Shown here piece after piece: positions 1-64,000 of a DNA stretch of 64,000 nucleotides. The notes under the pieces were generated by a model. That model worked only from the letters and a program-made list of their open reading frames with translations, was not told where the DNA came from and did not search any database. The DNA comes from an uncultured delta proteobacterium. GTDB taxonomy: Bacteria; Desulfobacterota; Binatia; UBA9968. How positions within the stretch are numbered: position 1 is the first letter of the stretch; every line of letters begins with the position of its first letter. A program made the translations under genes and the position numbers. The stretch lies in NCBI GenBank assembly GCA_963727625.1, contig CAVSHR010000004.1, forward strand, positions 832,001 to 896,000, read 5' to 3'.

Positions 1-664
1 CTTCGGCCGCATAGGAGCGAATTTTTTCCAGGCACTCTCCGTAGATCTTTGGATCGGTGATGTTGTTGAGCCAGCCGTCGGCCATGCGTGCGACCCTCTT
101 CAAGCCCGGCTCGATGTTATTGGACGCAAGCCAGATCGGCACGCCGCCGCGTTGGATGGGTTTCGGCTCCACCGTTACGTGCTCGAAGCTCGAAAAATTA
201 CCCGCGTATGTGACGTCGTTTTCGCGCCATAGCTTGCGAATGATCTGAACCAGCTCTTCGCTTATTTTGATCCGTTTGGCCGGATCATGACCGAGAACCC
301 TATATTCATGTTCCTGCACCGGATCGTTGGGCCGGCTGTATCCGATGCCGAGATCGACTCGGCCGCGGCTAAGCCAATCGACCGTGCCGACCATATGCGC
401 GACCAGGACGGGATTTCTGAGCGCGGCGAGATAAACCGCCGTGCCCAAGCGAATGCGCCGGGTCCGGGCACCGACGGCGGCGAGCGTCGTGAGCGCGTCA
501 AGGCGCGGCTTGGCCACCACACTATCGCCGACCCAGACCGAGTGAAAGCCGAGCGCCTCGGTACGTTCGGCCAGATCGTAGATACTGCTCGGTTCAGACC
601 TGCCGGAGAGGATCACTTCCCGGGTGGGCAAAAGGATGCCGAATTTCGTTTGCGACTCGCTCAT
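1..664 (-). CDS. LLM-class flavin/F420-dependent oxidoreductase (3' end outside window)
   Basis: Hand translation from ATG at 664: MSESQTKFGILLPTRE...ERTEALGFHSVWVGDS...RIRLGTAVYLAALRNP...SRGRVDLGIG...EPKPIQRGGVPIWLA, a luciferase-like fold pattern. Absent from the ORF track because it runs off the edge. Confidence 0.88.
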   Translation of the reverse strand, partial: MSESQTKFGILLPTREVILSGRSEPSSIYDLAERTEALGFHSVWVGDSVVAKPRLDALTTLAAVGARTRRIRLGTAVYLAALRNPVLVAHMVGTVDWLSRGRVDLGIGYSRPNDPVQEHEYRVLGHDPAKRIKISEELVQIIRKLWRENDVTYAGNFSSFEHVTVEPKPIQRGGVPIWLASNNIEPGLKRVARMADGWLNNITDPKIYGECLEKIRSYAAE

Positions 665-679
665 CTTGCAATGTTGAGG

Positions 680-743
680 CGTGAGAAGTGAGAAGTAGGA
701 CCTTATAAACTCGGCCTGTTCACCGCTCACTCCTCACTTCTTA
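680..743. repeat. Palindromic intergenic element built from GTGAGAA heptamers
   Basis: gtgagaagtgagaagta ... ctcactcctcacttcttac inverted arms. Confidence 0.5.
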
Positions 744-1201
744 CTTTTTTTCTCATCCGCGCCGCGGATCAGTCGCGCGACATCATACTCCATGATCGTT
801 TCACCGCGCTGATTCTTCACCCACTGGCGATAGCGCACGATGCCGCCGCCGCGCGCCGGCACCGGCTTGGTGTCGAGCACTTCGATCTCGACTTGGATCG
901 TGTCGTTGATTTTAACTGGACCAAAGAGACGCATCTTGTCGAGGCCGGCAAAGGCCATACCGGTGCCATGAATGAGCCCGGTCTGCACGGTCAATCCCTC
1001 TGCCATGCCGAAGGTCAGGCTTCCGGGCGCGATGCGATCGCCGTAAAGGCTTTCCTTGCGGATATACTCCATGTCGAGAAACAGCGGTTCGGTAAGTCCA
1101 ACCAGCGTGACAAACTGCAAAATGTCATGCTCGGTGATCGTACGCCGGTCCGTGGAATAGCGGTCGCCGACATGAAACTCATCGAATGTTTTACCCGTCA
1201 T
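734..1201 (-). CDS. MaoC-family (hot-dog) dehydratase
   Basis: GKTFDEFHVGD..RRTITEHDI..PLFLD..YGDRIAPG..GPVKINDTI. Confidence 0.88.
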   Translation of the reverse strand: MTGKTFDEFHVGDRYSTDRRTITEHDILQFVTLVGLTEPLFLDMEYIRKESLYGDRIAPGSLTFGMAEGLTVQTGLIHGTGMAFAGLDKMRLFGPVKINDTIQVEIEVLDTKPVPARGGGIVRYRQWVKNQRGETIMEYDVARLIRGADEKKSKK

Positions 1202-2454
1202 ATAACCTTCTCTCTTTTTAGCTCCTCGACCGCTTTCGCGCTCAGGCCGAGCCAGTCTTTGAGAATCTCCCCGCTATGCTCGCCAAGCAGCGGCGGCGGG
1301 ATTCTGACCGATGCCGGCGTCACCGAAAACTTCACCGGTATCCCCGCCATGCGCACTTTGCCGGCCGTCGGATGTTCGACTTCCATCAGCATATTTCGAT
1401 GCAGCACCTGCGGCGCCTGAAAGACCTGATCGATGGTCTGCACCGGCGCGCAGGGTATTTCCGCTTCCGTCAGTAGTTTGAACCAGGTTTGATTATCGCG
1501 TTGTAGAAACGTCTCCGAGAGCAGCGCGATGAGTTCGGAGCGATATTCCACCCGCTTGGAATTGTTGGCGAAGCGCGGATCGTCAGCCAACTCGGCGCGT
1601 CCGACCGCAGAGCAAAAACGTTTCCAGATCACTTCGCTGGCAACTCCGATGACCAAATAGCCGTCGGCGCTTCTGAAATTTTGATAGGGCACGATGTTGG
1701 GGTGGGCATTGCCCCAACGCGCGGGTATTTTGCCGCCGACGAGATAATTACTGCCGACGTTGATCAGCGATGCGACTTCGGCTTCGAGCAGAGAAGTATC
1801 GACGCGCTGGCCGACGCCGATTTTCTCGCGCGCAAAGAGCGCCGCGACGATTGCCTTGCCAAGCATCAGACCGGCAACCAGATCGATGATCGCCACGCCA
1901 ACTTTCACCGGCTCGCCGTCCGGCGTGCCGGTAATGCTCATCAATCCGCCCCACGCTTGAACGATGAGATCGTACCCCGGCCAATCGCTCATCGGCCCGT
2001 CGGCGCCGAAGCCGGTCAGCGAAGCGTAGACCAGTCCTGGATTTTTCTCGCGCAGTTCCTTTTCGCCTAAACCAAGCCGCTCCATGGTGCCGGGGCGAAA
2101 ATTTTCGATGATTACGTCTGCTGCCGTGGCCAATTGCCGCAGTAGCTCGACGGCCGCCGGCGACTTCAAATCCAACGCGAGACTCTTTTTGTTGCGGTTA
2201 ATGCAAAGGTAATAAGCACTCTCGCCGCCGGCAAAGGGCGGCCCCCAGCCGCGCGTATCGTCGCCGACACCAGGTTGTTCAACCTTGACGACTTCCGCTC
2301 CCAGGTCGCCGAGAAACATCGAGCAGTAGGGACCGGCAACGACGCGCGTCAAATCGAGCACGCGCACGCCATGGAGCGGGCCATTGTAGGATCGATCATG
2401 GTTCAAATCGTTCAACCGCTTTGCTCCGTTCAAGCCGTTCAAAATGTATCGCAA
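1198..2454 (-). CDS. CaiB/BaiF family III CoA-transferase (start uncertain)
   Basis: PLHGVRVLDLTRVVAGP, LGAEVVKVEQP, NRNKKS, ENFRPG, PGYD, PPLLGEH. Confidence 0.93.
   Translation of the reverse strand: MRYILNGLNGAKRLNDLNHDRSYNGPLHGVRVLDLTRVVAGPYCSMFLGDLGAEVVKVEQPGVGDDTRGWGPPFAGGESAYYLCINRNKKSLALDLKSPAAVELLRQLATAADVIIENFRPGTMERLGLGEKELREKNPGLVYASLTGFGADGPMSDWPGYDLIVQAWGGLMSITGTPDGEPVKVGVAIIDLVAGLMLGKAIVAALFAREKIGVGQRVDTSLLEAEVASLINVGSNYLVGGKIPARWGNAHPNIVPYQNFRSADGYLVIGVASEVIWKRFCSAVGRAELADDPRFANNSKRVEYRSELIALLSETFLQRDNQTWFKLLTEAEIPCAPVQTIDQVFQAPQVLHRNMLMEVEHPTAGKVRMAGIPVKFSVTPASVRIPPPLLGEHSGEILKDWLGLSAKAVEELKREKVI
2401..2443. repeat. GTTCAA-unit tandem repeat overlapping the 5' end of the CoA-transferase
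   Basis: gttcaaatcgttcaaccgctttgctccgttcaagccgttcaaa; shares the GTTCAA unit with 4681 and 38796. Confidence 0.6.
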
Positions 2455-2548
2455 TTGCCGTTAAAGAAATCGACTCCCGTTCCACCATTCCGGCGCATTC
2501 CGGAATCCAGATTTTTTGATCCGGATCTTGGAAAGAGATTATGCTGCA

Positions 2549-2923
2549 TCATTTAAAGTCGATGCCTTTTGTCTTGAGAATTTCTTGGAGCGTGTCGACT
2601 CCCGCCCAGAGACCCGGCATGCCGCCGGGAATCGCCGCGACCTCCATCGCCTCGAGCACTTCCTTGGGCGTCGCTCCGAGAGTGAGCGCCCGCTCGCTGT
2701 GCAGACGAATGCCGCGTGGCCGGAGCAGAGCGCAACAAATGCCGACCATGATCAGCTCTTTAGTCTTTCGCGGCAGCGCACCCTCGCGCCCGAAGGTGCC
2801 GTCGACATAAAGCCCTTTGAGCTTGTCGAAATACTCAGGGTCTAATTTGAAAATTACATCGTAAGCGCTGTTCTCCGAGCCCAGGCCGACTTTCTTGAAA
2901 GCTTCTTTCGCTTCATCCGCCAT
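2549..2923 (-). CDS. Carboxymuconolactone decarboxylase/AhpD-like protein
   Basis: GALPRKTKELIMVG..H..RALTLGATPKEVLE..PGG; start MADEAK after GGAGG RBS. Confidence 0.85.
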   Translation of the reverse strand: MADEAKEAFKKVGLGSENSAYDVIFKLDPEYFDKLKGLYVDGTFGREGALPRKTKELIMVGICCALLRPRGIRLHSERALTLGATPKEVLEAMEVAAIPGGMPGLWAGVDTLQEILKTKGIDFK

Positions 2924-2936
2924 GTATAATCCTCCC

Positions 2937-4637
2937 CTAATCTTTTCGGGTGTTCTGCGCGATGACGACGTCGACCAGCGCCGGACCATTCTGTTCCAGC
3001 GCGCGCTTGATCGCCGGCTCGATGGCATCCGGTTCTTCGACCCGTTGGCCGTATATACCGAATGTCTCTGCGAGCCGAGCGAAATTCAGCTCGGGGCTAA
3101 CGAGCTCCGCGCCCATCTCAGCGGCCATGCGAATGCGCTCTTCCGAGCCACGGAATTGATTTTTAACCGCCATGTAGGCGCGGTTATTGAACACGATCAC
3201 CAACACCGGCACGCGATACTTCGCCAGAGTCCAAAGCCCTTGAAGGCCGAACATGCTGCTGCCGTCACCCAGACAGGCCACCACGCGGCGCTTCGGCGCG
3301 GCGAGCTTGGCGCCGATCGAAGCCCCCAACCCCCAGCCAAGATAGCCGCCCGATGAATTGGAAAAGTACGAGCGTCCCGGCGAGAATTGAAAATTCGCCA
3401 TCAAGATATCCTTGCTGGTGGGACTCTCGTTGACGATCAAAGTGTCCTTTTCGAGCAGGCGGTCCATCGTGCGTGCCAAACGGGCCGCGCTGATCGGCGT
3501 ACCATCCCAGCCTTGTTTCACGCGGGTTTCGAGCTCGACCTTCACCTGTTCTTGGGCTTTTTGAATCGTCGCCAATCTCTCTTCTCGACCGTTCGCTGAA
3601 CCGGTGACTTTGGGATAGCTATCGAGGAGCGCGCGCAGCGCGCTCTTGCCGTCGGCGATAATGCCGAGATCCACCGGAAATACCTTGCCGATCTCCCAGG
3701 GATCTTCCTCGATGTGGATGCAGCGCGTGCCGGGCTTCATTACCGGATCGGGCAGAAAGCGATATTCGCGGATCAACCGGCAGCCGATGGCCAAAATCAC
3801 ATCGGGGTCGCCCCACACCGGCAAATTAAAAGACGGGTTGCGCTCGGCGATCTGGAAGCTCTGCGGATGGTCTGTGGGAAAACTTAGAAACGAATAGCGC
3901 GGCTCCATCACCACCGGCGCGCCGAGCATCTCGGCGAATTTGACCAGCTCCTCAGTGCCGCGGGCCTTGGCGATGCCGCTGCCGGCGACGATGAGCGGTC
4001 TTCTCGCCTTGGCGAGCATTTGCGCCGCCTCTTCGAGCGCCTCGGGATCAGCGGCCACCCGCGGCGTGACCCGCGAACGTTCCGCCGCGGGATTCTTGAC
4101 GTCGATGGGGTCGCCGAGCAAGTTGCTCGGGAGAGCCAAATAAACCGGACCGGTAGGAGGCGTGGCCGCGACTTTGAATGCGCGATTTAAAAATTCCGGG
4201 ATGCGATCGGCGCGATGAACTTCCGCGCTCCACTTGGTGAACTGCTTGGTCATCTCGACCAAATCCTTGCCTTCGGTGTGCGAATCGCGCCCAACGATGC
4301 GGGTATCCACATGGGTCGAGGTAACCACGACGGGAGAGCGGTCGCGAAAGGCATCGTACAACGCTCCCACCGCGTTGCAGGAACCCGGCAGCGTGCTTAC
4401 TTGCGCGATCGACGGCCGGCCCGTAACCCGAGCGTAACCGTCCGCCATGGAGACCACACAGGTTTCGTGCAGTGCCAGCACGAAGCGGACCTTTTCCTGA
4501 TCGGCGATGGTGCCGATAAATTCCTGCCCGCTGGTGCCCGGCAAGCCGAAAACATAGTCGACACCATGGTCCACCGCGACTTCGAGATAGGCCTGCGCTG
4601 CGGTTTTTTGCATGCCGCCATTGTCAGCCATGTTCAA
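2937..4637 (-). CDS. ThDP-dependent enzyme, benzoylformate decarboxylase-like
   Basis: VFGLPGT, LHE..SMADGYAR, GGYLGWG, GDGS...NN ThDP motif. Confidence 0.9.
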   Translation of the reverse strand: MNMADNGGMQKTAAQAYLEVAVDHGVDYVFGLPGTSGQEFIGTIADQEKVRFVLALHETCVVSMADGYARVTGRPSIAQVSTLPGSCNAVGALYDAFRDRSPVVVTSTHVDTRIVGRDSHTEGKDLVEMTKQFTKWSAEVHRADRIPEFLNRAFKVAATPPTGPVYLALPSNLLGDPIDVKNPAAERSRVTPRVAADPEALEEAAQMLAKARRPLIVAGSGIAKARGTEELVKFAEMLGAPVVMEPRYSFLSFPTDHPQSFQIAERNPSFNLPVWGDPDVILAIGCRLIREYRFLPDPVMKPGTRCIHIEEDPWEIGKVFPVDLGIIADGKSALRALLDSYPKVTGSANGREERLATIQKAQEQVKVELETRVKQGWDGTPISAARLARTMDRLLEKDTLIVNESPTSKDILMANFQFSPGRSYFSNSSGGYLGWGLGASIGAKLAAPKRRVVACLGDGSSMFGLQGLWTLAKYRVPVLVIVFNNRAYMAVKNQFRGSEERIRMAAEMGAELVSPELNFARLAETFGIYGQRVEEPDAIEPAIKRALEQNGPALVDVVIAQNTRKD

Positions 4638-4680
4638 TATCTCCTTTACTCTCCGTGTCCCCTGTACGCTCGATGGCCCC

Positions 4681-4775
4681 GTTCAAATGTTCCAATGTTC
4701 AAGGTTCAAGGTATAGTTCGGTCGCCAAGTCGCATTTGTTCCAGTTGTCATAACCGAAACCTTGAACTTTGAACG
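4681..4775. repeat. Palindromic GTTCAAG/CTTGAAC heptamer element
   Basis: gttcaaggttcaagg ... ccttgaactttgaac inverted arms. Confidence 0.65.
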
Positions 4776-4802
4776 CTGGAAGCTTGTCCGGCAGTTAGCC
4801 CT

Positions 4803-5798
4803 TTATTGATACAACCGGTCGATAAAGCCGCTGTCGTCCAATTCTTTTAGCAATGAAATGTTCATGATCCGTTCCGGCGGAACATTCGCCGCCTCCGGCC
4901 GGTCCTTCGCCGCCAGTTCCAATAGCGCTTTGATTCCCTGCGCCGTCGGATAGGGTTTCTTGGGGACGATCTTGTTGGCGAAATAATCCCAGGTGGCGCG
5001 GACCGCTTCCATGTCGTTGGTGCGCATGTACCTGGCGATAATCGCCATGCTTTCTTTTTTCCGCGTTTTGTAAAAATGGATGCCCTCGACAAACGCCTTC
5101 ACCAGCCGAAGCGCCGCGGGGCGGTTTTTCTTGATAAATCTTTGGCTGCTCGCCAAACCGGTGATCTGGTACTCCGCTCCGAGCTCGGACATATCCATTA
5201 GCACGTTCATCCCCTGCCGCTGGGCAATGGTCGTAATCGGCGGCAATAGAATGGCTGCTTCGAGCCGTCCGGCGCTCATCGCCGCCAATCGGGTCGACTG
5301 CTCGCCCAACTGCAGGATCGTCACCTCGCTCGGCTCGATGCCCATGCGTTTGAGCGCGAAGCGGGCGGCAATATCCGGCGCAGTACCGAAGCGATTGACA
5401 CCGACTCGCCTGCCCTTGAGCTGCTCGGGTTTGGTGATCTGTTTCACGGTGACCACCTGAAAGGCAAAAGTGTTGACGATACCTGCGATCATCACTAGAT
5501 CGCTGCCGCTCAAATGACTGCTCACCACCGCCGGCCCGGCCATCGCCACGGCCTGCACCTCCCCGGCGATCATCGAAGCGGCCGCCGTCGGCCCGCCGGG
5601 AATGAAGATCAAGTTGACATCGAGTCCGTTTTTCCTAAATAGCCCGGCTTCTTTGGTGATCCAAATCGGCGCGAAAGCGCCGGCCTGGGCACTGTAGCCG
5701 ATATTCATTTTTTCCAGTTTATCTTGGGATCGAACAATCCCCGGCGCCAAGAACAGGTTCACAACCAAAATGCTGTAAAATAGTAAGCGACCTTTCAT
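4803..5798 (-). CDS. ABC transporter substrate-binding protein (TauA/NMT1 type)
   Basis: Signal peptide, PIWITKEAGLFRKNGLDV, LKGRRVGVNRFG, ELDDSGFIDRLY. Confidence 0.9.
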   Translation of the reverse strand: MKGRLLFYSILVVNLFLAPGIVRSQDKLEKMNIGYSAQAGAFAPIWITKEAGLFRKNGLDVNLIFIPGGPTAAASMIAGEVQAVAMAGPAVVSSHLSGSDLVMIAGIVNTFAFQVVTVKQITKPEQLKGRRVGVNRFGTAPDIAARFALKRMGIEPSEVTILQLGEQSTRLAAMSAGRLEAAILLPPITTIAQRQGMNVLMDMSELGAEYQITGLASSQRFIKKNRPAALRLVKAFVEGIHFYKTRKKESMAIIARYMRTNDMEAVRATWDYFANKIVPKKPYPTAQGIKALLELAAKDRPEAANVPPERIMNISLLKELDDSGFIDRLYQ

Positions 5799-5935
5799 TA
5801 AGTCTCTCCAAGTCCAATTTTGCTATTCAACAGGTTATCGGGCCAGGCCTCCATGCCTGCCCATTCCAAGGAGGCAACCACAGCGGGCCACCTCAACAAA
5901 ATTTTTTCTAAAACAAATCGCTGCTTTCTAAGAGG

Positions 5936-6793
5936 TCATGTCAAAAGCCCGAAAAGATTCCGCGCGTTCTCCCGTAGCAATTTTTCCTTCACGCTATCTT
6001 TGAAACCCATTTTATCGAAGCTAACCAACGCCTTCGCCAAGTCTACGTACGGAAAATCAGTGCCGAATAACGCTTTGTCCTGCAAGCGGCTGCCGATCGC
6101 CTTTTGAAAAACCTCCGGCAGTTGTTCGGCGAGATAGCCGGAGGTATCGACATAGAGATTTTTTTTATGGGTCACCACCCCGATGGTCTCTTCGACCCAA
6201 GGCCAGCCCGGATGGGCGGCGATGATTTTCATTCGGGGAAAATCCCTAGCGACGGCGTCTAGATGAATCGGCCGGCCGAAGTCAAGACCGATACCGCTGC
6301 CGCCCTCGGTATTGGCGCCGAGCACGGTAAACCCGACGTGGAACAACGATGGCTTGCCCCCCGCCTGCAAAACCTCCCAGATCGGATAATATTTTTTATC
6401 ACTCGGATAAAAACCCTGATCAGGGGGATGAAATTTAAAACCCACCACCTGCGGATTTTTGATAAGCTCTTCGGCGTAACCCGCCACCGCAGTCAGGTCC
6501 TCGGCGTTGGTATCCAAGGACGCGAGCACGCCGGCGAATGCTTTCGGATAACCGGCGACCAGCTCGAGCGCGTGACCATTGGTATTGCGCCCGCCCTCAT
6601 GAACCGTGGACGGATGCCAACCAATCAGCAGCGCCTTGACATCATGCCGCAAATACAAATCGGCGAAGCCTTGCGCCGTCTGCGGCACTTCGCTCAAGTC
6701 CCGGCGAAAATAATTGCACGCGTCGGTATCAAGGCCGCGCGTGCTTGGGTGTACGTGAACGTCAATGGCGCGCATGGCCGCTCCTTTCGACAA
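5936..6793 (-). CDS. Amidohydrolase_2 family protein
   Basis: IDVHVH, GFKFHP, LFHVG, AAHPGWPW, LFGTDFP. Confidence 0.9.
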   Translation of the reverse strand: MSKGAAMRAIDVHVHPSTRGLDTDACNYFRRDLSEVPQTAQGFADLYLRHDVKALLIGWHPSTVHEGGRNTNGHALELVAGYPKAFAGVLASLDTNAEDLTAVAGYAEELIKNPQVVGFKFHPPDQGFYPSDKKYYPIWEVLQAGGKPSLFHVGFTVLGANTEGGSGIGLDFGRPIHLDAVARDFPRMKIIAAHPGWPWVEETIGVVTHKKNLYVDTSGYLAEQLPEVFQKAIGSRLQDKALFGTDFPYVDLAKALVSFDKMGFKDSVKEKLLRENARNLFGLLT

Positions 6794-7016
6794 AGGCCGG
6801 CGCCCAAGGATTTGACTGACGGTCTTCGTAAAACCTTTGCCCTTGATCGGTCACGGCGTGCAGCTGCTTTGCCACGCCGTCGACGGCCTCCATACTCGCC
6901 CCCGCTTCGAGATCGTTGGTCTGCCCCGGTTTTCGCCCGCGATCGTTTAGAAAGGCGATGTCGAAACCCATCACGCCGAGACCGAGAACCCCGACGGTTT
7001 TGATCGCATCATTCAT
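6762..7016 (-). pseudogene. Internally deleted 3-hydroxyacyl-CoA dehydrogenase remnant
   Basis: Rossmann start IKTVGVLGLGVMGFDIA joined to LEAGASMEAVD and a frameshifted KGKGF(Y)-like C-terminal motif; far too short for a full enzyme. Confidence 0.6.
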
Positions 7017-7037
7017 GTGCTTCTTTCTCTCAAACAA

Positions 7038-7907
7038 CTAAACGAGATTCTCCACCAGCGCCGCCGGTTGAATATCGCGCGCGCGAGAGTCTTGCAGCGC
7101 CACTTCTCGCAATATGGAATTGATCGAATTCTCTGAAGGCGTCAAGGAAGAAGTGAATTCCGCCGCAAACAACCGATAACATTTCTCCACGACCTGCGGC
7201 GTCTTGGCGAGCGCCGGAAGCCAGCGGTTGATCTCTTTGATGGTTTGCTGCGGCTGGCTCTTGAAGAGTTGCACGCTTTCGCCGTAAATCGCAACTATTT
7301 TGCGCACCAACTCCGTGTTATCGCGCAGAAATCGACGGCTGGTCGCAAGCGGCACCCAATGGCAGTCGAGTTCCAAGCTGTCGGCAATGACGCGCAAGCC
7401 TTCGGCCTCCGCCAAAAATGCCTTCTCCGGCGGCAACAGAGCGGCATCGATCTGCCCTTCCATCAGCACGTCAAAACTTCTGTCGTTGATACCCGAATCG
7501 ACAACTTTCAAGTCCTTGCCGATCGCGAAGCCCCACTTTCTTAAAAGAGCGAGCATGACCATTCCTGCCATCCGCCGCGGCTGATTGATGCCGACGCGCT
7601 TGCCCCTGAGGTTCGCCACCGTGGCGATACTCGGATGTGCCGCCAAATAAAAAACCGGGCGATTGAGCAGTCCCGCGACGATGACTATATCACTCCCTTC
7701 GAGCACGGAAAAAACCAGCGAGGGCGCGTTCGGAGTACCGATGGGTGTCGCTCCGGAAACGATGTCCGGCACGGCCCGCTCTTCGTCCCGCTGATTGACG
7801 ATTTCGACCGGAACTTTTTCCCGTTCGAAAAGACCCGCAGCCTGGGCAACCAGCGGCAGAAAACGACCGATACTCGAAACTCCGATGCCGATTTTGATTG
7901 GATCCAT
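7038..7907 (-). CDS. ABC substrate-binding-like protein (NMT1 type), no evident signal peptide
   Basis: PLVAQAAGLFEREKVPVE, LRGKRVGI, GQIDAALLPP. Confidence 0.75.
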   Translation of the reverse strand: MDPIKIGIGVSSIGRFLPLVAQAAGLFEREKVPVEIVNQRDEERAVPDIVSGATPIGTPNAPSLVFSVLEGSDIVIVAGLLNRPVFYLAAHPSIATVANLRGKRVGINQPRRMAGMVMLALLRKWGFAIGKDLKVVDSGINDRSFDVLMEGQIDAALLPPEKAFLAEAEGLRVIADSLELDCHWVPLATSRRFLRDNTELVRKIVAIYGESVQLFKSQPQQTIKEINRWLPALAKTPQVVEKCYRLFAAEFTSSLTPSENSINSILREVALQDSRARDIQPAALVENLV

Positions 7908-8103
7908 AGAGTTTTTATAAAGCGGCAATTGTTAAACCGGTGCGGGCTCGAATCTTGCAAATAAGGTGTCCCACGCTCCGAAAAGGCGGACCGAGATCTC
8001 AATGATCAGTGCGGTGCGATGAAAATTATGCATTTCGGTTCCTTCGTATACGCCACCGGCGGTTTTTCGCACTAACGCTAGCCTTACTTTGCGGCTAATG
8101 TTC

Positions 8104-10344
8104 CTACTGCCGCATCGACCAATAAATTTTCTCTGCCGCCAGCGGCAATTCGAATAGCCGTACGCCGCAGGCGTCGGCGATGGCGTTCGCGATAGCCGCC
8201 GCCGTCGGGACATTGGGATTCTCCGCGATCGCTTTGCCGCCGAAAGGCGTCGGCCCGGTAGGGCTCTCCACCAAGACCGTCTTCAACGGCGGCACGTCGG
8301 AGATACACGGAAGCTTCGATTCGCCTAAAGTCAACGTAGCGATCTTGCCGTCGATCATCGGATTTTCTTCCATTGTAGCGAAGCCGAGGCCGGTAATAAT
8401 GCCCCCTTCGATCTGGCCAGTAAGCGTCAGATGATTAAGAACAGTGCCGGTGTCGTGTGCGGTGGTTAAGGTTAGAATCTTCACTCCTCCGGTGGTCGGA
8501 TCGACCTCGACCTCGGCGACTTGAGCGGCAAAGCCGGTCACTTTGGGCATGTCCTTGGGGACAAAATTAGTCAGATGAAACACCGGACCGCCGTTTTCTT
8601 TTACCGCCAGGGCAATCATTTTTTCGGTCGTTGTCGACTTCTTGTTCGGCGCCACGAGTTTACCACCCTGTTGCCGAATCTCCTCCGGCTGACAACCCAA
8701 CTCCCGCGCTGCCAAAGCGATCAATTTCTCGAGCACCTCGTGCGCAGACTGATTGACCGCGTGGCCGGAAGTGTTGGTCTGCTTGCTGCCGCCGGTGCCG
8801 GGATCGAAGGGCAAGCTATCCGTGTCTTTAAAAATCACGCCGACTTTTTCCGGCGGTAGTCCGAGAGTCTCACAAACCATCTGCTGGCTGACGGTGTAAT
8901 AACCCGGCCCGACATCCGGCACGCCGGTGAGAATATTGACCTTGCCGTCTGCCTCCAGGGTCAGCGCCGAACTCGCTTTTCCTTCCGGCGTACCGCGATC
9001 GTAGAGCGCGATCCCCCAACCGCGATTTTTCTTGGCGCCGGTCTTTTTCCAACCGGAAGCTTTGACGATGCGCTCGAGCACTTCACCCATAAGAATGTGA
9101 CTCCACTTTTCGCCCATGGGATTGGCATCACCGTCATGCAGAATATTTTTTCGGCGCAATTCGAGAGCATCGATGCCCATCTCCTTGGCGATGATGTCCA
9201 TCTGCGATTCGAACGCAAAGACCACCTGCGGGCTGCCGGGCGTGCGTGTCTGGGTACACGGCACTTGATTGGTGTATGCACAAAAGGTTTGCACGTCGAT
9301 GGCCGGGCAGCGGTACATGCTGGCCAGGCGCCGGCCGCCGAGAACGGTCACTTGCGGATTGGCTTTTTGCGAGCCGTAAGCGCCACCGCTGAAGTAGATA
9401 TCGCTCTTGACCGCCAGCAGCGTGCCATCCGCAGCGACGCCGGTTTTCAAAGTGATCACCGAGGGGTGGCGGTGTCCACCGATCAAGATTTCTTCGCTGT
9501 AATCGAGCACTAACTTCACCGGCTTGCCGCCAGCGGCTTTAGCTAGATAATAAGCGATCGGCACATCGATCAACGACGCCTTGGCGCCGAAGTCACCGCC
9601 GACGTGGACGATATGAACTTTGATGTTTTCTTTGGGCACGCCGAAGTCCTGCGACATCTGTTCGCGCAAACCCCAGGGCCCTTTGTTCGACGCCCAGACC
9701 TCAACGCGACCATTAGCGTGAACCTGTACGGTGCAGGCGCAGGGCTCGATGTAGCCATGATGCGACAGCGGCGTGCGAAAGGTATGTTCGAAAACTCGCG
9801 CCGACTTTGCGAAGCCGGCTTCGAGATCGCCGTTCTTCCATTGCACGTAAGATTGCAGATTGTGGCCGGACATCCCTTCCGGTAACTTTGGAGTGTTTTT
9901 ATATTTGTTCCGATCTTCATGAATCAACGGCGCGCTCGGCTTGAGCGCTTCCACCGGATCGTCGACGTACGGCAGTTCTTCAAACTCAACGTCGATCAAA
10001 CCTATCGCTTCATCGGCGATCGCTTCGCTGTCCGCCGCCACCGCGGCGATGGCGTCACCGCCCATCCGCACCTTGTCGTAAGCAAGTACCGGCTGGTCCT
10101 TCACACGCGTGCCGACATAAATATCTTTCACTTCCGCGCCGGTGAGCACTGCACGAACGCCTTCTAACGCCTTGGCTTTCGCCGTGTCGACTTTGACGAT
10201 GCGCGCATGCGGCACCGAACTGCGCAATACCTTCGCCCACAAGAGATCGGGAAATTCCAAGTCGGCGGCATATTTGGTTTGTCCGGTAACTTTGCCATAC
10301 CCTTCGATGCGCGGCAGCGCTTTTCCTACGGTGCGATAAGCCAA
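8104..10344 (-). CDS. Xanthine dehydrogenase-family molybdopterin-binding subunit
   Basis: VGKALPRIEGYGKVTG, HGYIEP, VGGDFGAK, AEVEVDPTTG, GQIEGG; TTG start after GGAGG. Confidence 0.93.
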   Translation of the reverse strand: MAYRTVGKALPRIEGYGKVTGQTKYAADLEFPDLLWAKVLRSSVPHARIVKVDTAKAKALEGVRAVLTGAEVKDIYVGTRVKDQPVLAYDKVRMGGDAIAAVAADSEAIADEAIGLIDVEFEELPYVDDPVEALKPSAPLIHEDRNKYKNTPKLPEGMSGHNLQSYVQWKNGDLEAGFAKSARVFEHTFRTPLSHHGYIEPCACTVQVHANGRVEVWASNKGPWGLREQMSQDFGVPKENIKVHIVHVGGDFGAKASLIDVPIAYYLAKAAGGKPVKLVLDYSEEILIGGHRHPSVITLKTGVAADGTLLAVKSDIYFSGGAYGSQKANPQVTVLGGRRLASMYRCPAIDVQTFCAYTNQVPCTQTRTPGSPQVVFAFESQMDIIAKEMGIDALELRRKNILHDGDANPMGEKWSHILMGEVLERIVKASGWKKTGAKKNRGWGIALYDRGTPEGKASSALTLEADGKVNILTGVPDVGPGYYTVSQQMVCETLGLPPEKVGVIFKDTDSLPFDPGTGGSKQTNTSGHAVNQSAHEVLEKLIALAARELGCQPEEIRQQGGKLVAPNKKSTTTEKMIALAVKENGGPVFHLTNFVPKDMPKVTGFAAQVAEVEVDPTTGGVKILTLTTAHDTGTVLNHLTLTGQIEGGIITGLGFATMEENPMIDGKIATLTLGESKLPCISDVPPLKTVLVESPTGPTPFGGKAIAENPNVPTAAAIANAIADACGVRLFELPLAAEKIYWSMRQ

Positions 10345-10372
10345 GGTTCACCTCCAACAAGCGGTAATCATC

Positions 10373-10441
10373 GGAGTACTGAAGTAATAGAGGATTGGTG
10401 TCGGAAAGCATCGCTCCAATACTCCATGATTCCAGCACTCC
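10373..10441. repeat. Palindromic GGAGTA/TACTCC octamer-unit intergenic element
   Basis: ggagtactgaagt ... ctccaatactccatgattccagcactcc; same family at 11692, 16286, 39613, 54969. Confidence 0.6.
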
Positions 10442-10448
10442 TATCTTC

Positions 10449-11561
10449 TTATGACTCTAGGTTGTATAGCCGAGCGCAATTGTCCCAAAGAATCTTCTTG
10501 CGGCTCTCGTTCGACACCCCGTCCATCTCCAGGAACTCATCGACTCCTTCGGGAAAATCGGAGTCGCCGTGGGGATAGTCCGTTGAGAAAACGATATTAT
10601 CGTTGCCGATGAGATCGATGGTCATCGGCAGTTCCTTTTCATGCTCAGTGGAAATCCAGCATTGGCGTTTGAAATATTCGCTCGGTTTCAATTTTCCGGA
10701 GGTTGGAAAGCGACCCTTCGCCATGGCGTTGTCCATACGGTGCAATAGAAACGACACCCAGCCGCAGTAACATTCCAAGAACGCCAGTTTCAATTTCGGA
10801 TGGCGCTCGCACACCCCGCCGCCGATGGTGTCTACCATCGCCATCATATTCTCCAGCGGATGGGACACCACATGGCGCAAAAGCAGATTGTCGCCGAAAC
10901 GGTCGCCGATCTGCGGAAGCTCCCCGGCGGAAGTCGCGGAATGAAAACCCAGCGGCACCCCGAGTTCCTCCAGGGCCGACCATAGCGCGTCAAAGTAACG
11001 CGAATGCCATGGCAGATTGCGCAACGGCTCGGGCCGAACGAATGCGCCGACAAAACCCAGCTTGCCAATCGCGCGCCGCGCTTCCTTGACCGCTTCATTG
11101 GGATCATGCAGCGCGATCATCGCCACCCCTTTCAGTCGCTTAGGATCGGTCTGGCAAAAATCATAAAGCCAGTCGTTGTAGGCGTGGGCGATCGCGGCGG
11201 CGAGCTTGGGATCCATCTCGTTGCGCATCATGATGCCGAGACCGATGGACGGATAAAGCGCTGCGACGTCCAAACCTTCCCGGTCCATCGCCTGAAGTTG
11301 AGTCGTGGCGTCGAAGCCGCGCGCGCGGTAACCGGCAATTTCTTGATCAATTCGCGTCGCATCGAAAATCCCGCCTCGGTAGGTGGGCTTGTATCCCTGA
11401 AGAATCTTTCCGTCGATCATCACCATCGCCGAGCTGCGCGCTGTCGAGCTCAATATCTTTGGCGCCCGGTCACGCCACTCCGGGTCCATATAATTAACCC
11501 AGAGATCCGCCGGCTCACGTAGATGCATGTCGGAATCTAGAATCTTAAAACCTGATCTCAA
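10449..11561 (-). CDS. Amidohydrolase_2 family protein (ACMSD/LigW-like)
   Basis: ILDSDMHLREP, MDREGLDVAALYPS, LGFH, ERHPKLKLAFLE, FSTDYPHGD. Confidence 0.9.
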   Translation of the reverse strand: MRSGFKILDSDMHLREPADLWVNYMDPEWRDRAPKILSSTARSSAMVMIDGKILQGYKPTYRGGIFDATRIDQEIAGYRARGFDATTQLQAMDREGLDVAALYPSIGLGIMMRNEMDPKLAAAIAHAYNDWLYDFCQTDPKRLKGVAMIALHDPNEAVKEARRAIGKLGFVGAFVRPEPLRNLPWHSRYFDALWSALEELGVPLGFHSATSAGELPQIGDRFGDNLLLRHVVSHPLENMMAMVDTIGGGVCERHPKLKLAFLECYCGWVSFLLHRMDNAMAKGRFPTSGKLKPSEYFKRQCWISTEHEKELPMTIDLIGNDNIVFSTDYPHGDSDFPEGVDEFLEMDGVSNESRKKILWDNCARLYNLES

Positions 11562-11691
11562 GCGGCAACCTCTCTTGGTAATATTTTACGTCAGAAACAG
11601 TGAAATATTCTTACGCTGCGGAGTATCGCCGTAACGGCAATTGCTGTCAACCAAGACGAGACAGAACCGGGACAAGGGAGAACCGCAGCGA

Positions 11692-11736
11692 TGGAGTATT
11701 GGAGTTATGTTTGAATCAATACTCCAACCCTCCAAT
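11692..11736. repeat. Palindromic GGAGTA-family element
   Basis: tggagtattggagt ... aatactccaaccctcca. Confidence 0.6.
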
Positions 11737-11753
11737 CGATAGGCGGGAAATTC

Positions 11754-12686
11754 TTACATCAACTCGCGCACCAGGGATTTTGCAGTTTCCCCGGATATGC
11801 CGAGGGGGCGGCGCGCCAGCGGTCCGCCTTTTTCGAGGACGGGCTCCAATTGGTCCAACGCCAGCAGATCGATGCGTTTCCAAAAAAGTCCGATCGCGAT
11901 TTCGTCGCCCCATTGGTAGCCATACTTCATCGCGGCGGCGAAATCGGTCGGATCATGATTCTTGTCTTCCAACTTGAACGTGCGTTGCTTGAAGAATTCG
12001 TGTCCATTTTCGTGATTGAACGTCACACATGGGCTGAACGCGTCGATCAGTGCAAAACCCCGGTGCTCAATCCCGCCCTTGATCAGTTCGACCAGATGCT
12101 TTACTTGGCCGGTGTAACCCCGTGCTACGTAGGTCGCGCCAGCGGCGATCGCCAGCGGAATTGGATGGATCGGGTTTTCCACGCTGCCGAACGGCGTGCT
12201 CTTGGTCGCCATGCCCTTGGCGCTGGTGGGCGACAACTGCCCCGTTGTCAGGCCGTATATTTGATTGTTCATCACGATATAAGTCAGGTCGACGTTGCGG
12301 CGCATGCTGTGCACGAAGTGGTTGCCACCGATCCCATAGCCGTCGCCGTCACCCCCGGTGACGATGACCTTGAGCTCATGGTTGGCCATTTGCGCCCCGG
12401 TGGCGACCGCGAGCGCCCGTCCGTGCAACGTGTGCATGCCGTAGGTGCTGATATAGCCGGGCAAGTTCGATGAGCAACCGATGCCGCTAATCACCATCGC
12501 CTGGTGCGGCAAAATACCAAGCTCGGCGAGGGCCTGTTTCAACGCCGTCAGCACGCCGAAGTCGCCGCAGCCCGGACACCAATCGGGCTCGGCCTTGCCT
12601 TTAAACTCCTTGATCGTTAAGCGCGCCCTACCTGAAGGGTTCTCCCCTGCTTTTGCTTTCATCTCGATTGCGGTTTCATTCATCAT
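11754..12686 (-). CDS. korB: 2-oxoacid:ferredoxin oxidoreductase beta subunit
   Basis: WCPGCGDF, SGIGCS, HTLHGRA, GGDGD..NNQIYGLTTGQ, SPCVTF. Confidence 0.93.
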   Translation of the reverse strand: MMNETAIEMKAKAGENPSGRARLTIKEFKGKAEPDWCPGCGDFGVLTALKQALAELGILPHQAMVISGIGCSSNLPGYISTYGMHTLHGRALAVATGAQMANHELKVIVTGGDGDGYGIGGNHFVHSMRRNVDLTYIVMNNQIYGLTTGQLSPTSAKGMATKSTPFGSVENPIHPIPLAIAAGATYVARGYTGQVKHLVELIKGGIEHRGFALIDAFSPCVTFNHENGHEFFKQRTFKLEDKNHDPTDFAAAMKYGYQWGDEIAIGLFWKRIDLLALDQLEPVLEKGGPLARRPLGISGETAKSLVRELM

Positions 12687-12693
12687 CAACTCC

Positions 12694-14484
12694 TTAAACC
12701 ATGATTTCATGGACCGGAACATACCGCTGGGTTTGGCCCGCCAGAATCGCCTTGACCCCGTCGACTATATGATGCGGCATGAACGGCTCGCCGTCGTATT
12801 TACGGATGTGCCCGTCGGCGACAACCCCAGTCTCCGACCTGAGGTAGCGCGCGAATTGGCCGCTGTAGTTGTTCTCGACGATGATGAGTTTTTTACTCGT
12901 CGATCGTGCCGCCGTGATCGCGTCACAGTGCAACGGCACAATCCATTTGACCTGAAGCAGGTTCGCAATGACGCCTTCTTCTTTTTCAAGCTTCTCCATC
13001 GCCTCGCGAATGACGCCTTCCGTCGAGCCCCAGCCCAGCAATGTGACCTCGGCCTCTGCCGAACCCCACAGTTTGGGCGGCTCGAGCAGAGGCAGGATCG
13101 ATTCCATCTTGCGCATGCGCTTTTCGTGCATGGCTTGGCGTTTGTGCGGATTGGTGTACTCGTCGCTGATCAGAACACCCTCCTCGTCATGATCATCGGT
13201 CGCGACCACATGTTCGAACCCCGGTGTTCCAGGCAGCGCGCGCGGCGAGACGCCATTGTCGGTGATCTCGTACCGTTTGTAGCCGCCGTTGAGCGGAGGA
13301 GTCGCGCCGTTGAGGCCGATGACCGCACCGCGGTCAATTGGCACGTTGAAATCCAACTCCGCCGGGTCGACGCTCGAACGACCTTCCGAGAGCAGCAAGT
13401 CCGACAGGATGATGCCGGGGCATTGAAACTTGTCGACCAGGTTGAAAAGTTGGGTGACGGTTTTAAAGCAATCAGGGATGGTCGTCGGCGCCACGATGAT
13501 GCGCGGATAGTCGCCTTGTCCGGCGCCCAGCACTTGCCAGAGATCACCTTGCTCGGTCTTGGTCGGCACACCGGTGGCCGGCCCGGCGCGCTGCACGTTG
13601 ATGCAGACGAGCGGTATTTCCATCATCGCCGCGGCACCGAGCCCCTCGGTCATCAAGGCGAAGCCGCCGCCCGAAGTCGCGCACATGGCGCGGCAGCCGG
13701 CATGGGCCGCGCCGATCGCCATATTGATGACGCCTATTTCATCCTCCACCTGCCGCACGATGATGTCCAGCTGCTGCGCGTGCCGCGCCATCCAGTGGAG
13801 CACGCCGGATGACGGGCTCATCGGATAGGCGCAGTAAAACCGCACGCCCGCCGCCGCCCCACCCATGGCTAACGCCTGGTTGCCCTCGAAGAACGCCAGC
13901 TTCCGTCCCGTGTCCGGCAGCGAAACCGGTAGCGACTTGAATTTCCTGTCGGCGTAGTCGTAACCGGCGCGCGCTACTCTGACATTCTCAGCGATCACCG
14001 ATTGGCCCTTCCTCTTGAACTGCAAGGTGAGGATGTCTTCGAGGATCTTGAATTCGACGCCGATGAGCCGCAGCACGGCGGCCAGGGCGATGGTGTTCTG
14101 GACCAAGTCACCCCGAATATTCGGCGCCAGTTCTTTCACCGAGAACGGACAGAGCTGAACCCCGGCGGCGACTTCACCGGGTTTGATCTTGTCGCCGTTA
14201 AAAAGAACGGCCGATCCCGCTTTCATGAGTCCCAAATGGCGATTCATGGTGTCTTGATTGAGCGGTATCATCATGTCGAGCTTGTCCCCGAAGCTGAGCA
14301 CGGGCTCGTCGCTGGTGCGCAAGGTGAGGAAAATATGGCCGCCACGAACGATGGATTGATAGGCGTTGTAAGCGTTCAAGTGGAGGCCGCGCCGCACGAA
14401 GATGCGCGCCAGAATATCGCCGGGCGTGGCGATTCCCTGGCCGGCGGCGCCACCGATTGCAATCGAGAGATCGACTTTTGCCAT
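12694..14484 (-). CDS. korA: 2-oxoacid:ferredoxin oxidoreductase alpha subunit (gamma-alpha fusion)
   Basis: IGGAAGQG, YQSIVRGG, AYPMSPSS, QVEDEI, TSGGGFALM, QRAGPATG. Confidence 0.93.
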   Translation of the reverse strand: MAKVDLSIAIGGAAGQGIATPGDILARIFVRRGLHLNAYNAYQSIVRGGHIFLTLRTSDEPVLSFGDKLDMMIPLNQDTMNRHLGLMKAGSAVLFNGDKIKPGEVAAGVQLCPFSVKELAPNIRGDLVQNTIALAAVLRLIGVEFKILEDILTLQFKRKGQSVIAENVRVARAGYDYADRKFKSLPVSLPDTGRKLAFFEGNQALAMGGAAAGVRFYCAYPMSPSSGVLHWMARHAQQLDIIVRQVEDEIGVINMAIGAAHAGCRAMCATSGGGFALMTEGLGAAAMMEIPLVCINVQRAGPATGVPTKTEQGDLWQVLGAGQGDYPRIIVAPTTIPDCFKTVTQLFNLVDKFQCPGIILSDLLLSEGRSSVDPAELDFNVPIDRGAVIGLNGATPPLNGGYKRYEITDNGVSPRALPGTPGFEHVVATDDHDEEGVLISDEYTNPHKRQAMHEKRMRKMESILPLLEPPKLWGSAEAEVTLLGWGSTEGVIREAMEKLEKEEGVIANLLQVKWIVPLHCDAITAARSTSKKLIIVENNYSGQFARYLRSETGVVADGHIRKYDGEPFMPHHIVDGVKAILAGQTQRYVPVHEIMV

Positions 14485-14502
14485 GAAGAACTCCCTTCCA
14501 GC

Positions 14503-14820
14503 TCATTTCGTTGCACTGAAATTACCCGCTAGAACTTTTTTTAGAATTCCGTTCATCTCTTCCGCGGAAAAGGCCCTGAGCGTTTGCGTGCGAATATTGC
14601 CGAGCGAACCCATGCTCATCGCAAAAGCCGTCATGGTTTCGTCGTCCGGCGACTCGGCGGTGAAAACCGCATCGAAAGCGCCCATGGTCCAGTAGATGTC
14701 CTTGATTCGGACACCGAGACGGGCTGCGGCGCTGACGAGTGTTTTGGCCCTCTCCGTAGTCTGGCGGATTTGACGCACACCCTGATCGGTAAAGTTCACG
14801 AGCGCGATGTAGGTAGCCAT
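14503..14820 (-). CDS. GYD-domain protein
   Basis: MATYIALVNFTDQG..IYWTMGAFD..GNIRTQTLRAF. Confidence 0.88.
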   Translation of the reverse strand: MATYIALVNFTDQGVRQIRQTTERAKTLVSAAARLGVRIKDIYWTMGAFDAVFTAESPDDETMTAFAMSMGSLGNIRTQTLRAFSAEEMNGILKKVLAGNFSATK

Positions 14821-15171
14821 AGGGAACCTCCTTTTCGCCCCGCAAATTAAAAAAACCGGTCAACACCTTGCGTGAACACGCGGAATCGACCGGCTTGATT
14901 GTTGGATACCTCGTGACGATCACATGGCGCTCATCGCTGCGAAGCTTTAGATCACGATGCCGTCCCACAGATGAGGTACGTATTGTTGTCTAGGAAAAGC
15001 TACCAACCTCGACAGAGGCTGTCAAGTTACTTTCTGAATTCCCGCCTCCAGCGGGCGCCGACAACCTTATCCAACGCTCGGTTTTTTTGTTTGGCATACG
15101 TGCGAGATTTTAGTAACGAGTGTATGGTTGTCAAAGCCGACGGCAACGAAGTGTCATCATCAGGAGGTTCT

Positions 15172-16281
15172 ATGTTCGATTTCCTATTCCCGAACCATCC
15201 CTTCGGCGGCCACACGCTCAGATTAGTTGCCCAAGCGCAGCAAGGCGGCGGCGATGTATTCGACATCGCCCGCGCGATGAAAGACGTCGATGTCGGCGAT
15301 AAAGATGCTTGGGAGCGCGCCTGGTTGGAACTCGCCCAGAAAACTGAAAATCGAGCAAGGGAAGCTCTCGCGGCTGGAAGACAAGGCACGGCGCGACAAT
15401 ATTTCTTTCATGCCAGCAATTACTATCGCATGTCCGACGTTCTGCTCACGATCGCCGAAGAGCCGAAACGCTGTGAACGTTTCATTAAGGCGCGAGACAG
15501 TTTCCGCGCCGCCGCTAAACTCAACGACGCCAGGATTGAAGTCATCAGCGTGCTCTGCGGCGACGAAGAGTACGACGGCTACTTCTGCCACCCGGCCAAC
15601 CCCAAACCCGGCAAGTGGCCGGCGGTATTGTTTCTCGGCGGTGCCGACGCCTACGCCGAGGAAATCTATTTCGGCGGAAAACAGATGCTGGACCGCGGCT
15701 GGGCCATGCTGCTGGTCGACACGCCGGGACGCGGCTCGTCTATTTATCTCAAAGGCATCAAGACCAGGCCTGACTACGAAGTCCCGGGCAGAGCTTGTAT
15801 CGATTATCTCGTATCCAGACCGGAAGTCGATCCGGGCCGCGTCGCGCTGCTCGGCATCAGCATGGCGGGCTACTACGCGCCGCGCGTGGCCGCGTTCGAA
15901 AAGCGTATCAAAGCGCTGGTTGCCTGGAGCGGCTGCTACAGCATCCTCGACGATCTCTACGATTGGTGCGTACACTTGCAACCGGTTTGTCAAAGGCTCT
16001 TGGGCGGCGTCAGCCACGAGGAGGCACGGCGTTTGCTGAAGGAGTTCACCATGGCGGGTATCGCCAAAAACATCACCTGCCCGACGCTCATCACCCACGG
16101 CGACAAGGACACGCTGATGTCCGTCGAAGGAGCCAAACGATTGTTCGCTGAGATCGGAACTAAAGACAAAACTCTAAAAATTTACGGCGAAGCGGACGGC
16201 GGTGGCCGGATCCATTGCAGCCACGATTACTGGGCGCACAATGTGCCGTTCATGCTGGATTGGCTGGAGAAGAGGTTGTGA
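15172..16281 (+). CDS. Alpha/beta hydrolase (FrsA / 2,6-dihydroxypseudooxynicotine hydrolase-like)
   Basis: GGAD, DTPGRG, nucleophile GISMAG, HGDKD, HC; AGGAGG RBS before ATG 15172. Confidence 0.85.
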   Translation: MFDFLFPNHPFGGHTLRLVAQAQQGGGDVFDIARAMKDVDVGDKDAWERAWLELAQKTENRAREALAAGRQGTARQYFFHASNYYRMSDVLLTIAEEPKRCERFIKARDSFRAAAKLNDARIEVISVLCGDEEYDGYFCHPANPKPGKWPAVLFLGGADAYAEEIYFGGKQMLDRGWAMLLVDTPGRGSSIYLKGIKTRPDYEVPGRACIDYLVSRPEVDPGRVALLGISMAGYYAPRVAAFEKRIKALVAWSGCYSILDDLYDWCVHLQPVCQRLLGGVSHEEARRLLKEFTMAGIAKNITCPTLITHGDKDTLMSVEGAKRLFAEIGTKDKTLKIYGEADGGGRIHCSHDYWAHNVPFMLDWLEKRL

Positions 16282-16285
16282 AGAT

Positions 16286-16311
16286 TGGAATGGTGGAGTA
16301 CTGGAGTGATG
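16286..16311. repeat. GGAGTA-family half element
   Basis: tggaatggtggagtactggagtgatg. Confidence 0.5.
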
Positions 16312-16400
16312 AGCGCGGGAAAATACTCGTAAGCCGCGTCGCTGCCATCTTAAATCTTTCCAATTGCTGGAAAAATACTGGGGGAATGAGGTTTATATAA

Positions 16401-17906
16401 ATGACAACCAATGGACAAAACAACAACTGGGACAAAGAAGTCGACGTTATCGTGGTCGGCTTCGGCGCGGCGGGCGGCATCTCGGCAATCACCGCTCACG
16501 ATGCCGGCGCGAAAGTCTTGCTGATCGAAAAGATGCCTCACCCGGGGGGCATTTCGATTCTTTCCGGCGGCGGTGTCGCCTTTGCGCATAACGCCGAAGG
16601 TGCCTTTCAATACCTGAAACGCAGTTGCAACGGCACCACCCCCGACGACATCTTGCGCCGAATGGCCGAGGAAATGGTCGGCATGATCGATTGGGTTACC
16701 GAGCTTGCCAAAGTCAGCGGCACCGAGCCGAGCAAGACCGAGACCCGCGGTCACGGCACCTACCCATTTCCCGGCACCAACGATATCGACTCCATCAAGC
16801 TTAAAGATTTTCAAGCCTATTCGGAGTTTCCCTGGGCCAAAGGCCTGCGCGGCGGCGCGCGCCTATTCAAAGTGGTTTACGACAACGTGAATCAGCGGAA
16901 CATCGAAGTGATGCTATCGACGCCGGCAAAGGAACTGACCACAAACCCCGACGGCGAGATCCTAGGACTGCTCGCCGAGCACGATGGGAAATCCATCCGC
17001 ATCAAAGCGCGCAAGGGCGTGATCCTCGCTTGCGGCGGCTATGAGAATGACCCGGCGATGAAGCTGCAGCACTTCGAAGCCCAGCCGGTCTACCCGGTGT
17101 ATCTCGGCAATACCGGCGACGGCGTCAAGATGGCGCAGAAAGTCGGCGCCGGGCTTTGGCATATGTGGCATTTTCACGGCGGCTACGGCTTCAAGTTTCC
17201 GGAATTGCCGTTTGCCATCCGCCATGTCTGGGCCGGTCCGCGCAACGAGAACCGAAAAATGATCTGGATCGCCGTCGATAAATTCGGCAAACGCTTCATG
17301 GACGAATATCCGCCGGCGCCGCAGGATACCGGCACGCGGCCCTTGGAATTTTACGACGCCGATATCCAGGATTATCCGCGCATCCCCTGCTATCTGATCT
17401 TCGACGAAGAGGGACGCAAGCTCGGCCCGATCGGTATTCCCATCGTGAATGACGAGCGCTACGACGCCAACTGGAGCCAAGACAATCTCGCCGAAATTGA
17501 TAAAGGATGGATCAAGAAAGGTAACTCACTCGAAGACATCGCGGCGCAGATCGATGTCAACCCGAAAGTTCTACGGGAAACCGTCGACCGCTGGAACACG
17601 CTGTGCGGCGAAAGCATAGACAAAGATCACAAGCGCCCGCCAAAGACCATGATGCCGATCAAAAACGGTCCCTTCTATGTGGTCGAAGCCTGGCCCATCG
17701 TAAACAACACCCAGGGCGGCCCCGAGCACGATGTCGAACAGCGCGTGCTCGACCCGATGAAGAAACCGATCTCCCGTCTCTATGTCGCCGGCGAGATCAG
17801 CTCGATCTACGGCCATCTCTACTTGGAAGCCGGAAATATCACCGAGTGTTTCGTCGCGGGAAAAATCGCCGGGCAGAATGCAGCGGCCGAAAAGGGTTGG
17901 GACTAA
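16401..17906 (+). CDS. FAD-binding oxidoreductase (FAD_binding_2; 3-ketosteroid dehydrogenase/flavocytochrome c-like)
   Basis: WDKEVDVIVVGFGAAG, GGISILSGG, VILACGGY, NTGDG, NTQGG, RLYVAGE. Confidence 0.9.
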   Translation: MTTNGQNNNWDKEVDVIVVGFGAAGGISAITAHDAGAKVLLIEKMPHPGGISILSGGGVAFAHNAEGAFQYLKRSCNGTTPDDILRRMAEEMVGMIDWVTELAKVSGTEPSKTETRGHGTYPFPGTNDIDSIKLKDFQAYSEFPWAKGLRGGARLFKVVYDNVNQRNIEVMLSTPAKELTTNPDGEILGLLAEHDGKSIRIKARKGVILACGGYENDPAMKLQHFEAQPVYPVYLGNTGDGVKMAQKVGAGLWHMWHFHGGYGFKFPELPFAIRHVWAGPRNENRKMIWIAVDKFGKRFMDEYPPAPQDTGTRPLEFYDADIQDYPRIPCYLIFDEEGRKLGPIGIPIVNDERYDANWSQDNLAEIDKGWIKKGNSLEDIAAQIDVNPKVLRETVDRWNTLCGESIDKDHKRPPKTMMPIKNGPFYVVEAWPIVNNTQGGPEHDVEQRVLDPMKKPISRLYVAGEISSIYGHLYLEAGNITECFVAGKIAGQNAAAEKGWD

Positions 17907-17960
17907 CGTTTTGGGTGAGAGGCGCGCTCCGCCGCATCCTTCTCAACCCTATCGTTAGCT
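17901..17960 (-). other. Integron attC site 1 (60 nt)
   Basis: Minus strand: AGCTAAC gatag GGT(T)GAG(A)AGG(A)TGCG gcggag CGCGCCTCTCACC caaaac GTTAGTC. 5/6-nt spacers, three unpaired bases on the left arm, BrnA stop 1 nt before R''. Confidence 0.85.
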
Positions 17961-17961
17961 T

Positions 17962-18213
17962 TCAGTTTTGACCCGAAAGCTCTTCGCGCACGATCTTGCG
18001 CACTATCTCTTCCGTAAGGGGCTTCGCCGTCAGACCGAGATAGGAGTTCAGCGCATCGTTAATTAGGGTCTGATACCCCTTTCCGGTTCTCTGGGATTGA
18101 GCCTTGAAGCGCTCCAGAATTCCATCGTCGAGATAGATCGTGATGCGGGTTTTCCCAACCTGGGGAACTACCGCTCCGCGTTTGCCCTTGGAAAAGTTAT
18201 ACTCCTTCTTCAT
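17962..18213 (-). CDS. brnA: BrnA-family antitoxin
   Basis: MKKEYNFSKGKRG..KTRITIYLDDGILERFK..GKGYQTLINDAL. Confidence 0.9.
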   Translation of the reverse strand: MKKEYNFSKGKRGAVVPQVGKTRITIYLDDGILERFKAQSQRTGKGYQTLINDALNSYLGLTAKPLTEEIVRKIVREELSGQN

Positions 18214-18469
18214 AACTCCTTCTTTCCTTCGGCGTCGGTTTCCGAACCGAGATGATGCGAACATTGTCGTCCCGAGGTGTCCAGACCACAACCATCAGCG
18301 AGCCGAACGTGTTCGCACCCAGGGTCACGAAGCGTCGCTCTCCCTCAGCCGATTCATCTTCAATCGTGACTGCCAAGGGATCACTCAAGACACCATCCCC
18401 TTCGGTAAGCGAGACACCGTGCTTCTTAAGATTTGCGGCATCCTTTTTGGAATCAAAGGTTGCTGTCAC
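18197..18469 (-). CDS. brnT: BrnT-family toxin
   Basis: FDSKKDAANLKKHGVSL..GERRFVTLG..VVWTPR..VRIISVRKPT.KER..YE. Confidence 0.92.
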   Translation of the reverse strand: MTATFDSKKDAANLKKHGVSLTEGDGVLSDPLAVTIEDESAEGERRFVTLGANTFGSLMVVVWTPRDDNVRIISVRKPTPKERRSYEEGV

Positions 18470-18475
18470 TAAGCA

Positions 18476-18504
18476 AGTGTATGCATAGAATGCATATATT
18501 GCAA
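18476..18504 (-). promoter_or_regulatory. Sigma70 promoter of the brnTA cassette with palindromic operator
   Basis: TTGCAA-17 nt-TACACT, 6 nt before the GTG start; inverted repeat TATGCAT-TCT-ATGCATA overlaps the spacer and -10. Confidence 0.7.
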
Positions 18505-18542
18505 GCTCGCGGTAGAGCTGCGAGGTGGGCCCGCGAATTGGA

Positions 18543-18602
18543 AGCTAACGCGTCGGCGCTGAGCGCCCGAGACCCGCGAGCACCGCAATCCTCGGGTCGC
18601 CC
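18543..18602 (-). other. Truncated attC (right arm and loop only)
   Basis: Minus strand: GCG(A)CCCGAG..CTCGGGCGCTCAGC gccgacgc GTTAGCT. Its GTTAGCT is the exact reverse complement of the attC1 R'' (AGCTAAC). The left end is replaced by the duplicated gene segment. Confidence 0.65.
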
Positions 18603-18605
18603 CCG

Positions 18606-18965
18606 CAGATCGACGTCAATCCGAAAGTTCTTCGGGAAACCGTCGACCGCTGGAACACGCTGTGCGGCGAAAGCACAGATAAAGACCACAAACGTCCGCC
18701 AAAAACTATGATGCCGATCAAGACCGGCCCGTTTTGCGTAGTCGAAGCTTGGCCGATCGTCAACAACACCCAGGGCGGCCCCGAGCACGACGTCGAGCAG
18801 CGCGTGTTGGACCCGATGAAAAAACCGATCCCGCGCCTCTACGTCGCCGGGGAAATCAGTTCGATCTACGGCCATCTCTATCTGGAAGCGGGAAACATCA
18901 CCGAATGTTTCGTGGCAGGAAAAATCGCAGGGCAAAACGCGGCAACGGAAAAGGGTTGGGACTAA
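18606..18965 (+). pseudogene. Diverged 360-bp duplicate of the flavoprotein 3' end (17547-17906)
   Basis: Colinear over 120 codons with no indels; by hand about 38 synonymous and 5 non-synonymous codon differences; no 5' part of the gene. Confidence 0.92.
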
Positions 18966-19024
18966 CGACCGCGCTAAGCGGCCGAAGCAAGCGGCGAAGG
19001 TCCGTCTTCAGCACACGGTTAGCC
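18960..19024 (-). other. Integron attC site 2 (65 nt)
   Basis: Minus strand: GGCTAAC cgtgt GCT(G)AAG(A)CGG(A)CC ttcgccgcttgcttc GGCCGCTTAGC gcggtc GTTAGTC, the canonical VCR-like architecture. Confidence 0.88.
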
Positions 19025-20520
19025 GTCTTTTGATACGCGATCATGAATCACCTCTCCATACAAGGCTACCCTGCCATACTCTGTCAACGTATCCGCCAAA
19101 ACGAGCGGGTGCGCCTGGGTCCGGCTACAAGCCGGCTAAAGTTCCCGCCCCAATGGGCGGCTGTAGATGGTCTTAACCGTCTACTTTGAAATCATCGTCA
19201 CGATCATGATTCTGATTCGATATATATTCCGCGATCACCTCGTCGGTCACATTCCCGCTACTGCAGCAGAATTATCCCCGTGCCCACAGATGCCGACCCC
19301 AAAACTGCTTCTGCAAATGCGGAAATTCTCCCATCAACTTGTACGAACTCTTCCCCTTCAACCATTGGATCAACGACTGATTGTCACTTGCGGCGGTATC
19401 GACACGAACAGATGCAGATGGTCCTTCGCCACATGTCCCTTCAGGATCGTTATTGTGTTGCCGCAGATATCACGGATTATGTCTCTTACTCGTGTGCCAC
19501 TTCCCCCGTCAACGCTGCCCGATGGTATTTGGTCGTCCATACCAGATGCAAATGTATCTCGAATACCGTGTGTGCTCCGCGTGATACTCTTCATCCGCAC
19601 ACACTACCACAGTATAAAAATGCTAAAGCGTGCTAAAGGGAGGGTTCAACTCAGAGTGAGTGAAGAAGCGAAAACGAAGGCCGTACATCAATGCGCAGAT
19701 CTTCTGGAGCGAAGGCTGTTCCGTGGAACAGCTTGTCGCGCAAACGACCAGCCAGTTCGATGATATCGAAGTGATACTCTCGGCCCTCGATCGTCCAGGC
19801 CCTAACATGTCCGTCAACTGAGAAACCGAGTAAGTAGCGTACCGCTTTTCTCGACGGCAATTCCGCCTTGTTTTCGGAAGCAAGGCACTCGAGAACATTG
19901 AAGAGGCGGGCGATTCGAAATCTAGCGTTAGTTTCCGCCATGGCGTCATGAAGTAACGCCAATGCAAAGCTGTACGTTTCGTCTGCGCCCGCATGTGAAA
20001 ACATCTTTGCAAAAAGCTCTGGCGTCTCCAACGCCATTACGCTGGGAATACGGGTGCGGCTTCCTTCATGCTCCGGTCGAACAAGACGATAGAAACCCTT
20101 CGATCCTGCCGCGTGAACGAAGAGAGCGAACGGTATGAACGGTTGAGCGGCAGGGCATGAAAGCACATGCCGCGCCATATCAAGACGCTGCCTGACGGAC
20201 GCCTCCATATCCTTCGGATTGTCTACGTGAGGAGGAACACAAACAAGCGATACCACGGGTGAAGAGATCAGCCCACGCAATGTTGCGTCGAAGGCGCTTG
20301 GTACATCGAACGTCGCACCAAGTAGTTCGCGTGCATATCGAACCAGGAACTCAACCTGGTCGTCTGAGCCCAGGGGCTGAAGTGGAATAGCCATGAGATC
20401 GTCGTCAAACTGCACGACCTCGCGAAGAAACCCTCCAGAACACAGCTCATGCACCGCTGGTTGTCTGCAGAGAAACTGCTTTGCAGCGTCAGGAAGACCG
20501 AGGTTCTGCCAGGGGATCAC
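19019..20520 (-). pseudogene. Cassette gene encoding a HEPN-like (ApeA/MauJ-type) protein, split by IS200
   Basis: GTG start after GGAGG; ARLFNVLECLA and RDKLFH (Rx4H). The frame stops at 19651 at the IS edge; 19117-19019 reads QAHPLVLADTLTEYGRVALYGEVIHDRVSKDG* and ends inside the attC2 R''. Confidence 0.65.
19120..19655 (-). mobile_element. tnpA: Degenerate IS200/IS605-family element (tnpA pseudogene at about 19173-19594); ends approximate
   Basis: Frameshifted HTVFEIHLHLVWTTKY..ILKGHVAKDHLHLFVSIPP..LKGKSS..FWGRHLWARG*FCCSSGNVTDEVIAEYISNQ (HUH plus catalytic Y); terminal hairpin ccgccc-caat-gggcgg. Confidence 0.88.
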
Positions 20521-20542
20521 GTTGCCTCCGCGCGTCTAAGAC

Positions 20543-20670
20543 GGCTAACTATTAAGTGAACGATTTAGACTGCGCAAGCATTGGCCGCCTATTCCAAACA
20601 ACTGCGTTGCTGATAGACAATAACATTTGCGCGCTGTATCGCTTAGTTCCTGCATGAAAGTCAAGATTTA
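20543..20670 (-). other. Cassette-entry site GTTAGCC with attI-like or degenerate upstream sequence
   Basis: Minus strand ...ATCGTTCACTTAATA GTTAGCCGTCTT; these 12 nt are the reverse complement of AAGACGGCTAAC at the other end of the cassette. No proper attC left arm. Confidence 0.5.
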
Positions 20671-22125
20671 TCATCCCGGCAATTGCCGCTTGGAACCGGA
20701 ACGAATGATCTTGCCGTGAATATTCCGTGGCAAGTCGGCTTTTATGGCGATCCGCCGCGGACACTTATAAGCGTCCAGATGTTGCGCGCAAAAGCTCAAA
20801 AGCTCGCGCTCCGTCACTTGTCCGAGAACAGCCACCTCAGCCTGAACGGCTTCGTGGGTGTCTCCAACTCGCACGCCGAAGGCCAATGCTTCGCTTACCT
20901 GCGGATGGAGCCGTAAAACATTTTCTACTTCGGCGGGTTCGACGCGGTTGGCGCCGACCTTGATAAAGGGACTTTTCCTCCCAACAACGTAAACATTGCC
21001 GTCATCATCGGCTCGCCCAAGATCCCCGGAGCGCAGATAACCGTCGTTAACATTCGGATTAGCTTGCAGCGTTTTGCGCCAGAGCGCCGGGCTCTTCGCG
21101 ATGTCGAAAGTGATCTCGCCGATCTCGGGCGCAGGGAGCTCATGGCCTTCCTCATCGAGGATGACAATGGGAAACAAACCATCGATACGACCCACGGAAT
21201 CGCGCGGGCCATTCAGGTTGAATGTAAAAGCCGGGTGAATCTGACTGCCCCCGTAACGCTGGCGGATCATCAGGCCGAAGCGCTTTTCAAAGCGGTGCGC
21301 CACCGCCGGCGACAATGCCGCGCTGCCCGAAACGCACATACGGACTGAGGAAAAATCGAGTTCGTGGCCGGCCGGAATACTCGCCAGCATTTCGAAAATA
21401 AAAGGTACCGCCCAGAGAATTGTCACCCGCTCCCGGTTGATCGCTTCCGCCGCCTTCACCCGCTCGAAGCGCTCTTGAACCACGATTGAGCAGCCGACAA
21501 ATACCGGCATGATCACGTGGTTATTGATCGCCGACCCGCTGTTGTAGGGACGCGTCGAGAACAACACATCATCGGCGCGCAATTCATGCGCCGCCGCTCG
21601 CATCTCCGCACGGTTCAAGATCTGCCGGGCTGAACGTAAATACAGAGAAGGTTCGCCGGTCGTGCCGGAACTCGAAACTGCGAGAATGGGTTCATCGTCA
21701 AAGCTCCGGTGCCGCGCCCCACATTCCTGACGGTGTGGAAAACGAAACTGCTCATCCGGTCCATAGCGGAGAAAGTGCACCACGCTCGGGCAGCGGTGGC
21801 GAACCTCTGCCAAAAAGAAGTCGGATCCGGCGACCACACGAGGCCCTGCTTGTCTAAACAAGACAGGAATTTTTCCCGAAGGCAGCACGGGCAGAACCAG
21901 AAGTCCGAGCGCGCATGCGGCGAAAAACATCACGTGGAATTCGGGCGACGGCGCAATACCGATAATGATCGGATCACCGGGCTGGAGTCCGAGTGCTTGT
22001 AGATACGCCGCGCAGTCCTCGACTTCTTCTATAAGCTCTCTGTAATCGAGTCGCCTTTGCTCTCCGACAATTGCCGGCGCGGTGGCGCGCAGGCGCGCCC
22101 GCTCACTCAAAAGATCGTAGAGCAA
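20671..22125 (-). CDS. Class I adenylate-forming enzyme (acyl-CoA/acyl-ACP ligase)
   Basis: SSSGTTGEP, YGGSQ, SGDLG, VGRK..KVGANRVEPAEVE, LPRNIHGKI. Confidence 0.9.
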   Translation of the reverse strand: MLYDLLSERARLRATAPAIVGEQRRLDYRELIEEVEDCAAYLQALGLQPGDPIIIGIAPSPEFHVMFFAACALGLLVLPVLPSGKIPVLFRQAGPRVVAGSDFFLAEVRHRCPSVVHFLRYGPDEQFRFPHRQECGARHRSFDDEPILAVSSSGTTGEPSLYLRSARQILNRAEMRAAAHELRADDVLFSTRPYNSGSAINNHVIMPVFVGCSIVVQERFERVKAAEAINRERVTILWAVPFIFEMLASIPAGHELDFSSVRMCVSGSAALSPAVAHRFEKRFGLMIRQRYGGSQIHPAFTFNLNGPRDSVGRIDGLFPIVILDEEGHELPAPEIGEITFDIAKSPALWRKTLQANPNVNDGYLRSGDLGRADDDGNVYVVGRKSPFIKVGANRVEPAEVENVLRLHPQVSEALAFGVRVGDTHEAVQAEVAVLGQVTERELLSFCAQHLDAYKCPRRIAIKADLPRNIHGKIIRSGSKRQLPG

Positions 22126-22143
22126 CTGAAGCCTCCGCTGAAC

Positions 22144-22416
22144 TCAAGTCTTTCCCTGAACGCCTTCGATCTTGCGAATTACGAATTGCGCGATGGCAGA
22201 CAGATCCTGGAAGTTTTCCGGCTTGACGTCGCCATCCTCGACGGAAATGGCAAATTCAGTTTCGAGCGCGACCACGAGCTGCAGCGCCCAAACGGAATCC
22301 ATCAGCCCGCCGGCACCTAACTTAAAATCCGCAGAGACTGCGTCTTGCGCTCCTTCCGGATCCGTGAGGCGTTGCACGATTCGCGCAATGCGCTCAGAAA
22401 TATCGCCCGAGCCCAT
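22144..22416 (-). CDS. Acyl carrier protein
   Basis: GLMDSVWALQLVVALETEFAISVEDGDVKPENFQDLSAIA. Confidence 0.85.
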   Translation of the reverse strand: MGSGDISERIARIVQRLTDPEGAQDAVSADFKLGAGGLMDSVWALQLVVALETEFAISVEDGDVKPENFQDLSAIAQFVIRKIEGVQGKT

Positions 22417-22418
22417 TT

Positions 22419-23300
22419 TCACCACCAGGAGTCGCCTCGAAGCATGCGACGCCAAATCCGGGTGTATTCGGGATGCTCGTTCAGATACTTGGTGTAAAGG
22501 GCGCCGAATCCTTCCATGATTTGTTTCTTTACGGGAGCTACCGGTGGATGGATCTGAACGATGATGTTACCGCGCTTATCTGGCAACGTAAAACAAGGAA
22601 GCACCGGCGCTGCAAGCGTCTCCAGAAGCACCAGCGCCCGCGGTTCCAGAAAAAAGCTCCGGTAATCATTGCGTACCAAAACATCGGGCGATCCATCGGG
22701 CTGTCCTCGCACCGAGAGATGAACCACGCGGTTCTCCTTCAAGTGCCGGCGCGCGCTCAGTATTCTTTGCGCGTGATGCCAGAAATCGCCGCGAAAGTCG
22801 ATCACTTCCCAGCGCGTAAAATCACCATGTCCCCAGCGCTCCTCGATGGATTCACTCTCGAGAGGATTGGCCCAACGGCTTACCGGAACACCCTTTTGAG
22901 CGAGAATTGGATCCACGAGCCTGTCCAAGCCATAATAGTGACCGGACAACAGCACCGCACCACCGCCTTCATTTAGAGCACTCTGTAAATAATCCGCGCC
23001 CTCGATCCGTACGAACTGCTCTGCCCGCCACGCCCAGTTTTCCCAGGCAAGTTCCAGGTGATCTTGCCAGCGGCGATACAAGAGATGGCTGCGCGATCGG
23101 CGGCGCACGTGCGCCGGATCATGATGCTTGCGCAGCAGCCTGCCTAAAAATCGTACGCTGCGTCCCGCGTGCGGATAAACTGCGAATACGCAAGCGATTG
23201 TCGCCAATGTGACTAGAAAACACCATCGCGGAGGTGTTCGCCGGGCAAGCCAACGAAGCGGCGGCACTTTATGGAAAACTCGGGAGAAGGAAAATCTCAT
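22419..23300 (-). CDS. LpxL/HtrB-like lysophospholipid acyltransferase
   Basis: VRIEGADYLQSAL..GAVLLSGHYYGLD (Hx4D), APVLP, LNEHPEY..W. Confidence 0.75.
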   Translation of the reverse strand: MRFSFSRVFHKVPPLRWLARRTPPRWCFLVTLATIACVFAVYPHAGRSVRFLGRLLRKHHDPAHVRRRSRSHLLYRRWQDHLELAWENWAWRAEQFVRIEGADYLQSALNEGGGAVLLSGHYYGLDRLVDPILAQKGVPVSRWANPLESESIEERWGHGDFTRWEVIDFRGDFWHHAQRILSARRHLKENRVVHLSVRGQPDGSPDVLVRNDYRSFFLEPRALVLLETLAAPVLPCFTLPDKRGNIIVQIHPPVAPVKKQIMEGFGALYTKYLNEHPEYTRIWRRMLRGDSWW

Positions 23301-23354
23301 CGGTGATAATCGAAAAATCGCTGCAACCGGGCGCTAGCTAGCTCAACCAACCAC

Positions 23355-23758
23355 TCACCGCCTGTTAATCTGCTCGATGTACCCGTCGTCGTCAAGCTTC
23401 TTGAGCAACGTGTGATTGATAATGTTTTCCGGTTTGAGCGTGGCAACTACCGGGTCGGATTCGGCCATGAACTCGATCATCGAAGCGACGCCGACGGCAT
23501 CGATGTAGGGTTTCGGGCTCAGAACTTTCACCGCAGTTTGATAGTGCTCCTCCGCTTTATCGACGCAATCGAGGAGGAGATGCTTTGCCAGGACTTGCTT
23601 CTCCCGCGGCTTGTTTTTGGGGTCGAGGCTGAAGCTGTTGCCGCTGACCACGGCACTTCGACAAAAAGCTCACCGTAATTGAAGGGTCGATTTTCATCAA
23701 TAATCGCAACCCGCGCCGGTACCGCATCTGCCCAACGACTCAAAATGTCGTAAATCAC
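23355..23758 (-). pseudogene. Deletion scar: N-terminus of an AMP-binding paralog joined to the C-terminus of an ABC binding protein
   Basis: MIYDILSRWADAVPARVAII..FNYGELFVEV resembles the start of the 22125 gene; ..PKPYIDAVGV..LKPENIINHTLLKKLDDDGYIEQI resembles SBP ends. Confidence 0.7.
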
Positions 23759-23812
23759 TGCCTCACCATTCGTATTCAGGCGCTTCTAGCGCGAACGGCC
23801 AGTATGCGTCCT

Positions 23813-24904
23813 CTAAGGATGCACGTCCTGCGTAAACCAATCCAGCGGTACTTCCCTGCCCGCCCCCTGCGCTCTGGCGGCGTCATAGACTTTCTTGCCC
23901 ACTGCCGCGAACTGGGCACCCAGTCCGATATTGTTCACAAAGCCGGTGATTTGATCGTCGCGCTCGCGTCCTTTGATCCGGCCTGCGAGCAAGTCCGGCA
24001 ACGTCGGTAAAGATTTCCAGTCGATGCCGCGTTCCGTGGGATGATCGCGCAGCTTGAAATCGTCCCGCTCAAAGTGGGCCAGCGCCGAGGACGTCACGTT
24101 ATTTTCGGTCGCATGGGTGTGCAACACTAGAGGCTGGCAACTCAGCAGCGCCTGGTCGTCAAATTCGTCGCGCTGCATGGCGCTTATGTGCATACCTTCT
24201 GCGAGCGCCCACTTACCGAGAAACGGCGTTCGAGAGTTGGTCGACGTGATGAGGATATCGACATCTTTGGCGGCTTCCTCGTAGGAGTTCACCGGCACGA
24301 TTTCGACGCCTACCCGTGCGCTGGTTTCCCTGGCGAAGTTTTCACGGTTAACTTTAGTCGGGCTGAACACTTTGATGCTCTTGATCTTGCGCGCCTCGCA
24401 GACCGCCATGACTTGAGTCCCAGCCTGCCAGCCAGAACCGACTAAGCCGACCCTTTCCGCGTCGGGTCGCGCGAGGTATTTCGTCGCCACACCATTGGCG
24501 CCGCCGACGCGAAAGCGCTGCAGCACACCGTCGTTCATGATCGCCAACAGCTCGCCGTTGGCCGTGCTGAAGAGCATGACGATCCCCATCCAGCGATCGC
24601 CCGGCAATTTGGGCAATTTTTCGCGGCGCACGCCTCCGCCGGTGTTCCGCCAGGCAACGATATCCGACGAGAAGCGCAGCGCCGCCGTGCCGAAGTGAGG
24701 ACAAGCACCGGTCATGCTTTTCAGATAATGCGCCATCGGTCCCTCGGCGTTTTGCGCCGCCGCCGTCGGCGAGTGCACGTCCGAGCGTGGCGCCGCCACG
24801 GCAATCCCGTCGCCCATTTCCTTGTATAGTATCTCCAGCGCCTCCATGGTGTCTTTCATGGTGAGCAATTGATCGATTTCTTCGTTGTTGATAAACAGCG
24901 GCAT
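23813..24904 (-). CDS. Ornithine cyclodeaminase/mu-crystallin family protein
   Basis: LFSTANGELLAIM..LQRFRVGG, VGSGWQA, DILITSTN, GLGAQFAAVG. Confidence 0.9.
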   Translation of the reverse strand: MPLFINNEEIDQLLTMKDTMEALEILYKEMGDGIAVAAPRSDVHSPTAAAQNAEGPMAHYLKSMTGACPHFGTAALRFSSDIVAWRNTGGGVRREKLPKLPGDRWMGIVMLFSTANGELLAIMNDGVLQRFRVGGANGVATKYLARPDAERVGLVGSGWQAGTQVMAVCEARKIKSIKVFSPTKVNRENFARETSARVGVEIVPVNSYEEAAKDVDILITSTNSRTPFLGKWALAEGMHISAMQRDEFDDQALLSCQPLVLHTHATENNVTSSALAHFERDDFKLRDHPTERGIDWKSLPTLPDLLAGRIKGRERDDQITGFVNNIGLGAQFAAVGKKVYDAARAQGAGREVPLDWFTQDVHP

Positions 24905-24967
24905 GATGGCCTCGTGAGTGTTGTTCGCGGGTCGTGATCCCTATAAACGGCGGCTTAGGAAGATTGA

Positions 24968-25996
24968 TTATGGATTCTTGCCCCATAGCCTAGCAAAGAA
25001 TCCTTCGTCGACCAGCTCTTGCACCAAACTATTGTCGAAGAACTGTTCGGGCTTGGCCCGCTTCGCCTTGGGATTTTTTTTGGCGATCTGATCGAGGGTC
25101 ACCTGAAACGCTTGAGCTTTCACCAAGGGAATCTTTTCCATGAAATCGTAGGCGTATTGAAGGCTGCCCTCGAGCATTCCCGGATCGTTGATCTTGGTGT
25201 ACTTGGCGAAAATCGCCTTGGTTTCTTCCTTATGAGTATGCATGAAATAGATCGCCCGGCCGTATGCGCGAATGAAAGCTTTGGCCGCCGGGCGATGTTC
25301 TCGTACCCAGCGTTTTGAAGTGGTGAGGCCGATATGCATAAAAGGAATATCTTCCTTTGCCAGGTTGGCGAGCATCTTCATGCCGGCCTTCTGTGCCAAA
25401 TAGACCATCGGCTGCGACATCGGCGCGGCAAAAATGGTTTTCTTCGACAGTGCCGCGGCGAGCTCGGGCATGCCGCCGATTTGAATGAAAGGAACATCCT
25501 TGGCGGCTTCAAGCCCGTATTTGGAGAGCAACATGCGCATGCCAAAATCGGTGGACGCGCCGAATCGGGTAACGCCAACCACCTTGCCGCGTAGATCCGT
25601 AACCTTTTTGATTTCCGGCGCGGCCATGATGTAAAACGCGACCACGTTGGTGATGGCGCCCATCGCCACGAGGTCACCACCGTTCAAAGCCGCGTCGACG
25701 ATCACCTGGCTGTTGGCGCCGGACAAAACGATGTCGCCTGCCAGGGTGGCCCGCGCCACCGTCGGCGAGCTGGCGATGTAAACCAGCTCCATGTCCAATC
25801 CCTCTTGTTTCAGCAACCCCGCATCGTTCATCACCCAAAAGGGCGAATTGAGCGCGCTGACTGCCGACCAGGCAATGACGAATTTCTCTCCTCGCGCAGA
25901 GTTGGGTAACGCCAGATTGATAAACAAACACAAGTAGACAGCTACGCTAGCAAGCCGCGCGTGAATCCTTTTACTGCTTAGCCAATTTTTTTGCAT
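24968..25996 (-). CDS. ABC substrate-binding protein (TauA/NMT1 type)
   Basis: PFWVMNDAGLLKQEGLD, LRGKVVGVTRFG, DNSLVQELVDEGF. Confidence 0.9.
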   Translation of the reverse strand: MQKNWLSSKRIHARLASVAVYLCLFINLALPNSARGEKFVIAWSAVSALNSPFWVMNDAGLLKQEGLDMELVYIASSPTVARATLAGDIVLSGANSQVIVDAALNGGDLVAMGAITNVVAFYIMAAPEIKKVTDLRGKVVGVTRFGASTDFGMRMLLSKYGLEAAKDVPFIQIGGMPELAAALSKKTIFAAPMSQPMVYLAQKAGMKMLANLAKEDIPFMHIGLTTSKRWVREHRPAAKAFIRAYGRAIYFMHTHKEETKAIFAKYTKINDPGMLEGSLQYAYDFMEKIPLVKAQAFQVTLDQIAKKNPKAKRAKPEQFFDNSLVQELVDEGFFARLWGKNP

Positions 25997-26180
25997 AGAC
26001 ACCTCATAGTTCAGGAAAACTTTGATCGATCGGAAGTAATCTCGCCAAATAGGTATCATCGCTGGACAAGACCGGTCAACCAGCGCAGTCAATTTCTCCC
26101 TTCTTAATCAGAAATGGCTGGACAAATGGCTGTTGGGTATCGATACTGGCGAGGCAAAGCGTTACTCTCCGAGTTCAACC

Positions 26181-29100
26181 ATGCCTGTGCCCATCGCAGC
26201 GATCTTCGTAAGCTCCACCTGGGTGGATTTGCAACCCGAACGGGCCGCCGTTGAAAAAGCGCTCCATCGCTTCCATGAGGCGAAGTTTGTCGGCATGGAA
26301 TATTTAGGCAGCCGCGATGAAACGACGCGCCGCGCATCGCTCGACGAAGTCGATCGCTCGCAGCTCTACGTTGGAATCTTCGCCGCTCGCTACGGGTCAG
26401 GGATCACCGAGGCGGAATATCGCCGCGCCCGAGAGCGCCAGCTCGATTGTCTAATTTATTTTAAAGCCGAAGACGCCATCGCGCCGGAGATGCGCGATGC
26501 CGACGCAGCGAGCGCGCAACGCTTGGCCGGCCTCAAAGAGGAATTGCGTCACCACACCGTCACGACGTTTTCGACCGCCGACGATCTCGCCGTTGAAGTC
26601 ACCGCCGACGTACACCGCTGGCTGTTTGATAAATTTCTCAAGGAACGTTTGCAGCAGGAATCGGTCGGCGAAATTTTTAGCTCAAAGACCGGTGAGATTA
26701 ATGCATCCGGCGCGGAAGCCTTCCGGCTCCAGGTCGGCTCATCGCTCGGCAGCGTCCTCTACGCGGCAGCCACGCCGGCACCGCGCCGCCGAACAACCCC
26801 GCTATTACCCAACGTCAGGCGCTTCCGCGGTTTGATCGATCGCACCATCGAAGTCGAAACCACGCTGGCGGCCCTGCCCACGGCGATACCCATCGAGATC
26901 CATGGCGAGACCGGCGTGGGCAAGACGGTGTTGCTGCGCACCATCGCGTATCATCCAAATTTGACCGGCAATCCCGATGGCGTCGTCTACCTCGACCGTG
27001 TCGGCGGCGAGCCCGCTGAAGACTTGCAGCAATGTTTGTACGAAAGTTTTTATGAAAGTGCGCCGCGGATCAAACCGCGCGAGGGCGAACTGCGCCAATT
27101 ACTGCGCGAACCGCGCGCCCTCGTTTTGCTCGATGATGTAACCCAACCCCAACCGGAGCTTGAGTCGCTCTTCAACCTACTGCCGAATTGCTTGTTTTGC
27201 ATCGCTTCCGAAGAACGACGCCTTCACGGCGAGGTTAAGGCGATCGCCCTCACAGGTTTGTCCGCCGCAGACGCGCTGACCTTGACCGAACGCGAGCTCG
27301 GCTCGACGCTTTCCGAAAAGGACCGCGCCGCGGCGCGCCAGCTCTGCGGGCAAGTCGATGGCATTCCGTCCCGGGTGATTTTGGCGATCGCGAGCGCGAA
27401 ACAACAAAGCATTCCTCTTGCTGATTTCGGCACGGCCGACGAATCCACTCGATCTTCCGAACAATCGCTGCGGCACAATATCGAGTCACGCAATACTACT
27501 GAGCGGCGCGTTCTGGCAATGCTCGGCGTGCTCGGCGCATTCGTCTCCAAGGACGCCCTTGCCGCCTGCCTGCCCTCCGGGTCTCTCGAGGCACCGTTGG
27601 AAGCGCTCGTGGATGGCAAATTGATCCAGATCGAGGGCAGCACGATCTCGTTATTCCATGGTGTGGCAAACGCCATGCAAACTGTAACCGACGCGGACGG
27701 AACCTGGCTTGAAGCTCTGCCCAGATTGGCCAGTTGGTCTGAACAACATCGTGCCAATGCCGAAGCGCTCTTGCTTAACTCGGAAGTGCTTCAACGGGCC
27801 ACCGACTGGGCGGCAAACCATGCCCAATGGCCCGAGGTTCTGCGCTTGGTGCACGCTCTCGAACCGACCTTGAGCGCCAGTGGTCGTTGGATGACGTGGG
27901 AGAAATTGCTTGACCTTGCCGCACGCGCCTCCGAAGCATTGGGTGATAGCGCGAGCCGTGCCTGGGCGCTGCATCAATTGGGCAGCCGGGCGATTTGCCA
28001 AGGTGAACGGGAGTCCGCAAATAACTTCTTGCAGCAGGCATTAGCCTTGCGCGTCGAGCTCGGCGACCATTGGGGCGCCGCGCTGACCCGGCACAACTTG
28101 GATCTCTTGCGGCCGCCCGTTTTACCCGGTGGCAGCAGCGCGCCACAGCCATCGGCGAAACACGATGGAGAAATCCCAACGGCTCGGTCCAAGCTAGCCA
28201 GGATTCCCCGCGTGCTTAAATTGACCGGCCTTGGAATCGTGGCGCTCGCCACCGGATTAGCCGCGCAAATTTTTTGGCGCCATGCGGCGATTCCGTTCAG
28301 GTTGGAATTCTCGCCGCCGAGTTTGGAGTTTGTGAGCGCGGCGCTCAATCAACCTAGCCCGGAGCAAACCCTGAGCGTCACCAATCCGGGAAACGCATCG
28401 CTGACCATCCGTAACGCGAGCCTTAGCGGCCCGAGCAGCGGCGCTTTCACTCTGATCGAAAACCGATGCGAGGCTAAACTGCTATCCCCTGGCTCTGCGT
28501 GCAGCGTTCGTCTACGCTTCACACCCGGTAGCACCGAACCAAGCACGGCCCGGCTGATCTTCAACGAAAGCGGCGGCGATCAAACCGCAACAATCGACCT
28601 GCGCGGCGGCATTGAATCGGCCCCCGAACCGACGGCCGCTCCGGTTTTGTCGGTACGGCCCGAATCGGTTGAATTCGGCGGTCGCGAGGTCGGCAACCGA
28701 GGGCGCATCGAGATTACCGTCATCAACAGCGGCAACGCTCCACTGCTGTTGGGCAAATCATCGATTGCCGGCAGCGCTGCCGAAGACTTTGCGGTGGCCC
28801 GCAACGCTTGCGCTAACAGGCCAATCGCACCGCAGGCCGAATGTGCCATCGATCTCACTTTTACTCCCCGCGCCGAGGGCGTGCGCGATGCCGCGCTGGT
28901 TTTAACCGCAAATGACGGCGCGCGCCAGCAAATCACGTTACGCGGCGCAGGAATTTCCCGGCCGGTCGGCGCGATCAGGGCGGAACCGGCCGAAGTGGGA
29001 TTCGGCGAAGTTGATTTACGTCGGCGCGCGGAAGGACAAATAAATCTTGTCCATGGCGGCGCTGCCGCCGTTGAGATCGGCAGAATTGCAATCCGTGGCA

Positions 29101-30476
29101 ACCAAGCCAGCGACTTCACCATCACCGCCAATGGCTGTCAGGGTATTACTCTAGCCGCAGGCAGACGCTGCCGGCTGATCGTAAGTTTTGCGCCGAGCGA
29201 GCCGGGCCGCCGCGAGGCGACCTTGATCATCGCCGACAACACCCCCACTGGCGAGCGCAGAATTCCGTTGACGGGTTTCGGCCGTACTCCAGCGGTGGCG
29301 CGCCTACAGTTCGATCCCGAATTCCTCGACTTCGGAGAACGCGCTCCGAATGCTCCGCCGTTGTTGCGCGGCGTTCTCGTTCGAAATAGTGGCAGGGTCG
29401 ATGTGCGCATGGGCCGCGCGGCAATTTTTGAAGCTAATGCGCGCAATTTTTCGATCAATTCCAATAGTTGCCAGGCTACATTGAGGCGTGAAGCGAGCTG
29501 CCGGATCACCGTAGCTTACCGAGCGCTGGCGGCAGGGGCGCACGACGCCGTGCTACGCATCGAATTTGACCGCGCCCGACGCGACATTGGACTGCGCGGC
29601 CATGCGTCAGCCAAGCCAATTCCGATCGCAGGTTTCGCCCCAAGGCGGCTCGACTTCGGCGAGCAAATTTTGCGCGGCCGGGGCGGGAGCCGGGATGTTA
29701 CCGTGCAAAACCGGGGAACCGGCGAGTTAGTCATCACCCGCGTGGAAATCAGCGGAAGCAACAGCTTCGCCGTGGCAAATCGCTGCACCACGCCGATCCG
29801 CGAGCGCGCCAGTTGCATGCTGCGCGTCAGCTTTTCACCGAGCACCCGCGGCCGCCAAAGCGCGGTTCTGCTCGTCGGCCACAACGCCGCCAACAGCCCT
29901 CAACGGATCCCTCTAAGCGGCGTCGGCGCTCTGCCTGCGACGCCGAACATCGACGTCAATCGCGAGCGCCTTCAATTTGGTGATCAGACGGCCGGCACCA
30001 CCAGCGCAGCACAAACGGTGACGATCACGAGCACGGGAGCGGCGCCTCTGGCGATCCGTGCGGTCTCCATTGAAGGCCGTCAAGCTGCTAATTTTACGAT
30101 GAGGGACGACTGTGCCAATCGGGTGCTTTCTCCTCGTGAGCGGTGTCAGATTTCCCTGCGCTTCGCGCCGAAGGCACAGGTGGCGGCCCGAGCTGCGTCA
30201 ACAAAGCAGCGCACCGCTGCTTTGGTCATCAACCATAATGCTGCGCGGAGTCCACGTAGAATCACCGCCAACGGCACGGCGGTGATAAAACCTACGAAAC
30301 CGGTAATTCCACGGGGTCTCAAGGTCGATCCCGATATCCGGGTTTTCGGGAGCGGCTGGTGCTGCACTAATGGTAGTGTTCAAAAATCAACACGCGCGCA
30401 GTGTGCCGAAAAGAAGGGAAGTTTCTTTGCGGACCAGCAAAGCGCTCAGAGCCGCTGCATTCCGGTCATTCGATAA
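26181..30476 (+). CDS. DUF4062 - STAND NTPase - TPR - TM - 6x Ig-like (choice-of-anchor D/ASH type) - Cys-rich tail protein
   Basis: IFVSSTWVDLQPER..GME..LYVGIFAARYGSGITEAEY; GETGVGKT; LVLLDDV; AWALHQLG..ALALR.ELGD; hydrophobic LTGLGIVALATGLAAQIFW; six P..L.FG..N.G..C..C..F.P..L.G repeats; GWCC..C..C. Confidence 0.85.
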   Translation: MPVPIAAIFVSSTWVDLQPERAAVEKALHRFHEAKFVGMEYLGSRDETTRRASLDEVDRSQLYVGIFAARYGSGITEAEYRRARERQLDCLIYFKAEDAIAPEMRDADAASAQRLAGLKEELRHHTVTTFSTADDLAVEVTADVHRWLFDKFLKERLQQESVGEIFSSKTGEINASGAEAFRLQVGSSLGSVLYAAATPAPRRRTTPLLPNVRRFRGLIDRTIEVETTLAALPTAIPIEIHGETGVGKTVLLRTIAYHPNLTGNPDGVVYLDRVGGEPAEDLQQCLYESFYESAPRIKPREGELRQLLREPRALVLLDDVTQPQPELESLFNLLPNCLFCIASEERRLHGEVKAIALTGLSAADALTLTERELGSTLSEKDRAAARQLCGQVDGIPSRVILAIASAKQQSIPLADFGTADESTRSSEQSLRHNIESRNTTERRVLAMLGVLGAFVSKDALAACLPSGSLEAPLEALVDGKLIQIEGSTISLFHGVANAMQTVTDADGTWLEALPRLASWSEQHRANAEALLLNSEVLQRATDWAANHAQWPEVLRLVHALEPTLSASGRWMTWEKLLDLAARASEALGDSASRAWALHQLGSRAICQGERESANNFLQQALALRVELGDHWGAALTRHNLDLLRPPVLPGGSSAPQPSAKHDGEIPTARSKLARIPRVLKLTGLGIVALATGLAAQIFWRHAAIPFRLEFSPPSLEFVSAALNQPSPEQTLSVTNPGNASLTIRNASLSGPSSGAFTLIENRCEAKLLSPGSACSVRLRFTPGSTEPSTARLIFNESGGDQTATIDLRGGIESAPEPTAAPVLSVRPESVEFGGREVGNRGRIEITVINSGNAPLLLGKSSIAGSAAEDFAVARNACANRPIAPQAECAIDLTFTPRAEGVRDAALVLTANDGARQQITLRGAGISRPVGAIRAEPAEVGFGEVDLRRRAEGQINLVHGGAAAVEIGRIAIRGNQASDFTITANGCQGITLAAGRRCRLIVSFAPSEPGRREATLIIADNTPTGERRIPLTGFGRTPAVARLQFDPEFLDFGERAPNAPPLLRGVLVRNSGRVDVRMGRAAIFEANARNFSINSNSCQATLRREASCRITVAYRALAAGAHDAVLRIEFDRARRDIGLRGHASAKPIPIAGFAPRRLDFGEQILRGRGGSRDVTVQNRGTGELVITRVEISGSNSFAVANRCTTPIRERASCMLRVSFSPSTRGRQSAVLLVGHNAANSPQRIPLSGVGALPATPNIDVNRERLQFGDQTAGTTSAAQTVTITSTGAAPLAIRAVSIEGRQAANFTMRDDCANRVLSPRERCQISLRFAPKAQVAARAASTKQRTAALVINHNAARSPRRITANGTAVIKPTKPVIPRGLKVDPDIRVFGSGWCCTNGSVQKSTRAQCAEKKGSFFADQQSAQSRCIPVIR

Positions 30477-30610
30477 TCGCCGATCATGATGATTTGCGCT
30501 TTAACTTTCATGGATCGTGCGAGTGGTGCCGCGCGCATCCCACGCGCAAGATTTTCTTGCATTCGCGCGCGCGCTATTCTATGTTTGCAATAGTTTAGCG
30601 CGGATCAACT

Positions 30611-31804
30611 ATGAGTCTTCGCAACCAAACCACCATCGTCGCCGTCGGTGAGACCCCAACGGATCGTTTAGGATCGAAACCGGGTGAGCCGCGCAAGTCC
30701 AGCGCCGAATATATTTCCTGGGCCATGCGCCTTGCCTTGGAAGAATCCGGTCTCAGCTTGAAAGACTTGCAGGGCCAGGGTCTCGGTGTCACCATTCCCA
30801 CCGCTTACCCGCAACCCTTCTGGCCGGAGGAAGTCGCGGAAATTCTCGGCATCACGCCGGGATTCTTGCAGGGCGGCGCCACCGGCGGCGCCGGTGCCGT
30901 TTCACTGCTCGGCGGCATGGCTGCGGCGATCAATTCAGGGATAATCGACATCGCCCTGGTATGCGGTTCCGCCGCGCCATTCTCCGAACACTGGGGCGGC
31001 GGCATTCAACCCGGCGACATGCGCGATTGGGAAATTCCCTACGGCACCATGGGACCGAACAGCAAAATCGCCATGGTCATGCGACGCTATATGCACCAAT
31101 ACGGGGCGACGCTGGATCATTTCGGCAAGATCGCCGTTGCCGGCCGCTATCACGCGAGCTTGAACCCGCTCGCTTATCTGCGCAAACCGATCACCCTCCA
31201 AGACTACAAAGAATCTCGCCTGGTCGCCGATCCGGTGCGCTTGCTCGACTGCGTCATGCCGGCCAATGGTGGAAGAGCCTACATTCTCGCTTCTCCGGAG
31301 CGAGCGAAAACACTACGCAAGAAACCGATTTACCTAAAAGGATTTGGCGAACGGAGTAATCCATCCTACGGCCCGCGCGCCGGCTCCGATGCGCTTGTCA
31401 TGGGGGTCAAAGACGCCGGCAAAGTCGCTATGGAGATGGCCGGCGTCAAGCATGGCGACATTAATTTCCTTGAACTCTACGACGATTACATCATCGTGGT
31501 TTATTTGCAGATCGAAGACCTCGGTTTCTGCGCCAAGGGAGATGTCAGTTTTTACGAGCGGACGGATTTTACCTTCAATGGGAAGCTGCCGATCCAAACC
31601 GGCGGCGGCATGATCAACTGCGGCCAACCATCGACTGCCGGCGGTACGCTGCATATCATCGAAGCCGTGCGCCAATTGCGTGGTGAAGGCGGCGACAGAC
31701 AAGTACCGAACGCAAAGGCCGGGCTTGTCACCGGCTTGGGCGTGCTTCCCTACGGCAAAAACCTTGGCTGCTGCGCGGTGGCCATCCTCGGAAACGAAAT
31801 GTAA
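30611..31804 (+). CDS. SCP2-type thiolase-like protein
   Basis: IVAVGET, HASLNP.A, LLDCV, LELYDDY, QTGGG, EAVRQLRGEGGDRQV. Confidence 0.9.
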   Translation: MSLRNQTTIVAVGETPTDRLGSKPGEPRKSSAEYISWAMRLALEESGLSLKDLQGQGLGVTIPTAYPQPFWPEEVAEILGITPGFLQGGATGGAGAVSLLGGMAAAINSGIIDIALVCGSAAPFSEHWGGGIQPGDMRDWEIPYGTMGPNSKIAMVMRRYMHQYGATLDHFGKIAVAGRYHASLNPLAYLRKPITLQDYKESRLVADPVRLLDCVMPANGGRAYILASPERAKTLRKKPIYLKGFGERSNPSYGPRAGSDALVMGVKDAGKVAMEMAGVKHGDINFLELYDDYIIVVYLQIEDLGFCAKGDVSFYERTDFTFNGKLPIQTGGGMINCGQPSTAGGTLHIIEAVRQLRGEGGDRQVPNAKAGLVTGLGVLPYGKNLGCCAVAILGNEM

Positions 31805-31810
31805 GAATTT

Positions 31811-32242
31811 ATGGCCGAAGTAGACGTTAGAAAACCGGTGCCCGCGATCACCCCCGAAGCCAAACCTTTTTGGGACGCCGCAGCGCAGAGCCGTCTGGTG
31901 ATGCAACACTGCAAAGATTGCGGCGCTTGGGTGTGGACACCTCGACCGTTGTGCAACGAGTGCGGCAGCGAGCACATCGAGTGGACGCCGATGAGCGGCA
32001 ACGGCGAAATTTATTCCTTTACCGTAATCCGCCAAGTGGTCGGCCGGGCCGCATCTCAAGCTTTCGCGCCTGACATCCCCTATGTCATTGCCTGGGTTGA
32101 TCTCGACGAAGGTCCGCGCATGATCACGAACATCGTAAATTGCCCCGTTGAAGACGTTACGCTCAGCATGAAAGTCTCGGTAGTCTTCGAGCAAGCATCA
32201 AAGGACATTTGGCTGCCTAAATTCAGACCGGCCGTCGGTTGA
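31811..32242 (+). CDS. Zn-ribbon OB-fold (DUF35) protein, thiolase partner
   Basis: PFWDAA, CKDC..CNECGS, PYVIAWVDLDEGPRM. Confidence 0.92.
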   Translation: MAEVDVRKPVPAITPEAKPFWDAAAQSRLVMQHCKDCGAWVWTPRPLCNECGSEHIEWTPMSGNGEIYSFTVIRQVVGRAASQAFAPDIPYVIAWVDLDEGPRMITNIVNCPVEDVTLSMKVSVVFEQASKDIWLPKFRPAVG

Positions 32243-32249
32243 ATTCCCC

Positions 32250-32790
32250 CAGCGCACGCACGCCCGCGAAACCAAAAGCTTATCGCCGTCGCCCTGCACA
32301 CCATGGCACATGGCGCCGTTAGCCAAGTAAACCTGCCTCGCCCAAGGAAGCGGCGAAGGAAATGTTTTATTTGGCGCGGCGCTTCGGCGGCGCCAATTTC
32401 CCGTTCCCAACGATGTTTCAGCGCCGCGATCACCAAGCTCTTGAATCGAAAGGCTGAAGAGACGATGTCTCCGGCAGCGCATCGATGCATAAGTGAATAT
32501 TGGGCCGCATAGGGGCCGCTGGAAAATGGCACCACCGCCACCCCGCGGGTTGATGTGACGGAAGCGAACTTCACCTTTGGGCCCCTTCCATTCGACGTTA
32601 TACATGGTCTGGCGCACCCCAGTGAAGGGAAGCACGCGCTCCACGGTAAAGCCCCTCAAGTATTTTTCCGCATACTGTTTGGCGATTTCCTTGGCCGGGT
32701 CCAACGAGACCGCTTCACCGGGACCGTACTCTGGATTTCCATTTGCGTCGCGATGATCTGAATGGCTTGGAGTACTGCTAAAAATGCAAA
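32250..32790 (-). pseudogene. Fused remnants of a PepSY-like protein and a cytochrome c
   Basis: AKEIAKQYAEKYLRGFTVERVLP..YNVE..HINP followed by VYLANGAMCHGVQGDGD (CxxCH with the first Cys lost). Confidence 0.45.
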
Positions 32791-33002
32791 TAATGAAAGC
32801 CAACGACTTGCGTGCAAAGCGACGATCGGTAATTTCATGGAACAAAACCTCCGCTACAGCGATGTCCCCCCTTCCATACTCGCGGCAGAACGCTAGTGTC
32901 AGGAAAGGTGGCGTCATCACTCAGTGCTTTTTTAGTTTTTCTTGTGTTGCTTCGACGACTTGGGTTAATCAAGGAAGAATATCCTTTGCTCTGGAGATTC
33001 CG

Positions 33003-34460
33003 ATGGAAGAGATCCGTATCATCGATACCACCCTGCGCGACGGCAACACTAGTCTCTGGGCGCACAATATGACGACGGGCATGATGCATCCGGTCCTGCG
33101 CCCCATGGATCAGGCCGGCTTCGATGGAATGGAGTTCTTCGTCAGCGGCCGCTTCAAGAAAGTCGTCCGCGAGCAGCGCGATAATCCCTGGGACTGGGTA
33201 CGTTACGGTCACAAGGAGATCAAAAATACCCGTCTGCGCTACCACGGCGGGTTGAGCAGTGGCTTTACGCTTACCCCGGCTTGCATTCCCCGTCTGATCA
33301 TTGAGCGGGTGGTTCACTACGGCATCACGCTGACCCGGCTTTCCGATCCGTGGAACGATTATGACAAGCTCGGCAAGGAGGTCGCCGAGCTAAACACCCT
33401 TGGTATGGAATCGGTGGTCAACATCATTTACTCGATCTCGCCGCGTCACACCGACGATTATTACGCGCGCAAAACGCGCCAGGCGGCGGCGACGAAACCG
33501 TATCGGCTTTGTTTTAAAGACGTCGGCGGCATGCTCACGCCGGAGCGTGCCCGAACGCTCGCGCGCCTGATTCTCGATAACGCCGGAGATGTTCCGGTTG
33601 AATTCCACGCGCACTGCAATAACGGGCTTGCGCCGTTCAACCTTCTAGAAGTTGTCAAGCAAGGGCTTCGCATCGTTCACACTTCGGTGCCGCCGCTCGC
33701 CAATGGTTCAGCGCAACCGTCCATCTTCAATGTCGTGCGCAATCTATGCGCACTTGGCTACAAACCTTTAGTCAACGAAAAGGTGCTCGAACCCATCGAG
33801 CAGCACTTTCGCCGAATCGCCTGGGCAGAAGGCCTACCCATTGGCGCGCCACGCGAATACGACGAGACCTGGTATCGCCACCAGGTTCCCGGCGGTATGA
33901 TTTCCAATCTGCGCCACCAGCTCAAGATGCTCGGCAAAGAAGACAAGATGCAAAATGTGCTCGAAGAAATCGTCCAGGTCCGCGCCGAGTTCGGCTACCC
34001 GATCATGGTTACGCCCTTTGCGCAATTCGTTGGGAGCCAGGCCGCTATCAACACCATGACTGGCGAACGCTACAAGGAAGTCACCGACCAGGTCATTCAG
34101 TACGCGCTGGGACTTTGGGGCAAAGAAGGCGCTGACTATATGGACCCTGAAACTAAAGCGAAGGTGCTCAATCGCCCCCGTGCTCGCGAGCTAGAGAGAT
34201 TTGAACGCCCTGACCTGTCATTGGCGGACGTGAGAAAACAATACGGCGGAGCGGGCCTATCGGACGAAGAATTGCTGCTCCGCTATTACGCCGGACCCGA
34301 GTTCGTTGACGCACTCAAGTCGTCAGCTCCGAGAAAAGAATATCTCGACGCCCGCAAGCCGCTGGTCAAGCTCGTGGAAGAGCTTGTCAACAAAAATCAG
34401 GCGGCGCATGTTTACATCAGGCGCAACGAGTTTACTCTGTCCGCCGGGCGCAATCGGTGA
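33003..34460 (+). CDS. Pyruvate carboxylase B / oxaloacetate decarboxylase alpha-like carboxyltransferase, no biotinyl domain
   Basis: DTTLRDG, LCFKDVGG, EFHAHC, HQVPGGMISN, GYPIMVTPFAQFVGSQA; no EAMKM. Confidence 0.88.
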   Translation: MEEIRIIDTTLRDGNTSLWAHNMTTGMMHPVLRPMDQAGFDGMEFFVSGRFKKVVREQRDNPWDWVRYGHKEIKNTRLRYHGGLSSGFTLTPACIPRLIIERVVHYGITLTRLSDPWNDYDKLGKEVAELNTLGMESVVNIIYSISPRHTDDYYARKTRQAAATKPYRLCFKDVGGMLTPERARTLARLILDNAGDVPVEFHAHCNNGLAPFNLLEVVKQGLRIVHTSVPPLANGSAQPSIFNVVRNLCALGYKPLVNEKVLEPIEQHFRRIAWAEGLPIGAPREYDETWYRHQVPGGMISNLRHQLKMLGKEDKMQNVLEEIVQVRAEFGYPIMVTPFAQFVGSQAAINTMTGERYKEVTDQVIQYALGLWGKEGADYMDPETKAKVLNRPRARELERFERPDLSLADVRKQYGGAGLSDEELLLRYYAGPEFVDALKSSAPRKEYLDARKPLVKLVEELVNKNQAAHVYIRRNEFTLSAGRNR

Positions 34461-34729
34461 GATCAGACCTCGCCCAATTTCGAAACACTTAAGCCGCAGC
34501 CTGGGAACCCCACGACCTTTGTCGGTCCGGGCATATTCCGCTCACGCACCATCCAGCGATATCCGGGCAGTTCTGCGACGGAGGGCGTCCCTACTTTTCG
34601 TTTAATCCAGCTGATTCTTTCCCATGATTCCGAAAACTATTTGGTACCAAGACCGTTTCTAGTGAAGAACCCTGTACAGGAAACCGGGTTTCGCTAAAAC
34701 GTCGGAAGAAAACACAGGAGCAAACAACC

Positions 34730-35275
34730 ATGCTCAAAAGAAAATCGTTCCAGGTTGCCGCCATTTTGGTTGGCGGCGCGCTTGCCCTGCCACCCGTCCT
34801 TCTTGCCGCCGAGAAAGACAACATGATGAAAGACGATAAGGGTAAAATGGTGGAAGAGACGGGCGGGAACATGAAGGAGAATAAAGCCGGCGCCATGAAA
34901 CCGGACAAGGGAAAGATGTCGAAGGACAATATGAAGCAGGAAAAAGGCAAGGCCAAAACCGGCACTGACAAAATGAAAATGAATAAGATGGAAGACAAGA
35001 GGATGTATTCGTCCCGTCTATCCGAATCCCCGCGGGTCGTCGAGTCAGACGAGATCGGCCTGTCCTCCCAACGGCCGTCGCCGGTGGCATCCCGCTTCTT
35101 CGCCGACGGCCGGCCATCGTTATTAGTTAATCACCAAAAAACTCACGACGATGTCTCGGAAGTGCGTGAGTCCTTCGGAAGCTCGGGCACACATGAAGAA
35201 GTCCATCAAATTCAACTGCGCGGCAACTGCTATGACCGGCAATCAATCTCAGCGGTGTCGAGTCACGCCGGTTAA
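34730..35275 (+). CDS. Secreted Met/Lys-rich low-complexity (MXKDX-like) protein; true 3' end probably near 35010
   Basis: Signal peptide then MMKDDKGKM..MKPDKGKMSKDNMKQEK..KMEDK; AGGAG RBS. Confidence 0.6.
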   Translation: MLKRKSFQVAAILVGGALALPPVLLAAEKDNMMKDDKGKMVEETGGNMKENKAGAMKPDKGKMSKDNMKQEKGKAKTGTDKMKMNKMEDKRMYSSRLSESPRVVESDEIGLSSQRPSPVASRFFADGRPSLLVNHQKTHDDVSEVRESFGSSGTHEEVHQIQLRGNCYDRQSISAVSSHAG

Positions 35276-35343
35276 ACCATTTGCCAATTCGTATGACTCC
35301 GCTCCGACTCCAATGCTTTCATATCTTCATCCTGCTTCTCGAT

Positions 35344-36147
35344 TTATTGAACGCTATCGACGAATTGCGCGTCCGCGCGCCGGATGAAGCCCGGCGGGTT
35401 GCCCCGTCGAGAGCGCACTTCGAGCCAATCGCCGCGGGTGCTGACAACGTTGACCCGAACGCCGCTAGGAATATTGGCCACCACTCGAGAGGATGGCGAT
35501 GCGGATTCGAACAAGGTCGTAGCGCGAAGGGTTTGGTAAATTCCCGGACTGACGCCAGCGCGCGACGCAGACACGGGCGGGGGCGGTCGATTGGCGCGGC
35601 TCGAGGGCGGCGCATCCCGTCCTGCGGGCTTAAATTGCGGCCGTCGCTGCTCTGGTTTCGGCGCGGGCGCAGGAGTTTCCAACGGTGGCGGCGATGCAGC
35701 CTTCGGCGGTCTCGGTATGAACAAAGAGGATTGCGATTGTTCGCTCCCCTCGCCAGAAGATTTGTTTTCTTCGGTCGCGGAGGCCAGCGGAGGCCCTTTG
35801 GTTTGCGGGACCAGCGCTTCTGCCACGCTAGTTTTCTGTGGGGTGGGCTCGCGCAGCAGATCGGTTCCAAAATAGACGCCGGCAACGGCGAGGACAATCA
35901 CGACGATTGCGCCCGCGATGATCATCCTCATGTTGCTGTCGACCGCATCCCTCGGCGGCGAAAAGGGCATCATTTGCTGGCGACGATTGCTCACCTCGGC
36001 AGGTCTCGCCGGCGCAGTCGGTTCTGTGGAAGTCGGAGATGGAGCATAAACTGCGGAAGGGTCCGGGGCTCGCCCGATCCTGGCTCCGCACCCCTTGCAG
36101 AAATTGTCTTCCGGATCAATTTGTGTGCCACATTGCGTGCAAAACAT
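35344..36147 (-). CDS. Zinc-ribbon / TM / Pro-rich linker / SH3-like protein
   Basis: MFCTQCG..FCKGCG; TM IIAGAIVVIVLAVAGVYF; C-terminal GVRVNVV..GDWLEVRS..GFI. Confidence 0.8.
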   Translation of the reverse strand: MFCTQCGTQIDPEDNFCKGCGARIGRAPDPSAVYAPSPTSTEPTAPARPAEVSNRRQQMMPFSPPRDAVDSNMRMIIAGAIVVIVLAVAGVYFGTDLLREPTPQKTSVAEALVPQTKGPPLASATEENKSSGEGSEQSQSSLFIPRPPKAASPPPLETPAPAPKPEQRRPQFKPAGRDAPPSSRANRPPPPVSASRAGVSPGIYQTLRATTLFESASPSSRVVANIPSGVRVNVVSTRGDWLEVRSRRGNPPGFIRRADAQFVDSVQ

Positions 36148-36378
36148 ACGCGATTCCTCCAATGGTAAAATCGCGCCGGAGCGCGATTTGCGCAAGAGCG
36201 TATCCAGGCCCTCCGGCATCTTTTACCGCCATCGACGCCGGCATAGCGAGACATAGGATCTCGAAACCAGCCGGTGACGGATCACAATTCCTTGAATTTT
36301 TTAACCCGAAGCGATATTGAAGCCCTAACGCAAATGATTGTTTCTTCCACGGCAAACTTCAACACCCGGAGCCTAATC

Positions 36379-37359
36379 ATGAAAAAATTCGTCGCGGCTT
36401 TACCAGGCAAAGCACAGAGCTTGCTGTTGGCTGCTCTTTTCTCACTGTTGCCCTGTAACGCCCTCGCCCAGGAAAAGAAATTGATCATCGGCTATACCGC
36501 GCGCGACATGAACAATTTCCCGCTTTTCGCGGCCCAAGCCAAAGGATTTTTCAAAGAAGCCGGCAAGGAGGTCGAGCTGGTGCAGATCCGATCCAATGTC
36601 GGGCTTTCCGGCTTGCTCAGCGGCTCGGTAGACTACTACACCTCATTCAGCAGCGCGGTCACCTTGGCCGCGCAAAAGGGCGCCCCGCTCCGCGGCATTT
36701 TCAGCATGATCGAGAAGCCGAGTCTTTATATGATAACGCGCCCGGAAATCCACAACATGCAAGATCTCAGAGGCAAAATCGTCGGACTAGGCTCCGTCGG
36801 CGGAATTACGGTGGCGATTACCCGGCGTATGCTCGCCCACTACGGTATCGCTGCAAATGACTTCGCCGTCGTCTCGGCCGGCGATTTGCCGGTGCGCATG
36901 GCGGCGGTCAAGTCCGGCGCCATTCATGCAACTCTGGCGGGCTATCCGGCGCCGGTACAGGCCAAAGAAATGGGTCTCAATGTCCTGGCTTCGGCGGCCG
37001 ACATAGTCGACTTTCCCCTCGCCGGTTTGTCGACGGCGGTTACCACGCTTAAGAACAATCGCGCCGAAGTCGTTTCAGTTCTAACCGCCATGCTGCGCGG
37101 TCTGCTCTTCGTCCGCAACCAACGGAGCGAAGCCATCGCGCTGGCGCAGAAAATTTTCAAAATGGACCGTGGTCTCGCCGAAGACGGTTACGACCAGACG
37201 CTCAAGGCGTACAGCAAGGACGGCACGGCATCGGCCAAGGGCATCGAAAGCGTTTTAGAATACGCGCGCCAGCAAGGCGCGCCGCGCACCGTGACGGTCG
37301 CCGACGTCGTCGATTTCGGACCGCTCCGCGAAGCCCAGGCCGCGCTCAAGTTACGGTAG
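36379..37359 (+). CDS. ABC substrate-binding protein (TauA/NMT1 type)
   Basis: PLFAAQAKGFFKEAG, DLRGKIVG, VVDFGPLREAQ. Confidence 0.9.
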   Translation: MKKFVAALPGKAQSLLLAALFSLLPCNALAQEKKLIIGYTARDMNNFPLFAAQAKGFFKEAGKEVELVQIRSNVGLSGLLSGSVDYYTSFSSAVTLAAQKGAPLRGIFSMIEKPSLYMITRPEIHNMQDLRGKIVGLGSVGGITVAITRRMLAHYGIAANDFAVVSAGDLPVRMAAVKSGAIHATLAGYPAPVQAKEMGLNVLASAADIVDFPLAGLSTAVTTLKNNRAEVVSVLTAMLRGLLFVRNQRSEAIALAQKIFKMDRGLAEDGYDQTLKAYSKDGTASAKGIESVLEYARQQGAPRTVTVADVVDFGPLREAQAALKLR

Positions 37360-37428
37360 GTTGGCTCTTTTCCGGAGACCAAACCGTTAAGTTGTAGCCG
37401 ATCTTCATAGCGAGTAGCGCGGAAGAAA

Positions 37429-38340
37429 ATGGATAAGCTGCGCTCGTTGCAGGACGCCATCGCCCATGAAGTCGGCGCCGGCATGTCGATCGCGATGGGC
37501 TGTGCGCTGGAATCGCTCATCCCCTTCGCCGCAAGCCACGAGCTCATTCGCCAGGGGCTACAAAACTTAACCCTGATCGGGCCGATCTCCGACATGCAGT
37601 TCGATCAATTGATCGGCGCCGGCTGCGTCAAGAAGATTGTCGCCTCATGGGTCGGCAACGTCGCCGCCGGCTTGGGCCACAACTACCGGCGCGCCGCAGA
37701 AGGCGGGATTCCCCATCCCATAGAAATCGAGGAACACTCCAATTTTACCATCGGTCTCGCATTGCAGGCCGCGGCGATGGGCCTGCCCTATCTGCCGACT
37801 CGCACGATCCTCGGCAGCGACTTTGCGAAAGCCGAACACTTCCACCATCTGCGCTGTCCGTTTAGCGGTGAAAAATTGCTTGCCGTACGCGCGTTGGTTC
37901 CAGACCTTGCCATTCTTCATGTTCAACGCGCGGACCGTGAAGGCAACGCCCATGTCTGGGGCAATTTCGGCGTCATGCGCGAAGCCGCGCTGGCGGCCAA
38001 GAAGGTGATTTTAACCTGCGAGGAAATCGTCGATCACGAAGTGATTCTGGGCGATCCGAATCGCACAGTGATACCCGGTTTTGTCGTCTCCAGCGTGGTC
38101 CACGAGCCTTTCGCTTCTTTTCCCTCGCCGACCCAAGGCTACGCGCGCCGCGACGACGACTTTTATTTTGAATACCACCGCGCCGGACGCACGCGCGAAG
38201 GATTTCAAGTGTGGTTGCGGGAATGGGTTCTCGGCGTTAAAAATCACCGTGAATTTCTCGATCGTCTCGGCGCAGAACGCGTCGAAAAACTGAAACCGCA
38301 AGAACCAGCGTTCGCCCCGTCTGTAAATTTTGGTTACTAA
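37429..38340 (+). CDS. Family I CoA-transferase subunit A (GctA/CatI-like)
   Basis: HELIRQG, DQLIGAG, AAAMGLPYLP, HVQRADREGN. Confidence 0.9.
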   Translation: MDKLRSLQDAIAHEVGAGMSIAMGCALESLIPFAASHELIRQGLQNLTLIGPISDMQFDQLIGAGCVKKIVASWVGNVAAGLGHNYRRAAEGGIPHPIEIEEHSNFTIGLALQAAAMGLPYLPTRTILGSDFAKAEHFHHLRCPFSGEKLLAVRALVPDLAILHVQRADREGNAHVWGNFGVMREAALAAKKVILTCEEIVDHEVILGDPNRTVIPGFVVSSVVHEPFASFPSPTQGYARRDDDFYFEYHRAGRTREGFQVWLREWVLGVKNHREFLDRLGAERVEKLKPQEPAFAPSVNFGY

Positions 38341-38355
38341 CGCGAGGAGGAAGGC

Positions 38356-38790
38356 ATGAAAACCGTATCGTCAATGAAACTCACCCAGGAAGGCTGCGAC
38401 ATTATCGTCAACGCTGCCGTCGAAAAAGCCCGGGAACTGAAACAAGTCGTCAGCATCTGCGTCGTCGACGCCGGCGGGCACTTAATGGCGTTCAAGCGCA
38501 TGACTAACGGCCGCACGCACAACACGCTCATTTCCCAAGCCAAGGCGCGTTCGGCCGCGTTAACCACTGCGGCGACCGGGAAAAAGGGTCGGGACGGCAG
38601 CGAGATTCCCGACCATCAAGTGCTGGCGCAAACGCTCGCCGTCGGCCCGGGCTGGTTCATCAGCATCGAAGGCGGGCTGCCGATTACAGTCGAAGGCCAG
38701 TGCATCGGTGCGGTCGGGGTCAGCGGTGCCCCGTCAGCGGTCGATCGCCAGATCGGCCAGGCGGGGCTCGACGCGTTTAACAAGGCATAA
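38356..38790 (+). CDS. GlcG/HbpS heme-binding protein
   Basis: ICVVDAGG..RM..KARSA..GGLPI..IGAVGVSG..D. Confidence 0.9.
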   Translation: MKTVSSMKLTQEGCDIIVNAAVEKARELKQVVSICVVDAGGHLMAFKRMTNGRTHNTLISQAKARSAALTTAATGKKGRDGSEIPDHQVLAQTLAVGPGWFISIEGGLPITVEGQCIGAVGVSGAPSAVDRQIGQAGLDAFNKA

Positions 38791-38795
38791 AGCGC

Positions 38796-38866
38796 GTTCA
38801 ACGCTCCAGGTTCAAAGTTCAAGGGGGAAAGCGGCAACATTGATCGTTAAACCTTGAACTTTGAAC
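38796..38866. repeat. Palindromic GTTCAA(A/G)/CTTGAAC element
   Basis: gttcaaagttcaagg ... ccttgaactttgaac, perfect 15-nt inverted arms. Confidence 0.7.
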
Positions 38867-38876
38867 GGTCATAGGC

Positions 38877-39632
38877 ATGCACTACACCCGCAGAGAGCTG
38901 ATGGTCGCCGCCGCGGCGCGGGAAATCCGCGACGGCGATAAAGTGTTTGTCGGCATGCGCCTGCCGCTGCTCGGTTTCGCCGTGGCTAAGGAAACTCACG
39001 CGCCCAACGCCGTCGGGATTTTTGAAAACGGCGTGGTGCGGGATTGGCCCGCCCTCGAACCCATCTTCACCATGAGCGATCCGCCGAACGTTGCAAATGC
39101 TCTCTACTGCGGCGGGCTGAACGATGTCATGTATCTTTTGCAGAGCGGCCGCGTCGATCTCGGTTTTATCGGCGGCGCCGAAATCGATCGCTTCGGCAAT
39201 TTAAATACCCACTGGGTGGAAGAAAACGGCAAGCGCACGCGCCTTCCCGGCAGCGGCGGTGCCGCCGATATCGCGACGCTGGCCCGACGTTGCATCATCA
39301 TCATGAATCACGAAAAGCGCCGTTTCGTGGCCAGGATTAAATACATGACCTCGCCGGGGTTCGGCCGCGGCGGAAACTGGCGCAAGTTACGCGGCCTGGC
39401 GGGCGGAGGTCCGAGGCGCGTGATCACCAGCATGGGAATTTTTTCTTTCAATCCGGTCACCCATGAAATGGTTCTTTGCACGAACCATCCCGGGGTATCG
39501 CTGGAACAGATCAGAAATGAAACCGGCTGGTCGCTCCGCATCGCCGAAAATATCTGCGAAACTACGCCTCCAACCGAACCGGAATTAGCCGCGGTCAGAA
39601 AATACGACCCGAATGGAGTATGGACTGCCTAA
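38877..39632 (+). CDS. Family I CoA-transferase subunit B (GctB/CatJ-like)
   Basis: AREIRDG..FVGMRLP, FENG, GGAEIDRFGNLN, RLPGSGGA. Confidence 0.9.
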   Translation: MHYTRRELMVAAAAREIRDGDKVFVGMRLPLLGFAVAKETHAPNAVGIFENGVVRDWPALEPIFTMSDPPNVANALYCGGLNDVMYLLQSGRVDLGFIGGAEIDRFGNLNTHWVEENGKRTRLPGSGGAADIATLARRCIIIMNHEKRRFVARIKYMTSPGFGRGGNWRKLRGLAGGGPRRVITSMGIFSFNPVTHEMVLCTNHPGVSLEQIRNETGWSLRIAENICETTPPTEPELAAVRKYDPNGVWTA

Positions 39633-39665
39633 TCACCCATCACTGCACTACTCCGCCACTCCGAT
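39613..39665. repeat. GGAGTA-family element overlapping the CoA-transferase B stop
   Basis: atggagta ... catcactgcactactccgccactcc. Confidence 0.45.
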
Positions 39666-39668
39666 CTC

Positions 39669-40181
39669 TCAGGCTTCGAGCTTGACCGAATTAATCACCA
39701 CGGCCTCGACGGGCACGTCGTCATGGTGGCCTCTGCTTCCGGTCTTTACTTTTTCGATGCTTTGCACCACGTCCATGCCTTCGATCACCTGGCCGAAGAC
39801 CGCATAGCCATACTCGGCGGGAGATGGGCTGCGATGATTGAGAAAATCATTATCTTTCACGTTGATGAAAAACTGCGCGGTCGCGCTGTCAACCACGTTG
39901 GTGCGTGCCATTGCGACCGTACCAACCTTATTTTTTAGGCCGTTCGCAGCCTCGTTTTTAATCGGCGCCTTGCCGTTTTTCTCCTTCATCAGGGAATCCA
40001 TACCGCCGCCTTGGATCATAAAGCCGGGGATGACACGATGAAAAATCAGGCCGTCATAATGGCCGTCGTTTACGTACTCGAGAAAGTTCTTCGTAGTGAT
40101 CGGCGCCTTCTCGGCGTCTAGCTCAATGCGAATATTGCCCTTGCTCGTGCTCATCAATACCACCGGTTGTTTTTCCGCCAT
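39669..40181 (-). CDS. ppiA: Cyclophilin-type peptidyl-prolyl isomerase
   Basis: [37 protein letters not shown]. Confidence 0.93.
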
Positions 40182-40314
40182 GTTGCCCTCCTGAGCGTTT
40201 TTTTTACGCTTAACATCTTTTTTCGCTGAACGATACCAGGGTGGAAATTTAGCGTCGCTTGCGATATGGCTACAATCAATTGAACCGAACCTTTACAGGC
40301 GAAAAGGAGCGTTT

Positions 40315-41232
40315 ATGCCGAGCGATAGAAAAATTGAAGGAATTTTGACGCCGATGCCGGTGGCGTTCAAACATGACGGCGCCATCGATCACAAAGCGAC
40401 CGACGCGATCATCGATTTTTACTTGGACGCCGGCGTGCATGGGTTTTTTCCGCTGGGCACCCACGGACAAGGCATGGTGATGGAAATCGACGAGCGCAAA
40501 AAAGTCGCCGAGCAGATCGTCAATCGGATCAAGGGGCGCGTGCCTGTCGTCATGCATATCGGCACGGCGAATACGTTATCTTCCATCGAACTCGCCAAAC
40601 ATGCCGTGGGCCTCGGCGTCGATGCCATCGGCGTGGTGCCGCCCTATTATTACCCGCATGACGACTGGGAGGTATACGCCCATTATAAAGCCATCGCCCA
40701 GTCGGTGCCTGGCGCGCCGATGTTCATCTACGACAACACCGAGACGACCTGGGTCGAGATCACACCGGCCAAAGCCAACAAAATCATCGAGGCGATCGCG
40801 CCCAACCCGCTTGCCGGCATCAAAGTCTCCTTTATTGCTTACGACAAATTGTTGGGCTACGTGTATCAACTCCCCAAGTCGGTGGGAGTTTTCCCCGGCG
40901 GGATTTTTAACCTGTACACGGGCTACTCCGTCGGAGTGCGCGGCGCGATTCATCCGCCCTCTACCCCCTTCCCCGAGACCTGCGTAAAGATGTACGAAGC
41001 ACTCAAGGCCGGTGATCTGAAGGGCGCGCAGAAAGAACATGATCTCCTGACCCGGCTCATGCAAGTCGTTGGTAAGTACCTGCGCACCCACGGTCGCGGG
41101 GTCTTTTGCGAGCTCATGAAGCTGCGTGGCCTGCCGGTGGAACGCTTCCCGCGCTGGGCGACCCCGCCGTTCACGGACAAAGACAAAGCGGATCTCAAGG
41201 ATGGCTTGGTCAACGCCGGTTATAAGCTATAG
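40315..41232 (+). CDS. DHDPS/NanA-family aldolase
   Basis: FPLGTHGQ, GRVPVV, VVPPYYY, FIYDN, AGIK Schiff-base Lys. Confidence 0.88.
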   Translation: MPSDRKIEGILTPMPVAFKHDGAIDHKATDAIIDFYLDAGVHGFFPLGTHGQGMVMEIDERKKVAEQIVNRIKGRVPVVMHIGTANTLSSIELAKHAVGLGVDAIGVVPPYYYPHDDWEVYAHYKAIAQSVPGAPMFIYDNTETTWVEITPAKANKIIEAIAPNPLAGIKVSFIAYDKLLGYVYQLPKSVGVFPGGIFNLYTGYSVGVRGAIHPPSTPFPETCVKMYEALKAGDLKGAQKEHDLLTRLMQVVGKYLRTHGRGVFCELMKLRGLPVERFPRWATPPFTDKDKADLKDGLVNAGYKL

Positions 41233-41248
41233 CGTACGAGATCATATC

Positions 41249-42049
41249 ATGGGGAGCGAGCGCAAACCGCTGACGTTGGAAATAGGTAAAAAACTTTCGC
41301 CCGCGGAGGCGAAAGCCTTTACCGACGAGATCAAACACCGCATGTATGCGCTCTGGAACGAGCGCGTTTTTGGCGGCGCGTTCATGCGCGCCCTCGAAGC
41401 CGGTAAATTGCCTTTCGAAGCCATCAAGCTGTTCTGGCGCAACTGGTACAGCTATCCGGTGGAGGTGAATAACTTTCACCTGATCATCTACCAGCGCCAC
41501 CAGGGCATCTTCGCGCGCCACCGTGATCTGCTCGCACCCTACGTCGGCAAGATCAGCGACGAGCTGGTCAACCCGAGCATTCCCGGCCATATCCAGGTGC
41601 TGATCAAACAGGGCGAACAGTTCGGCGTGAGCGCCGATGAGATGATCAACTGCCAAGTGTTCGCCGAGTGCCGTGCCTTGACAGAATTCGCCCGCGGCCT
41701 GGTTTACGAGGGCAGCATGATCGAGTGGTGGGCGCGCTCGCTCAACGAGGAAATGTTCGGCCACTGGTCCAAACGCTGGCGCGAGGCGCTGCTTAACATG
41801 TATAAGATCAAGGATGCCGATCTGCACTACTTTCAGGTGCACGAAGAGGCCGATCTGCACGAGCATCTCGACGGTTTGATGGCCCATGGACAGGTGGCGC
41901 GGATGATCTTCGAGCGGCTGCTACAGGACGGAAACACCTGGTATCGTCCCGGCTGGGGGCCGGAATATTGCTGTCTCATCAATGCCGAATATGTCGCCCT
42001 GTTTCACGACGGCATTTACAAGCACGCAAAGCAGTTAGGACACTTCTAA
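41249..42049 (+). CDS. Heme-oxygenase-like fold protein (TenA/PqqC/CADD-like, probable diiron)
   Basis: FMRALEAGKL, DEL....GH, NEE, YFQVHEEAD..H. Confidence 0.7.
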   Translation: MGSERKPLTLEIGKKLSPAEAKAFTDEIKHRMYALWNERVFGGAFMRALEAGKLPFEAIKLFWRNWYSYPVEVNNFHLIIYQRHQGIFARHRDLLAPYVGKISDELVNPSIPGHIQVLIKQGEQFGVSADEMINCQVFAECRALTEFARGLVYEGSMIEWWARSLNEEMFGHWSKRWREALLNMYKIKDADLHYFQVHEEADLHEHLDGLMAHGQVARMIFERLLQDGNTWYRPGWGPEYCCLINAEYVALFHDGIYKHAKQLGHF

Positions 42050-42055
42050 ATTTTT

Positions 42056-43504
42056 ATGCCTTTCAACGACCTACGAGAGTTTATTGAAGCCGCGCGTAAT
42101 ATCGGACAAGTCAAGGAAATCCACGGTGCGGATTGGAATCTCGAAATCGGCGCCTTGACCGAGCTGTTCGCCTTCAAAGAGCCTTCGCCGCTGGTTCTGT
42201 TCGACAAGATACCCGGCTATCCCGCCGGGTTTCGCGTGGCGTCGAATCTGGTCAACACGCCTGCGCGCTCGAGTTTGACGGTGGGTATGCCGGCCGATGC
42301 CAAACCCATCGAACTCATCGCCAAGTGGAAAGAACTATTAAAGGGCGTAAAGCCGATCCCACCGCGCGTGGTCTCCAGCGGACCGATCCTGGAGAACGTC
42401 AAATCCGGAGCCGGCATCGATATGACCGCTTTTCCGACCCCGCACTGGCATGAGCTGGACGGCGGGCGCTACATCGGCACGGCCGATTGCGTCATCACCG
42501 GCGAGCCGGAAGAAGGCGGCTGGGTCAACGTCGGCATCTATCGCGTTCAGGTACACGACAAAAACACCCTCGGCCTTTACGTTTCTCCCGGCCATCACGC
42601 GCGCATCATGCGTGAGAAATACTGGGAGAAAGGCCAGAGCTGTCCGGTGGCAGTAACCTTCGGCCAGGACCCGCTACTGTTTTTGGTCGCCGGCCAGTCG
42701 ATTCCTTACGGCATGTCGGAGTTCGATTATTGCGGCGGTCTGCGCGGCGCGCCCATCGACGTGATCCGCGGTGAGGTTACCGGCTTGCCGATTCCTGCGA
42801 CCGCGGAGATCGCCATCGAAGGCGAAATCCCGCCGCCCAAGCATCAAGTCCACTTGGAGGGTCCCTTCGGTGAGTGGCCAGGTTACTACGCTCATGGTGC
42901 GGCAAACGAGCCGGTGATTCGGGTCAAGAAGGTTTATTATCGCAACGAGCCGATTTTATGCGGTGCACCGCCGCTGAAACCACCGTTCGTCACCTTCGGC
43001 GTGCCCATCGGCGCCGCGGCGATTTGGAACTATTTGGACAAAGCCGACGTCCCGGATATCAAAGGCGTTTGGTGTTCGATCGGAAGTTCTGCGGCCGCGG
43101 GGGGCGCTCCGTTCATCATCGTATCGCTAAAACAACGCTATCACGGTCATGCGCAGCAAGCCGGCATCGCCGCGCTCGGTTCACGCGCCGGAAATTACCA
43201 CGGTCGCTTCGTCATCGTCGTCGACGATGACATCGACCCTTCGGACATGAAAGACGTGATCTGGGCGGTATCGACGCGCTGCGACCCCAAGACCGCCATC
43301 ACCATCATCGACGGCTGCTGGAGCACGCCGCTCGACCCGGCGATGCATCCCGACCAGCGTGACGCCGGCAACTTCGTCAACAGCCGGGCGATTCTCAATG
43401 CCTGCCGACCCTATGCTTGGCGCGACCGCTTTCCACCGGTCAATGCCTTGAGTCCCGAGCTCAAGCAGAAAATCACCGCGAAGTGGGAAAAAGAGCTTTT
43501 CTGA
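42056..43504 (+). CDS. UbiD-family (de)carboxylase
   Basis: DLREFI, HELDGGRYIGT, NVGIYR, EGPFGEWPGYY, VVDDDID. Confidence 0.93.
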   Translation: MPFNDLREFIEAARNIGQVKEIHGADWNLEIGALTELFAFKEPSPLVLFDKIPGYPAGFRVASNLVNTPARSSLTVGMPADAKPIELIAKWKELLKGVKPIPPRVVSSGPILENVKSGAGIDMTAFPTPHWHELDGGRYIGTADCVITGEPEEGGWVNVGIYRVQVHDKNTLGLYVSPGHHARIMREKYWEKGQSCPVAVTFGQDPLLFLVAGQSIPYGMSEFDYCGGLRGAPIDVIRGEVTGLPIPATAEIAIEGEIPPPKHQVHLEGPFGEWPGYYAHGAANEPVIRVKKVYYRNEPILCGAPPLKPPFVTFGVPIGAAAIWNYLDKADVPDIKGVWCSIGSSAAAGGAPFIIVSLKQRYHGHAQQAGIAALGSRAGNYHGRFVIVVDDDIDPSDMKDVIWAVSTRCDPKTAITIIDGCWSTPLDPAMHPDQRDAGNFVNSRAILNACRPYAWRDRFPPVNALSPELKQKITAKWEKELF

Positions 43505-43582
43505 AAGTCCCGAATCGGACACACAATACGCCGCCTAACCGGCGTAATTGCTTCGGTATCGCTAACGTGGCACCATGCAGCG

Positions 43583-44212
43583 ATGGACTTCCTCTGGGAT
43601 CTGTTTCATAAAATCTACGATGTGGAATCGCTGGTCCGGGTGGGCGGCTTAGTCGGGCTTTCGGCCATCGTCTTCACCGAAACCGGCTTGCTGCTCGGTT
43701 TCTTCTTGCCCGGCGATTCTCTGCTGGTGACCGCGGGACTCTTCGCCGCGCGCGGCGATCTGCAACTTAGCTCTCTGCTGGTCGCCCTGAGCTTGGCGGC
43801 GATCATCGGCGACACCGTTGGTTACAACATCGGCGCGCGCACCGGGCCGAAGCTCTTTACCCGGCAGGATTCCCTGCTTTTTAACCGCAAGCACCTGATC
43901 ACAACGAAGGAGTTTTACGAACGCCACGGCCCCTTCACCATCGTGATTGCCCGCTTCGTGCCGATCTTGAGAACCTTTGCACCCGTGGTCGCCGGCATCG
44001 GCGCCATGGAATATCGGCGCTTTCTCGCCTACAACGTCGTCGGCGGCGTCGGTTGGGTCTTCCTTACCGCGCTCGGCGGCTATTTTCTCGGCCAGATGGT
44101 TCCGAACATCCACGATCACCTGCATAAAGTCATCGCCATCGTTATCGTGCTGTCACTCCTCCCCGCAATCATCAAACTGGGGCGCGAAAAGCTCAAATCC
44201 CTGGAACGCTAA
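43583..44212 (+). CDS. dedA: DedA/VTT-domain membrane protein
   Basis: FTETGLL.GFFLPGDSLL, GDTVGY, ARFVPILRTFAPVVAG. Confidence 0.92.
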   Translation: MDFLWDLFHKIYDVESLVRVGGLVGLSAIVFTETGLLLGFFLPGDSLLVTAGLFAARGDLQLSSLLVALSLAAIIGDTVGYNIGARTGPKLFTRQDSLLFNRKHLITTKEFYERHGPFTIVIARFVPILRTFAPVVAGIGAMEYRRFLAYNVVGGVGWVFLTALGGYFLGQMVPNIHDHLHKVIAIVIVLSLLPAIIKLGREKLKSLER

Positions 44213-44230
44213 TCAATCATCGGCGGCACT

Positions 44231-44605
44231 TCAAGCGCCGACCCGTCTTATCCGTACCGATCCTTCGTCCACCGCTTGCGGCCGTGCAATCGATTTGGCC
44301 TGCATCTTTGCCATGATACCGCGCCGAAGGTAACTCGGCTCGAAGTCTAAAATCCCACAGACGTTTAGAAATGAGAATGGATCCTTCTCGTCCTGAGCGA
44401 ACAGCCACTCATGGGCCTCGCCGAAAAGCTTGGCGCGCATGGGAACCGGGTCGTCAAGATACTTCAAGACGCACTCGATCGCGTCGGTGAGAATCGCCAG
44501 CATGAGCTCCTGCTCGGGCTCAAGATTCTTGCTGCGACTGAAAATTTCCAGATACTGCTCCGGTGCGATAATATCGCTTTCAAACAGCTTGCCCGGATTT
44601 TCCAT
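44231..44605 (-). CDS. Hypothetical protein
   Basis: Compact ORF with GGGGGAAG RBS; PEQELMLAILTDAIEC..WLF..PFSFLNVCGIL..YLRRG. Confidence 0.65.
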   Translation of the reverse strand: MENPGKLFESDIIAPEQYLEIFSRSKNLEPEQELMLAILTDAIECVLKYLDDPVPMRAKLFGEAHEWLFAQDEKDPFSFLNVCGILDFEPSYLRRGIMAKMQAKSIARPQAVDEGSVRIRRVGA

Positions 44606-44794
44606 ACTTCCCCCTTCGAAAGAACTATCCGTCAAGGCAATCGTGTCGGATCGAGATGAGGACAACTCCACGCCTTAAAATCCTTGACAGGCCACGCAGC
44701 GATCGCCGAAACCAATCGAAAAACCGAAACCGCTGGAATAATGAAGTGTCGGGCGACGCGGTTCCGGTAGAAAAGAACCAAAGGGAGAGAAGTG

Positions 44795-45136
44795 CTAAAT
44801 CCGATAAACTTCTTTGAAACGAAATAGATCGCGAAAGATTTGTCGAGAACTGGCGACGCCATCGCAATCCGCCATTTTCGCCGGGGCGAATCTAATTGTT
44901 CGCTGGGTCGTGTCCAGCATCAATTTGGCGATGACCTTTTGGCGCGGCGACCAGTTGATCGACCGGCTGGGAAAGCCGTTGTCGCCGGAATCGTCGAGCG
45001 AGTCGCGGGATATGAACGACGTTTCGAATTCGAATACGGCGGCAAAGCTCCCCTGCGCCGTCTCCGCAAAGGTATCGAAGGTCGCCGCACCCAGCAGCAG
45101 GGCGCACATCAGCGCGCCGAGAAAACGCCTCACCAT
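44795..45136 (-). CDS. Hypothetical exported protein
   Basis: Signal-peptide-like N-terminus; ends LFRFKEVYRI; co-oriented with neighbours. Confidence 0.45.
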   Translation of the reverse strand: MVRRFLGALMCALLLGAATFDTFAETAQGSFAAVFEFETSFISRDSLDDSGDNGFPSRSINWSPRQKVIAKLMLDTTQRTIRFAPAKMADCDGVASSRQIFRDLFRFKEVYRI

Positions 45137-45170
45137 GGTCGCGAGATCCTAGTCGCTGATGGCGCGTTTG

Positions 45171-46454
45171 TCAACGATTTTCGCCGGTTTGCCCTGTTAA
45201 GGAAACTCTGTCCGGGGTTATGGGGTCATCGGCCCGGGCATCATCGAGCGACGCAACTACTTCTTCAAAGACGGCCTCTGGCGCGATCGCCATTAAACAA
45301 CGATTTTCCCGGCAGGGTGATTTTTTCCCGTTGTAGACAGAAACACAGGGGCTACACGCAAAATTGCTGTACATGTCTCTATGTTTGTCGCCGATGGGGC
45401 TGTAAAGACGCGGCGTTTCCGGGCCGAACAACACCACGGTTGGCAATCGCAGTAAAGACGCGAAATGCGCAGGACCGCTGTCGTTCGTTACCATGATCGC
45501 CGAAAGCGAATAGAGCGCGAGCAATTCACGAAAGCTCGTCTTGCCGGTGAAATCGACGCAGCGCGAACGATCCACGTGTTCCAACAGGTAACGCGCGTCT
45601 TCCTGTTCCGATGAGATACCAGTAATCACCAGTGCGCACTGAGGTATTTTCTCTAGTAACAGACCGCACAATTGCGCGTAGTAGTTAAGCGGCCATTTTC
45701 TCAAGGGAAAAATGTCGGATGAATTCGGGTTAATGAGTATGACAGGACGGCTATCCAGTTTTATGCCGGCTGAAAATAATTTGTCACGGACGCGTTCCAA
45801 CTCGGCGGCTTCCGGTTGATACACTGGCACGGACCATTCTGCGGGATTTATCGCGGCGCGATAATAAGGCTCATCGTTCCGTTTTTCGAATAGGCTGCGT
45901 ACCAATGCGGAGAAAGCGGCGCTCGTGTGAATGTGCGGCGAATAGAGCACCCTGTGTGTAAGGAGATCGCCACGATAAAGCCCTTCGTCGTTGTACCTGT
46001 GAAATCCGACGCGATTGCCACGGCATACGACAAAACTCATTAACGCCGTGAGACGGCTGAATAGATCCATATCGATTACCGTGTCGAAACGCGCTCTAAA
46101 TAGGCGCAGTACCCCACTCAAGCCGCTCGACAGCAATTTCCCCGGCGTACTATAATCGATGGTGATGAGATTTTCGGTCGGCCCGAGTTTCAAAATTTCC
46201 ATGATCGCCGCGTTCTTCGCGAACACTAGAAAGTGAAGGTTAACATTCGGGCAACGCTGCTTAAGTTCCGCCAAGGCCGGGTACGCCAACACCGTGCTTC
46301 CCATCTCTGAGAGTTTAACTACTAAAACCTTATGCGGCTTGGGCAGTGGCGATGTTCCGCGGAACCAATGGTAAATGCGACGGCTACAGGATAAGAACCA
46401 ACACAGTGGAATCCCGAAGTAACGGTCGATCCGCCTTAACGTATCGATCTGCAC
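45171..46454 (-). CDS. Glycosyltransferase family 9 (heptosyltransferase-like)
   Basis: VVKLSEMGS, RKWP, FTGKTS, VTNDSGPAHFA, LFGP, CSPC. Confidence 0.92.
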   Translation of the reverse strand: MQIDTLRRIDRYFGIPLCWFLSCSRRIYHWFRGTSPLPKPHKVLVVKLSEMGSTVLAYPALAELKQRCPNVNLHFLVFAKNAAIMEILKLGPTENLITIDYSTPGKLLSSGLSGVLRLFRARFDTVIDMDLFSRLTALMSFVVCRGNRVGFHRYNDEGLYRGDLLTHRVLYSPHIHTSAAFSALVRSLFEKRNDEPYYRAAINPAEWSVPVYQPEAAELERVRDKLFSAGIKLDSRPVILINPNSSDIFPLRKWPLNYYAQLCGLLLEKIPQCALVITGISSEQEDARYLLEHVDRSRCVDFTGKTSFRELLALYSLSAIMVTNDSGPAHFASLLRLPTVVLFGPETPRLYSPIGDKHRDMYSNFACSPCVSVYNGKKSPCRENRCLMAIAPEAVFEEVVASLDDARADDPITPDRVSLTGQTGENR

Positions 46455-46470
46455 GGATTTAGACCATCCC

Positions 46471-48510
46471 TCATTGTCGTTTATTCGCGGGTGTTAAGAA
46501 GGTTCGGCGACCGGAGTTTACCATACTTGAAATATTATCCGGCTTTTCCGAAAGACCGCGGTAACCATAGCCCATGCGCCAATAAAAATTACCAAGTTTT
46601 CGATCATTTATCTCCAGCCCTTCCGCGAAAACATCACCGGTTGCGTCAAAATACCGCGACAACCTCGGATCGGCGAGTCTCTTACGATCCAAATCGACCA
46701 TCAAAAAGTTCCTCCCAATCACCCTCGAAGCAGGAAGCCAAAATGCCCACATCAGGCTTCGGCCGCCGAATAAATGGGGCCCGCCTGTATTGAAAGCTGC
46801 GTCATTATCCACAAAATCGTAGAAACTCAACAGACTTGAAATAAAGTTCCGGTCCATTCCAACGATAACCGGTTTAGTTTTCGTCTCAGACTGGACGGAT
46901 TTGCTTATAGTCGCCACCTTCTCACCGAGTTGCCGCCATGGCCCAAAAAGACGTTTCGTTGAGATGGGACCTGCGCCCGGTAAACCCAACGCGATATAAT
47001 AAAAAGCTGCGCCATGGATGATAAGGAGACCGATGATGGTTGGCATCCACGTTCGTCGAATCAATTTCGTCATCGACCCAGCGATCTCGCGCGGATGGGG
47101 CACCATGTCCCAGGCGACCAAGGGGATCACCGCAAGCCAGACCGGTGCAGTCCAGTTGAGCTTGATCTGATGGCGCAGACTGAAAAACACAAATACAGCG
47201 AACGGCGTTAGGGTGAAAATAAGTACCCAAAGGTAGCGCCGTCTCTCGGTGGAGCGCTGATTGGAGTCTGTCACCCATGTCACGCTCCGAGGCCAGAGAA
47301 CCTTTACCATGCCAAATAACGCTGTCGGAGTTAATAAAAGAAACAATGAGCCGATGAGAACGTGAAGATAGAACTTAGAACGACCCTCCCAACGATCCGA
47401 GCCCTGAAACACAAAAGACACCCAATCGTGTTTCATGTTCCAGACGAGAACGGGGGCGAAAATCGCGAGAGCGATCATGGCCGCAAGGTACGGCTCAGGC
47501 CGGCGCAACCATCGGCGGGATTGCCGGTCGACGAGCACAAAAATTAACGTTCCCAGCCCGAGAAGCGCAATGGTGTATTTTGACAGGAGTCCGAGTCCCA
47601 TGCAGACACCAAGTCCCCACCAGGCTTTCCGATTCTGGCCGAGCAGGACACGCTCCAAGAAATAAAGACAGCCGGCCCAGGCGGCGTACAGAGGCGCGTC
47701 CGGTGTCATGAAGAAGCCGAGTCCGAAATAAATCGGCAAAACAGCCAAGAGTAAGATCACCCGGAAGGCGGTTGTCCGGTCAAAGAAATTCAGTGTCAAG
47801 CGGAACATGAAGAGGGCGGCAATAATCCAGCAGATAAAAGCCGGTAGCCGGACCGAAAGCTCAGATTTGCCAAGTACCGAGGTAAAAAGCCAGATCGACC
47901 ACGCAACCATCGGCGGATGATCCAGATAACTCAGATCCAAATGCTGGGCGTAATTCCAGTAATACGCCTCCTCAGGGATCAAGTTAATGACTCCCATGAA
48001 CACTAGCTTCAGCACCAAAGCATAAACCAAGACAACCGTCGTAATAAAACGCCAGTGGGCTGCCGACATTTCAATCGACCATTTCTCAGGAACAGCGCAA
48101 AGGGATGTGCCGATGAATAGCACGGCAGCACCGGTAAGAATCGCAACCCAAATGGCCGCCTGCGGTTGCCAGTGCCAGGTACTGATCAATAGCGATAGAA
48201 CTGCGCTCCGAAGAAACAAGGATATTAAACACACCGTCAGGAATCGTGAATAAAGTCTCCATGAATGCGCTCCGCCAAACCCTTCTGTGTAGGCAAGACC
48301 TGCGCGTATGACCAATGTGAAAAAGACCACTGCCCCCAACAAAAAACTTGTTATCTGAGACAAATCTATGTTGCCACCCTCGGCAATGAGTACTCGAAAG
48401 ATGACTAGATCGATGACCAAACTTAGGAGGTAACAGGCCGCAAACCGCTTGCTGATTTGGCGGCTCATTTGTCGAATTAGAATCGTCGCTGTCGCACCGG
48501 TCTCATTCAT
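46471..48510 (-). CDS. GtrA-like domain fused to a GT-C (ArnT/GT39/83-like) glycosyltransferase
   Basis: Four N-terminal TMs; PEEAYYW..YLDHPPMVAW, TPDAP, LLSKYT, WNMKHDWVSF. Confidence 0.85.
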   Translation of the reverse strand: MNETGATATILIRQMSRQISKRFAACYLLSLVIDLVIFRVLIAEGGNIDLSQITSFLLGAVVFFTLVIRAGLAYTEGFGGAHSWRLYSRFLTVCLISLFLRSAVLSLLISTWHWQPQAAIWVAILTGAAVLFIGTSLCAVPEKWSIEMSAAHWRFITTVVLVYALVLKLVFMGVINLIPEEAYYWNYAQHLDLSYLDHPPMVAWSIWLFTSVLGKSELSVRLPAFICWIIAALFMFRLTLNFFDRTTAFRVILLLAVLPIYFGLGFFMTPDAPLYAAWAGCLYFLERVLLGQNRKAWWGLGVCMGLGLLSKYTIALLGLGTLIFVLVDRQSRRWLRRPEPYLAAMIALAIFAPVLVWNMKHDWVSFVFQGSDRWEGRSKFYLHVLIGSLFLLLTPTALFGMVKVLWPRSVTWVTDSNQRSTERRRYLWVLIFTLTPFAVFVFFSLRHQIKLNWTAPVWLAVIPLVAWDMVPHPREIAGSMTKLIRRTWMPTIIGLLIIHGAAFYYIALGLPGAGPISTKRLFGPWRQLGEKVATISKSVQSETKTKPVIVGMDRNFISSLLSFYDFVDNDAAFNTGGPHLFGGRSLMWAFWLPASRVIGRNFLMVDLDRKRLADPRLSRYFDATGDVFAEGLEINDRKLGNFYWRMGYGYRGLSEKPDNISSMVNSGRRTFLTPANKRQ

Positions 48511-49353
48511 TGACTTCCCCTGCTCTTTTTCGCACTCCGTGAGTCTTCGTTGAAGGTCTCTCAAGAATATTTTAGTTTCTCAGCCGGTGGACAAATCCGC
48601 GAAGGAAATCGTAATGAGTTACCGGATAACGAGTACGTAGATCTTGATAATCTACAAATCGGCAGGATCGCGATCACGAGATAAGCCGAGAAGAAGGTCT
48701 CCAAATATGCTACTCAGTTTCGTTTATATCTTTCCTCGGTTTTCGGCTCGGTCGGTGTGTGTCGTAACGGCTAGACAAGCCGTCTGCTACGTTAGCCGTG
48801 TGGCCCCCTTCGGTCATTCCCTTGGCGCTGGTTATCTGCGTTGCCGCGCTTGCCCTCCTCTGGCAATACACTCTGATCCTGCCAACATGCTCGCATCGAG
48901 AGCGGCCTGAGACGACTTTCGGCTAATTGATAGTTGTAAATGCCGTAGTTTTCGTTTCCCCATCGATATCCAGCGACTTGCATCATGTCGTCCGATCTGA
49001 CCGCACCATACAAGGCATTAAGACCGCAAACGGTTCATCTCATGGTACACGAGCGATTAAAAATTCCAAGTAACGGATCTCAGTCGGTCATTTTTATGCG
49101 GGACTGCGAGCCCCTCTATCGCTGACCTTTGATTTGTCACTGCTTTTCGCCGGTTTCACCGAAATGCGTCGTGACCAGCGGGGGGAGTCACCGAAACTGC
49201 ATCAAGCGGCGCCTCGCGCCGCACCATTTGTCCTTGGGCGGATGTCGTTTGGAAACGCTCTCCGGCCGTAATTTTGAGACATGCCGCGATGCGAGCAGGG
49301 TTTCCGTCAAACCGCAGGATGATCAGCGGGCAATTCTGGTTTAAATAAGCGGG

Positions 49354-50421
49354 TCAGGTGGTAGACGGCATACGAAACGGAATTCCATCTTTCTTCAATT
49401 CCGCTTCGTAAATTGCGCGAATCTCGGGCGGCTCGTCTTGATGTTCGAGCAGATGGCCGCCTTCATGTTCGCTCAGATTGGGCCGCCAAGGATGGCCCAC
49501 TTGGCGCAAGCCGCGGCGCAGCGCCAGGTGGCGCGCCGCCTCTTTGCTCGTCGTAAAATGATGGTGATACCAGCCTTCCGGCGGCACCAATAGACTGCCG
49601 GGTTTCCAGTTTACGCGGACCATCTCCTGCTCTTTGCCCGGATACCACATCAGCGAATAGCCCTTGCCGGCGATAACGATCACCTGCGCCCCCGGACCGT
49701 GGCGGTGAGCCTTCTTATAAGTGCCCGATTCCACCGCCATGATATGGCCGACCATCGAGTTACCAGAGAGATGAATTCCCAGACGGCTAAAGCCGATGCC
49801 GCGCTCAGGGTGCGGGTCGAGGGTAACCGCGTTCAAATCGGGGATAAAATTAACCACCCGGTCTTCCTGCTCGCCAGGTTTCATCGCGCTGCTGAAAAAA
49901 TCTTTTTGCCCGGAATAACGATCGGTAAACGCGTAAGGTACCGTAAAGACAAAATCCGCGGAGTTATAAACATTCATGATGAGCGGCAGGTTATTCGCCG
50001 TGGCCAGGCGCACCGGCTCCGTCGCCGAGCCGTTGTGATGCTGGTGCCGGACGTTGAGCGGCGGCGAGAACAGACTGCCGGGCTGCCATTCGAGAGTGCT
50101 CGGCTCGCTATTATCGTCGCTCCAGAACTGCGTAGCGCCCCGTCCGGAAAGAATCAGAACCTGTTCCTCGTACATATGACGGATCGACTTGAGGCTCTTC
50201 CCAGGCGGAATCTCGGCGATCAGCACGCCGACGAACCCTTGCGAGCCTTCGAGATGACAATAGGCGGCCGGTCCGCCCCAGCGAGCCCAATGTTTGAGCG
50301 GTGCGGTCTTCAAATCGTCCACGCCATAGCCGCCGATAACCGATAACCCGTCTTTTTCACAAAATTCTAAAAACGCCGATTTGCGCGCGTATCTCTTTGC
50401 CGAGGCCTCGTCTAGGGGCAT
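49354..50421 (-). CDS. Bicupin protein (gentisate dioxygenase-like)
   Basis: RHMYEE..LSGRG, EWQPGSLFSPPLN..HQH, KAHRHGPG, GWYHHHF. Confidence 0.85.
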   Translation of the reverse strand: MPLDEASAKRYARKSAFLEFCEKDGLSVIGGYGVDDLKTAPLKHWARWGGPAAYCHLEGSQGFVGVLIAEIPPGKSLKSIRHMYEEQVLILSGRGATQFWSDDNSEPSTLEWQPGSLFSPPLNVRHQHHNGSATEPVRLATANNLPLIMNVYNSADFVFTVPYAFTDRYSGQKDFFSSAMKPGEQEDRVVNFIPDLNAVTLDPHPERGIGFSRLGIHLSGNSMVGHIMAVESGTYKKAHRHGPGAQVIVIAGKGYSLMWYPGKEQEMVRVNWKPGSLLVPPEGWYHHHFTTSKEAARHLALRRGLRQVGHPWRPNLSEHEGGHLLEHQDEPPEIRAIYEAELKKDGIPFRMPSTT

Positions 50422-50501
50422 GCTTTCACCTCTTTCGAATTGAATTCGATAAATTCATGACTGTCGGATTCGCGCCGAAAAAAGATGGTGATTTATCGCG
50501 C

Positions 50502-52250
50502 TCACTCGCGCACACCGACCTGTCCGCCCAGGGCGCGCGCGAACAGCGCCGCGCCCACCACCAAAGCTACGATGATGACCGCGACTACGGTAGCCTTTTC
50601 GAACTCCGCACCGGCGGCGAAATCCAGCATCAAGAGCGACAGAGTACGCGACTTTCCCGAGCCGAGCAGCACCACCGTGCTGATATCGCGGGCGGCAGAG
50701 ATAAAGCCGACAAGACCAACGGTGATCAGCGCCGGCATGGCCAGCGGCAGGATCACTCGCCTGAAGGTGTGAAACCAAGTCCCGCCGCAGACTTTCGATG
50801 CCTCCTCGAGATCGCTGCCGAGCTGGATCAACACACCTTTGATCATCTGCGTTCCGAAGGGCATGCTCTTGATTACCATCGCGATCATCAGCAGGTAGAT
50901 GGTTCCGTAGATCGGCAAAAAAATTCGGGTTTGCAAAAAAGTCCAGAGCAGCGCAATGCCGAGCAGAATTCCCGGAATCGACCAGGGCAGCCAGGAAAGA
51001 AAGTCGAGCAGCCAGCGGCCCGCGTAGCGGGTCTTGACGATCACATAGGCGATCAGCGCGAAGAGGAAAACCCCGATGACACCGGAGCCGATGCCGATCG
51101 CCAGCGTGTTCCACAATGAGCGCAGCAGCACCGGGTCGTTCAAGGTCGCGCGCCAATTATCCAGGGTCCAGGGCTCGGCGATGTGGAAGAAACCGAAGAG
51201 TTTCATGAATGTGCCGACCAGCAACAGCGCGGTTGGCACCAGCGTGACGATCAGGGCGAACGACAAAATCAGCGCGAAGGCTGGATAGCGCCAGCGCCCT
51301 AGCTGCGTCGGGCGGATGCTGAAACCGCGCCCGGTCACCGTCTCGTAATTTCGCTGAGCGATAAAGCGGCGCTGCAATGCGACCATGATCAACAGAATGC
51401 CGAGAAAAACCGTGCTCAACGCCATCGCCGGCGCAAACTGGGGCGGCTCCCAGGTCACCAGCTCGTGGATCTTCGTCGAATAAACCTGCAAGCCGATCGG
51501 CGTGCCGAGCAAGAGCTCTATTTCGAAAGCCTCCAGCGATCGAATGATGCCGAGAATTGTCGTCACCAGGATTGCCGGCATCATCACCGGGATCACGATG
51601 TGAAAAAGCGTCCGCCAGCCGCTGGCGCCAGAAATCTTTGATGCCTCCTCGAAAGCCGCATCGAGGTTGCGGAAGGCCGGCGCCAACAGCATCACTTTGA
51701 TGGCGATGGTGCCGCCCATATGCGCCCAGACGATGCCCCAAAAAGAATAGATATTGAACACCGGCTGGCTGACAATGCCGAGACCGATCAATGCCTGGTT
51801 GAGCAGACCGTATTTCGGGTCGAGCAACAGAATCCAACCCATCGCTTCCGGCAAGGCCGGCAGAAAAAATGACAGCCAGAAAAAAAACTCCAACGTCCCC
51901 TTCATAGGGATGTCGGTGCGCGCAATTAGCCAGGCAAAAAAAACGCCGACCAACAGGGCGATGGACTGCCGCACGATCGCCAGCGTGAAGGTATTGGTGA
52001 TCGCTCTGACAATCCCCGGAGTAGTAAAAGCCTTGACCCATCCTTCCATGCCCCAGACAATCGGTTGGCCCGGACGCGCTGTCTGAAAGCTGTTGAGGAT
52101 CATCAAAAACAGCGGCGTTAACACGAGGAACCCGACGACGAGCAGCAGCGCGATCATGGGCAGCGACGGCAGCGACGGCGAGCGCCAGGAAAAAAATCCG
52201 GGTCGTTCGAAGCTTGCCACCGGTTCCATGGCTTGTGATTTTTCGCTCAT
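50502..52250 (-). CDS. Fe3+-type ABC permease (FbpB-like, two domains)
   Basis: LDAAFEEASKISGA and LGSDLEEASKVCGG EAA loops; many TMs. Confidence 0.92.
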   Translation of the reverse strand: MSEKSQAMEPVASFERPGFFSWRSPSLPSLPMIALLLVVGFLVLTPLFLMILNSFQTARPGQPIVWGMEGWVKAFTTPGIVRAITNTFTLAIVRQSIALLVGVFFAWLIARTDIPMKGTLEFFFWLSFFLPALPEAMGWILLLDPKYGLLNQALIGLGIVSQPVFNIYSFWGIVWAHMGGTIAIKVMLLAPAFRNLDAAFEEASKISGASGWRTLFHIVIPVMMPAILVTTILGIIRSLEAFEIELLLGTPIGLQVYSTKIHELVTWEPPQFAPAMALSTVFLGILLIMVALQRRFIAQRNYETVTGRGFSIRPTQLGRWRYPAFALILSFALIVTLVPTALLLVGTFMKLFGFFHIAEPWTLDNWRATLNDPVLLRSLWNTLAIGIGSGVIGVFLFALIAYVIVKTRYAGRWLLDFLSWLPWSIPGILLGIALLWTFLQTRIFLPIYGTIYLLMIAMVIKSMPFGTQMIKGVLIQLGSDLEEASKVCGGTWFHTFRRVILPLAMPALITVGLVGFISAARDISTVVLLGSGKSRTLSLLMLDFAAGAEFEKATVVAVIIVALVVGAALFARALGGQVGVRE

Positions 52251-52294
52251 GACATGGCTTGGCTATCAGCGCTGATTTATACGGACGAATTGCG

Positions 52295-53440
52295 TCAATC
52301 GTCGTTGGCGGCGACGTCGTAATCTCTATTCGGCGCGATGCCCCTTTTCGCCAACTCGGCTTCATAGGTCGGCCGGATCGCCGGATCTTCGTCGACGTAC
52401 TCGATCAGCGTGCCGCCTTGCCTGACCGATGTGTAAACGCCGGCGCGGATCGCCGCGACACGGATACCGAGCGGGTATTTGTGGCTGCCACAACGCAAAC
52501 CCAGTTGCAGCGCCGGTTCAGGGCCGGTGTTGAAGTGCTGATGAAACCAGTTGGTCGGCGGGCTGAAAACGCTGCCCGGCACCCAATCGACACGCACCAC
52601 CTGATCGCCGAAGCCGTTTTCATAGGGACGCGTCCCCAGATGGTTGGGCCACATCAGCGAATAGCCCTCCGAGCGCAGGATCACCAGGACCGCACCGCCA
52701 CCGTGAAAGTGCGCCTTGTGATAGCGTCCCACCGGCCACTCGGCGAGATGGCCGATCAAAATGTTCTCGGAAATTTCGAACTGGGTGATGTTGACACCGG
52801 CCCCCTTCTGCTCCTGGGCGTCGATCTGCGCCTGGCGCACGTCGGGAATAAAGTTGGTCTCCCAAATCCACTGCCTGTTGTTGGTTGCCAGATAACGCTC
52901 GTTGCTCGCTTCGAAGTAGAGGGGTTCGCCGTCGTAGCGATCGTTGAATGAAAAGTCGCTGTTAAAGACAAACTGCTCGTTGTGATAATGATCCAGTGCC
53001 ATCGGCGCCGTGGTGACCGCCAGAAACAGCGCCGGATCGCTGCCATAATTCATCAACCGGTGCAGCGTATTCAGCGGCGGTGAGAACAAGCTGCCCGCCT
53101 GCCACTGTAGATTCTGCGGCACGCGATCGCTCTGCTGAATCTCGGCGACCCCTTCGCCCGAGAAGATATAAACAATCTCTTCGTAGAGATGGCGCTCCGG
53201 CTCGGTGGCGGCACCGGGGGCAAGCCGGCCGACGTACACCCCGGTGATGCCTTCCAAGCCGCGCAGTTGGAGGTACGCACCCGCGCAGCCGAGCCGCTTC
53301 CACGGCTTGAGCGCGAGGCTGCGCACGTCGGTGACCCCGAAACCTTCGATGACCGGCACGCCCTCTTTTCCCATCCAGCGTTCGTAATAGGTTTTTGCCC
53401 GGGGCCGCGCGGCGCCGATTTTGACGACCTTAGAATCCAT
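52295..53440 (-). CDS. Bicupin protein
   Basis: ERHLYEE, WQAGSLFSPPLN, YHKAHFHGGG, NWFHQHFN. Confidence 0.85.
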   Translation of the reverse strand: MDSKVVKIGAARPRAKTYYERWMGKEGVPVIEGFGVTDVRSLALKPWKRLGCAGAYLQLRGLEGITGVYVGRLAPGAATEPERHLYEEIVYIFSGEGVAEIQQSDRVPQNLQWQAGSLFSPPLNTLHRLMNYGSDPALFLAVTTAPMALDHYHNEQFVFNSDFSFNDRYDGEPLYFEASNERYLATNNRQWIWETNFIPDVRQAQIDAQEQKGAGVNITQFEISENILIGHLAEWPVGRYHKAHFHGGGAVLVILRSEGYSLMWPNHLGTRPYENGFGDQVVRVDWVPGSVFSPPTNWFHQHFNTGPEPALQLGLRCGSHKYPLGIRVAAIRAGVYTSVRQGGTLIEYVDEDPAIRPTYEAELAKRGIAPNRDYDVAANDD

Positions 53441-54899
53441 ATTCTTTCCATCTCCTCTTGAGCTTGTCGGCCATTTCGATCGAGATCGCAGTTCCCACCG
53501 CGGGATAGCGGTTGCCGCCGTATTGTTCCTGCGGCTGCAACTGCCAGTTGATCGTCGCGTCAATCAGCACTCGAGTCCACGACCCATGCCCGTACTTGAC
53601 CGAATTGCGCGCCTCCAACGGCACGCTGGGATCGAGCATCGAACCGCTGGTGCCGGCGAAAAAAGAAATATCGCTCAAACCGGCATTCACCCGGTAACAC
53701 AGCGCCCACTCGATCGCCTCCCAATCGTGAATGTCGATATCGTCGTCGACGACGATCACATGCTTCGCCGCGTAATTTCCGAGGTGGCAGCCCCACAAAG
53801 CCGTTGCCACCTGTTGGGCATGGCCGCGGTGGGACTTACGAATCTGCACGCGCATGGTCTCGGGCCATTTACCGCGCCAAACTCCGGTAATATTGGGCAC
53901 ACCGGCCTGTTCGAGATAGTGCCAGGCCATCGCCGAGAAAGTCGCCGGCGTCCAGGTCGTCCCCTCGTTGGTCCGGCCGGGACTCGCGCCGGTGAGACAG
54001 CCGTGAAAAATCGGATCGTTGCGATGGCTAATGCACTCGACGCGAAGCGTATGTTTCGGCGATTTGCTGCCGCCATAATAACCCGGATACTCGCTGAACG
54101 GCCCTTCGAGGGTAAACGTCGTCGGATCAGCCGAGACATAACCTTCCAGCACGATCTCCGCGCGGGCGGGTACCAAGAGATCACTCAGTTCGCATTTGAC
54201 CAATTCCACCGGCGCGCCGCGCAGCGAACCCGCCATTTCATATTCCGGGTAACTCACCGGGGTTGACGCGGCCACGAAGAGCGTCTGATCCCAGCCGATC
54301 ACCACGGCCACCGGCATCTCCTGGCCGCGGTTTTTGTATTTGCTAAAGTGCTTGCCCCATCCTTGAGTCATTGCGAGCAACACGCCGATGCGATTTTTTC
54401 CGGTGATCATGCCGCGATAGGTGCCGCCGTTGAGCACGCCGGTATCCGGATCGCGCGTTACCACCGTGGCGGAGGTCATGACGTACCGGCCTCCGTCAAG
54501 CGGGTTCCATTTAGGCACAGGCAATTGAAAAAGATCCACCTCACCATCGCGCAAAATATTTTCCTTCACCGGTGCTTTGCTTACCATCACAGGCGGCAGC
54601 GGCCGGGAAAAGCGCTCTTTAAAGATCGGCACCATATCGCGGTAGCTGGTCGTTTCCGGCACACCGATAAAGCGGCAGACTCGTTCGCGTGTGCCGGTGC
54701 CGTTAGTAAACAAACGCCGGCAAAATGTGTTCTGATGGTCCTCAATATTTTCGAAAAGCAGCGCGGGACCCGATTGACTGGAGATCTCGCGCGTGATCGC
54801 GCCGATTTCCTGGTCCCAGTCGACTCGAGCGCCGATACGCTTCAGATCTTTGCGTTCTTCGAGATCGTTGATCCAGTCTCGCAAGTCTTCAAATGCCAC
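53430..54899 (-). CDS. UbiD-family (de)carboxylase
   Basis: DLRDWI, LDGGRY, NGGTYR, EGPFSEYPGYY, VVDDDID. Confidence 0.93.
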   Translation of the reverse strand: MAFEDLRDWINDLEERKDLKRIGARVDWDQEIGAITREISSQSGPALLFENIEDHQNTFCRRLFTNGTGTRERVCRFIGVPETTSYRDMVPIFKERFSRPLPPVMVSKAPVKENILRDGEVDLFQLPVPKWNPLDGGRYVMTSATVVTRDPDTGVLNGGTYRGMITGKNRIGVLLAMTQGWGKHFSKYKNRGQEMPVAVVIGWDQTLFVAASTPVSYPEYEMAGSLRGAPVELVKCELSDLLVPARAEIVLEGYVSADPTTFTLEGPFSEYPGYYGGSKSPKHTLRVECISHRNDPIFHGCLTGASPGRTNEGTTWTPATFSAMAWHYLEQAGVPNITGVWRGKWPETMRVQIRKSHRGHAQQVATALWGCHLGNYAAKHVIVVDDDIDIHDWEAIEWALCYRVNAGLSDISFFAGTSGSMLDPSVPLEARNSVKYGHGSWTRVLIDATINWQLQPQEQYGGNRYPAVGTAISIEMADKLKRRWKEYGF

Positions 54900-54968
54900 C
54901 GTCGGAACCCTCTTCTTCCAAGCCTATTGCCATCTATTGCGTCCTATTACCTGCTCCAAATCCATCGG

Positions 54969-55046
54969 GGGAGTCGGAGTACTGGAGTGTTGGAATGATG
55001 CATTCTTTAACCCGGTGCTCCAATATTTCATCACTCCAGTACTCCG
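54969..55046. repeat. Palindromic GGAGTA-family element
   Basis: cggagtactggagtg ... cactccagtactccg, perfect 15-nt inverted arms. Confidence 0.7.
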
Positions 55047-55057
55047 GATAACCCACC

Positions 55058-56164
55058 CTACGAGCCGAGTAACTTGCGCGCGACAGCGGCTCCTGGTTCA
55101 CGAATTTTATAAACTTTTTCTTCAGATTGATTTTCCAGTTGGTGAAATTGCTCAAGGGTCAGTCCATCCTTTGCGGCGAGGACTCCGAACTCTCTGAGCC
55201 ACTTGGTATCGACGTCGAGTCGGCGCGAGCCGACGCCCATGCCGCGAGAAAAGAGTTCTTGACCCTCTCGGCTCAACAGCCAGTTTACGAAAACCTTGGT
55301 CGCGTTGGGATGAGGCTGTTTCTTAAAGATCATTAGATGACCGTAACCGCCGCTTACATAGAGCCCTTCGCTCGGAACCGGAAGCGCGGTGACCGGCAAT
55401 CCGGCCTTGATGAAAGGGAGGAATTCCGAATAACCGATGCCCGAAGTGACCGCGATTTTTCCCCTTGCCAAGTTGTCGGCAAGCAGGCGCAGATCCCGGG
55501 TGACAAACAACTTCTGCGCCACCAAGCGTTTCAAGAACTCTTCACCCTTGATGTAATTCATGTAAGACCACATGGACGAGCCGGAACCAGGGGTGCGCGG
55601 GTCGCTGATGCCGATCTTGCCGCGCAGTTTGGAATTCAACAGATCATCGAATGACTTGAACTCGCTCGGTTTGTAAAGATCGGCGTTGCTCCACAGACTC
55701 ACGGTTTGGTAGGCCACGAAGTTATAGATAAATTTCTTGGCGTTGTCGGCCCAAATATAGCCGCCCCACCACTGCTTGGGATCTCTGACTTCGGGGAGGA
55801 TAAAGAAAGGCTCCACGGGCTCAAGAACGTTCTCGGGCAAAAGCCCGGTAATGGCCGACTCGGTTCCGCCGATGTGAATGTCGAAATACTGTGCTCCGGC
55901 TTTGGCTTCATCGACCATTCTTCGGATGATGTTGCCGCCTCGAGCGGGAACGAACTCCACACCGATGCCATAGCGTTTGGGAAAAGACAGCTCCATCAGC
56001 TTGCGTAATTCAGCGCTCGGCGGGATCGAGGCGACGACTTTGCCTTCCTTCCGTCCCGCCTCGACGATCTTCTCCCAGTCTGCCGGCCTTGATTGCGCGA
56101 TGGCAAGGTGAGCGCTCAAACACGAACTCGCCAGCAGGAGCGGCACTAAGCGTTTCTTCAGCAT
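55058..56164 (-). CDS. Extracellular solute-binding protein (Fe3+/polyamine type)
   Basis: WEKIVEAGRKEGKV, DPRTPGSG, PHPNATKVFVNWLLSREGQ. Confidence 0.9.
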   Translation of the reverse strand: MLKKRLVPLLLASSCLSAHLAIAQSRPADWEKIVEAGRKEGKVVASIPPSAELRKLMELSFPKRYGIGVEFVPARGGNIIRRMVDEAKAGAQYFDIHIGGTESAITGLLPENVLEPVEPFFILPEVRDPKQWWGGYIWADNAKKFIYNFVAYQTVSLWSNADLYKPSEFKSFDDLLNSKLRGKIGISDPRTPGSGSSMWSYMNYIKGEEFLKRLVAQKLFVTRDLRLLADNLARGKIAVTSGIGYSEFLPFIKAGLPVTALPVPSEGLYVSGGYGHLMIFKKQPHPNATKVFVNWLLSREGQELFSRGMGVGSRRLDVDTKWLREFGVLAAKDGLTLEQFHQLENQSEEKVYKIREPGAAVARKLLGS

Positions 56165-56213
56165 CAACCCGATAAATCCTATGGGACTCATGTTTCTCAT
56201 CCCCACAATCAAT

Positions 56214-56318
56214 TTAGTTGATCGAATTCTCGGCAAGTTCCATTGCCGGCTTGTGGTATTTCATCACCAGGTCCTCGGAATTATTCTCCAGTTCATTGAA
56301 ATTTTCGAGATCAACACT
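56214..56318 (-). pseudogene. C-terminal remnant of another solute-binding paralog
   Basis: Hand translation SVDLENFNELENNSEDLVMKYHKPAMELAENSIN* aligns with RYDELENGSEEVIIKYRNPARQFAKKLLD of the neighbour. Confidence 0.65.
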
Positions 56319-56487
56319 TCCATCGCCACTGCGTGGCCGTACTCTCGCTCTATTTTAGTCTTGCTATCGAAGCACCGCGCCTGAATGCGTGCCCACGACA
56401 TTCGCGCCGGTCAGACGGACCTTCAGTCCGCTCCGTAACCCAAGAGGCGCGAATTCGCTCAGTAGCTCAGCTTGCCGCACGGCGTCG

Positions 56488-57606
56488 TTAGTCGAGGAGT
56501 TTTTTAGCGAATTGCCGGGCCGGGTTGCGATATTTTATAATCACCTCTTCCGAGCCATTTTCGAGCTCGTCGTATCTCTTCGGTGTAAGCGTGTCTTTGG
56601 CCGCCACGTGGCCGAACTGTTTGGTCCAGCCAGTATCAACGTCGAGCCGGCGTGTCGGCTGGCCCAATGCTTTGGTAAAGACCGTCTGGCCTTTTTCAGA
56701 GAGTAGCCAGTTTACGAATAGTTTCGCAGCGTTTTTATGCGGCGCATCCTTGAGCAAAACGACGTTGCCGCTCCCCGAGGATGCGTAGAAACCCTCGCGT
56801 ATTTCCTTTATCGGTTTGACCGGCAATCCGGCCTTGATGAACGGCAGATAGGTATAATAAGAAACTCCGATCGACAGCGCCGATTTGCCCCTCGCTACGG
56901 CTTCACCCAACTGGCGCAGATTGCGCTCTACGGTCATGTCCTGCGCCACCAACTTGCGCAGATAATCTTCGCCCTTGATGCGCCAGAGAAAGGCCCAGGT
57001 CGATTCGCCCGAGCCGGGCGTGCGTGGATCAAGGATAGCGATTTTCTTTTTCCATTTAGGTTCCAACAAGCTGTCGTAAGAGCTGATTTCTTGGGGCTGA
57101 ACGAGACTCGCGTTGTACCAAATGGTCTCGGTCATGTAAGCAGTGAAGCTATAAACGTACCGCTTCGCATTATCGATCCAGAGATGGCCGCCCCACCAGT
57201 TTTTCTCGTCCTTAACTTCCGGCAAAACCATCGCAGGCATGACCGGCTCCAAAAGACCGGCTGCCAACAGACCTGTGATGATCGACGTCGTTCCACCGAC
57301 ATGAATGTCAACAGTATGAACACCGGCGTTGTTTTCGCCGATAATCTTTCTAATATTACTCGATCCGCGTCCAACGTTTAATTGCAGCTCGATTCCGGGA
57401 AATTGATTCTCGAAACCCGCTTCTAAGTCCTTGCGCAATTGGGCGCTGGTCGGAATCGAGACTACGACTTTGCCTTCCTTTTTTGCCGCGGCGACTATTT
57501 TTTCCCATTCCTGGCTTTCGCTAGCTCCGGCGATCACCGGAAAGGAATAGAACACCGACGCGATAAAAAGAACCGACACTGCGACTGCGACATTGCGTAT
57601 CATCAA
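56488..57606 (-). CDS. Extracellular solute-binding protein (Fe3+/polyamine type)
   Basis: EWEKIVAAAKKEGKV, DPRTPGSG, APHKNAAKLFVNWLLSEKGQ. Confidence 0.9.
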   Translation of the reverse strand: MMIRNVAVAVSVLFIASVFYSFPVIAGASESQEWEKIVAAAKKEGKVVVSIPTSAQLRKDLEAGFENQFPGIELQLNVGRGSSNIRKIIGENNAGVHTVDIHVGGTTSIITGLLAAGLLEPVMPAMVLPEVKDEKNWWGGHLWIDNAKRYVYSFTAYMTETIWYNASLVQPQEISSYDSLLEPKWKKKIAILDPRTPGSGESTWAFLWRIKGEDYLRKLVAQDMTVERNLRQLGEAVARGKSALSIGVSYYTYLPFIKAGLPVKPIKEIREGFYASSGSGNVVLLKDAPHKNAAKLFVNWLLSEKGQTVFTKALGQPTRRLDVDTGWTKQFGHVAAKDTLTPKRYDELENGSEEVIIKYRNPARQFAKKLLD

Positions 57607-57613
57607 TGACCTC

Positions 57614-57994
57614 CTATCCCAAAAGTTTTCTGGCGAGGGCTGCAGCTGGCTCGCGCAGACGGATGATCTTTTCTTCCGACTGATTCTCCCGTTTGTAAAA
57701 TTGCTCGATAGTCAAGGAATCCTTGGCCGCGTGAACGCCCATTTTGTTTAGCCATTTGGCGTCGACGTCGATGCCGTAACGCTTTTCGAACATCCTTTCG
57801 ATGGCGGTGCGAAGCCCCGTGCTCGCCGGAATCGAAACGACGACTTTCCCTTCTTTCTTGGCAAGCTCGATGGTTTTTTCCCACTCGCCTTGCGCGGCAG
57901 GCTTGGCGCTCTGCCCGGTCGCAATTGGGCAAGTGAACCCGAGCACCCCGACAATCACGAGCAGCGCGCGGACTTTTAGCTTATCCATGATCAC
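57614..57994 (-). pseudogene. Solute-binding paralog with an in-frame internal deletion of about 240 aa
   Basis: EWEKTIELAKKEGKVVVSIP..RYGIDV joined directly to DAKWL..AAKDSLTIEQF..ENQSEEK. Confidence 0.85.
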
Positions 57995-59112
57995 GCCGAC
58001 ACGGTTGCGTAGTCGAACTTCGGCATCTCCATCGGCACACCGATCTGCTCGATCGCCGCCTCAAAGTCGAGGCGAATTTGTGGATCTTCATCTTCGTATT
58101 CGATCATTGTGCCACCCTCGCGCACACTGGTGCGGACGCCTTCCTTGTTAATTGCCCGCCAGCAACCCAGCAGATATTTTCCCGACTGCCCGCTGTAGCG
58201 AAACGCCAATTGGCGCGCTTTTTCATTTCCGGTGTTGAAATGCTGGTGGAACCAGCCGCTCGGTGGGCTGAACACGCTGCCCTCGCGCCAATCGACTTTG
58301 ACGACCTGGTCGGCGCGGCCGGACTGATAGGGCCGAATGCCGGCTTCAGGCGGCCACATCAGCGTGTAACCCTGCGAACGAAGAATCAGCAGAATCGCGC
58401 CGCCCTGGTGAAAATGCGCCTTGTGATAGCGCCCCACCGGCCACTCGGCGATATGGCCGACCAGCGTGCTCCCGCCCATGTCGAAAGAAGTGATTTTTAC
58501 ACCATAACCTTTGGCCTCCGACGGATCGACGAGCGCGCCGCGCGCGTCGGCGATAAAATTGGTTTCCCAATTGATAAAGCCGCCGATCTCTTTGCGCAGG
58601 TTGGTTGGAACAAAATAATTTTTTTCGGCGTCGAAGCGGTCGTTAAATTTATAATCGCTGCCCGTTACAAACGGGATGTTGTGCAATAAATCGATCATCA
58701 AAGGCGCGCTGGTCACCGCGAGAAAAAATGCCGGATCCCTGCTGCCATTGATCATGCGGTGGCGGGTATTGAGCGGGATGGCGAAAAGGCTCCCCTGCTG
58801 CCATTCGAAGTGCATTTTTTTTTGCTCCTCGCCCGCCGACCAAATCTCGGTCGCGCCCACGCCTTTAATGATGTAAATCAATTCCTCGTAGAGATGATTT
58901 TCCGGATGGAGTGCGCCGCCGGGCGGAATTTCACAGACATACATCCCGGTGAAGCCTTCCATGCCCTTGAGATCGATGTATGCGCCGCTGCCGCCGGTGC
59001 GCGGCCAAGGCTTGCGCGCTAAGACGGTCACGTCCTCGACACCGTAGCCTTCGACCACCGGAATCCCTTCTTCCTTGAGCCACTTTTCGTAACTGGTTTC
59101 GCGCTTCGCCAC
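57991..59112 (-). CDS. Bicupin protein
   Basis: ENHLYEE, EWQQGSLFAIPLN, YHKAHFHQGG, GWFHQHFN. Confidence 0.85.
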   Translation of the reverse strand: MAKRETSYEKWLKEEGIPVVEGYGVEDVTVLARKPWPRTGGSGAYIDLKGMEGFTGMYVCEIPPGGALHPENHLYEELIYIIKGVGATEIWSAGEEQKKMHFEWQQGSLFAIPLNTRHRMINGSRDPAFFLAVTSAPLMIDLLHNIPFVTGSDYKFNDRFDAEKNYFVPTNLRKEIGGFINWETNFIADARGALVDPSEAKGYGVKITSFDMGGSTLVGHIAEWPVGRYHKAHFHQGGAILLILRSQGYTLMWPPEAGIRPYQSGRADQVVKVDWREGSVFSPPSGWFHQHFNTGNEKARQLAFRYSGQSGKYLLGCWRAINKEGVRTSVREGGTMIEYEDEDPQIRLDFEAAIEQIGVPMEMPKFDYATVSA

Positions 59113-59114
59113 GG

Positions 59115-60698
59115 TCAGTGTCCTTTCATGGGTTTGGATTGGAAATATTCGCCCTGAGCCACTTTTTCGGCCAAACGATCGTCTTCGTCATCCCAGAGTC
59201 CGAGCGGATAGCCGTACCAAGGCATCTTCAGGTTCAGCTTGGGCATCTCGCTGTCCTGCCAGATCCGGAGCGCCTTCTCCATGTAGCGCCTCTTTGGCAA
59301 ACCCACCGGCGGGAATGGCCCTTTGCGCGTAGCGTCGATGAGCAACCCTGAACAACCCACCGCGCCGGGAAAGCTCCGCTCCTCCCGACCGCGCATCAAA
59401 GAGTGAGCCGAGGGATCGAGCAACGGCACACGGCCGGTGATGATTTCCGCATCCTGATGCGGCTGCATGGCAAAGCTCATCGCCCACATCACCATGTCGG
59501 GGTCCTTGGGATCAATGTCCTCGTCGACGGCGATGATCATCTTGCTGGTGGGGTCCATGCCCGCGGCGGCGTGGAGCGCCTGCTTCGGCTTGCTCGGGTG
59601 AGTCTTCTTCATCCGAATCACCCACCAGTTCCAGCCGCCGCCCATCTCAGGACAGCTGACTTCGAGCACTTCCGGGATCGCGCAACCATAACGCAGGTGG
59701 TTGTAGAGCATCATTTCCCGGCAGGTGCGAGAGATCCCGTTGGACTCGCTCGGCGGCAAGCCAACGAGTATCGCCGTGAAGATCGCATCGCGCCGCATGG
59801 TGATTGCCTTGACATCGATCACTGCGCGAAATTCACGCTCGACCATCAAATAACCGGGATAATCGCTGAATGGCTCGCCGCGCTCCTTGCGGTCAATCGA
59901 GATTTCTCCTTCGATGACGATCTCGGCGTCGGCGGGAACTTCCAGTGGAATCGTTTTGCATGGGACGACGTCGACCGGGCGGCCGCGAATGCCGCCGGCA
60001 ACAGCGAGCTCGTCGACGCCGTAGGGGAGATTTGCCGCGGACACGAAATTGATGTCCGGCAAAGCACCGAGCACAATCGCTACGGGCAGCGGTTCATTGC
60101 GGCTAACGGCACCGCGATGATGATAAAGAATTGCGTGGTGGGTAGGCGCGATGCCGGCGATGAGCCGGTCCTCGCCACGGAAATGGCCGCTGTACATACC
60201 GACGTTGCGCATGCCGGACTCGGCATCCTGGGTGATGAACGGTGCGGTGGCCCGGATGCCTCCGCTGAAACCGGGCTCTTCTACAGGCGCAGGTAAGCCG
60301 GTGACGCCAAATTTTTTCAGCGCTTCTCCCGCATAAACAACCTCATGGACCGGCGCGCCGGCGACGCGCCGCGGTTCAAAGGGCTTCGCTAGCGCGTGGC
60401 GCCACTTTTCATAGATGTCCATGGGATCGTCGCAACCCAGCCCCAACGTGGCGATGTCTCGCGACGACCCGTACATACCCGTAGCGACCCTGATGTCGTA
60501 GCGACGACCCCGGCTGTCGACGACGTTTTCAAACAAAAAAGCTTGCCGCTTATCGTCGGGAATACCACGGTATTGCAGGCGCATGAGCGGCATCAGTTCG
60601 GTGTCTTTATTGATCGGCTGCGGCCAGCGATGCAATTTGCCGTGTTTTTCGAGCTCGTCCAGGTACGCACGGAAGTCGTCATAATAAGGGCGGGCCAT
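59115..60698 (-). CDS. UbiD-family protein with atypical active-site motifs
   Basis: DFRAYLDELEKHG, AFLFENV, LEVPADAEIVIEG, AVDEDID; but NVGMYS and GEPFSDYPGY. Confidence 0.88.
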   Translation of the reverse strand: MARPYYDDFRAYLDELEKHGKLHRWPQPINKDTELMPLMRLQYRGIPDDKRQAFLFENVVDSRGRRYDIRVATGMYGSSRDIATLGLGCDDPMDIYEKWRHALAKPFEPRRVAGAPVHEVVYAGEALKKFGVTGLPAPVEEPGFSGGIRATAPFITQDAESGMRNVGMYSGHFRGEDRLIAGIAPTHHAILYHHRGAVSRNEPLPVAIVLGALPDINFVSAANLPYGVDELAVAGGIRGRPVDVVPCKTIPLEVPADAEIVIEGEISIDRKERGEPFSDYPGYLMVEREFRAVIDVKAITMRRDAIFTAILVGLPPSESNGISRTCREMMLYNHLRYGCAIPEVLEVSCPEMGGGWNWWVIRMKKTHPSKPKQALHAAAGMDPTSKMIIAVDEDIDPKDPDMVMWAMSFAMQPHQDAEIITGRVPLLDPSAHSLMRGREERSFPGAVGCSGLLIDATRKGPFPPVGLPKRRYMEKALRIWQDSEMPKLNLKMPWYGYPLGLWDDEDDRLAEKVAQGEYFQSKPMKGH

Positions 60699-60739
60699 TT
60701 GCGGAAATTCCTTTCGGAGCCGAGTGAACGTTCTCTATT

Positions 60740-61004
60740 TCAATAGCAAGTGCGCGATTTTTTTGCCGGCTCGCGGACCTTATCGAGCTTTTCTTCCGAT
60801 TGACTTTCCACCTGTAAAAATTCTTTGACTGACATCCGATCCTTGGCGGAAATCGATACCGTGACCTTGCCCGCTTTTCTCGCCCGGCACTTTTCCCCAC
60901 TCTGATTGGCACGCCGATTTACGTGATTGCGCGTCGAGTCGAAGCGGTATTAAGAGCGTTGCGAACAACAGCAGATAAAAACAGCGGGGGATCAAAACCG
61001 TCAT
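60740..61004 (-). pseudogene. Decayed solute-binding paralog (both ends only)
   Basis: Signal peptide plus QSEWGKV in one frame; SAKDRMSVKEFLQVESQSEEKLDKVREPA in another. Confidence 0.7.
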
Positions 61005-61289
61005 GGTTCGGAAAATCTTTCCAGTGTGAGGCTTGTCAATCAACTGCTTCACCGGCTTTTGATCTGGCACTCAAACCTGGGCTGGATAGAGAATTATTTA
61101 TAGACAAACATTTCATATGTCAAGTAATTTAGCCGAAAGATTTAAGGCAATTGCGAATGTCACGGCAAGAATAGCCCGCGCGAAGTTAAACTTTTAGACA
61201 GCCTGCGACCCTCGTCGTGTGTCCGCGCTGTGCCTTGCCGATTCAGCGTTATTTAGGGAGGATTTTTATTGCGAAGCTTAAGGAAGGAA

Positions 61290-61366
61290 TGGAGCGGGTG
61301 ATCGGGGTCGAACCGACGACCTTATGCTTGGCAAGCATACGCTCTAGCCAACTGAGCTACACCCGC
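61290..61366 (-). tRNA. tRNA-Gly(GCC)
   Basis: GCGGGTGTAGCTCAGTTGGCTAGAGCGTATGCTT-GCC-AAGCATAAGGTCGTCGGTTCGACCCCGATCACCCGCTCCA; follows pgsA. Confidence 0.96.
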
Positions 61367-61416
61367 GTCAGTGTTTTTTCTACCTGAAGCAGATGGTTTT
61401 GTCAATTTCAGCGCTG

Positions 61417-61989
61417 TTAGGCGCGCCCCAGACGGGATTGTCGCAAACGGAAAAATTGCAAGTGATAATTGACGCCGGACCAAATAGCAATCACGGCGGA
61501 TAAAACAAGGAAGTACATGCCGGCGGCGAAGAAATCCACGCTCCAATAGCGGTAATGCACCAGCAAACCAACCACCGCAAAGGCTTGCAAAATGAATTTG
61601 TACTTACCGAGAGTTTCCGACTGCATTACGATTCCCTCGCTCAGAGCGATACCGCGCAGCACCGTGACCGCACTTTCACGCGCCAGCACGACGACCACGA
61701 GCCATGCCGGCACGTTAGGCTCTCCGGGGCGATTCATCGCGGCCAACATGATCAACGCCGAGGCGACCATCAATTTGTCGGCCAACGGATCGAGAATCTT
61801 ACCGACATCGGATACCGATTTGTTACGCCGAGCCAGATAGCCGTCGAAATAGTCTGTAATCGAAGCAACGAGAAACAACGTGGCGGCCAGGAGTGATGAT
61901 GATCGATCCGGAAAAGTAAGCAGATAAACCAATACCGGGATGATCAATATTCGAATGAGACTCAACAGGTTAGGGAAAGTCCATACCAC
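61417..61989 (-). CDS. pgsA: CDP-diacylglycerol--glycerol-3-phosphate 3-phosphatidyltransferase
   Basis: PNLLSLIRI, TDYFDGYLAR..GKILDPLADK, LGKYK. Confidence 0.95.
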   Translation of the reverse strand: MVWTFPNLLSLIRILIIPVLVYLLTFPDRSSSLLAATLFLVASITDYFDGYLARRNKSVSDVGKILDPLADKLMVASALIMLAAMNRPGEPNVPAWLVVVVLARESAVTVLRGIALSEGIVMQSETLGKYKFILQAFAVVGLLVHYRYWSVDFFAAGMYFLVLSAVIAIWSGVNYHLQFFRLRQSRLGRA

Positions 61990-62029
61990 GGCAGACTCGG
62001 TCGACGGAAAAAACCGAAGAAATTATTCT

Positions 62030-62635
62030 CTAACGGACTTGCTTGACGACTTGGAAGCCGTCGCCACGGTAAGAGTCGTAAAAACGCAAAACGCGGCGCA
62101 CATACTCTCGCGTTTCGGCGAAAGGCGGAATGCCGGCGTATTTTTCGACTGCCGCGCTGCCCGCGTTATATGCTGCCAGAGATAATTCGAGATCGCCTTG
62201 GTAACGGTCCAGAAGCATCCGCAAATGGCGCACCCCGCCTTCGACATTTTCGCCCGGATCATAGGCATCGGCGACTTGATGCAAGCGCGCCGTGTCCGGC
62301 ATCAGCTGCATAAGTCCCATGGCGCCCTTTCGCGAACGGGCGGCGGCGTTGAAATCGGACTCGGCCTTGATCACCGCGCGCACCAGATCAGAGTCGACGT
62401 TGTAGCGGTGCGATGCGCTGCGAATGAGGGGGTCATAGGAAGTACTCAAAGACGTGGCCGATCCCGGCGCACCGTTATTTTCCCTTAGCACCCGACGGTA
62501 TCCCTGATGATTGGGCACGTTGGTAAATGTGACGACGCCGTTTGCGTCCTTGTAAACGTAGACGTCGCCCCGCGCTCCATCCGGCACCGCAACGACGGCT
62601 CCGACAAGCGCTAATATGAAGACTATGTTTGTCAT
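62030..62635 (-). CDS. Lytic transglycosylase (Slt) with DUF4124-like N-terminus
   Basis: YKDANGVVTFTN, AVIKAESDFN..SRKGAMGLMQLMP, LAAYNAG, ETREYV. Confidence 0.92.
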   Translation of the reverse strand: MTNIVFILALVGAVVAVPDGARGDVYVYKDANGVVTFTNVPNHQGYRRVLRENNGAPGSATSLSTSYDPLIRSASHRYNVDSDLVRAVIKAESDFNAAARSRKGAMGLMQLMPDTARLHQVADAYDPGENVEGGVRHLRMLLDRYQGDLELSLAAYNAGSAAVEKYAGIPPFAETREYVRRVLRFYDSYRGDGFQVVKQVR

Positions 62636-62752
62636 TGTTGAAAATCTCAAAGCGGTCGTAGGATAACCGCACAGCCCATGGCTGTCAATTCTCCTGATTG
62701 CGCGCACGCTTATTTTGTTGCCCAGACTTTCTTTAGAAACCGGAAAATATCG

Positions 62753-63175
62753 TTAGAACCGGTCGCGGCCGCGGTCTGACATGAGTCGCGCGATGATCGG
62801 CCGATCCCCCTCGAGGAAGTCGAAGCGGTCAAACTCGGCGACCTCGGCCCAGACGATCTGCTGGAAAATCAAGTTCCGCGGCTCACCGTCAAATGCCTTC
62901 ACTTCGTAAAAACACAGCGAAACGGTCGGCCCGTTCGGATAGGAGTGCTCATATTGGCAAACGAACTCCATTTGGCGCGCATCGACGGCCAATTCTTCGT
63001 GCAACTCGCGACGCAGGGCATCGGTGTCCGACTCCCCTTTTTCGACCTTGCCGCCGGGAAACTCCCATTTCAAAGGAAACGCACCATCGGCGCGGCGCTG
63101 ACAAACCAAAACGCGCTGATCGCGAAACATCAGAGCGGCAACGACTCTGATCGCTACTCGATTTTTAGCATTCAT
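62753..63175 (-). CDS. mutT: MutT-like NUDIX hydrolase
   Basis: WEFPGGKVEKGES..ALRRELHEEL. Confidence 0.88.
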   Translation of the reverse strand: MNAKNRVAIRVVAALMFRDQRVLVCQRRADGAFPLKWEFPGGKVEKGESDTDALRRELHEELAVDARQMEFVCQYEHSYPNGPTVSLCFYEVKAFDGEPRNLIFQQIVWAEVAEFDRFDFLEGDRPIIARLMSDRGRDRF

Positions 63176-63220
63176 AGCTTGGAGATAAACTTGGCCGAGA
63201 TACAAGGAAGCTAGTTTTTC

Positions 63221-63297
63221 TGGCGCGCCTGGAGGGATTCGAACCCCCAACCCTCAGATCCGAAGTCTGATGCTCTGTCCAGTTGAGCTACAGGCGC
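63221..63297 (-). tRNA. tRNA-Arg(TCG)
   Basis: GCGCCTGTAGCTCAACTGGACAGAGCATCAGACT-TCG-GATCTGAGGGTTGGGGGTTCGAATCCCTCCAGGCGCGCCA. Confidence 0.95.
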
Positions 63298-63315
63298 CTA
63301 GAAAACCGCAGCGGC

Positions 63316-64000
63316 CTATCGAAAATAAACGATTTCGAGCCCTTTTTCAAAAAAGAATCGATGCAGCGCCGCGGGGATTTGGCGGTCGGTGACAAACATT
63401 GCTTTCTCAGGCAAGTTGAAACCCCAAGCTTTTATAGTAAGCCAATCTCGATTCGAGGTCTGCGCCGTCGGAAATCTATACTCTCGGTAAACTGCCGGGT
63501 CACCGAGGACGCCGAGCATGCGCGCAATCAGCTCGCGCGACGACAAAGACTGAAGCTCCAGTTCGACCACCCTGATCCCCTGCCGATCTTGCAGCGCTTT
63601 ACGAATCTCCGGGTCCGCGCGCTGAAAGAACAGCGCCGTCCGCTTACCGTTGGACTCGAAAACACGGTCAGCTCGGATGTCCACACGCAAACCGTCGCTC
63701 ACTTCTGCCGAAAGCGTTTCGGCGACGCCGAATGGAATGCCGAATGAAAGCAACAGCTCGTCGACCAGCTCGCTTTTGTCCGCCGGCCAATTTTTGATCT
63801 GACCAGCGTCGCTCTTGGGATCGGCGTTTGGTTTATTGTTTGGTTGCGCGTCGACGCGCCGCGGCGATATCACGCCGCGCAGATTCAAGCCCAGCTTGGC
63901 CAGCTCGGCTCGTACGTAATCGGGGATCTCGTCGGGGCGATCCGTGAGATTGATGACAAAGACATCCTGAGTTTTGTTACTTACCTCGGGCGCCAAAGCC
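63316..64000 (-). CDS. Hypothetical protein, C-terminal part (5' end probably outside window)
   Basis: Long open frame running to the window edge, stop 19 nt before tRNA-Arg; no motif recognised. Confidence 0.6.
   Translation of the reverse strand, partial: ALAPEVSNKTQDVFVINLTDRPDEIPDYVRAELAKLGLNLRGVISPRRVDAQPNNKPNADPKSDAGQIKNWPADKSELVDELLLSFGIPFGVAETLSAEVSDGLRVDIRADRVFESNGKRTALFFQRADPEIRKALQDRQGIRVVELELQSLSSRELIARMLGVLGDPAVYREYRFPTAQTSNRDWLTIKAWGFNLPEKAMFVTDRQIPAALHRFFFEKGLEIVYFR

Follow-up and report, generated by a model that had tools for sequence, protein, structure and literature searches.

Probable remnant of a sedentary chromosomal integron, with a retained attI, at the end of a flavoprotein gene

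Organization of the locus

The window (the whole stretch of 64,000 nt that was analysed, C4:832001-896000 of the genome designated G000) contains the following features, given in window coordinates with the strand.

16401-17906, plus: full-length flavoprotein gene (501 amino acids, FAD_binding_2; PF00890, E 3e-43)
17901-17960, minus: attC_A (R'' AGCTAAC, 17960-17954; R' GTTAGTC, 17907-17901; crossover between 17907 and 17906)
17907-18548, minus: cassette A, BrnT/BrnA, ending in attC_A (BrnT toxin, 18197-18469; BrnA antitoxin, 17962-18291 as listed, with a likely ATG at 18213)
18549-18608, minus: attC_X, a shortened attC (R' GTTAGCT, 18549-18543)
18604-18965, plus: displaced second-allele copy of the flavoprotein 3' end (last 357-362 nt; 95% amino acid identity)
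18960-19024, minus: attC_B (R'' GGCTAAC, 19024-19018; R' GTTAGTC, 18966-18960)
18966-20548, minus: cassette B, ending in attC_B, with a 289-amino acid ORF (19651-20520; unnamed protein family) and an IS200-like remnant
19114-19650, minus: decayed IS200/IS605-like element, inserted at the 3' end of the 289-amino acid ORF, with a Y1 transposase fragment (Y1_Tnp, E 1.1e-6)
20549-20690, minus: putative attI remnant (crossover G at 20549, cassette B from 20548), about 140 nt homologous to the integron attI of relatives
20671-22125, minus: AMP-binding enzyme gene (Pfam AMP-binding, E 7e-46), whose last codons and stop lie within the attI-homologous segment
23355-23651, minus: C-terminal fragment (98 amino acids) of a substrate-binding-protein (SBP) gene, 80% identical to residues 233-330 of the G006 protein

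The flavoprotein shares 88-95% amino acid identity with orthologues giving full-length matches in 15 genomes of the genus, and the SBP gene is its native convergent neighbour in three of the relatives (G023, G006 and G011).

Two attC sites overlap the flavoprotein stop codons

The original prediction placed two attC sites on the minus strand, and both scored with covariance models. Model R1 rests on 7 attC sites of G000 that all lie outside the window, and model R2 on 20 attC sites of other G000 loci and of the G019 array. Among the 19 matches listed at E ≤ 10 in the R1 search of the window, the two sites stood out with E values around 1e-8 (attC_A: 36.4 bits, E 6e-9; attC_B: 33.3 bits, E 6.2e-8; 41.3 and 39.6 bits, respectively, with R2) and with boundaries coinciding exactly with those given above. 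The next-best match was attC_A read on the opposite strand (14.3 bits), followed by one of 12.1 bits (E 0.44). Genome-wide, attC_A and attC_B ranked 10th and 11th of 15 R1 matches (E 6.1e-7 and 6.4e-6), and their scores are in the same range as those of held-out attC sites beside the genome's own intI (39.2 and 32.3 bits). Folding energy by itself is a weak indicator (z −2.44 for attC_A and −0.99 for attC_B). In both sites R'' and R' conform to RYYYAAC and GTTRRRY as inverse core sites, and the L''/L' stem carries extrahelical bases; the stems follow the family pattern of 3-4 bp for L''/L', a bulge, 3 bp, a bulge and at least 3 bp. Short matches to the attC_A type number 34, in 16 relatives and at C2:191063-191115 of G000.

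As had been noticed, the R' box GTTAGTC is the reverse complement of GACTAAC, the last codons of the flavoprotein gene, both at 17901-17907 and at 18960-18966, and the TAA stops (17904-17906 and 18963-18965) thus lie inside the R' boxes of attC_A and attC_B. Each cassette also begins with a mirror image of its own R'': AGCTAAC at 18543-18549 for cassette A, and AAGACGGCTAAC at 20538-20549, corresponding to the R'' region at 19018-29, for cassette B. Both starts therefore have the TTRRRY complementary to the cassette's own R''. A further attC upstream of cassette A (18549 to about 18608) had been proposed too and can be retained in part: attC_X keeps the loop, L' and R', but R'' and L'' are absent, neither R1 nor R2 gives it a score, and it matches the attC family with an nhmmer E value of only 0.76.

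The tandem gene ends are two alleles

A second version of the segment 17545/17550-17906, at 18604/18609-18965, differs from it at 47 of 357 nt. Of these differences, 40 fall at third codon positions, and 38 codons differ synonymously against 5 non-synonymously. The two gene ends are thus alleles, as had been proposed, and they diverged under purifying selection. At the joint, 18604-18608 matches 17545-17549, a 5-nt microhomology (CGCAG). Since this joint lies in the middle of an attC on one side and within the gene on the other, and not at G|TT, IntI was not its maker; the duplicated gene end probably came from recombination between lineages rather than from IntI chemistry. DNA of a different lineage, bearing that lineage's form of the locus with its gene end, attC and cassettes, would have been recombined in, by one homologous crossover in or upstream of the flavoprotein gene and a second, illegitimate one at the CGCAG microhomology.

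The tandem could instead be a chimera created during assembly from two strains that differ in their cassettes; the genome itself would then have a single gene end. The estimated contamination of G000 is 6.3%, no independent contig bridges 18608/18609 (at least 31 nt being required on both sides), and a fragment in G009, 96.8% identical and located where its contig ends, may be such an artefact. However, the joint is unique in sequence, with its shortened attC and microhomology, and is located on a 1.65-Mb contig. Analogous internal structures were moreover assembled independently in two relatives: G029 has a displaced gene end similar to that of the window, and in G023 a displaced fragment of 165 nt ends in the native TAG, has the native neighbour gene after it and is flanked by unique DNA on both sides, while the full flavoprotein gene of that genome ends in TAAC and carries an attC with a HicAB cassette. 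We consider a chimera highly improbable.

Cassette contents

The cargo had been described as defence-like (a toxin-antitoxin pair and a HEPN protein), and the first half of that description stands. Cassette A encodes a type II toxin-antitoxin pair, with Pfam matches to BrnT_toxin (PF04365, E 2.8e-24, 85.6 bits against a cut-off of 34.5) and BrnA_antitoxin (PF14384, E 5.9e-11, 43 bits against a cut-off of 26.1). It was also found at 95-99% identity in contigs of three other metagenome runs, with unrelated flanks, where homology ends at 17903/17905 and 18549/18551; cassette A is therefore mobile as a unit.

The HEPN assignment for the 289-amino acid protein of cassette B was not confirmed, as its R-x4-H motif (R261 and H266, invariant in 17 of 17 aligned sequences) is accompanied by no match to a HEPN profile or fold. 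Searches of Pfam, NCBIfam and PADLOC assigned the protein to no family, and Foldseek gave no match at E ≤ 0.001. An Atlas lead to HEPN_Apea (score 0.89) is carried by 15% of the cluster members, and the VIA-align rows cover residues 1-153 only, with Z ≤ 5.2. The protein has 33 homologues, mostly of 309-331 amino acids, and is shortened at the C-terminus, where the last 27-30 or so residues of the homologues are missing; its ORF has no DNA match among 30 relatives of the genus. The gene would have been broken, after arrival of the cassette, by the IS200-like element. In its present state that element is not an intact IS200/IS605, which would have terminal hairpins and a full Y1 transposase: the match covers only profile positions 26-67 of 121, there are frameshifts, and both ends are lost in comparison with two other G000 copies (C12:552314-552870 and C2:229475-230023, 93-95% identity).

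The far end of the array adjoins an attI

The 131-nt attI segment is present in 10 of 30 relatives of the genus, in 9 of which its first nucleotide is always the same one, whereas the '..YTAAC' cassette starts preceding it vary. The exact core was found in 14 metagenome contigs with 13 different cassette starts; IntI or IntI remnants lie upstream of it in 8 of these 14, and all 15 metagenome attC matches, distributed over 8 contigs, are downstream of the core on the right strand. Correctly oriented attC sites likewise occur on the cassette side of this segment in G002, G018, G019, G023 and G027. Homology and junction constancy thus describe a conserved integrase-proximal segment ending at the G|TT of the first cassette, and on this sequence evidence we take 20549-20690 to be a bona fide attI. 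A TTGACT box is conserved in the alignment; the consensus promoter scan flagged none there, its sole minus-strand match (20733-20705) being outside the attI-homologous segment.

No intI was found in the window, in agreement with the original prediction: none of the 14 TIGR02249 matches of G000 falls there, and tblastn with the IntI proteins of four relatives gave a best E value of 0.17, which reveals no intI remnant either. Consequently, no intI adjoins the attI, as it would in a complete integron. The suggested genome search did identify an intI that could act in trans, the nearest full one, located on this contig at a distance of about 478 kb, but the attI region of that IntI is unrelated to the one at 20549-20690. 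A full IntI adjoins the attI in four relatives (G023, G005, G012 and G018), where it is 71-74% identical to the G000 IntI at the amino acid level and its stop codon is 154-199 nt from the attI junction; TIGR02249 scores are 453.9 bits for G023, 463.8 for G012 and 444.9 for G018 (cut-off 265). C-terminal intI remnants persist beside the attI in G002 and G019. Altogether, intI is missing or truncated beside this attI type in G000, G006, G029, G027, G002 and G019 and in metagenome contigs L081, L083, L087, L091 and L094. In G000 the place of the relatives' intI is occupied by the AMP-binding enzyme gene, and the alignment with the relatives extends about 140 nt from the junction before it breaks off in the terminal part of that ORF.

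Origin of the variable cassettes

It had been proposed that the gene end is a reusable stand-alone dock of the attG type, the G|TT at the flavoprotein stop receiving independent cassette insertions by an integrase acting in trans. The comparison of orthologues does show unrelated, covariance-model-supported attC sites and cassettes at exactly the same TAA|C position: two in G000, others in G006 (which includes an attC homologous to attC_A), G023 and G011. In G011 there is a single TA cassette, no attI of the window's type can be recognised, and the 370 nt after the cassette match neither that attI type nor the downstream DNA of other relatives. Repeats of the attC type occur at many dispersed loci in the genus, IntI is described as able to insert cassettes at GWT genomic sites (10.1101/2022.09.11.507474), and G000 has its intI in trans. 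Nevertheless, the far end of the array in both G000 and G006 is the conserved attI, joined at the canonical crossover, which makes this an integron array and not a set of secondary-site insertions. A SALIN, by contrast, would have ordinary genomic DNA on both sides and no attI. Repeated insertions at a secondary site are in addition unneeded, because turnover at attI in an array of one or two cassettes yields different terminal cassettes. The displaced native gene end of G023, finally, terminates in TAG and lacks an attC; the cassettes of this genome arrived with a foreign gene end and not by insertion into a resident stop codon. A stand-alone dock is therefore very unlikely.

The distal G|TT junction, taken alone, is compatible with attG insertion but not diagnostic of it.

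A hybrid scheme has the attI array reaching the flavoprotein stop by one IntI-mediated attC x secondary-site event, the resulting gene end being spread later by homologous recombination. A segment of an integron located elsewhere would thereby have been brought between the flavoprotein and SBP genes. Linkage of the attI with the flavoprotein gene was seen only in G000 and G006, and the same attI type is found at other loci in G018, G019 and G023 (contig C489). The native order, read from the displaced fragment of G023, is flavoprotein, 190 nt and SBP gene without an integron, and the distal junction has the exact attC-G|TT-target form expected. The same form would be expected, however, if the gene end were the original right half of the attI; no empty site (...TAAC followed by the native flank) was found among 17 orthologues of the genus, and the SBP-side junction needed as proof has been destroyed by deletions in G000 and G006. 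We rate this scheme as unlikely. Slightly less credence is given to recurrent use of the flavoprotein-stop G|TT as a secondary site, with IntI repeatedly bringing cassettes or array segments, the TAAC gene end spreading between species as a portable homology arm together with its cassettes, and the lone TA cassette of G011 representing an independent insertion.

A probable decayed sedentary integron

In our judgement the locus is probably what is left of a sedentary chromosomal integron whose intI was lost while its attI stayed. Read on the minus strand, its order would be attI (20690 to 20549, crossover G|TT at 20549|20548), cassette B with attC_B, the displaced flavoprotein 3' end, attC_X, cassette A with attC_A, and the intact flavoprotein gene, whose stop codon falls within the final attC's R' box and would be the distal boundary of the array. 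The ancestral architecture was probably atypical, with intI transcribed towards attI and the cassettes. A complete ancestral form (flavoprotein gene, array, attI and intI on one contig) was not found in the genomes and contigs examined, which counts against this reading, as do the linkage of attI and flavoprotein gene in G000 and G006 only and the G011 flank that does not match this attI. Insertion of the cassettes would have taken place at attI, through the cognate IntI, while its gene was still present; that gene was subsequently deleted, and the AMP-binding gene is now fused to what remains of attI. Any attC x attC events after that could have been served by the candidate trans-acting IntI, and the different terminal cassettes of relatives would reflect the normal turnover of short arrays. 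The original prediction had reserved the term ordinary decayed integron for an intI remnant immediately adjacent; this applies in spirit, although the adjacent remnant is an attI and not an intI fragment.

Comparison with known systems

With two model-supported attC sites and one shortened attC in 1.2 kb, the locus is a CALIN (at least two clustered attC sites with no nearby integrase) that has retained its attI: a locus of an ordinary kind with an unusual recombination scar. According to one source, 95% of CALINs are not near recognisable intI pseudogenes (10.1101/2022.09.11.507474). The window resembles them in its two attC sites about 1 kb apart, in the lack of a nearby intI and in fitting an origin by intI loss; it differs in an attI identifiable by homology, and the passage on CALINs in that source makes no mention of a retained attI. 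The same source describes attG sites as differing from attI and attC in sequence and structure. The crossover G|TT of the window fits GWT, and isolated attC sites are scattered in G000 and the genus, as for attG sites and SALINs, but the array starts at a true attI.

In Treponema, intI has an atypical orientation, towards the cassettes, and T. phagedenis has attC sites left at the syntenic place with intI gone (PMC3607928). The window's integron shares the direction of intI towards the cassettes and, in one Treponema lineage, the survival of attC sites beyond intI; it belongs to another phylum-level lineage, has a different attI, and shows repeated intI decay. A parallel to the anchoring gene comes from Xanthomonas, where an integron is fixed beside ilvD and some strains have a truncated or prematurely stopped intI (PMC12444791). 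Both are sedentary, anchored by a housekeeping metabolic gene and subject to frequent intI decay; in both, CALINs occupy conserved loci and recombination has breakpoints at the border between gene and integron. In the Xanthomonas integron as reported there, intI adjoins ilvD, whereas the flavoprotein gene here adjoins the array's distal end, which overlaps its stop codon; and, unlike the ilvD integron, the window's locus carries partial duplicates of the gene end.

Organization of the locus and its attC sites

The window corresponds to G000:C4:832001-896000. From the end of the flavoprotein gene to position 20548, all elements are arranged on the minus strand:

16401-17906, plus strand: flavoprotein gene (501 aa, FAD_binding_2)
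17901-17960, minus strand: attC_A, supported by covariance models R1 and R2
between attC_A and the attC-like remnant, minus strand: BrnA and BrnT genes
18549-18608, minus strand: attC-like remnant, 60 nt
18604/18609-18965: second copy of the flavoprotein gene's 3'-terminal ~360 nt
18960-19024, minus strand: attC_B, supported by R1 and R2
about 19114-19650, minus strand: decayed IS200-like element
19651-20520, minus strand: 289-aa ORF
20548: start of cassette B, with an attI segment directly beyond

Two attC covariance models were used, R1 built from 7 attCs elsewhere in the source genome (G000) and R2 from 20 attCs (other loci of this genome and the array of relative G019); no site of the window was included in either. 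The original prediction of two minus-strand attC sites was confirmed by both. R1 returned attC_A and attC_B at exactly the predicted coordinates with 36.4 bits (E 6e-9) and 33.3 bits (E 6.2e-8), the rest of the window reaching at most 14.3 bits, and R2 gave 41.3 and 39.6 bits. Genome-wide, the R1 scores of the two sites are comparable to those of held-out attCs adjoining intI. As also predicted, the R' boxes overlap the two flavoprotein stop codons, and cassettes A (17907-18548) and B (18966-20548) each start with the complement of their own R''. The further upstream attC that had been proposed is represented by the site at 18549-18608, where the loop, L' and R' are present but the remainder is gone. 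Other measures were set aside: folding energy as proof of an attC (z -2.44 for attC_A; z -0.99 for attC_B, inseparable from shuffles), a regular expression with a stem heuristic, which found both sites plus 8 other matches in the window and 867 in the genome and was too unspecific, and a sequence-only nhmmer profile, which gave the three window sites E values of just 0.76-4.3.

The attI at the far side of the array

The 131 nt at 20550-20680 recur in 10 of 30 relatives of the genus, with the identical starting nucleotide in nine (G019, G005, G002, G029, G006, G027, G023, G012 and G018). The sequences preceding the segment in these nine are unrelated and all end in ..YTAAC; they are the starts of different cassettes, joined at a single G|TT. 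Beyond the segment, a full-length IntI transcribed towards it was found in G023, G005, G012 and G018 (71-74% identical to the IntI of the source genome; TIGR02249 445-464 bits for G023, G012 and G018), C-terminal intI remnants only in G002 and G019, and no intI in the fetched flanks of G029, G006, G027 and the source genome. In relatives, 154-199 nt separate the intI stop codon from the junction, and attCs lie on the cassette side in the correct orientation. In an exact-pattern scan, 14 metagenome contigs carried the attI core, joined to 13 different cassette starts; IntI or its remnants lie upstream of the core in 8 of the 14, two contigs with >2 kb of upstream DNA have neither, and all 15 attC matches in these contigs are downstream on the correct strand. 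Because the junction is constant, the cassette starts vary, IntI is often a neighbour and attCs lie downstream, the segment beyond cassette B is identified as the attI of the lineage's integrons. G005, counted among the four relatives that have an intact intI by the attI, also contributes one cassette-less orthologue of the flavoprotein gene and five attC_A-like repeats, and G035 contributes a distant orthologue only; all conclusions hold without these two genomes.

In the attI alignment, the motif GGAATAGGCGGCCAAT lies near the crossover (20560-20600) and occurs twice more, as GGATAGGCGGCGGGCCAATAGTGGGATAGACGGCC, in an extra 100 nt of the relatives, a part of the attI lost from the source genome; these could serve as accessory IntI-binding repeats. 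Between motif repeats there is a conserved TTGACT box, and a promoter scan showed no enrichment (2 found versus 2.0 expected).

In the source genome, attI homology ends ~140 nt from the junction, within the final codons of an AMP-binding gene. This gene belongs to an AMP-binding/ACP/293-aa gene cluster (20671-23651) between the attI remnant (20549-20690) and a 98-aa C-terminal piece of a substrate-binding protein (SBP) gene (23355-23651). G006, the closest relative (95% amino acid identity), has similar genes in a different order beyond an intact SBP gene. Its locus is a minimal form, with the flavoprotein gene, a single cassette, about 250 nt of the same attI and then the SBP gene, intI being deleted. 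In the source genome, intI and most of the SBP gene have been replaced by a rearrangement. An SBP gene adjoining intI or attI was not seen in the flanks fetched for other genomes, and the 14 metagenome contigs, whose flanks are short, gave no match to the flavoprotein gene.

The gene end had been interpreted as a reusable stand-alone cassette dock. Since an attI is present at the far side of the array, the locus fails as an attG insertion. As for the origin of the array end, a single recombination event between an attC and a secondary site at the stop-codon G|TT is a live possibility, favoured by the occurrence of the same attI type elsewhere in the G018 and G019 genomes and by a native state consisting of flavoprotein gene, spacer and SBP gene; ancestral adjacency of array and gene in the clade of the source genome and G006 is another live possibility.

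Integrase and other attC sites in the genome

The claimed absence of intI from the window was upheld, and profile and protein searches detected no remnant there either. The genome search that had been suggested revealed a resident integron integrase on the same contig (C4:370957-371898, minus strand; TIGR02249 467.8 bits, cut-off 265). Its attI region is unrelated to that at 20549-20690, and no second copy of the window-type attI was found elsewhere in the genome. Canonical attCs adjoin the resident intI and occur in several scattered places.

Two minus-strand attCs (10752-10808 and 11476-11539 of fetched locus L009, G000:C4:376751-377538) are found upstream of the resident intI, opposite its array, and may be another array remnant. 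At C4:762863-791944, 40-70 kb upstream of the window, plus-strand attCs at C4:762863, 789303 and 791864 accompany a 30-residue intI-like fragment (C4:790494-790583); together they resemble a further decayed integron or CALIN (attC cluster without integrase), the second on the same contig. Isolated attCs far from any intI were seen at C4:1358084-1358164, C11:65984-66064, C2:111336-111393 and C2:191063-191115. The attC_A type gave 34 short matches in 16 relatives plus the source genome, and cassette-like units seem widely scattered across the genus.

The flavoprotein gene end in relatives

The gene end was read in 17 orthologues from the genus, three of which have a model-supported attC overlapping ...TAA|C: G006 (39.4 bits; Gp49-like/HTH toxin-antitoxin cassette), G023 (35.5 bits; HicAB cassette; missed by R1 at default filters and scored with filters off) and G011 (24.2 bits, E 6.5e-4; two small ORFs resembling, by eye, a ParE-type toxin-antitoxin module). 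No attC is present in thirteen others, which end in TGA, TAG or TAA. A gene-end site in G025 and a fragment site in G029, attC-like by eye, were scored by neither model and were not counted. Different cassettes do occur at the gene end in G006, G023 and G011, as predicted, but in the source genome and G006 they are bounded by the gene end on one side and a true attI on the other; turnover at the attI of an array of one or two cassettes produces exactly this pattern.

The flank beyond the lone cassette of G011 showed no similarity to the attI, to the downstream DNA of other relatives or to the source genome, and has a ~55-nt repeat alone in common with G029 (two loci), G014 and G008 (1375-1430 of locus L048, G011:C154; 83-89% identity). 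An internal fragment of G009's own flavoprotein gene (96.8% identical) is found at a contig end (L069, G009:C395:2983-3167) and is possibly an artefact. The gene matches in two frames at G025:C8:41704-43207 (residues 1-364 and 363-501), and a copy at G018:C6:76418-77684 has two in-frame stops.

The duplicated gene end

Of 357 positions, 47 differ between the two gene-end copies, and 40 of these fall on third codon positions; among the differing codons, 38 are synonymous and 5 non-synonymous. Identity is about 87% between the copies as well as between either copy and G006. The copies diverged while belonging to functional genes of separate lineages. The joint at 18608/18609, where the attC-like remnant meets the displaced copy, was not made by IntI chemistry, because it falls midway through an attC and within the gene, at a 5-nt microhomology (CGCAG), and not at a G|TT. 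It is bridged by no independent contig, as would be the case for an assembly chimera, which we consider very improbable. The same topology is present in G023, where a full gene ending in ...GACTAA|C, an attC and cassettes are followed by a displaced 165-nt fragment that keeps the native TAG end and, up to the SBP gene, the native spacer of 190 nt; in G023 the cassettes clearly arrived along with a foreign gene end. In G029, a native gene is followed 3.8 kb downstream by a degraded ...TAAC fragment. The tandem gene ends would have arisen when versions of the locus recombined through homology-anchored, partly illegitimate exchange.

Cassette contents

The predicted toxin-antitoxin pair in cassette A is BrnT/BrnA, well supported by profile search. 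Cassette A was also found in contigs of three other metagenome runs (95-99% identity), where homology stops at the predicted crossover points and the flanks are unrelated, one beginning attI-like; the cassette behaves as a discrete mobile unit. Each of the public runs contained <=0.15 of the sampled words, and no contig aligned to the window from them covered the cassette B ORF or the attI. BrnTA homologues of G026, G017, G012, G007 and G009 have no adjoining model-supported attC, with one match 1.2 kb away in locus L076. Homology of the G026 copy (L075, G026:C10:40294-40885; 88% identity) begins and ends within 1-3 nt of the cassette A boundaries; no attC was detected beside it, the contig ending 30 nt further on, and it may represent a source gene, or else a cassette stripped of its attC.

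The 289-aa protein of cassette B belongs to an unnamed family with 33 relatives and is short by about 27-30 residues, being cut where the IS200-like remnant begins. The HEPN assignment proposed for it finds an R-x4-H motif, invariant in the family alignment, but no profile or fold match: Pfam, NCBIfam and PADLOC gave no family, 3 of 17 relatives had weak MauJ matches (best E 0.001), Foldseek against PDB gave nothing at E<=0.001, and VIA-align reached Z<=5.2 in the N-terminal half only. The Y1 (IS200-like) transposase repeat (about 540-700 bp) occurs at 19114-19650, where it truncates the cassette B gene, and at C12:552314-552870 and C2:229475-230023, where terminal sequences missing from the window copy are retained.

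Relation to known integrons

The known picture of integrons is unchanged, and one documented case is added. A two-attC CALIN resembling a secondary-site insertion becomes recognisable as a decayed integron once the attI of the lineage is known by comparison, which bears on the share of small CALINs that are attG products versus integron remnants. An attI type is now defined for this uncultured soil and sediment genus, and many of the examined genomes and contigs lack intI beside it or carry a truncated copy. Because displaced gene-end fragments occur in at least two species, our data suggest that cassettes can cross species by recombination anchored in a neighbouring core gene, besides IntI activity.

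The locus is a CALIN, and it fits the origin by loss of intI that is stated for CALINs in a passage of 10.1101/2022.09.11.507474. In this lineage intI points towards the cassettes, as in the Treponema integrons described in part of PMC3607928. Parallels to the locus itself are found in sections of that paper on Treponema phagedenis and of PMC12444791 on the ilvD-anchored Xanthomonas integron, whose intI has decayed.

Follow-up and report, generated by a model that had tools for sequence, protein, structure and literature searches.

A predicted transmembrane NLR-like receptor with a NIR/DUF4062 domain inside and disulfide-type Ig domains outside

The 64,000-nucleotide stretch of DNA analyzed here (the window) carries a gene whose product is probably a receptor of the STAND/NLR kind that crosses the inner membrane once, and which belongs to a large, uncharacterized family of such receptors. 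In the best reading, which we consider rather likely, this protein acts from the outside in, an extracytoplasmic event triggering NAD+ depletion in the cytoplasm. Its cytoplasmic part comprises, in this order, a NIR/DUF4062 domain, an NB-ARC STAND ATPase module in which Walker A and Walker B are both intact, and a conserved helical arm of short length closing in TRHNLD; a Pro-rich linker, one predicted signal-anchor helix and ~730 residues forming six disulfide-type Ig domains and a four-Cys tip follow. The ORF listing gives a single plus-strand ORF (26133-30476) opening at TTG, within which the ATG at 26181 yields an intact protein of 1431 aa (26181-30476, +). Since homologues sharing the N-terminal domain start at the matching Met (MPxPIAAIFVSST in the closest, among the matches listed), 26181 is the likely start. 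The features are:

26181..26630, +, NIR/DUF4062 domain, aa 1-150, predicted TIR-like NADase (Pfam PF13271, family profile, phmmer)
26409-26411, +, conserved Glu E77, invariant in 27 family members
26415-26417, +, candidate catalytic Glu E79, at least 90% conserved in 27 family members
26631..26855, +, linker, aa 151-225, with degenerate pre-NOD motif RLQVGSSLGSVLY at aa 182-194 (motif comparison)
26856..27260, +, NB-ARC nucleotide-binding domain, aa 226-360 (Pfam PF00931)
26904-26927, +, Walker A GETGVGKT (motif)
27120-27140, +, Walker B LVLLDDV (motif)
27261..27740, +, ARC/winged-helix region, aa 361-520, with GIPSR as its GxP motif at aa 394-398 (profile matches)
27741..28103, +, short helical TPR-like arm, aa 521-641 (TPR_12 below cut-off, invariant residues)
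28086-28103, +, juxtamembrane motif TRHNLD, aa 636-641, retained also by members whose ectodomain differs
28104..28211, +, linker rich in Pro, with a basic stretch next to the membrane, aa 642-677 (6 of 34 residues are Pro; 5 of the last 15 ahead of the helix are K/R)
28212..28280, +, sole predicted membrane-spanning helix, of signal-anchor type with a cytoplasmic N-terminus, aa 678-700, core LTGLGIVALATGLAAQIFW at aa 681-699 (hydropathy, family position)
28302..30194, +, six Ig-like domains of choice-of-anchor-D / ASH type, all bearing a conserved Cys pair (NCBIfam NF012200)
28302-28565, 28632-28919, 28926-29246, 29262-29570, 29586-29894, 29901-30194, +, the individual Ig stretches (six matches in the genome that exceed the cut-off)
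30345..30473, +, four-Cys module of the membrane-distal tail, aa 1389-1431, GWCC-x12-C-x17-C, about 40 aa (invariant Cys)

A first-pass annotation had proposed DUF4062 and STAND modules inside and six Ig-like repeats beyond a helix, and Pfam, NCBIfam and motif positions confirm this architecture. All motifs quoted there were located (FVSST at 9-13, DLQPER at 16-21, RYGSGITEAEY at 70-80, the intact Walker A at 242-249, Walker B at 314-320 and GWCC at 1392-1395), as were the Pro-rich linker, the GWCC..C..C tail and a Cys pair in every one of the six repeats. Its short TPR block was recovered as a TPR-like helical arm but not as a Pfam-level match, TPR_12 scoring 22.5 bits against a cut-off of 30.1 (aa 566-624, E 1.3e-4). 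Likewise, the one hydrophobic helix was found at 681-699, at a position kept across the family, but is only moderately hydrophobic.

The DUF4062 profile (PF13271) matches aa 8-83 with an E-value of 2.1e-15 (57.1 bits, cut-off 24.7); a canonical TIR domain was not matched in the window protein by the Pfam scan. Comparison of the family profile with solved structures retrieved the DUF4062 domain of KpSwz (2.4e-10) and the TEP1 N-domain (1.3e-3), the nearest solved relative being KpSwz (PDB 10wc; phmmer E 0.0034). NIR has been described as an NADase with a catalytic Glu, namely E97 in KpSwz (10.64898/2026.05.01.722283), E108 in PsAvs2, with NIR present in Avs and other NLR-like proteins (10.64898/2026.09.04.749371), and E87 in Eva01 (10.64898/2026.06.25.731849). 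The same three 2026 preprints report NAD+ depletion by NIR, yielding ADP-ribose and nicotinamide, in line with the first-pass view of DUF4062 as a domain of nucleotide-active type. That view hinged on catalytic conservation, and the conserved positions are present: E77 is invariant, and E79 lies opposite an Ala in the KpSwz PDB alignment, a position that presumably corresponds to the published catalytic mutant E97A. We predict that the N-domain of the window protein is an NADase.

The linker behind it is 70% identical on average among close homologues; the reference pre-NOD motif, SGQ[IV]A[IV]G...QIG.[IV]HGG.V, precedes the P-loop in 27 of 80 related loci. NB-ARC (PF00931) matches aa 238-335 (E 1.4e-7, 31.4 bits, cut-off 23.5), covering less than half of the profile (positions 21-123 of 248), and NACHT stays below its Pfam cut-off in the window protein (15.4 versus 26.7 bits). 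Residues G245, G247, K248, D318 and D319 are invariant across 53 sequences, and P396 of the GxP motif is invariant as well. Profile comparison with solved structures matched the archaeal STAND protein PH0952 (6mfv) over 306-511 (E 6.6e-4) and a plant NLR over aa 231-415 (E 2.9e-3). In the arm, W570, D589, W595, H598, G601, R624, H630, N639, L640 and D641 are invariant in 27 sequences; an arm this short (~120 aa) and invariant is unlike a variable sensor.

The helix core has a mean Kyte-Doolittle (KD) hydropathy of 1.65 over 19 residues, is Gly/Ala-rich, and is flanked by five K/R on the N-side versus two on the C-side; the one further hydropathy peak, at 444 (KD 1.71), holds K and D and lies within the ARC/winged-helix region. 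For the family, a helix was defined as a 19-mer with KD of at least 1.6 located 410-523 residues past Walker A. Such a segment occurs in 139 of the 150 best among 814 cluster representatives, at a median of 430 residues from the P-loop; the membrane helix on which the first-pass reading depended thus recurs at a fixed distance. Of these 139 representatives, 79 have more K/R on the N-flank and 28 on the C-flank, with 32 ties. An even Cys count was found in 107 of 117 Cys-bearing post-helix parts, versus 74 of 134 for the cytoplasmic parts of those proteins, a comparison between related sequences whose p-value is overstated. The host genome encodes a VKOR-type thiol oxidase, two Omp85 loci and LpxC; Omp85 and LpxC mark a diderm, in which the ectodomain would be periplasmic and could span much of the periplasm.

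The six Ig stretches score 314 bits with choice_anch_D (NF012200; 2.3e-95, cut-off 45) and also match Cep192_D4 (5.4e-41, six stretches), HYDIN/VesB-like Ig (1.7e-34) and ASH (6.8e-32) in Pfam. Their mutual identity of only 21-35% indicates that the repeats are old. The Cys pair is spaced by 10-11 residues within every repeat, and nine close homologues keep all 12 repeat Cys and all 4 tail Cys without exception, whereas 4 of 7 cytoplasmic Cys vary. The four-Cys tail, without a Pfam match at E<=1, is 68% identical in close homologues, and the module recurs, single or in tandem, elsewhere in the family (P0044, P0128, P0147, P0152, P0211, P0215). The nearest solved relatives of the repeats, HYDIN (1.9e-41) and FAP65, are cytoplasmic axonemal proteins, and KD drops to 1.2-1.5 in one subfamily; the protein might on this account be wholly cytoplasmic, the hydrophobic segment being no membrane helix and the Ig array an unusual cytoplasmic sensor, as for the ASH/HYDIN Ig domains of eukaryotic cilia. 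We regard this as very improbable, given that the segment keeps its position in nearly all of the best representatives, with KD 2.2-2.75 in many members, that the even-Cys rule is confined to the post-segment part, and that LysM, CBM96, CARDB, cadherin-like and choice-of-anchor D domains follow the segment in the family. In bacteria, these domains are extracytoplasmic.

The 814 cluster representatives come from a search with the NB-ARC-to-helix module (E<=1e-30). In 27 of 48 scanned representatives the helix is followed by domains of known surface or glycan-binding type (Ig 11, LysM 6, CARDB 4, Big_9/cadherin 4, fn3 3, CBM96 2, PD40 1); DUF11 and PAN are further swapped ectodomains, and the N-termini alternate between NIR, TIR_2, CHAT, Trypsin_2 and zinc ribbons. 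Swapping among homologues had been raised in the first-pass annotation, and both effectors and ectodomains prove to be exchanged. Judged by these comparisons, the window protein is one of a large family that keeps the NB-ARC-arm-helix chassis and exchanges both ends. In a FastTree phylogeny of 205 NOD regions the window protein falls within the transmembrane family, set apart from cytoplasmic NIR-NB-ARC-TPR proteins with a support of 100. Among the matches listed, 27 proteins (P0003-P0029) share its architecture at 72-33% identity, which rules out the recent chimera that the first-pass annotation had allowed for.

Variation along the protein bears on which part senses. Within the cytoplasmic portion, the ARC/winged-helix region (aa 361-520) is the most variable, with 49% mean identity among close homologues, as variable as the ectodomain. 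This would suit a membrane-tethered STAND protein with NIR still as effector, in which the ectodomain only anchors or positions the protein, e.g., at peptidoglycan or the outer membrane, and the ARC/winged-helix region and arm do the sensing. Many ectodomains of the family are indeed wall- or glycan-binding modules that often serve as anchors (LysM, CBM96, PD40, CARDB), characterized NIR and Avs proteins detect cytoplasmic phage proteins (10.64898/2026.09.04.749371, 10.64898/2026.05.01.722283), and membrane defenses acting at the entry site are known, such as Kiwa, Zorya and SNIPE (PMC13434031). We hold this alternative to be possible but unlikely, and equally tentative is an example trigger for it, a phage protein on the cytoplasmic side of the membrane or the machinery by which phage DNA enters. 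The arm retains many invariant residues despite differing ectodomains and effectors, which suits a transducer more than it would a variable sensor. Ectodomain lengths run from about 100 to more than 1100 residues, a variety beyond the need of an anchor, and close NOD relatives differ in their ectodomains, with P0130 (Ig), P0141 (LysM+Ig+CARDB) and P0168 (LysM x2) in one four-member clade. In the closest pair, formed with P0003, identity is 73-88% across the cytoplasmic regions but falls to 50-54% in Ig1 and Ig2, the fastest divergence of the pair.

We therefore favor the ectodomain as the putative sensor of an outside-in receptor, whose signal would cross the membrane. An extracytoplasmic event, for instance a foreign or damage-derived molecule being bound or the envelope being disturbed by phage entry or another cell's attack, would alter the packing or clustering of ectodomains and helices. 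The NB-ARC module would thereby be freed for nucleotide exchange and oligomerization, and NAD+ depletion by NIR could arrest growth or kill the cell. We know of no characterized precedent for signal transmission through one helix to a STAND module. Growth arrest or death has been reported for cytoplasmic NIR-Avs, Swarozyc and Evangelion (10.64898/2026.09.04.749371, 10.64898/2026.05.01.722283, 10.64898/2026.06.25.731849).

Toll-like receptors offer an analogy only: they likewise join an ectodomain through a single membrane helix to a TIR-type domain in the cytoplasm that acts after clustering, but the window protein has neither an LRR ectodomain nor a canonical TIR Pfam match. Toll-like receptors contain no STAND ATPase, and their TIR domains are scaffolds, not NADases. 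In eukaryotes, TEP1, NWD1, NWD2 and NPHP3 place an N-terminal DUF4062/NIR before a STAND NTPase, and a preprint compares them to APAF-1, whose repeat sensor is made of WD40 propellers (10.64898/2026.05.01.722283). They are cytoplasmic and are not known to have a membrane helix. Their NTPase is NACHT-type, not NB-ARC-type.

Among bacterial proteins, PsAvs2 and other NIR-Avs share an N-terminal NIR with conserved catalytic Glu and a STAND NTPase in one polypeptide, NAD+ depletion being the expected outcome (10.64898/2026.09.04.749371, Le Mouellic et al. 2026). Avs, however, detects a cytoplasmic phage protein by a long C-terminal TPR-like sensor, whereas the window protein has a cytoplasmic C-terminal arm of ~120 aa, then a membrane helix and a 730-aa ectodomain; the words "transmembrane", "extracellular" and "periplasm" are absent from the accessible text of that preprint. 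KpSwz (Swarozyc; Osinski et al. 2026; PDB 10wc) is similar in its TIR-like NADase switched on by assembly, but is activated by phage portal binding and lacks a STAND module, membrane helix and ectodomain (10.64898/2026.05.01.722283). STAND modules with membrane segments appear in bacterial NACHT proteins with "TM region" C-termini (Kibby et al. 2022 preprint) and as "transmembrane STAND ATPases" fused to Pepco-associated proteases (10.1101/2025.11.14.688446). In the portions of these sources available, both groups receive a sentence each suggesting intramembrane or periplasmic signal sensing, and neither is characterized; the first-pass statement that no characterized example was known holds in this sense, but such proteins had been mentioned in passing. 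They are NACHT or protease-linked, the Kibby class with multiple TM regions, whereas the window protein has NB-ARC and, as predicted, one helix and a large folded ectodomain. Kiwa, Zorya and SNIPE resemble it as inner-membrane proteins with periplasmic parts, proposed to relay phage attachment or DNA entry to a cytoplasmic effector, but belong to unrelated families, several of them multi-gene, and lack STAND or NADase modules (PMC13434031).

Genomic context lends little support to a defense role. The 20 neighboring ORFs scanned in the window are metabolic or without a Pfam family, and PADLOC found no Avs or other STAND defense model in the protein, its sole match being mad8 at the P-loop (1.4e-4). 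Across 12 related loci with 129 flanking ORFs, a clear adjacent defense system occurs in just one locus (L021, a type II R-M pair), other matches being generic kinases, a DprA-like "ShosA" and a cyclase. A conserved metabolic neighborhood with no defense island would also agree with a non-immune signaling receptor for envelope state, development or cell-cell interaction, NIR making a regulatory NAD-derived product or tuning NAD+ without killing. The family includes ectodomains of adhesin type (cadherin-like, fn3, Ig), and by their record titles many related loci come from groups that form filaments or aggregates (Nostoc, Scytonema, Leptolyngbya, Anaerolineae, Caldilineaceae). A link of NLR-like proteins in such groups to regulated cell death and to the recognition of non-self has also been drawn (Dyrka 2020 preprint). 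Such a role nevertheless seems improbable to us: the same chassis bears the classic death or conflict effectors TIR_2, CHAT caspase-like and trypsin-like protease, three 2026 preprints report NIR as an NAD+-depleting effector, and patchiness with divergence faster than that of the flanks is typical for conflict genes. The gene is stand-alone, accessory and fast-evolving. Within the GTDB family, 4 of 90 genomes carry it, the host's own counted, and in congeners its slot holds a 65% identical orthologue (flanks 85-92% identical), a 35% identical homologue (flanks 84-85%), or is empty.

A single uninterrupted reading frame occupies window positions 26133–30476 on the forward strand. Its ATG at 26181, matched by the Met of the listed homologues having the same N-terminal domain, yields a 1431-residue product, and every motif quoted in the first-pass annotation was located in it. 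The features are as follows.

26181–30476, forward strand: predicted receptor gene
aa 8–83: DUF4062 (Pfam PF13271), hereafter NIR; E 2.1e-15, 57.1 bits against a gathering score of 24.7
aa 238–335: NB-ARC (Pfam PF00931), the nucleotide-binding module (NOD); E 1.4e-7, 31.4 bits against 23.5; partial, profile positions 21–123 of 248
aa 242–249: Walker A, GETGVGKT
aa 314–320: Walker B, LVLLDDV
aa 566–624: TPR_12 match, within the helical arm (aa 521–641)
aa 636–641: juxtamembrane motif TRHNLD
aa 681–699: hydrophobic segment, LTGLGIVALATGLAAQIFW
30345–30473, forward strand (aa 1389–1431): four-Cys tail

The proposed combination of DUF4062 and STAND modules is borne out, both Pfam families scoring over their cut-offs with intact Walker motifs; residues G245, G247, K248, D318 and D319 of NB-ARC are invariant. 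The NACHT family (PF05729) did not reach its cut-off (15.4 bits vs 26.7) and scored below NB-ARC. The ARC/winged-helix region gave weak profile matches to PH0952 (306–511, E 6.6e-4) and to a plant NLR (231–415, E 2.9e-3). The suggested TPR block was matched by TPR_12, but under the Pfam cut-off. A long cytoplasmic C-terminal repeat sensor of the Avs type is absent, the stretch from the ARC region to the membrane helix comprising only a helical arm of ~120 aa. In 27 family members, the juxtamembrane motif shows invariant N639, L640 and D641 and almost invariant T636, R637 and H638. None of the Avs models of PADLOC matched, and PADLOC holds no model for this protein; its sole match, mad8 (E 1.4e-4), was confined to the P-loop and was rejected. 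Likewise rejected was the Dot/Icm effector LegT (NF045527), which matched the Ig region only, at 33.5 bits against an equivalog cut-off of 1200. A promoter-like site (26119–26147) and a hairpin (30531–30547) flank the gene, in a promoter and terminator scan that yielded sites at chance frequency (2 vs 1.5 expected; 9 vs 6.6).

The Pro-rich linker is present between arm and hydrophobic segment (6 Pro in 34 residues). Beyond the helix, the six predicted Ig-like repeats were recovered as six stretches of ASH/Cep192/HYDIN type in Pfam (E 5.4e-41) and as six choice-of-anchor D stretches by NCBIfam NF012200 (2.3e-95, 314.4 bits vs a cut-off of 45), the latter model giving six matches above cut-off in a scan of the genome. 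Pairwise identity among the repeats is 21–35%. Each contains a Cys pair spaced by 10–11 residues, and four further Cys lie in the final 43 residues, the GWCC..C..C tail. Across nine close homologues all 12 Ig Cys and all 4 tail Cys are invariant, but 4 of the 7 cytoplasmic Cys vary. The tail is a repeatable module of ~40 aa, G[WY]CC..G-x(8-10)-C-x(15-20)-C, without a Pfam match; single in the window protein and in P0044, a TIR-bearing homologue, it occurs in tandem in the homologues P0128 (3 copies), P0152 (at least 6), P0211 and P0215. Its location at the membrane-distal end makes it a candidate for binding or docking.

A word-indexed search scored 7999 candidates and retained 325 proteins of 787–2505 aa at E ≤ 1e-3. 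Among the best 120 of these, at least 27 (P0003, the closest homologue, to P0029) combine DUF4062 with Ig families in precomputed Pfam annotation, at 72%–33% identity and 72–100% query coverage; this shared architecture speaks against a recent chimera. In a wider search, aa 215–705 (NB-ARC to helix) was compared with 1.84 billion cluster representatives, giving 4948 matches at E ≤ 1e-3, of which 814 reached E ≤ 1e-30, with relatives that span several phyla, going by record titles. Nearly all of the best 150 of the 4948 cover most of the NB-ARC-to-helix module. Walker A lies within residues 50–100 in 88 of these 150, and most members therefore have a short N-terminus. Pfam scans of 48 of the 150 revealed surface or glycan-binding domains after the helix in 27, the post-helix domains comprising ASH/Cep192-type Ig (11), LysM (6), CARDB (4), Big_9/cadherin-like (4), fn3 (3), CBM96 (2) and PD40 (1); 15 of the 48 had no Pfam family at 1e-7. 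A further scan of 24 representatives picked for long N-termini, three of them scanned before, added DUF11 and PAN ectodomains and, at the N-terminus, DUF4062, Trypsin_2 and zinc ribbons; other N-terminal domains are CHAT (P0126) and TIR_2 (P0044, precomputed Pfam). The effector swapping that the first-pass annotation had proposed to look for is thus found, with NIR, TIR_2, CHAT, Trypsin_2 and zinc ribbons on one chassis. By domain assignment, the NB-ARC-arm-helix chassis is constant across the family, and both ends are exchanged.

A Kyte-Doolittle (KD) scan of the window protein gave two peaks. One is the segment at aa 681–699, the single hydrophobic helix noted earlier, which is only moderately hydrophobic (KD 1.65) and has five K/R on its N-terminal side and two on its C-terminal side; the other, at 444, includes K and D and belongs to the ARC/winged-helix region. 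The helix position is retained in the family: 139 of the best 150 representatives have a 19-mer with KD ≥ 1.6 located 410–523 residues (median 430) past Walker A, six have KD 1.2–1.6 there, and five have no such segment. Among these best 150, the N-flank is richer in K/R in 79, the C-flank in 28, and 32 are tied. Conserved position and positive-inside bias together are those of a predicted single-pass N-in/C-out protein. Cys parity was counted in 134 representatives having more than 100 residues beyond the helix: post-helix Cys numbers are even in 107 of the 117 Cys-bearing proteins, compared with 74 of 134 cytoplasmic parts of the same proteins, a clear contrast, although its binomial p-value is overstated because the sequences are related. 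Together with the invariant Cys pairs and the surface-type domains, this parity bears indirectly on a putative export and disulfide bonding of the C-terminal part.

Which compartment the ectodomain would face depends on the envelope. A monoderm (Chloroflexota) host, suggested by the name of one homologue, was rejected, since the genome carries two Omp85 loci and LpxC; the host is therefore diderm and the ectodomain would be periplasmic. For the adjacent thiolase, three of four named close homologues (85–90% identity) are labelled 'Candidatus Binatia'. Three MAGs of the window's own GTDB genus carry conflicting NCBI names (Chloroflexota, Verrucomicrobiia and Syntrophobacter; L018–L020), and names on homologues of the receptor gene should not be used as a basis for a monoderm host. 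The genome encodes a VKOR-type oxidase, and DsbB was not found in it (98% completeness). Judged from typical domain size, six tandem Ig domains could be long enough to cross much of the periplasm.

The N-terminal domain displays the DUF4062 signature, with F9, S11–T13, D16–Q18, E20, R21, R70, Y71, E77 and Y80 invariant in 27 members. Catalytic conservation, on which the proposed effector role hinged, is seen in the TEAEY motif (aa 76–80), where, in the same members, E77 never varies and conservation of E79 is at least 90%. The nearest solved relative is the chain of the Swarozyc protein KpSwz (E 0.0034 with the single sequence, 2.4e-10 with the family profile), and a solved TEP1 domain is also similar by sequence. 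DUF4062 is described as a TIR-like NADase serving phage defence in three preprints (10.64898/2026.05.01.722283, 10.64898/2026.09.04.749371, 10.64898/2026.06.25.731849). KpSwz, with a cryo-EM structure, is reported to use E97 (10.64898/2026.05.01.722283) and Evangelion E87 as catalytic Glu (10.64898/2026.06.25.731849), and E108 is given for PsAvs2 in work that places NIR in Avs2 and other NLR-like proteins and describes an NAD+ drop and ADP-ribose rise upon infection (10.64898/2026.09.04.749371). In the KpSwz alignment TEAEY stands opposite TEKAF and E79 opposite Ala, which would be the position of the E97A mutant provided that the chain begins one residue ahead of residue 15. The window protein's N-domain is a predicted TIR-like NADase. 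Four other homologues (P0059, P0107, P0110, P0113) join cytoplasmic DUF4062 and HEAT or other repeats to a strongly hydrophobic 19-mer (KD 1.9–2.65) in their last 10–30 residues, and may be tail-anchored NIR proteins.

All three points that could have told against the first-pass interpretation, a receptor coupling periplasmic or surface recognition to STAND oligomerisation and a nucleotide-active effector, came out the other way: a membrane helix is predicted, the N-domain retains its catalytic residues, and homologues share the architecture. Because of the family survey, this interpretation, itself a prediction from sequence, is strengthened. The window protein would be a STAND/NLR-like protein with an NIR effector, built as a single-pass receptor and belonging to a large, apparently uncharacterised family.

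Relationships among NOD regions were approached with a FastTree of 205 sequences, a rapid reconstruction in which many inner branches are weak and which we use for the coarse split only. A 17-row group of cytoplasmic DUF4062-NB-ARC-TPR proteins stands apart, across a long branch (support 100), from a 188-row group that is almost wholly helix-bearing. Transmembrane proteins having DUF4062 fall in two clades: the first (11 rows), to which the window protein belongs, is nested within members lacking DUF4062, and the second (22 rows) contains the protein type of G042, a genome of the same GTDB family; P0044 is on a long branch. Ectodomains are swapped among close NOD relatives, as in P0130, P0141 and P0168 of one small clade. 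This swapping, the short and invariant cytoplasmic arm, and the divergence of Ig1 and Ig2, which in the closest pair change fastest (50–54% identity vs 73–88% in cytoplasmic regions), all favour the ectodomain as putative variable sensor. The ARC/winged-helix region is variable too (49% identity), however, which counts against this assignment.

With the ectodomain as presumptive sensor, outside-in activation appears the most likely mechanism. An extracytoplasmic event would alter the packing or clustering of ectodomains and helix, the NB-ARC module would then oligomerise, and the NIR domains would assemble in turn and deplete NAD+. More broadly, we tentatively propose, at somewhat below even chances, a large overlooked class of bacterial outside-in NLR-like receptors, in which a constant NB-ARC-arm-helix chassis carries swappable periplasmic or surface domains that read an extracytoplasmic cue, and swappable death effectors. 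If so, possible cues include wall fragments, a molecule from a competitor or a phage component on its way through the envelope, and the effectors inside would be NIR/TIR NADases and caspase-like or trypsin-like proteases; the class would be a prokaryotic counterpart of TLR and NLR merged in one protein. The likeness to Toll-like receptors is a functional analogy: their LRR ectodomain and canonical TIR are lacking in the window protein, where no LRR or TIR family was found (Pfam, E ≤ 1).

The genome (6.6 Mb, 15 contigs) holds a single copy of the receptor gene, and no other DUF4062 match or strong choice-of-anchor D match was found in it. Within the GTDB family, matches at E ≤ 1e-20 were found in 4 of 90 genomes, own included, all in one genus (3 of 30 others there). 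Genome G040 has an orthologue of 65% protein identity, the sole one at the DNA level and so diverged that its synonymous sites would be saturated, in the same slot (thiolase / receptor / NMT1 binding protein / ornithine cyclodeaminase-like) with flanks 92%, 85% and 90% identical. In G042 the same cluster contains, one gene off, a homologue of 35% identity (thiolase 84%, cyclodeaminase 85% identical), and G047 and G050 have the cluster without a receptor. In the slot comparison of window 24968–31804 with L014, L015, L016 and L017, flanking genes are 84–92% identical throughout. Patchy presence and low identity beside such flanks therefore mark an accessory gene diverging much faster than its neighbours. 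Were the outside-in class real, a slot that within one genus holds either of two receptor lineages 35% identical, or is empty, would represent a long-lived recognition-locus polymorphism. Old alleles or repeated insertion may account for this slot pattern.

Support for a defence role from genomic context is thin. The 20 neighbouring window ORFs scanned are metabolic or without a Pfam family, and among 12 related loci (129 flanking ORFs) a clear adjacent defence system, an R-M pair, was seen at one; kinase, 'ShosA' (DprA-like) and PycC-like matches at related loci, probably generic enzymes, were not counted. Window 12694–41232 is dense in acyl-CoA and anaerobic-type metabolism genes: pyruvate:ferredoxin oxidoreductase-like, AMP-dependent ligase, a thiolase-like and DUF35/ChsH2 OB-fold pair, a carboxylase subunit, two CoA-transferase subunits, several NMT1-type binding proteins, ornithine cyclodeaminase-like and a DHDPS-family enzyme.

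The idea of a membrane STAND protein has already been voiced in print. One STAND target was predicted in a DGR study to carry a periplasmic lectin domain, 'transmembrane STAND ATPases' are named among sensors fused to Pepco-associated proteases (10.1101/2025.11.14.688446), and Kaur et al. 2020 described vWA components of ternary systems in which wall-binding domains come after TM segments. The words 'transmembrane' and 'extracellular' are absent from the main texts of the Swarozyc, NIR-Avs2 and Evangelion preprints, whose supplements may list such architectures. In agreement with the first-pass remark that no characterised example was known, the literature searched on transmembrane or periplasmic NLR-like STAND proteins contained no description or test of this architecture, family or kind of receptor. 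The bacterial STAND immune proteins treated in the surveyed texts sense their trigger in the cytoplasm, after the invader's entry; a STAND receptor with a variable end beyond the inner membrane would carry NLR-type immunity to the envelope, the first contact for a phage or rival cell. The family is large (814 representatives at E ≤ 1e-30) and, being modular, testable: ectodomains can be exchanged or artificially clustered with NAD+ as readout. It further offers a route to asking how a STAND oligomerisation switch can be controlled through one membrane helix, and TLRs as well as eukaryotic proteins with NIR, e.g., TEP1, would gain a new point of comparison in a characterised member.

In PLSDB, none of 10 matching plasmid records covers ≥80% of the window protein, and no full-length relative was found there. 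Two matches on large Streptomyces plasmids (H7, H10) are partial, spanning the NB-ARC-arm region, one under a gene annotated as choice-of-anchor D; family members may be plasmid-borne in actinomycetes.

Most short-N members carry, directly before NB-ARC, a pre-NOD motif of ~25 aa, SGQ[IV]A[IV]G...[IV]QIG.[IV]HGG.V.[IV], present at 27 of 80 loci examined (L018–L097; carriers within L035–L085); the window protein has a degenerate copy only (aa 182–194, nt 26724–26762). At three loci (L051, L057, L072) a counterpart occurs close to the C-terminal end of a double Ser/Thr-kinase ORF located 5–8 kb downstream; that of L065 is at the C-end of a 334-aa ORF. These pairs resemble the matching motifs of NLR/effector pairs in amyloid signalling, as outlined in the Dyrka 2020 preprint.
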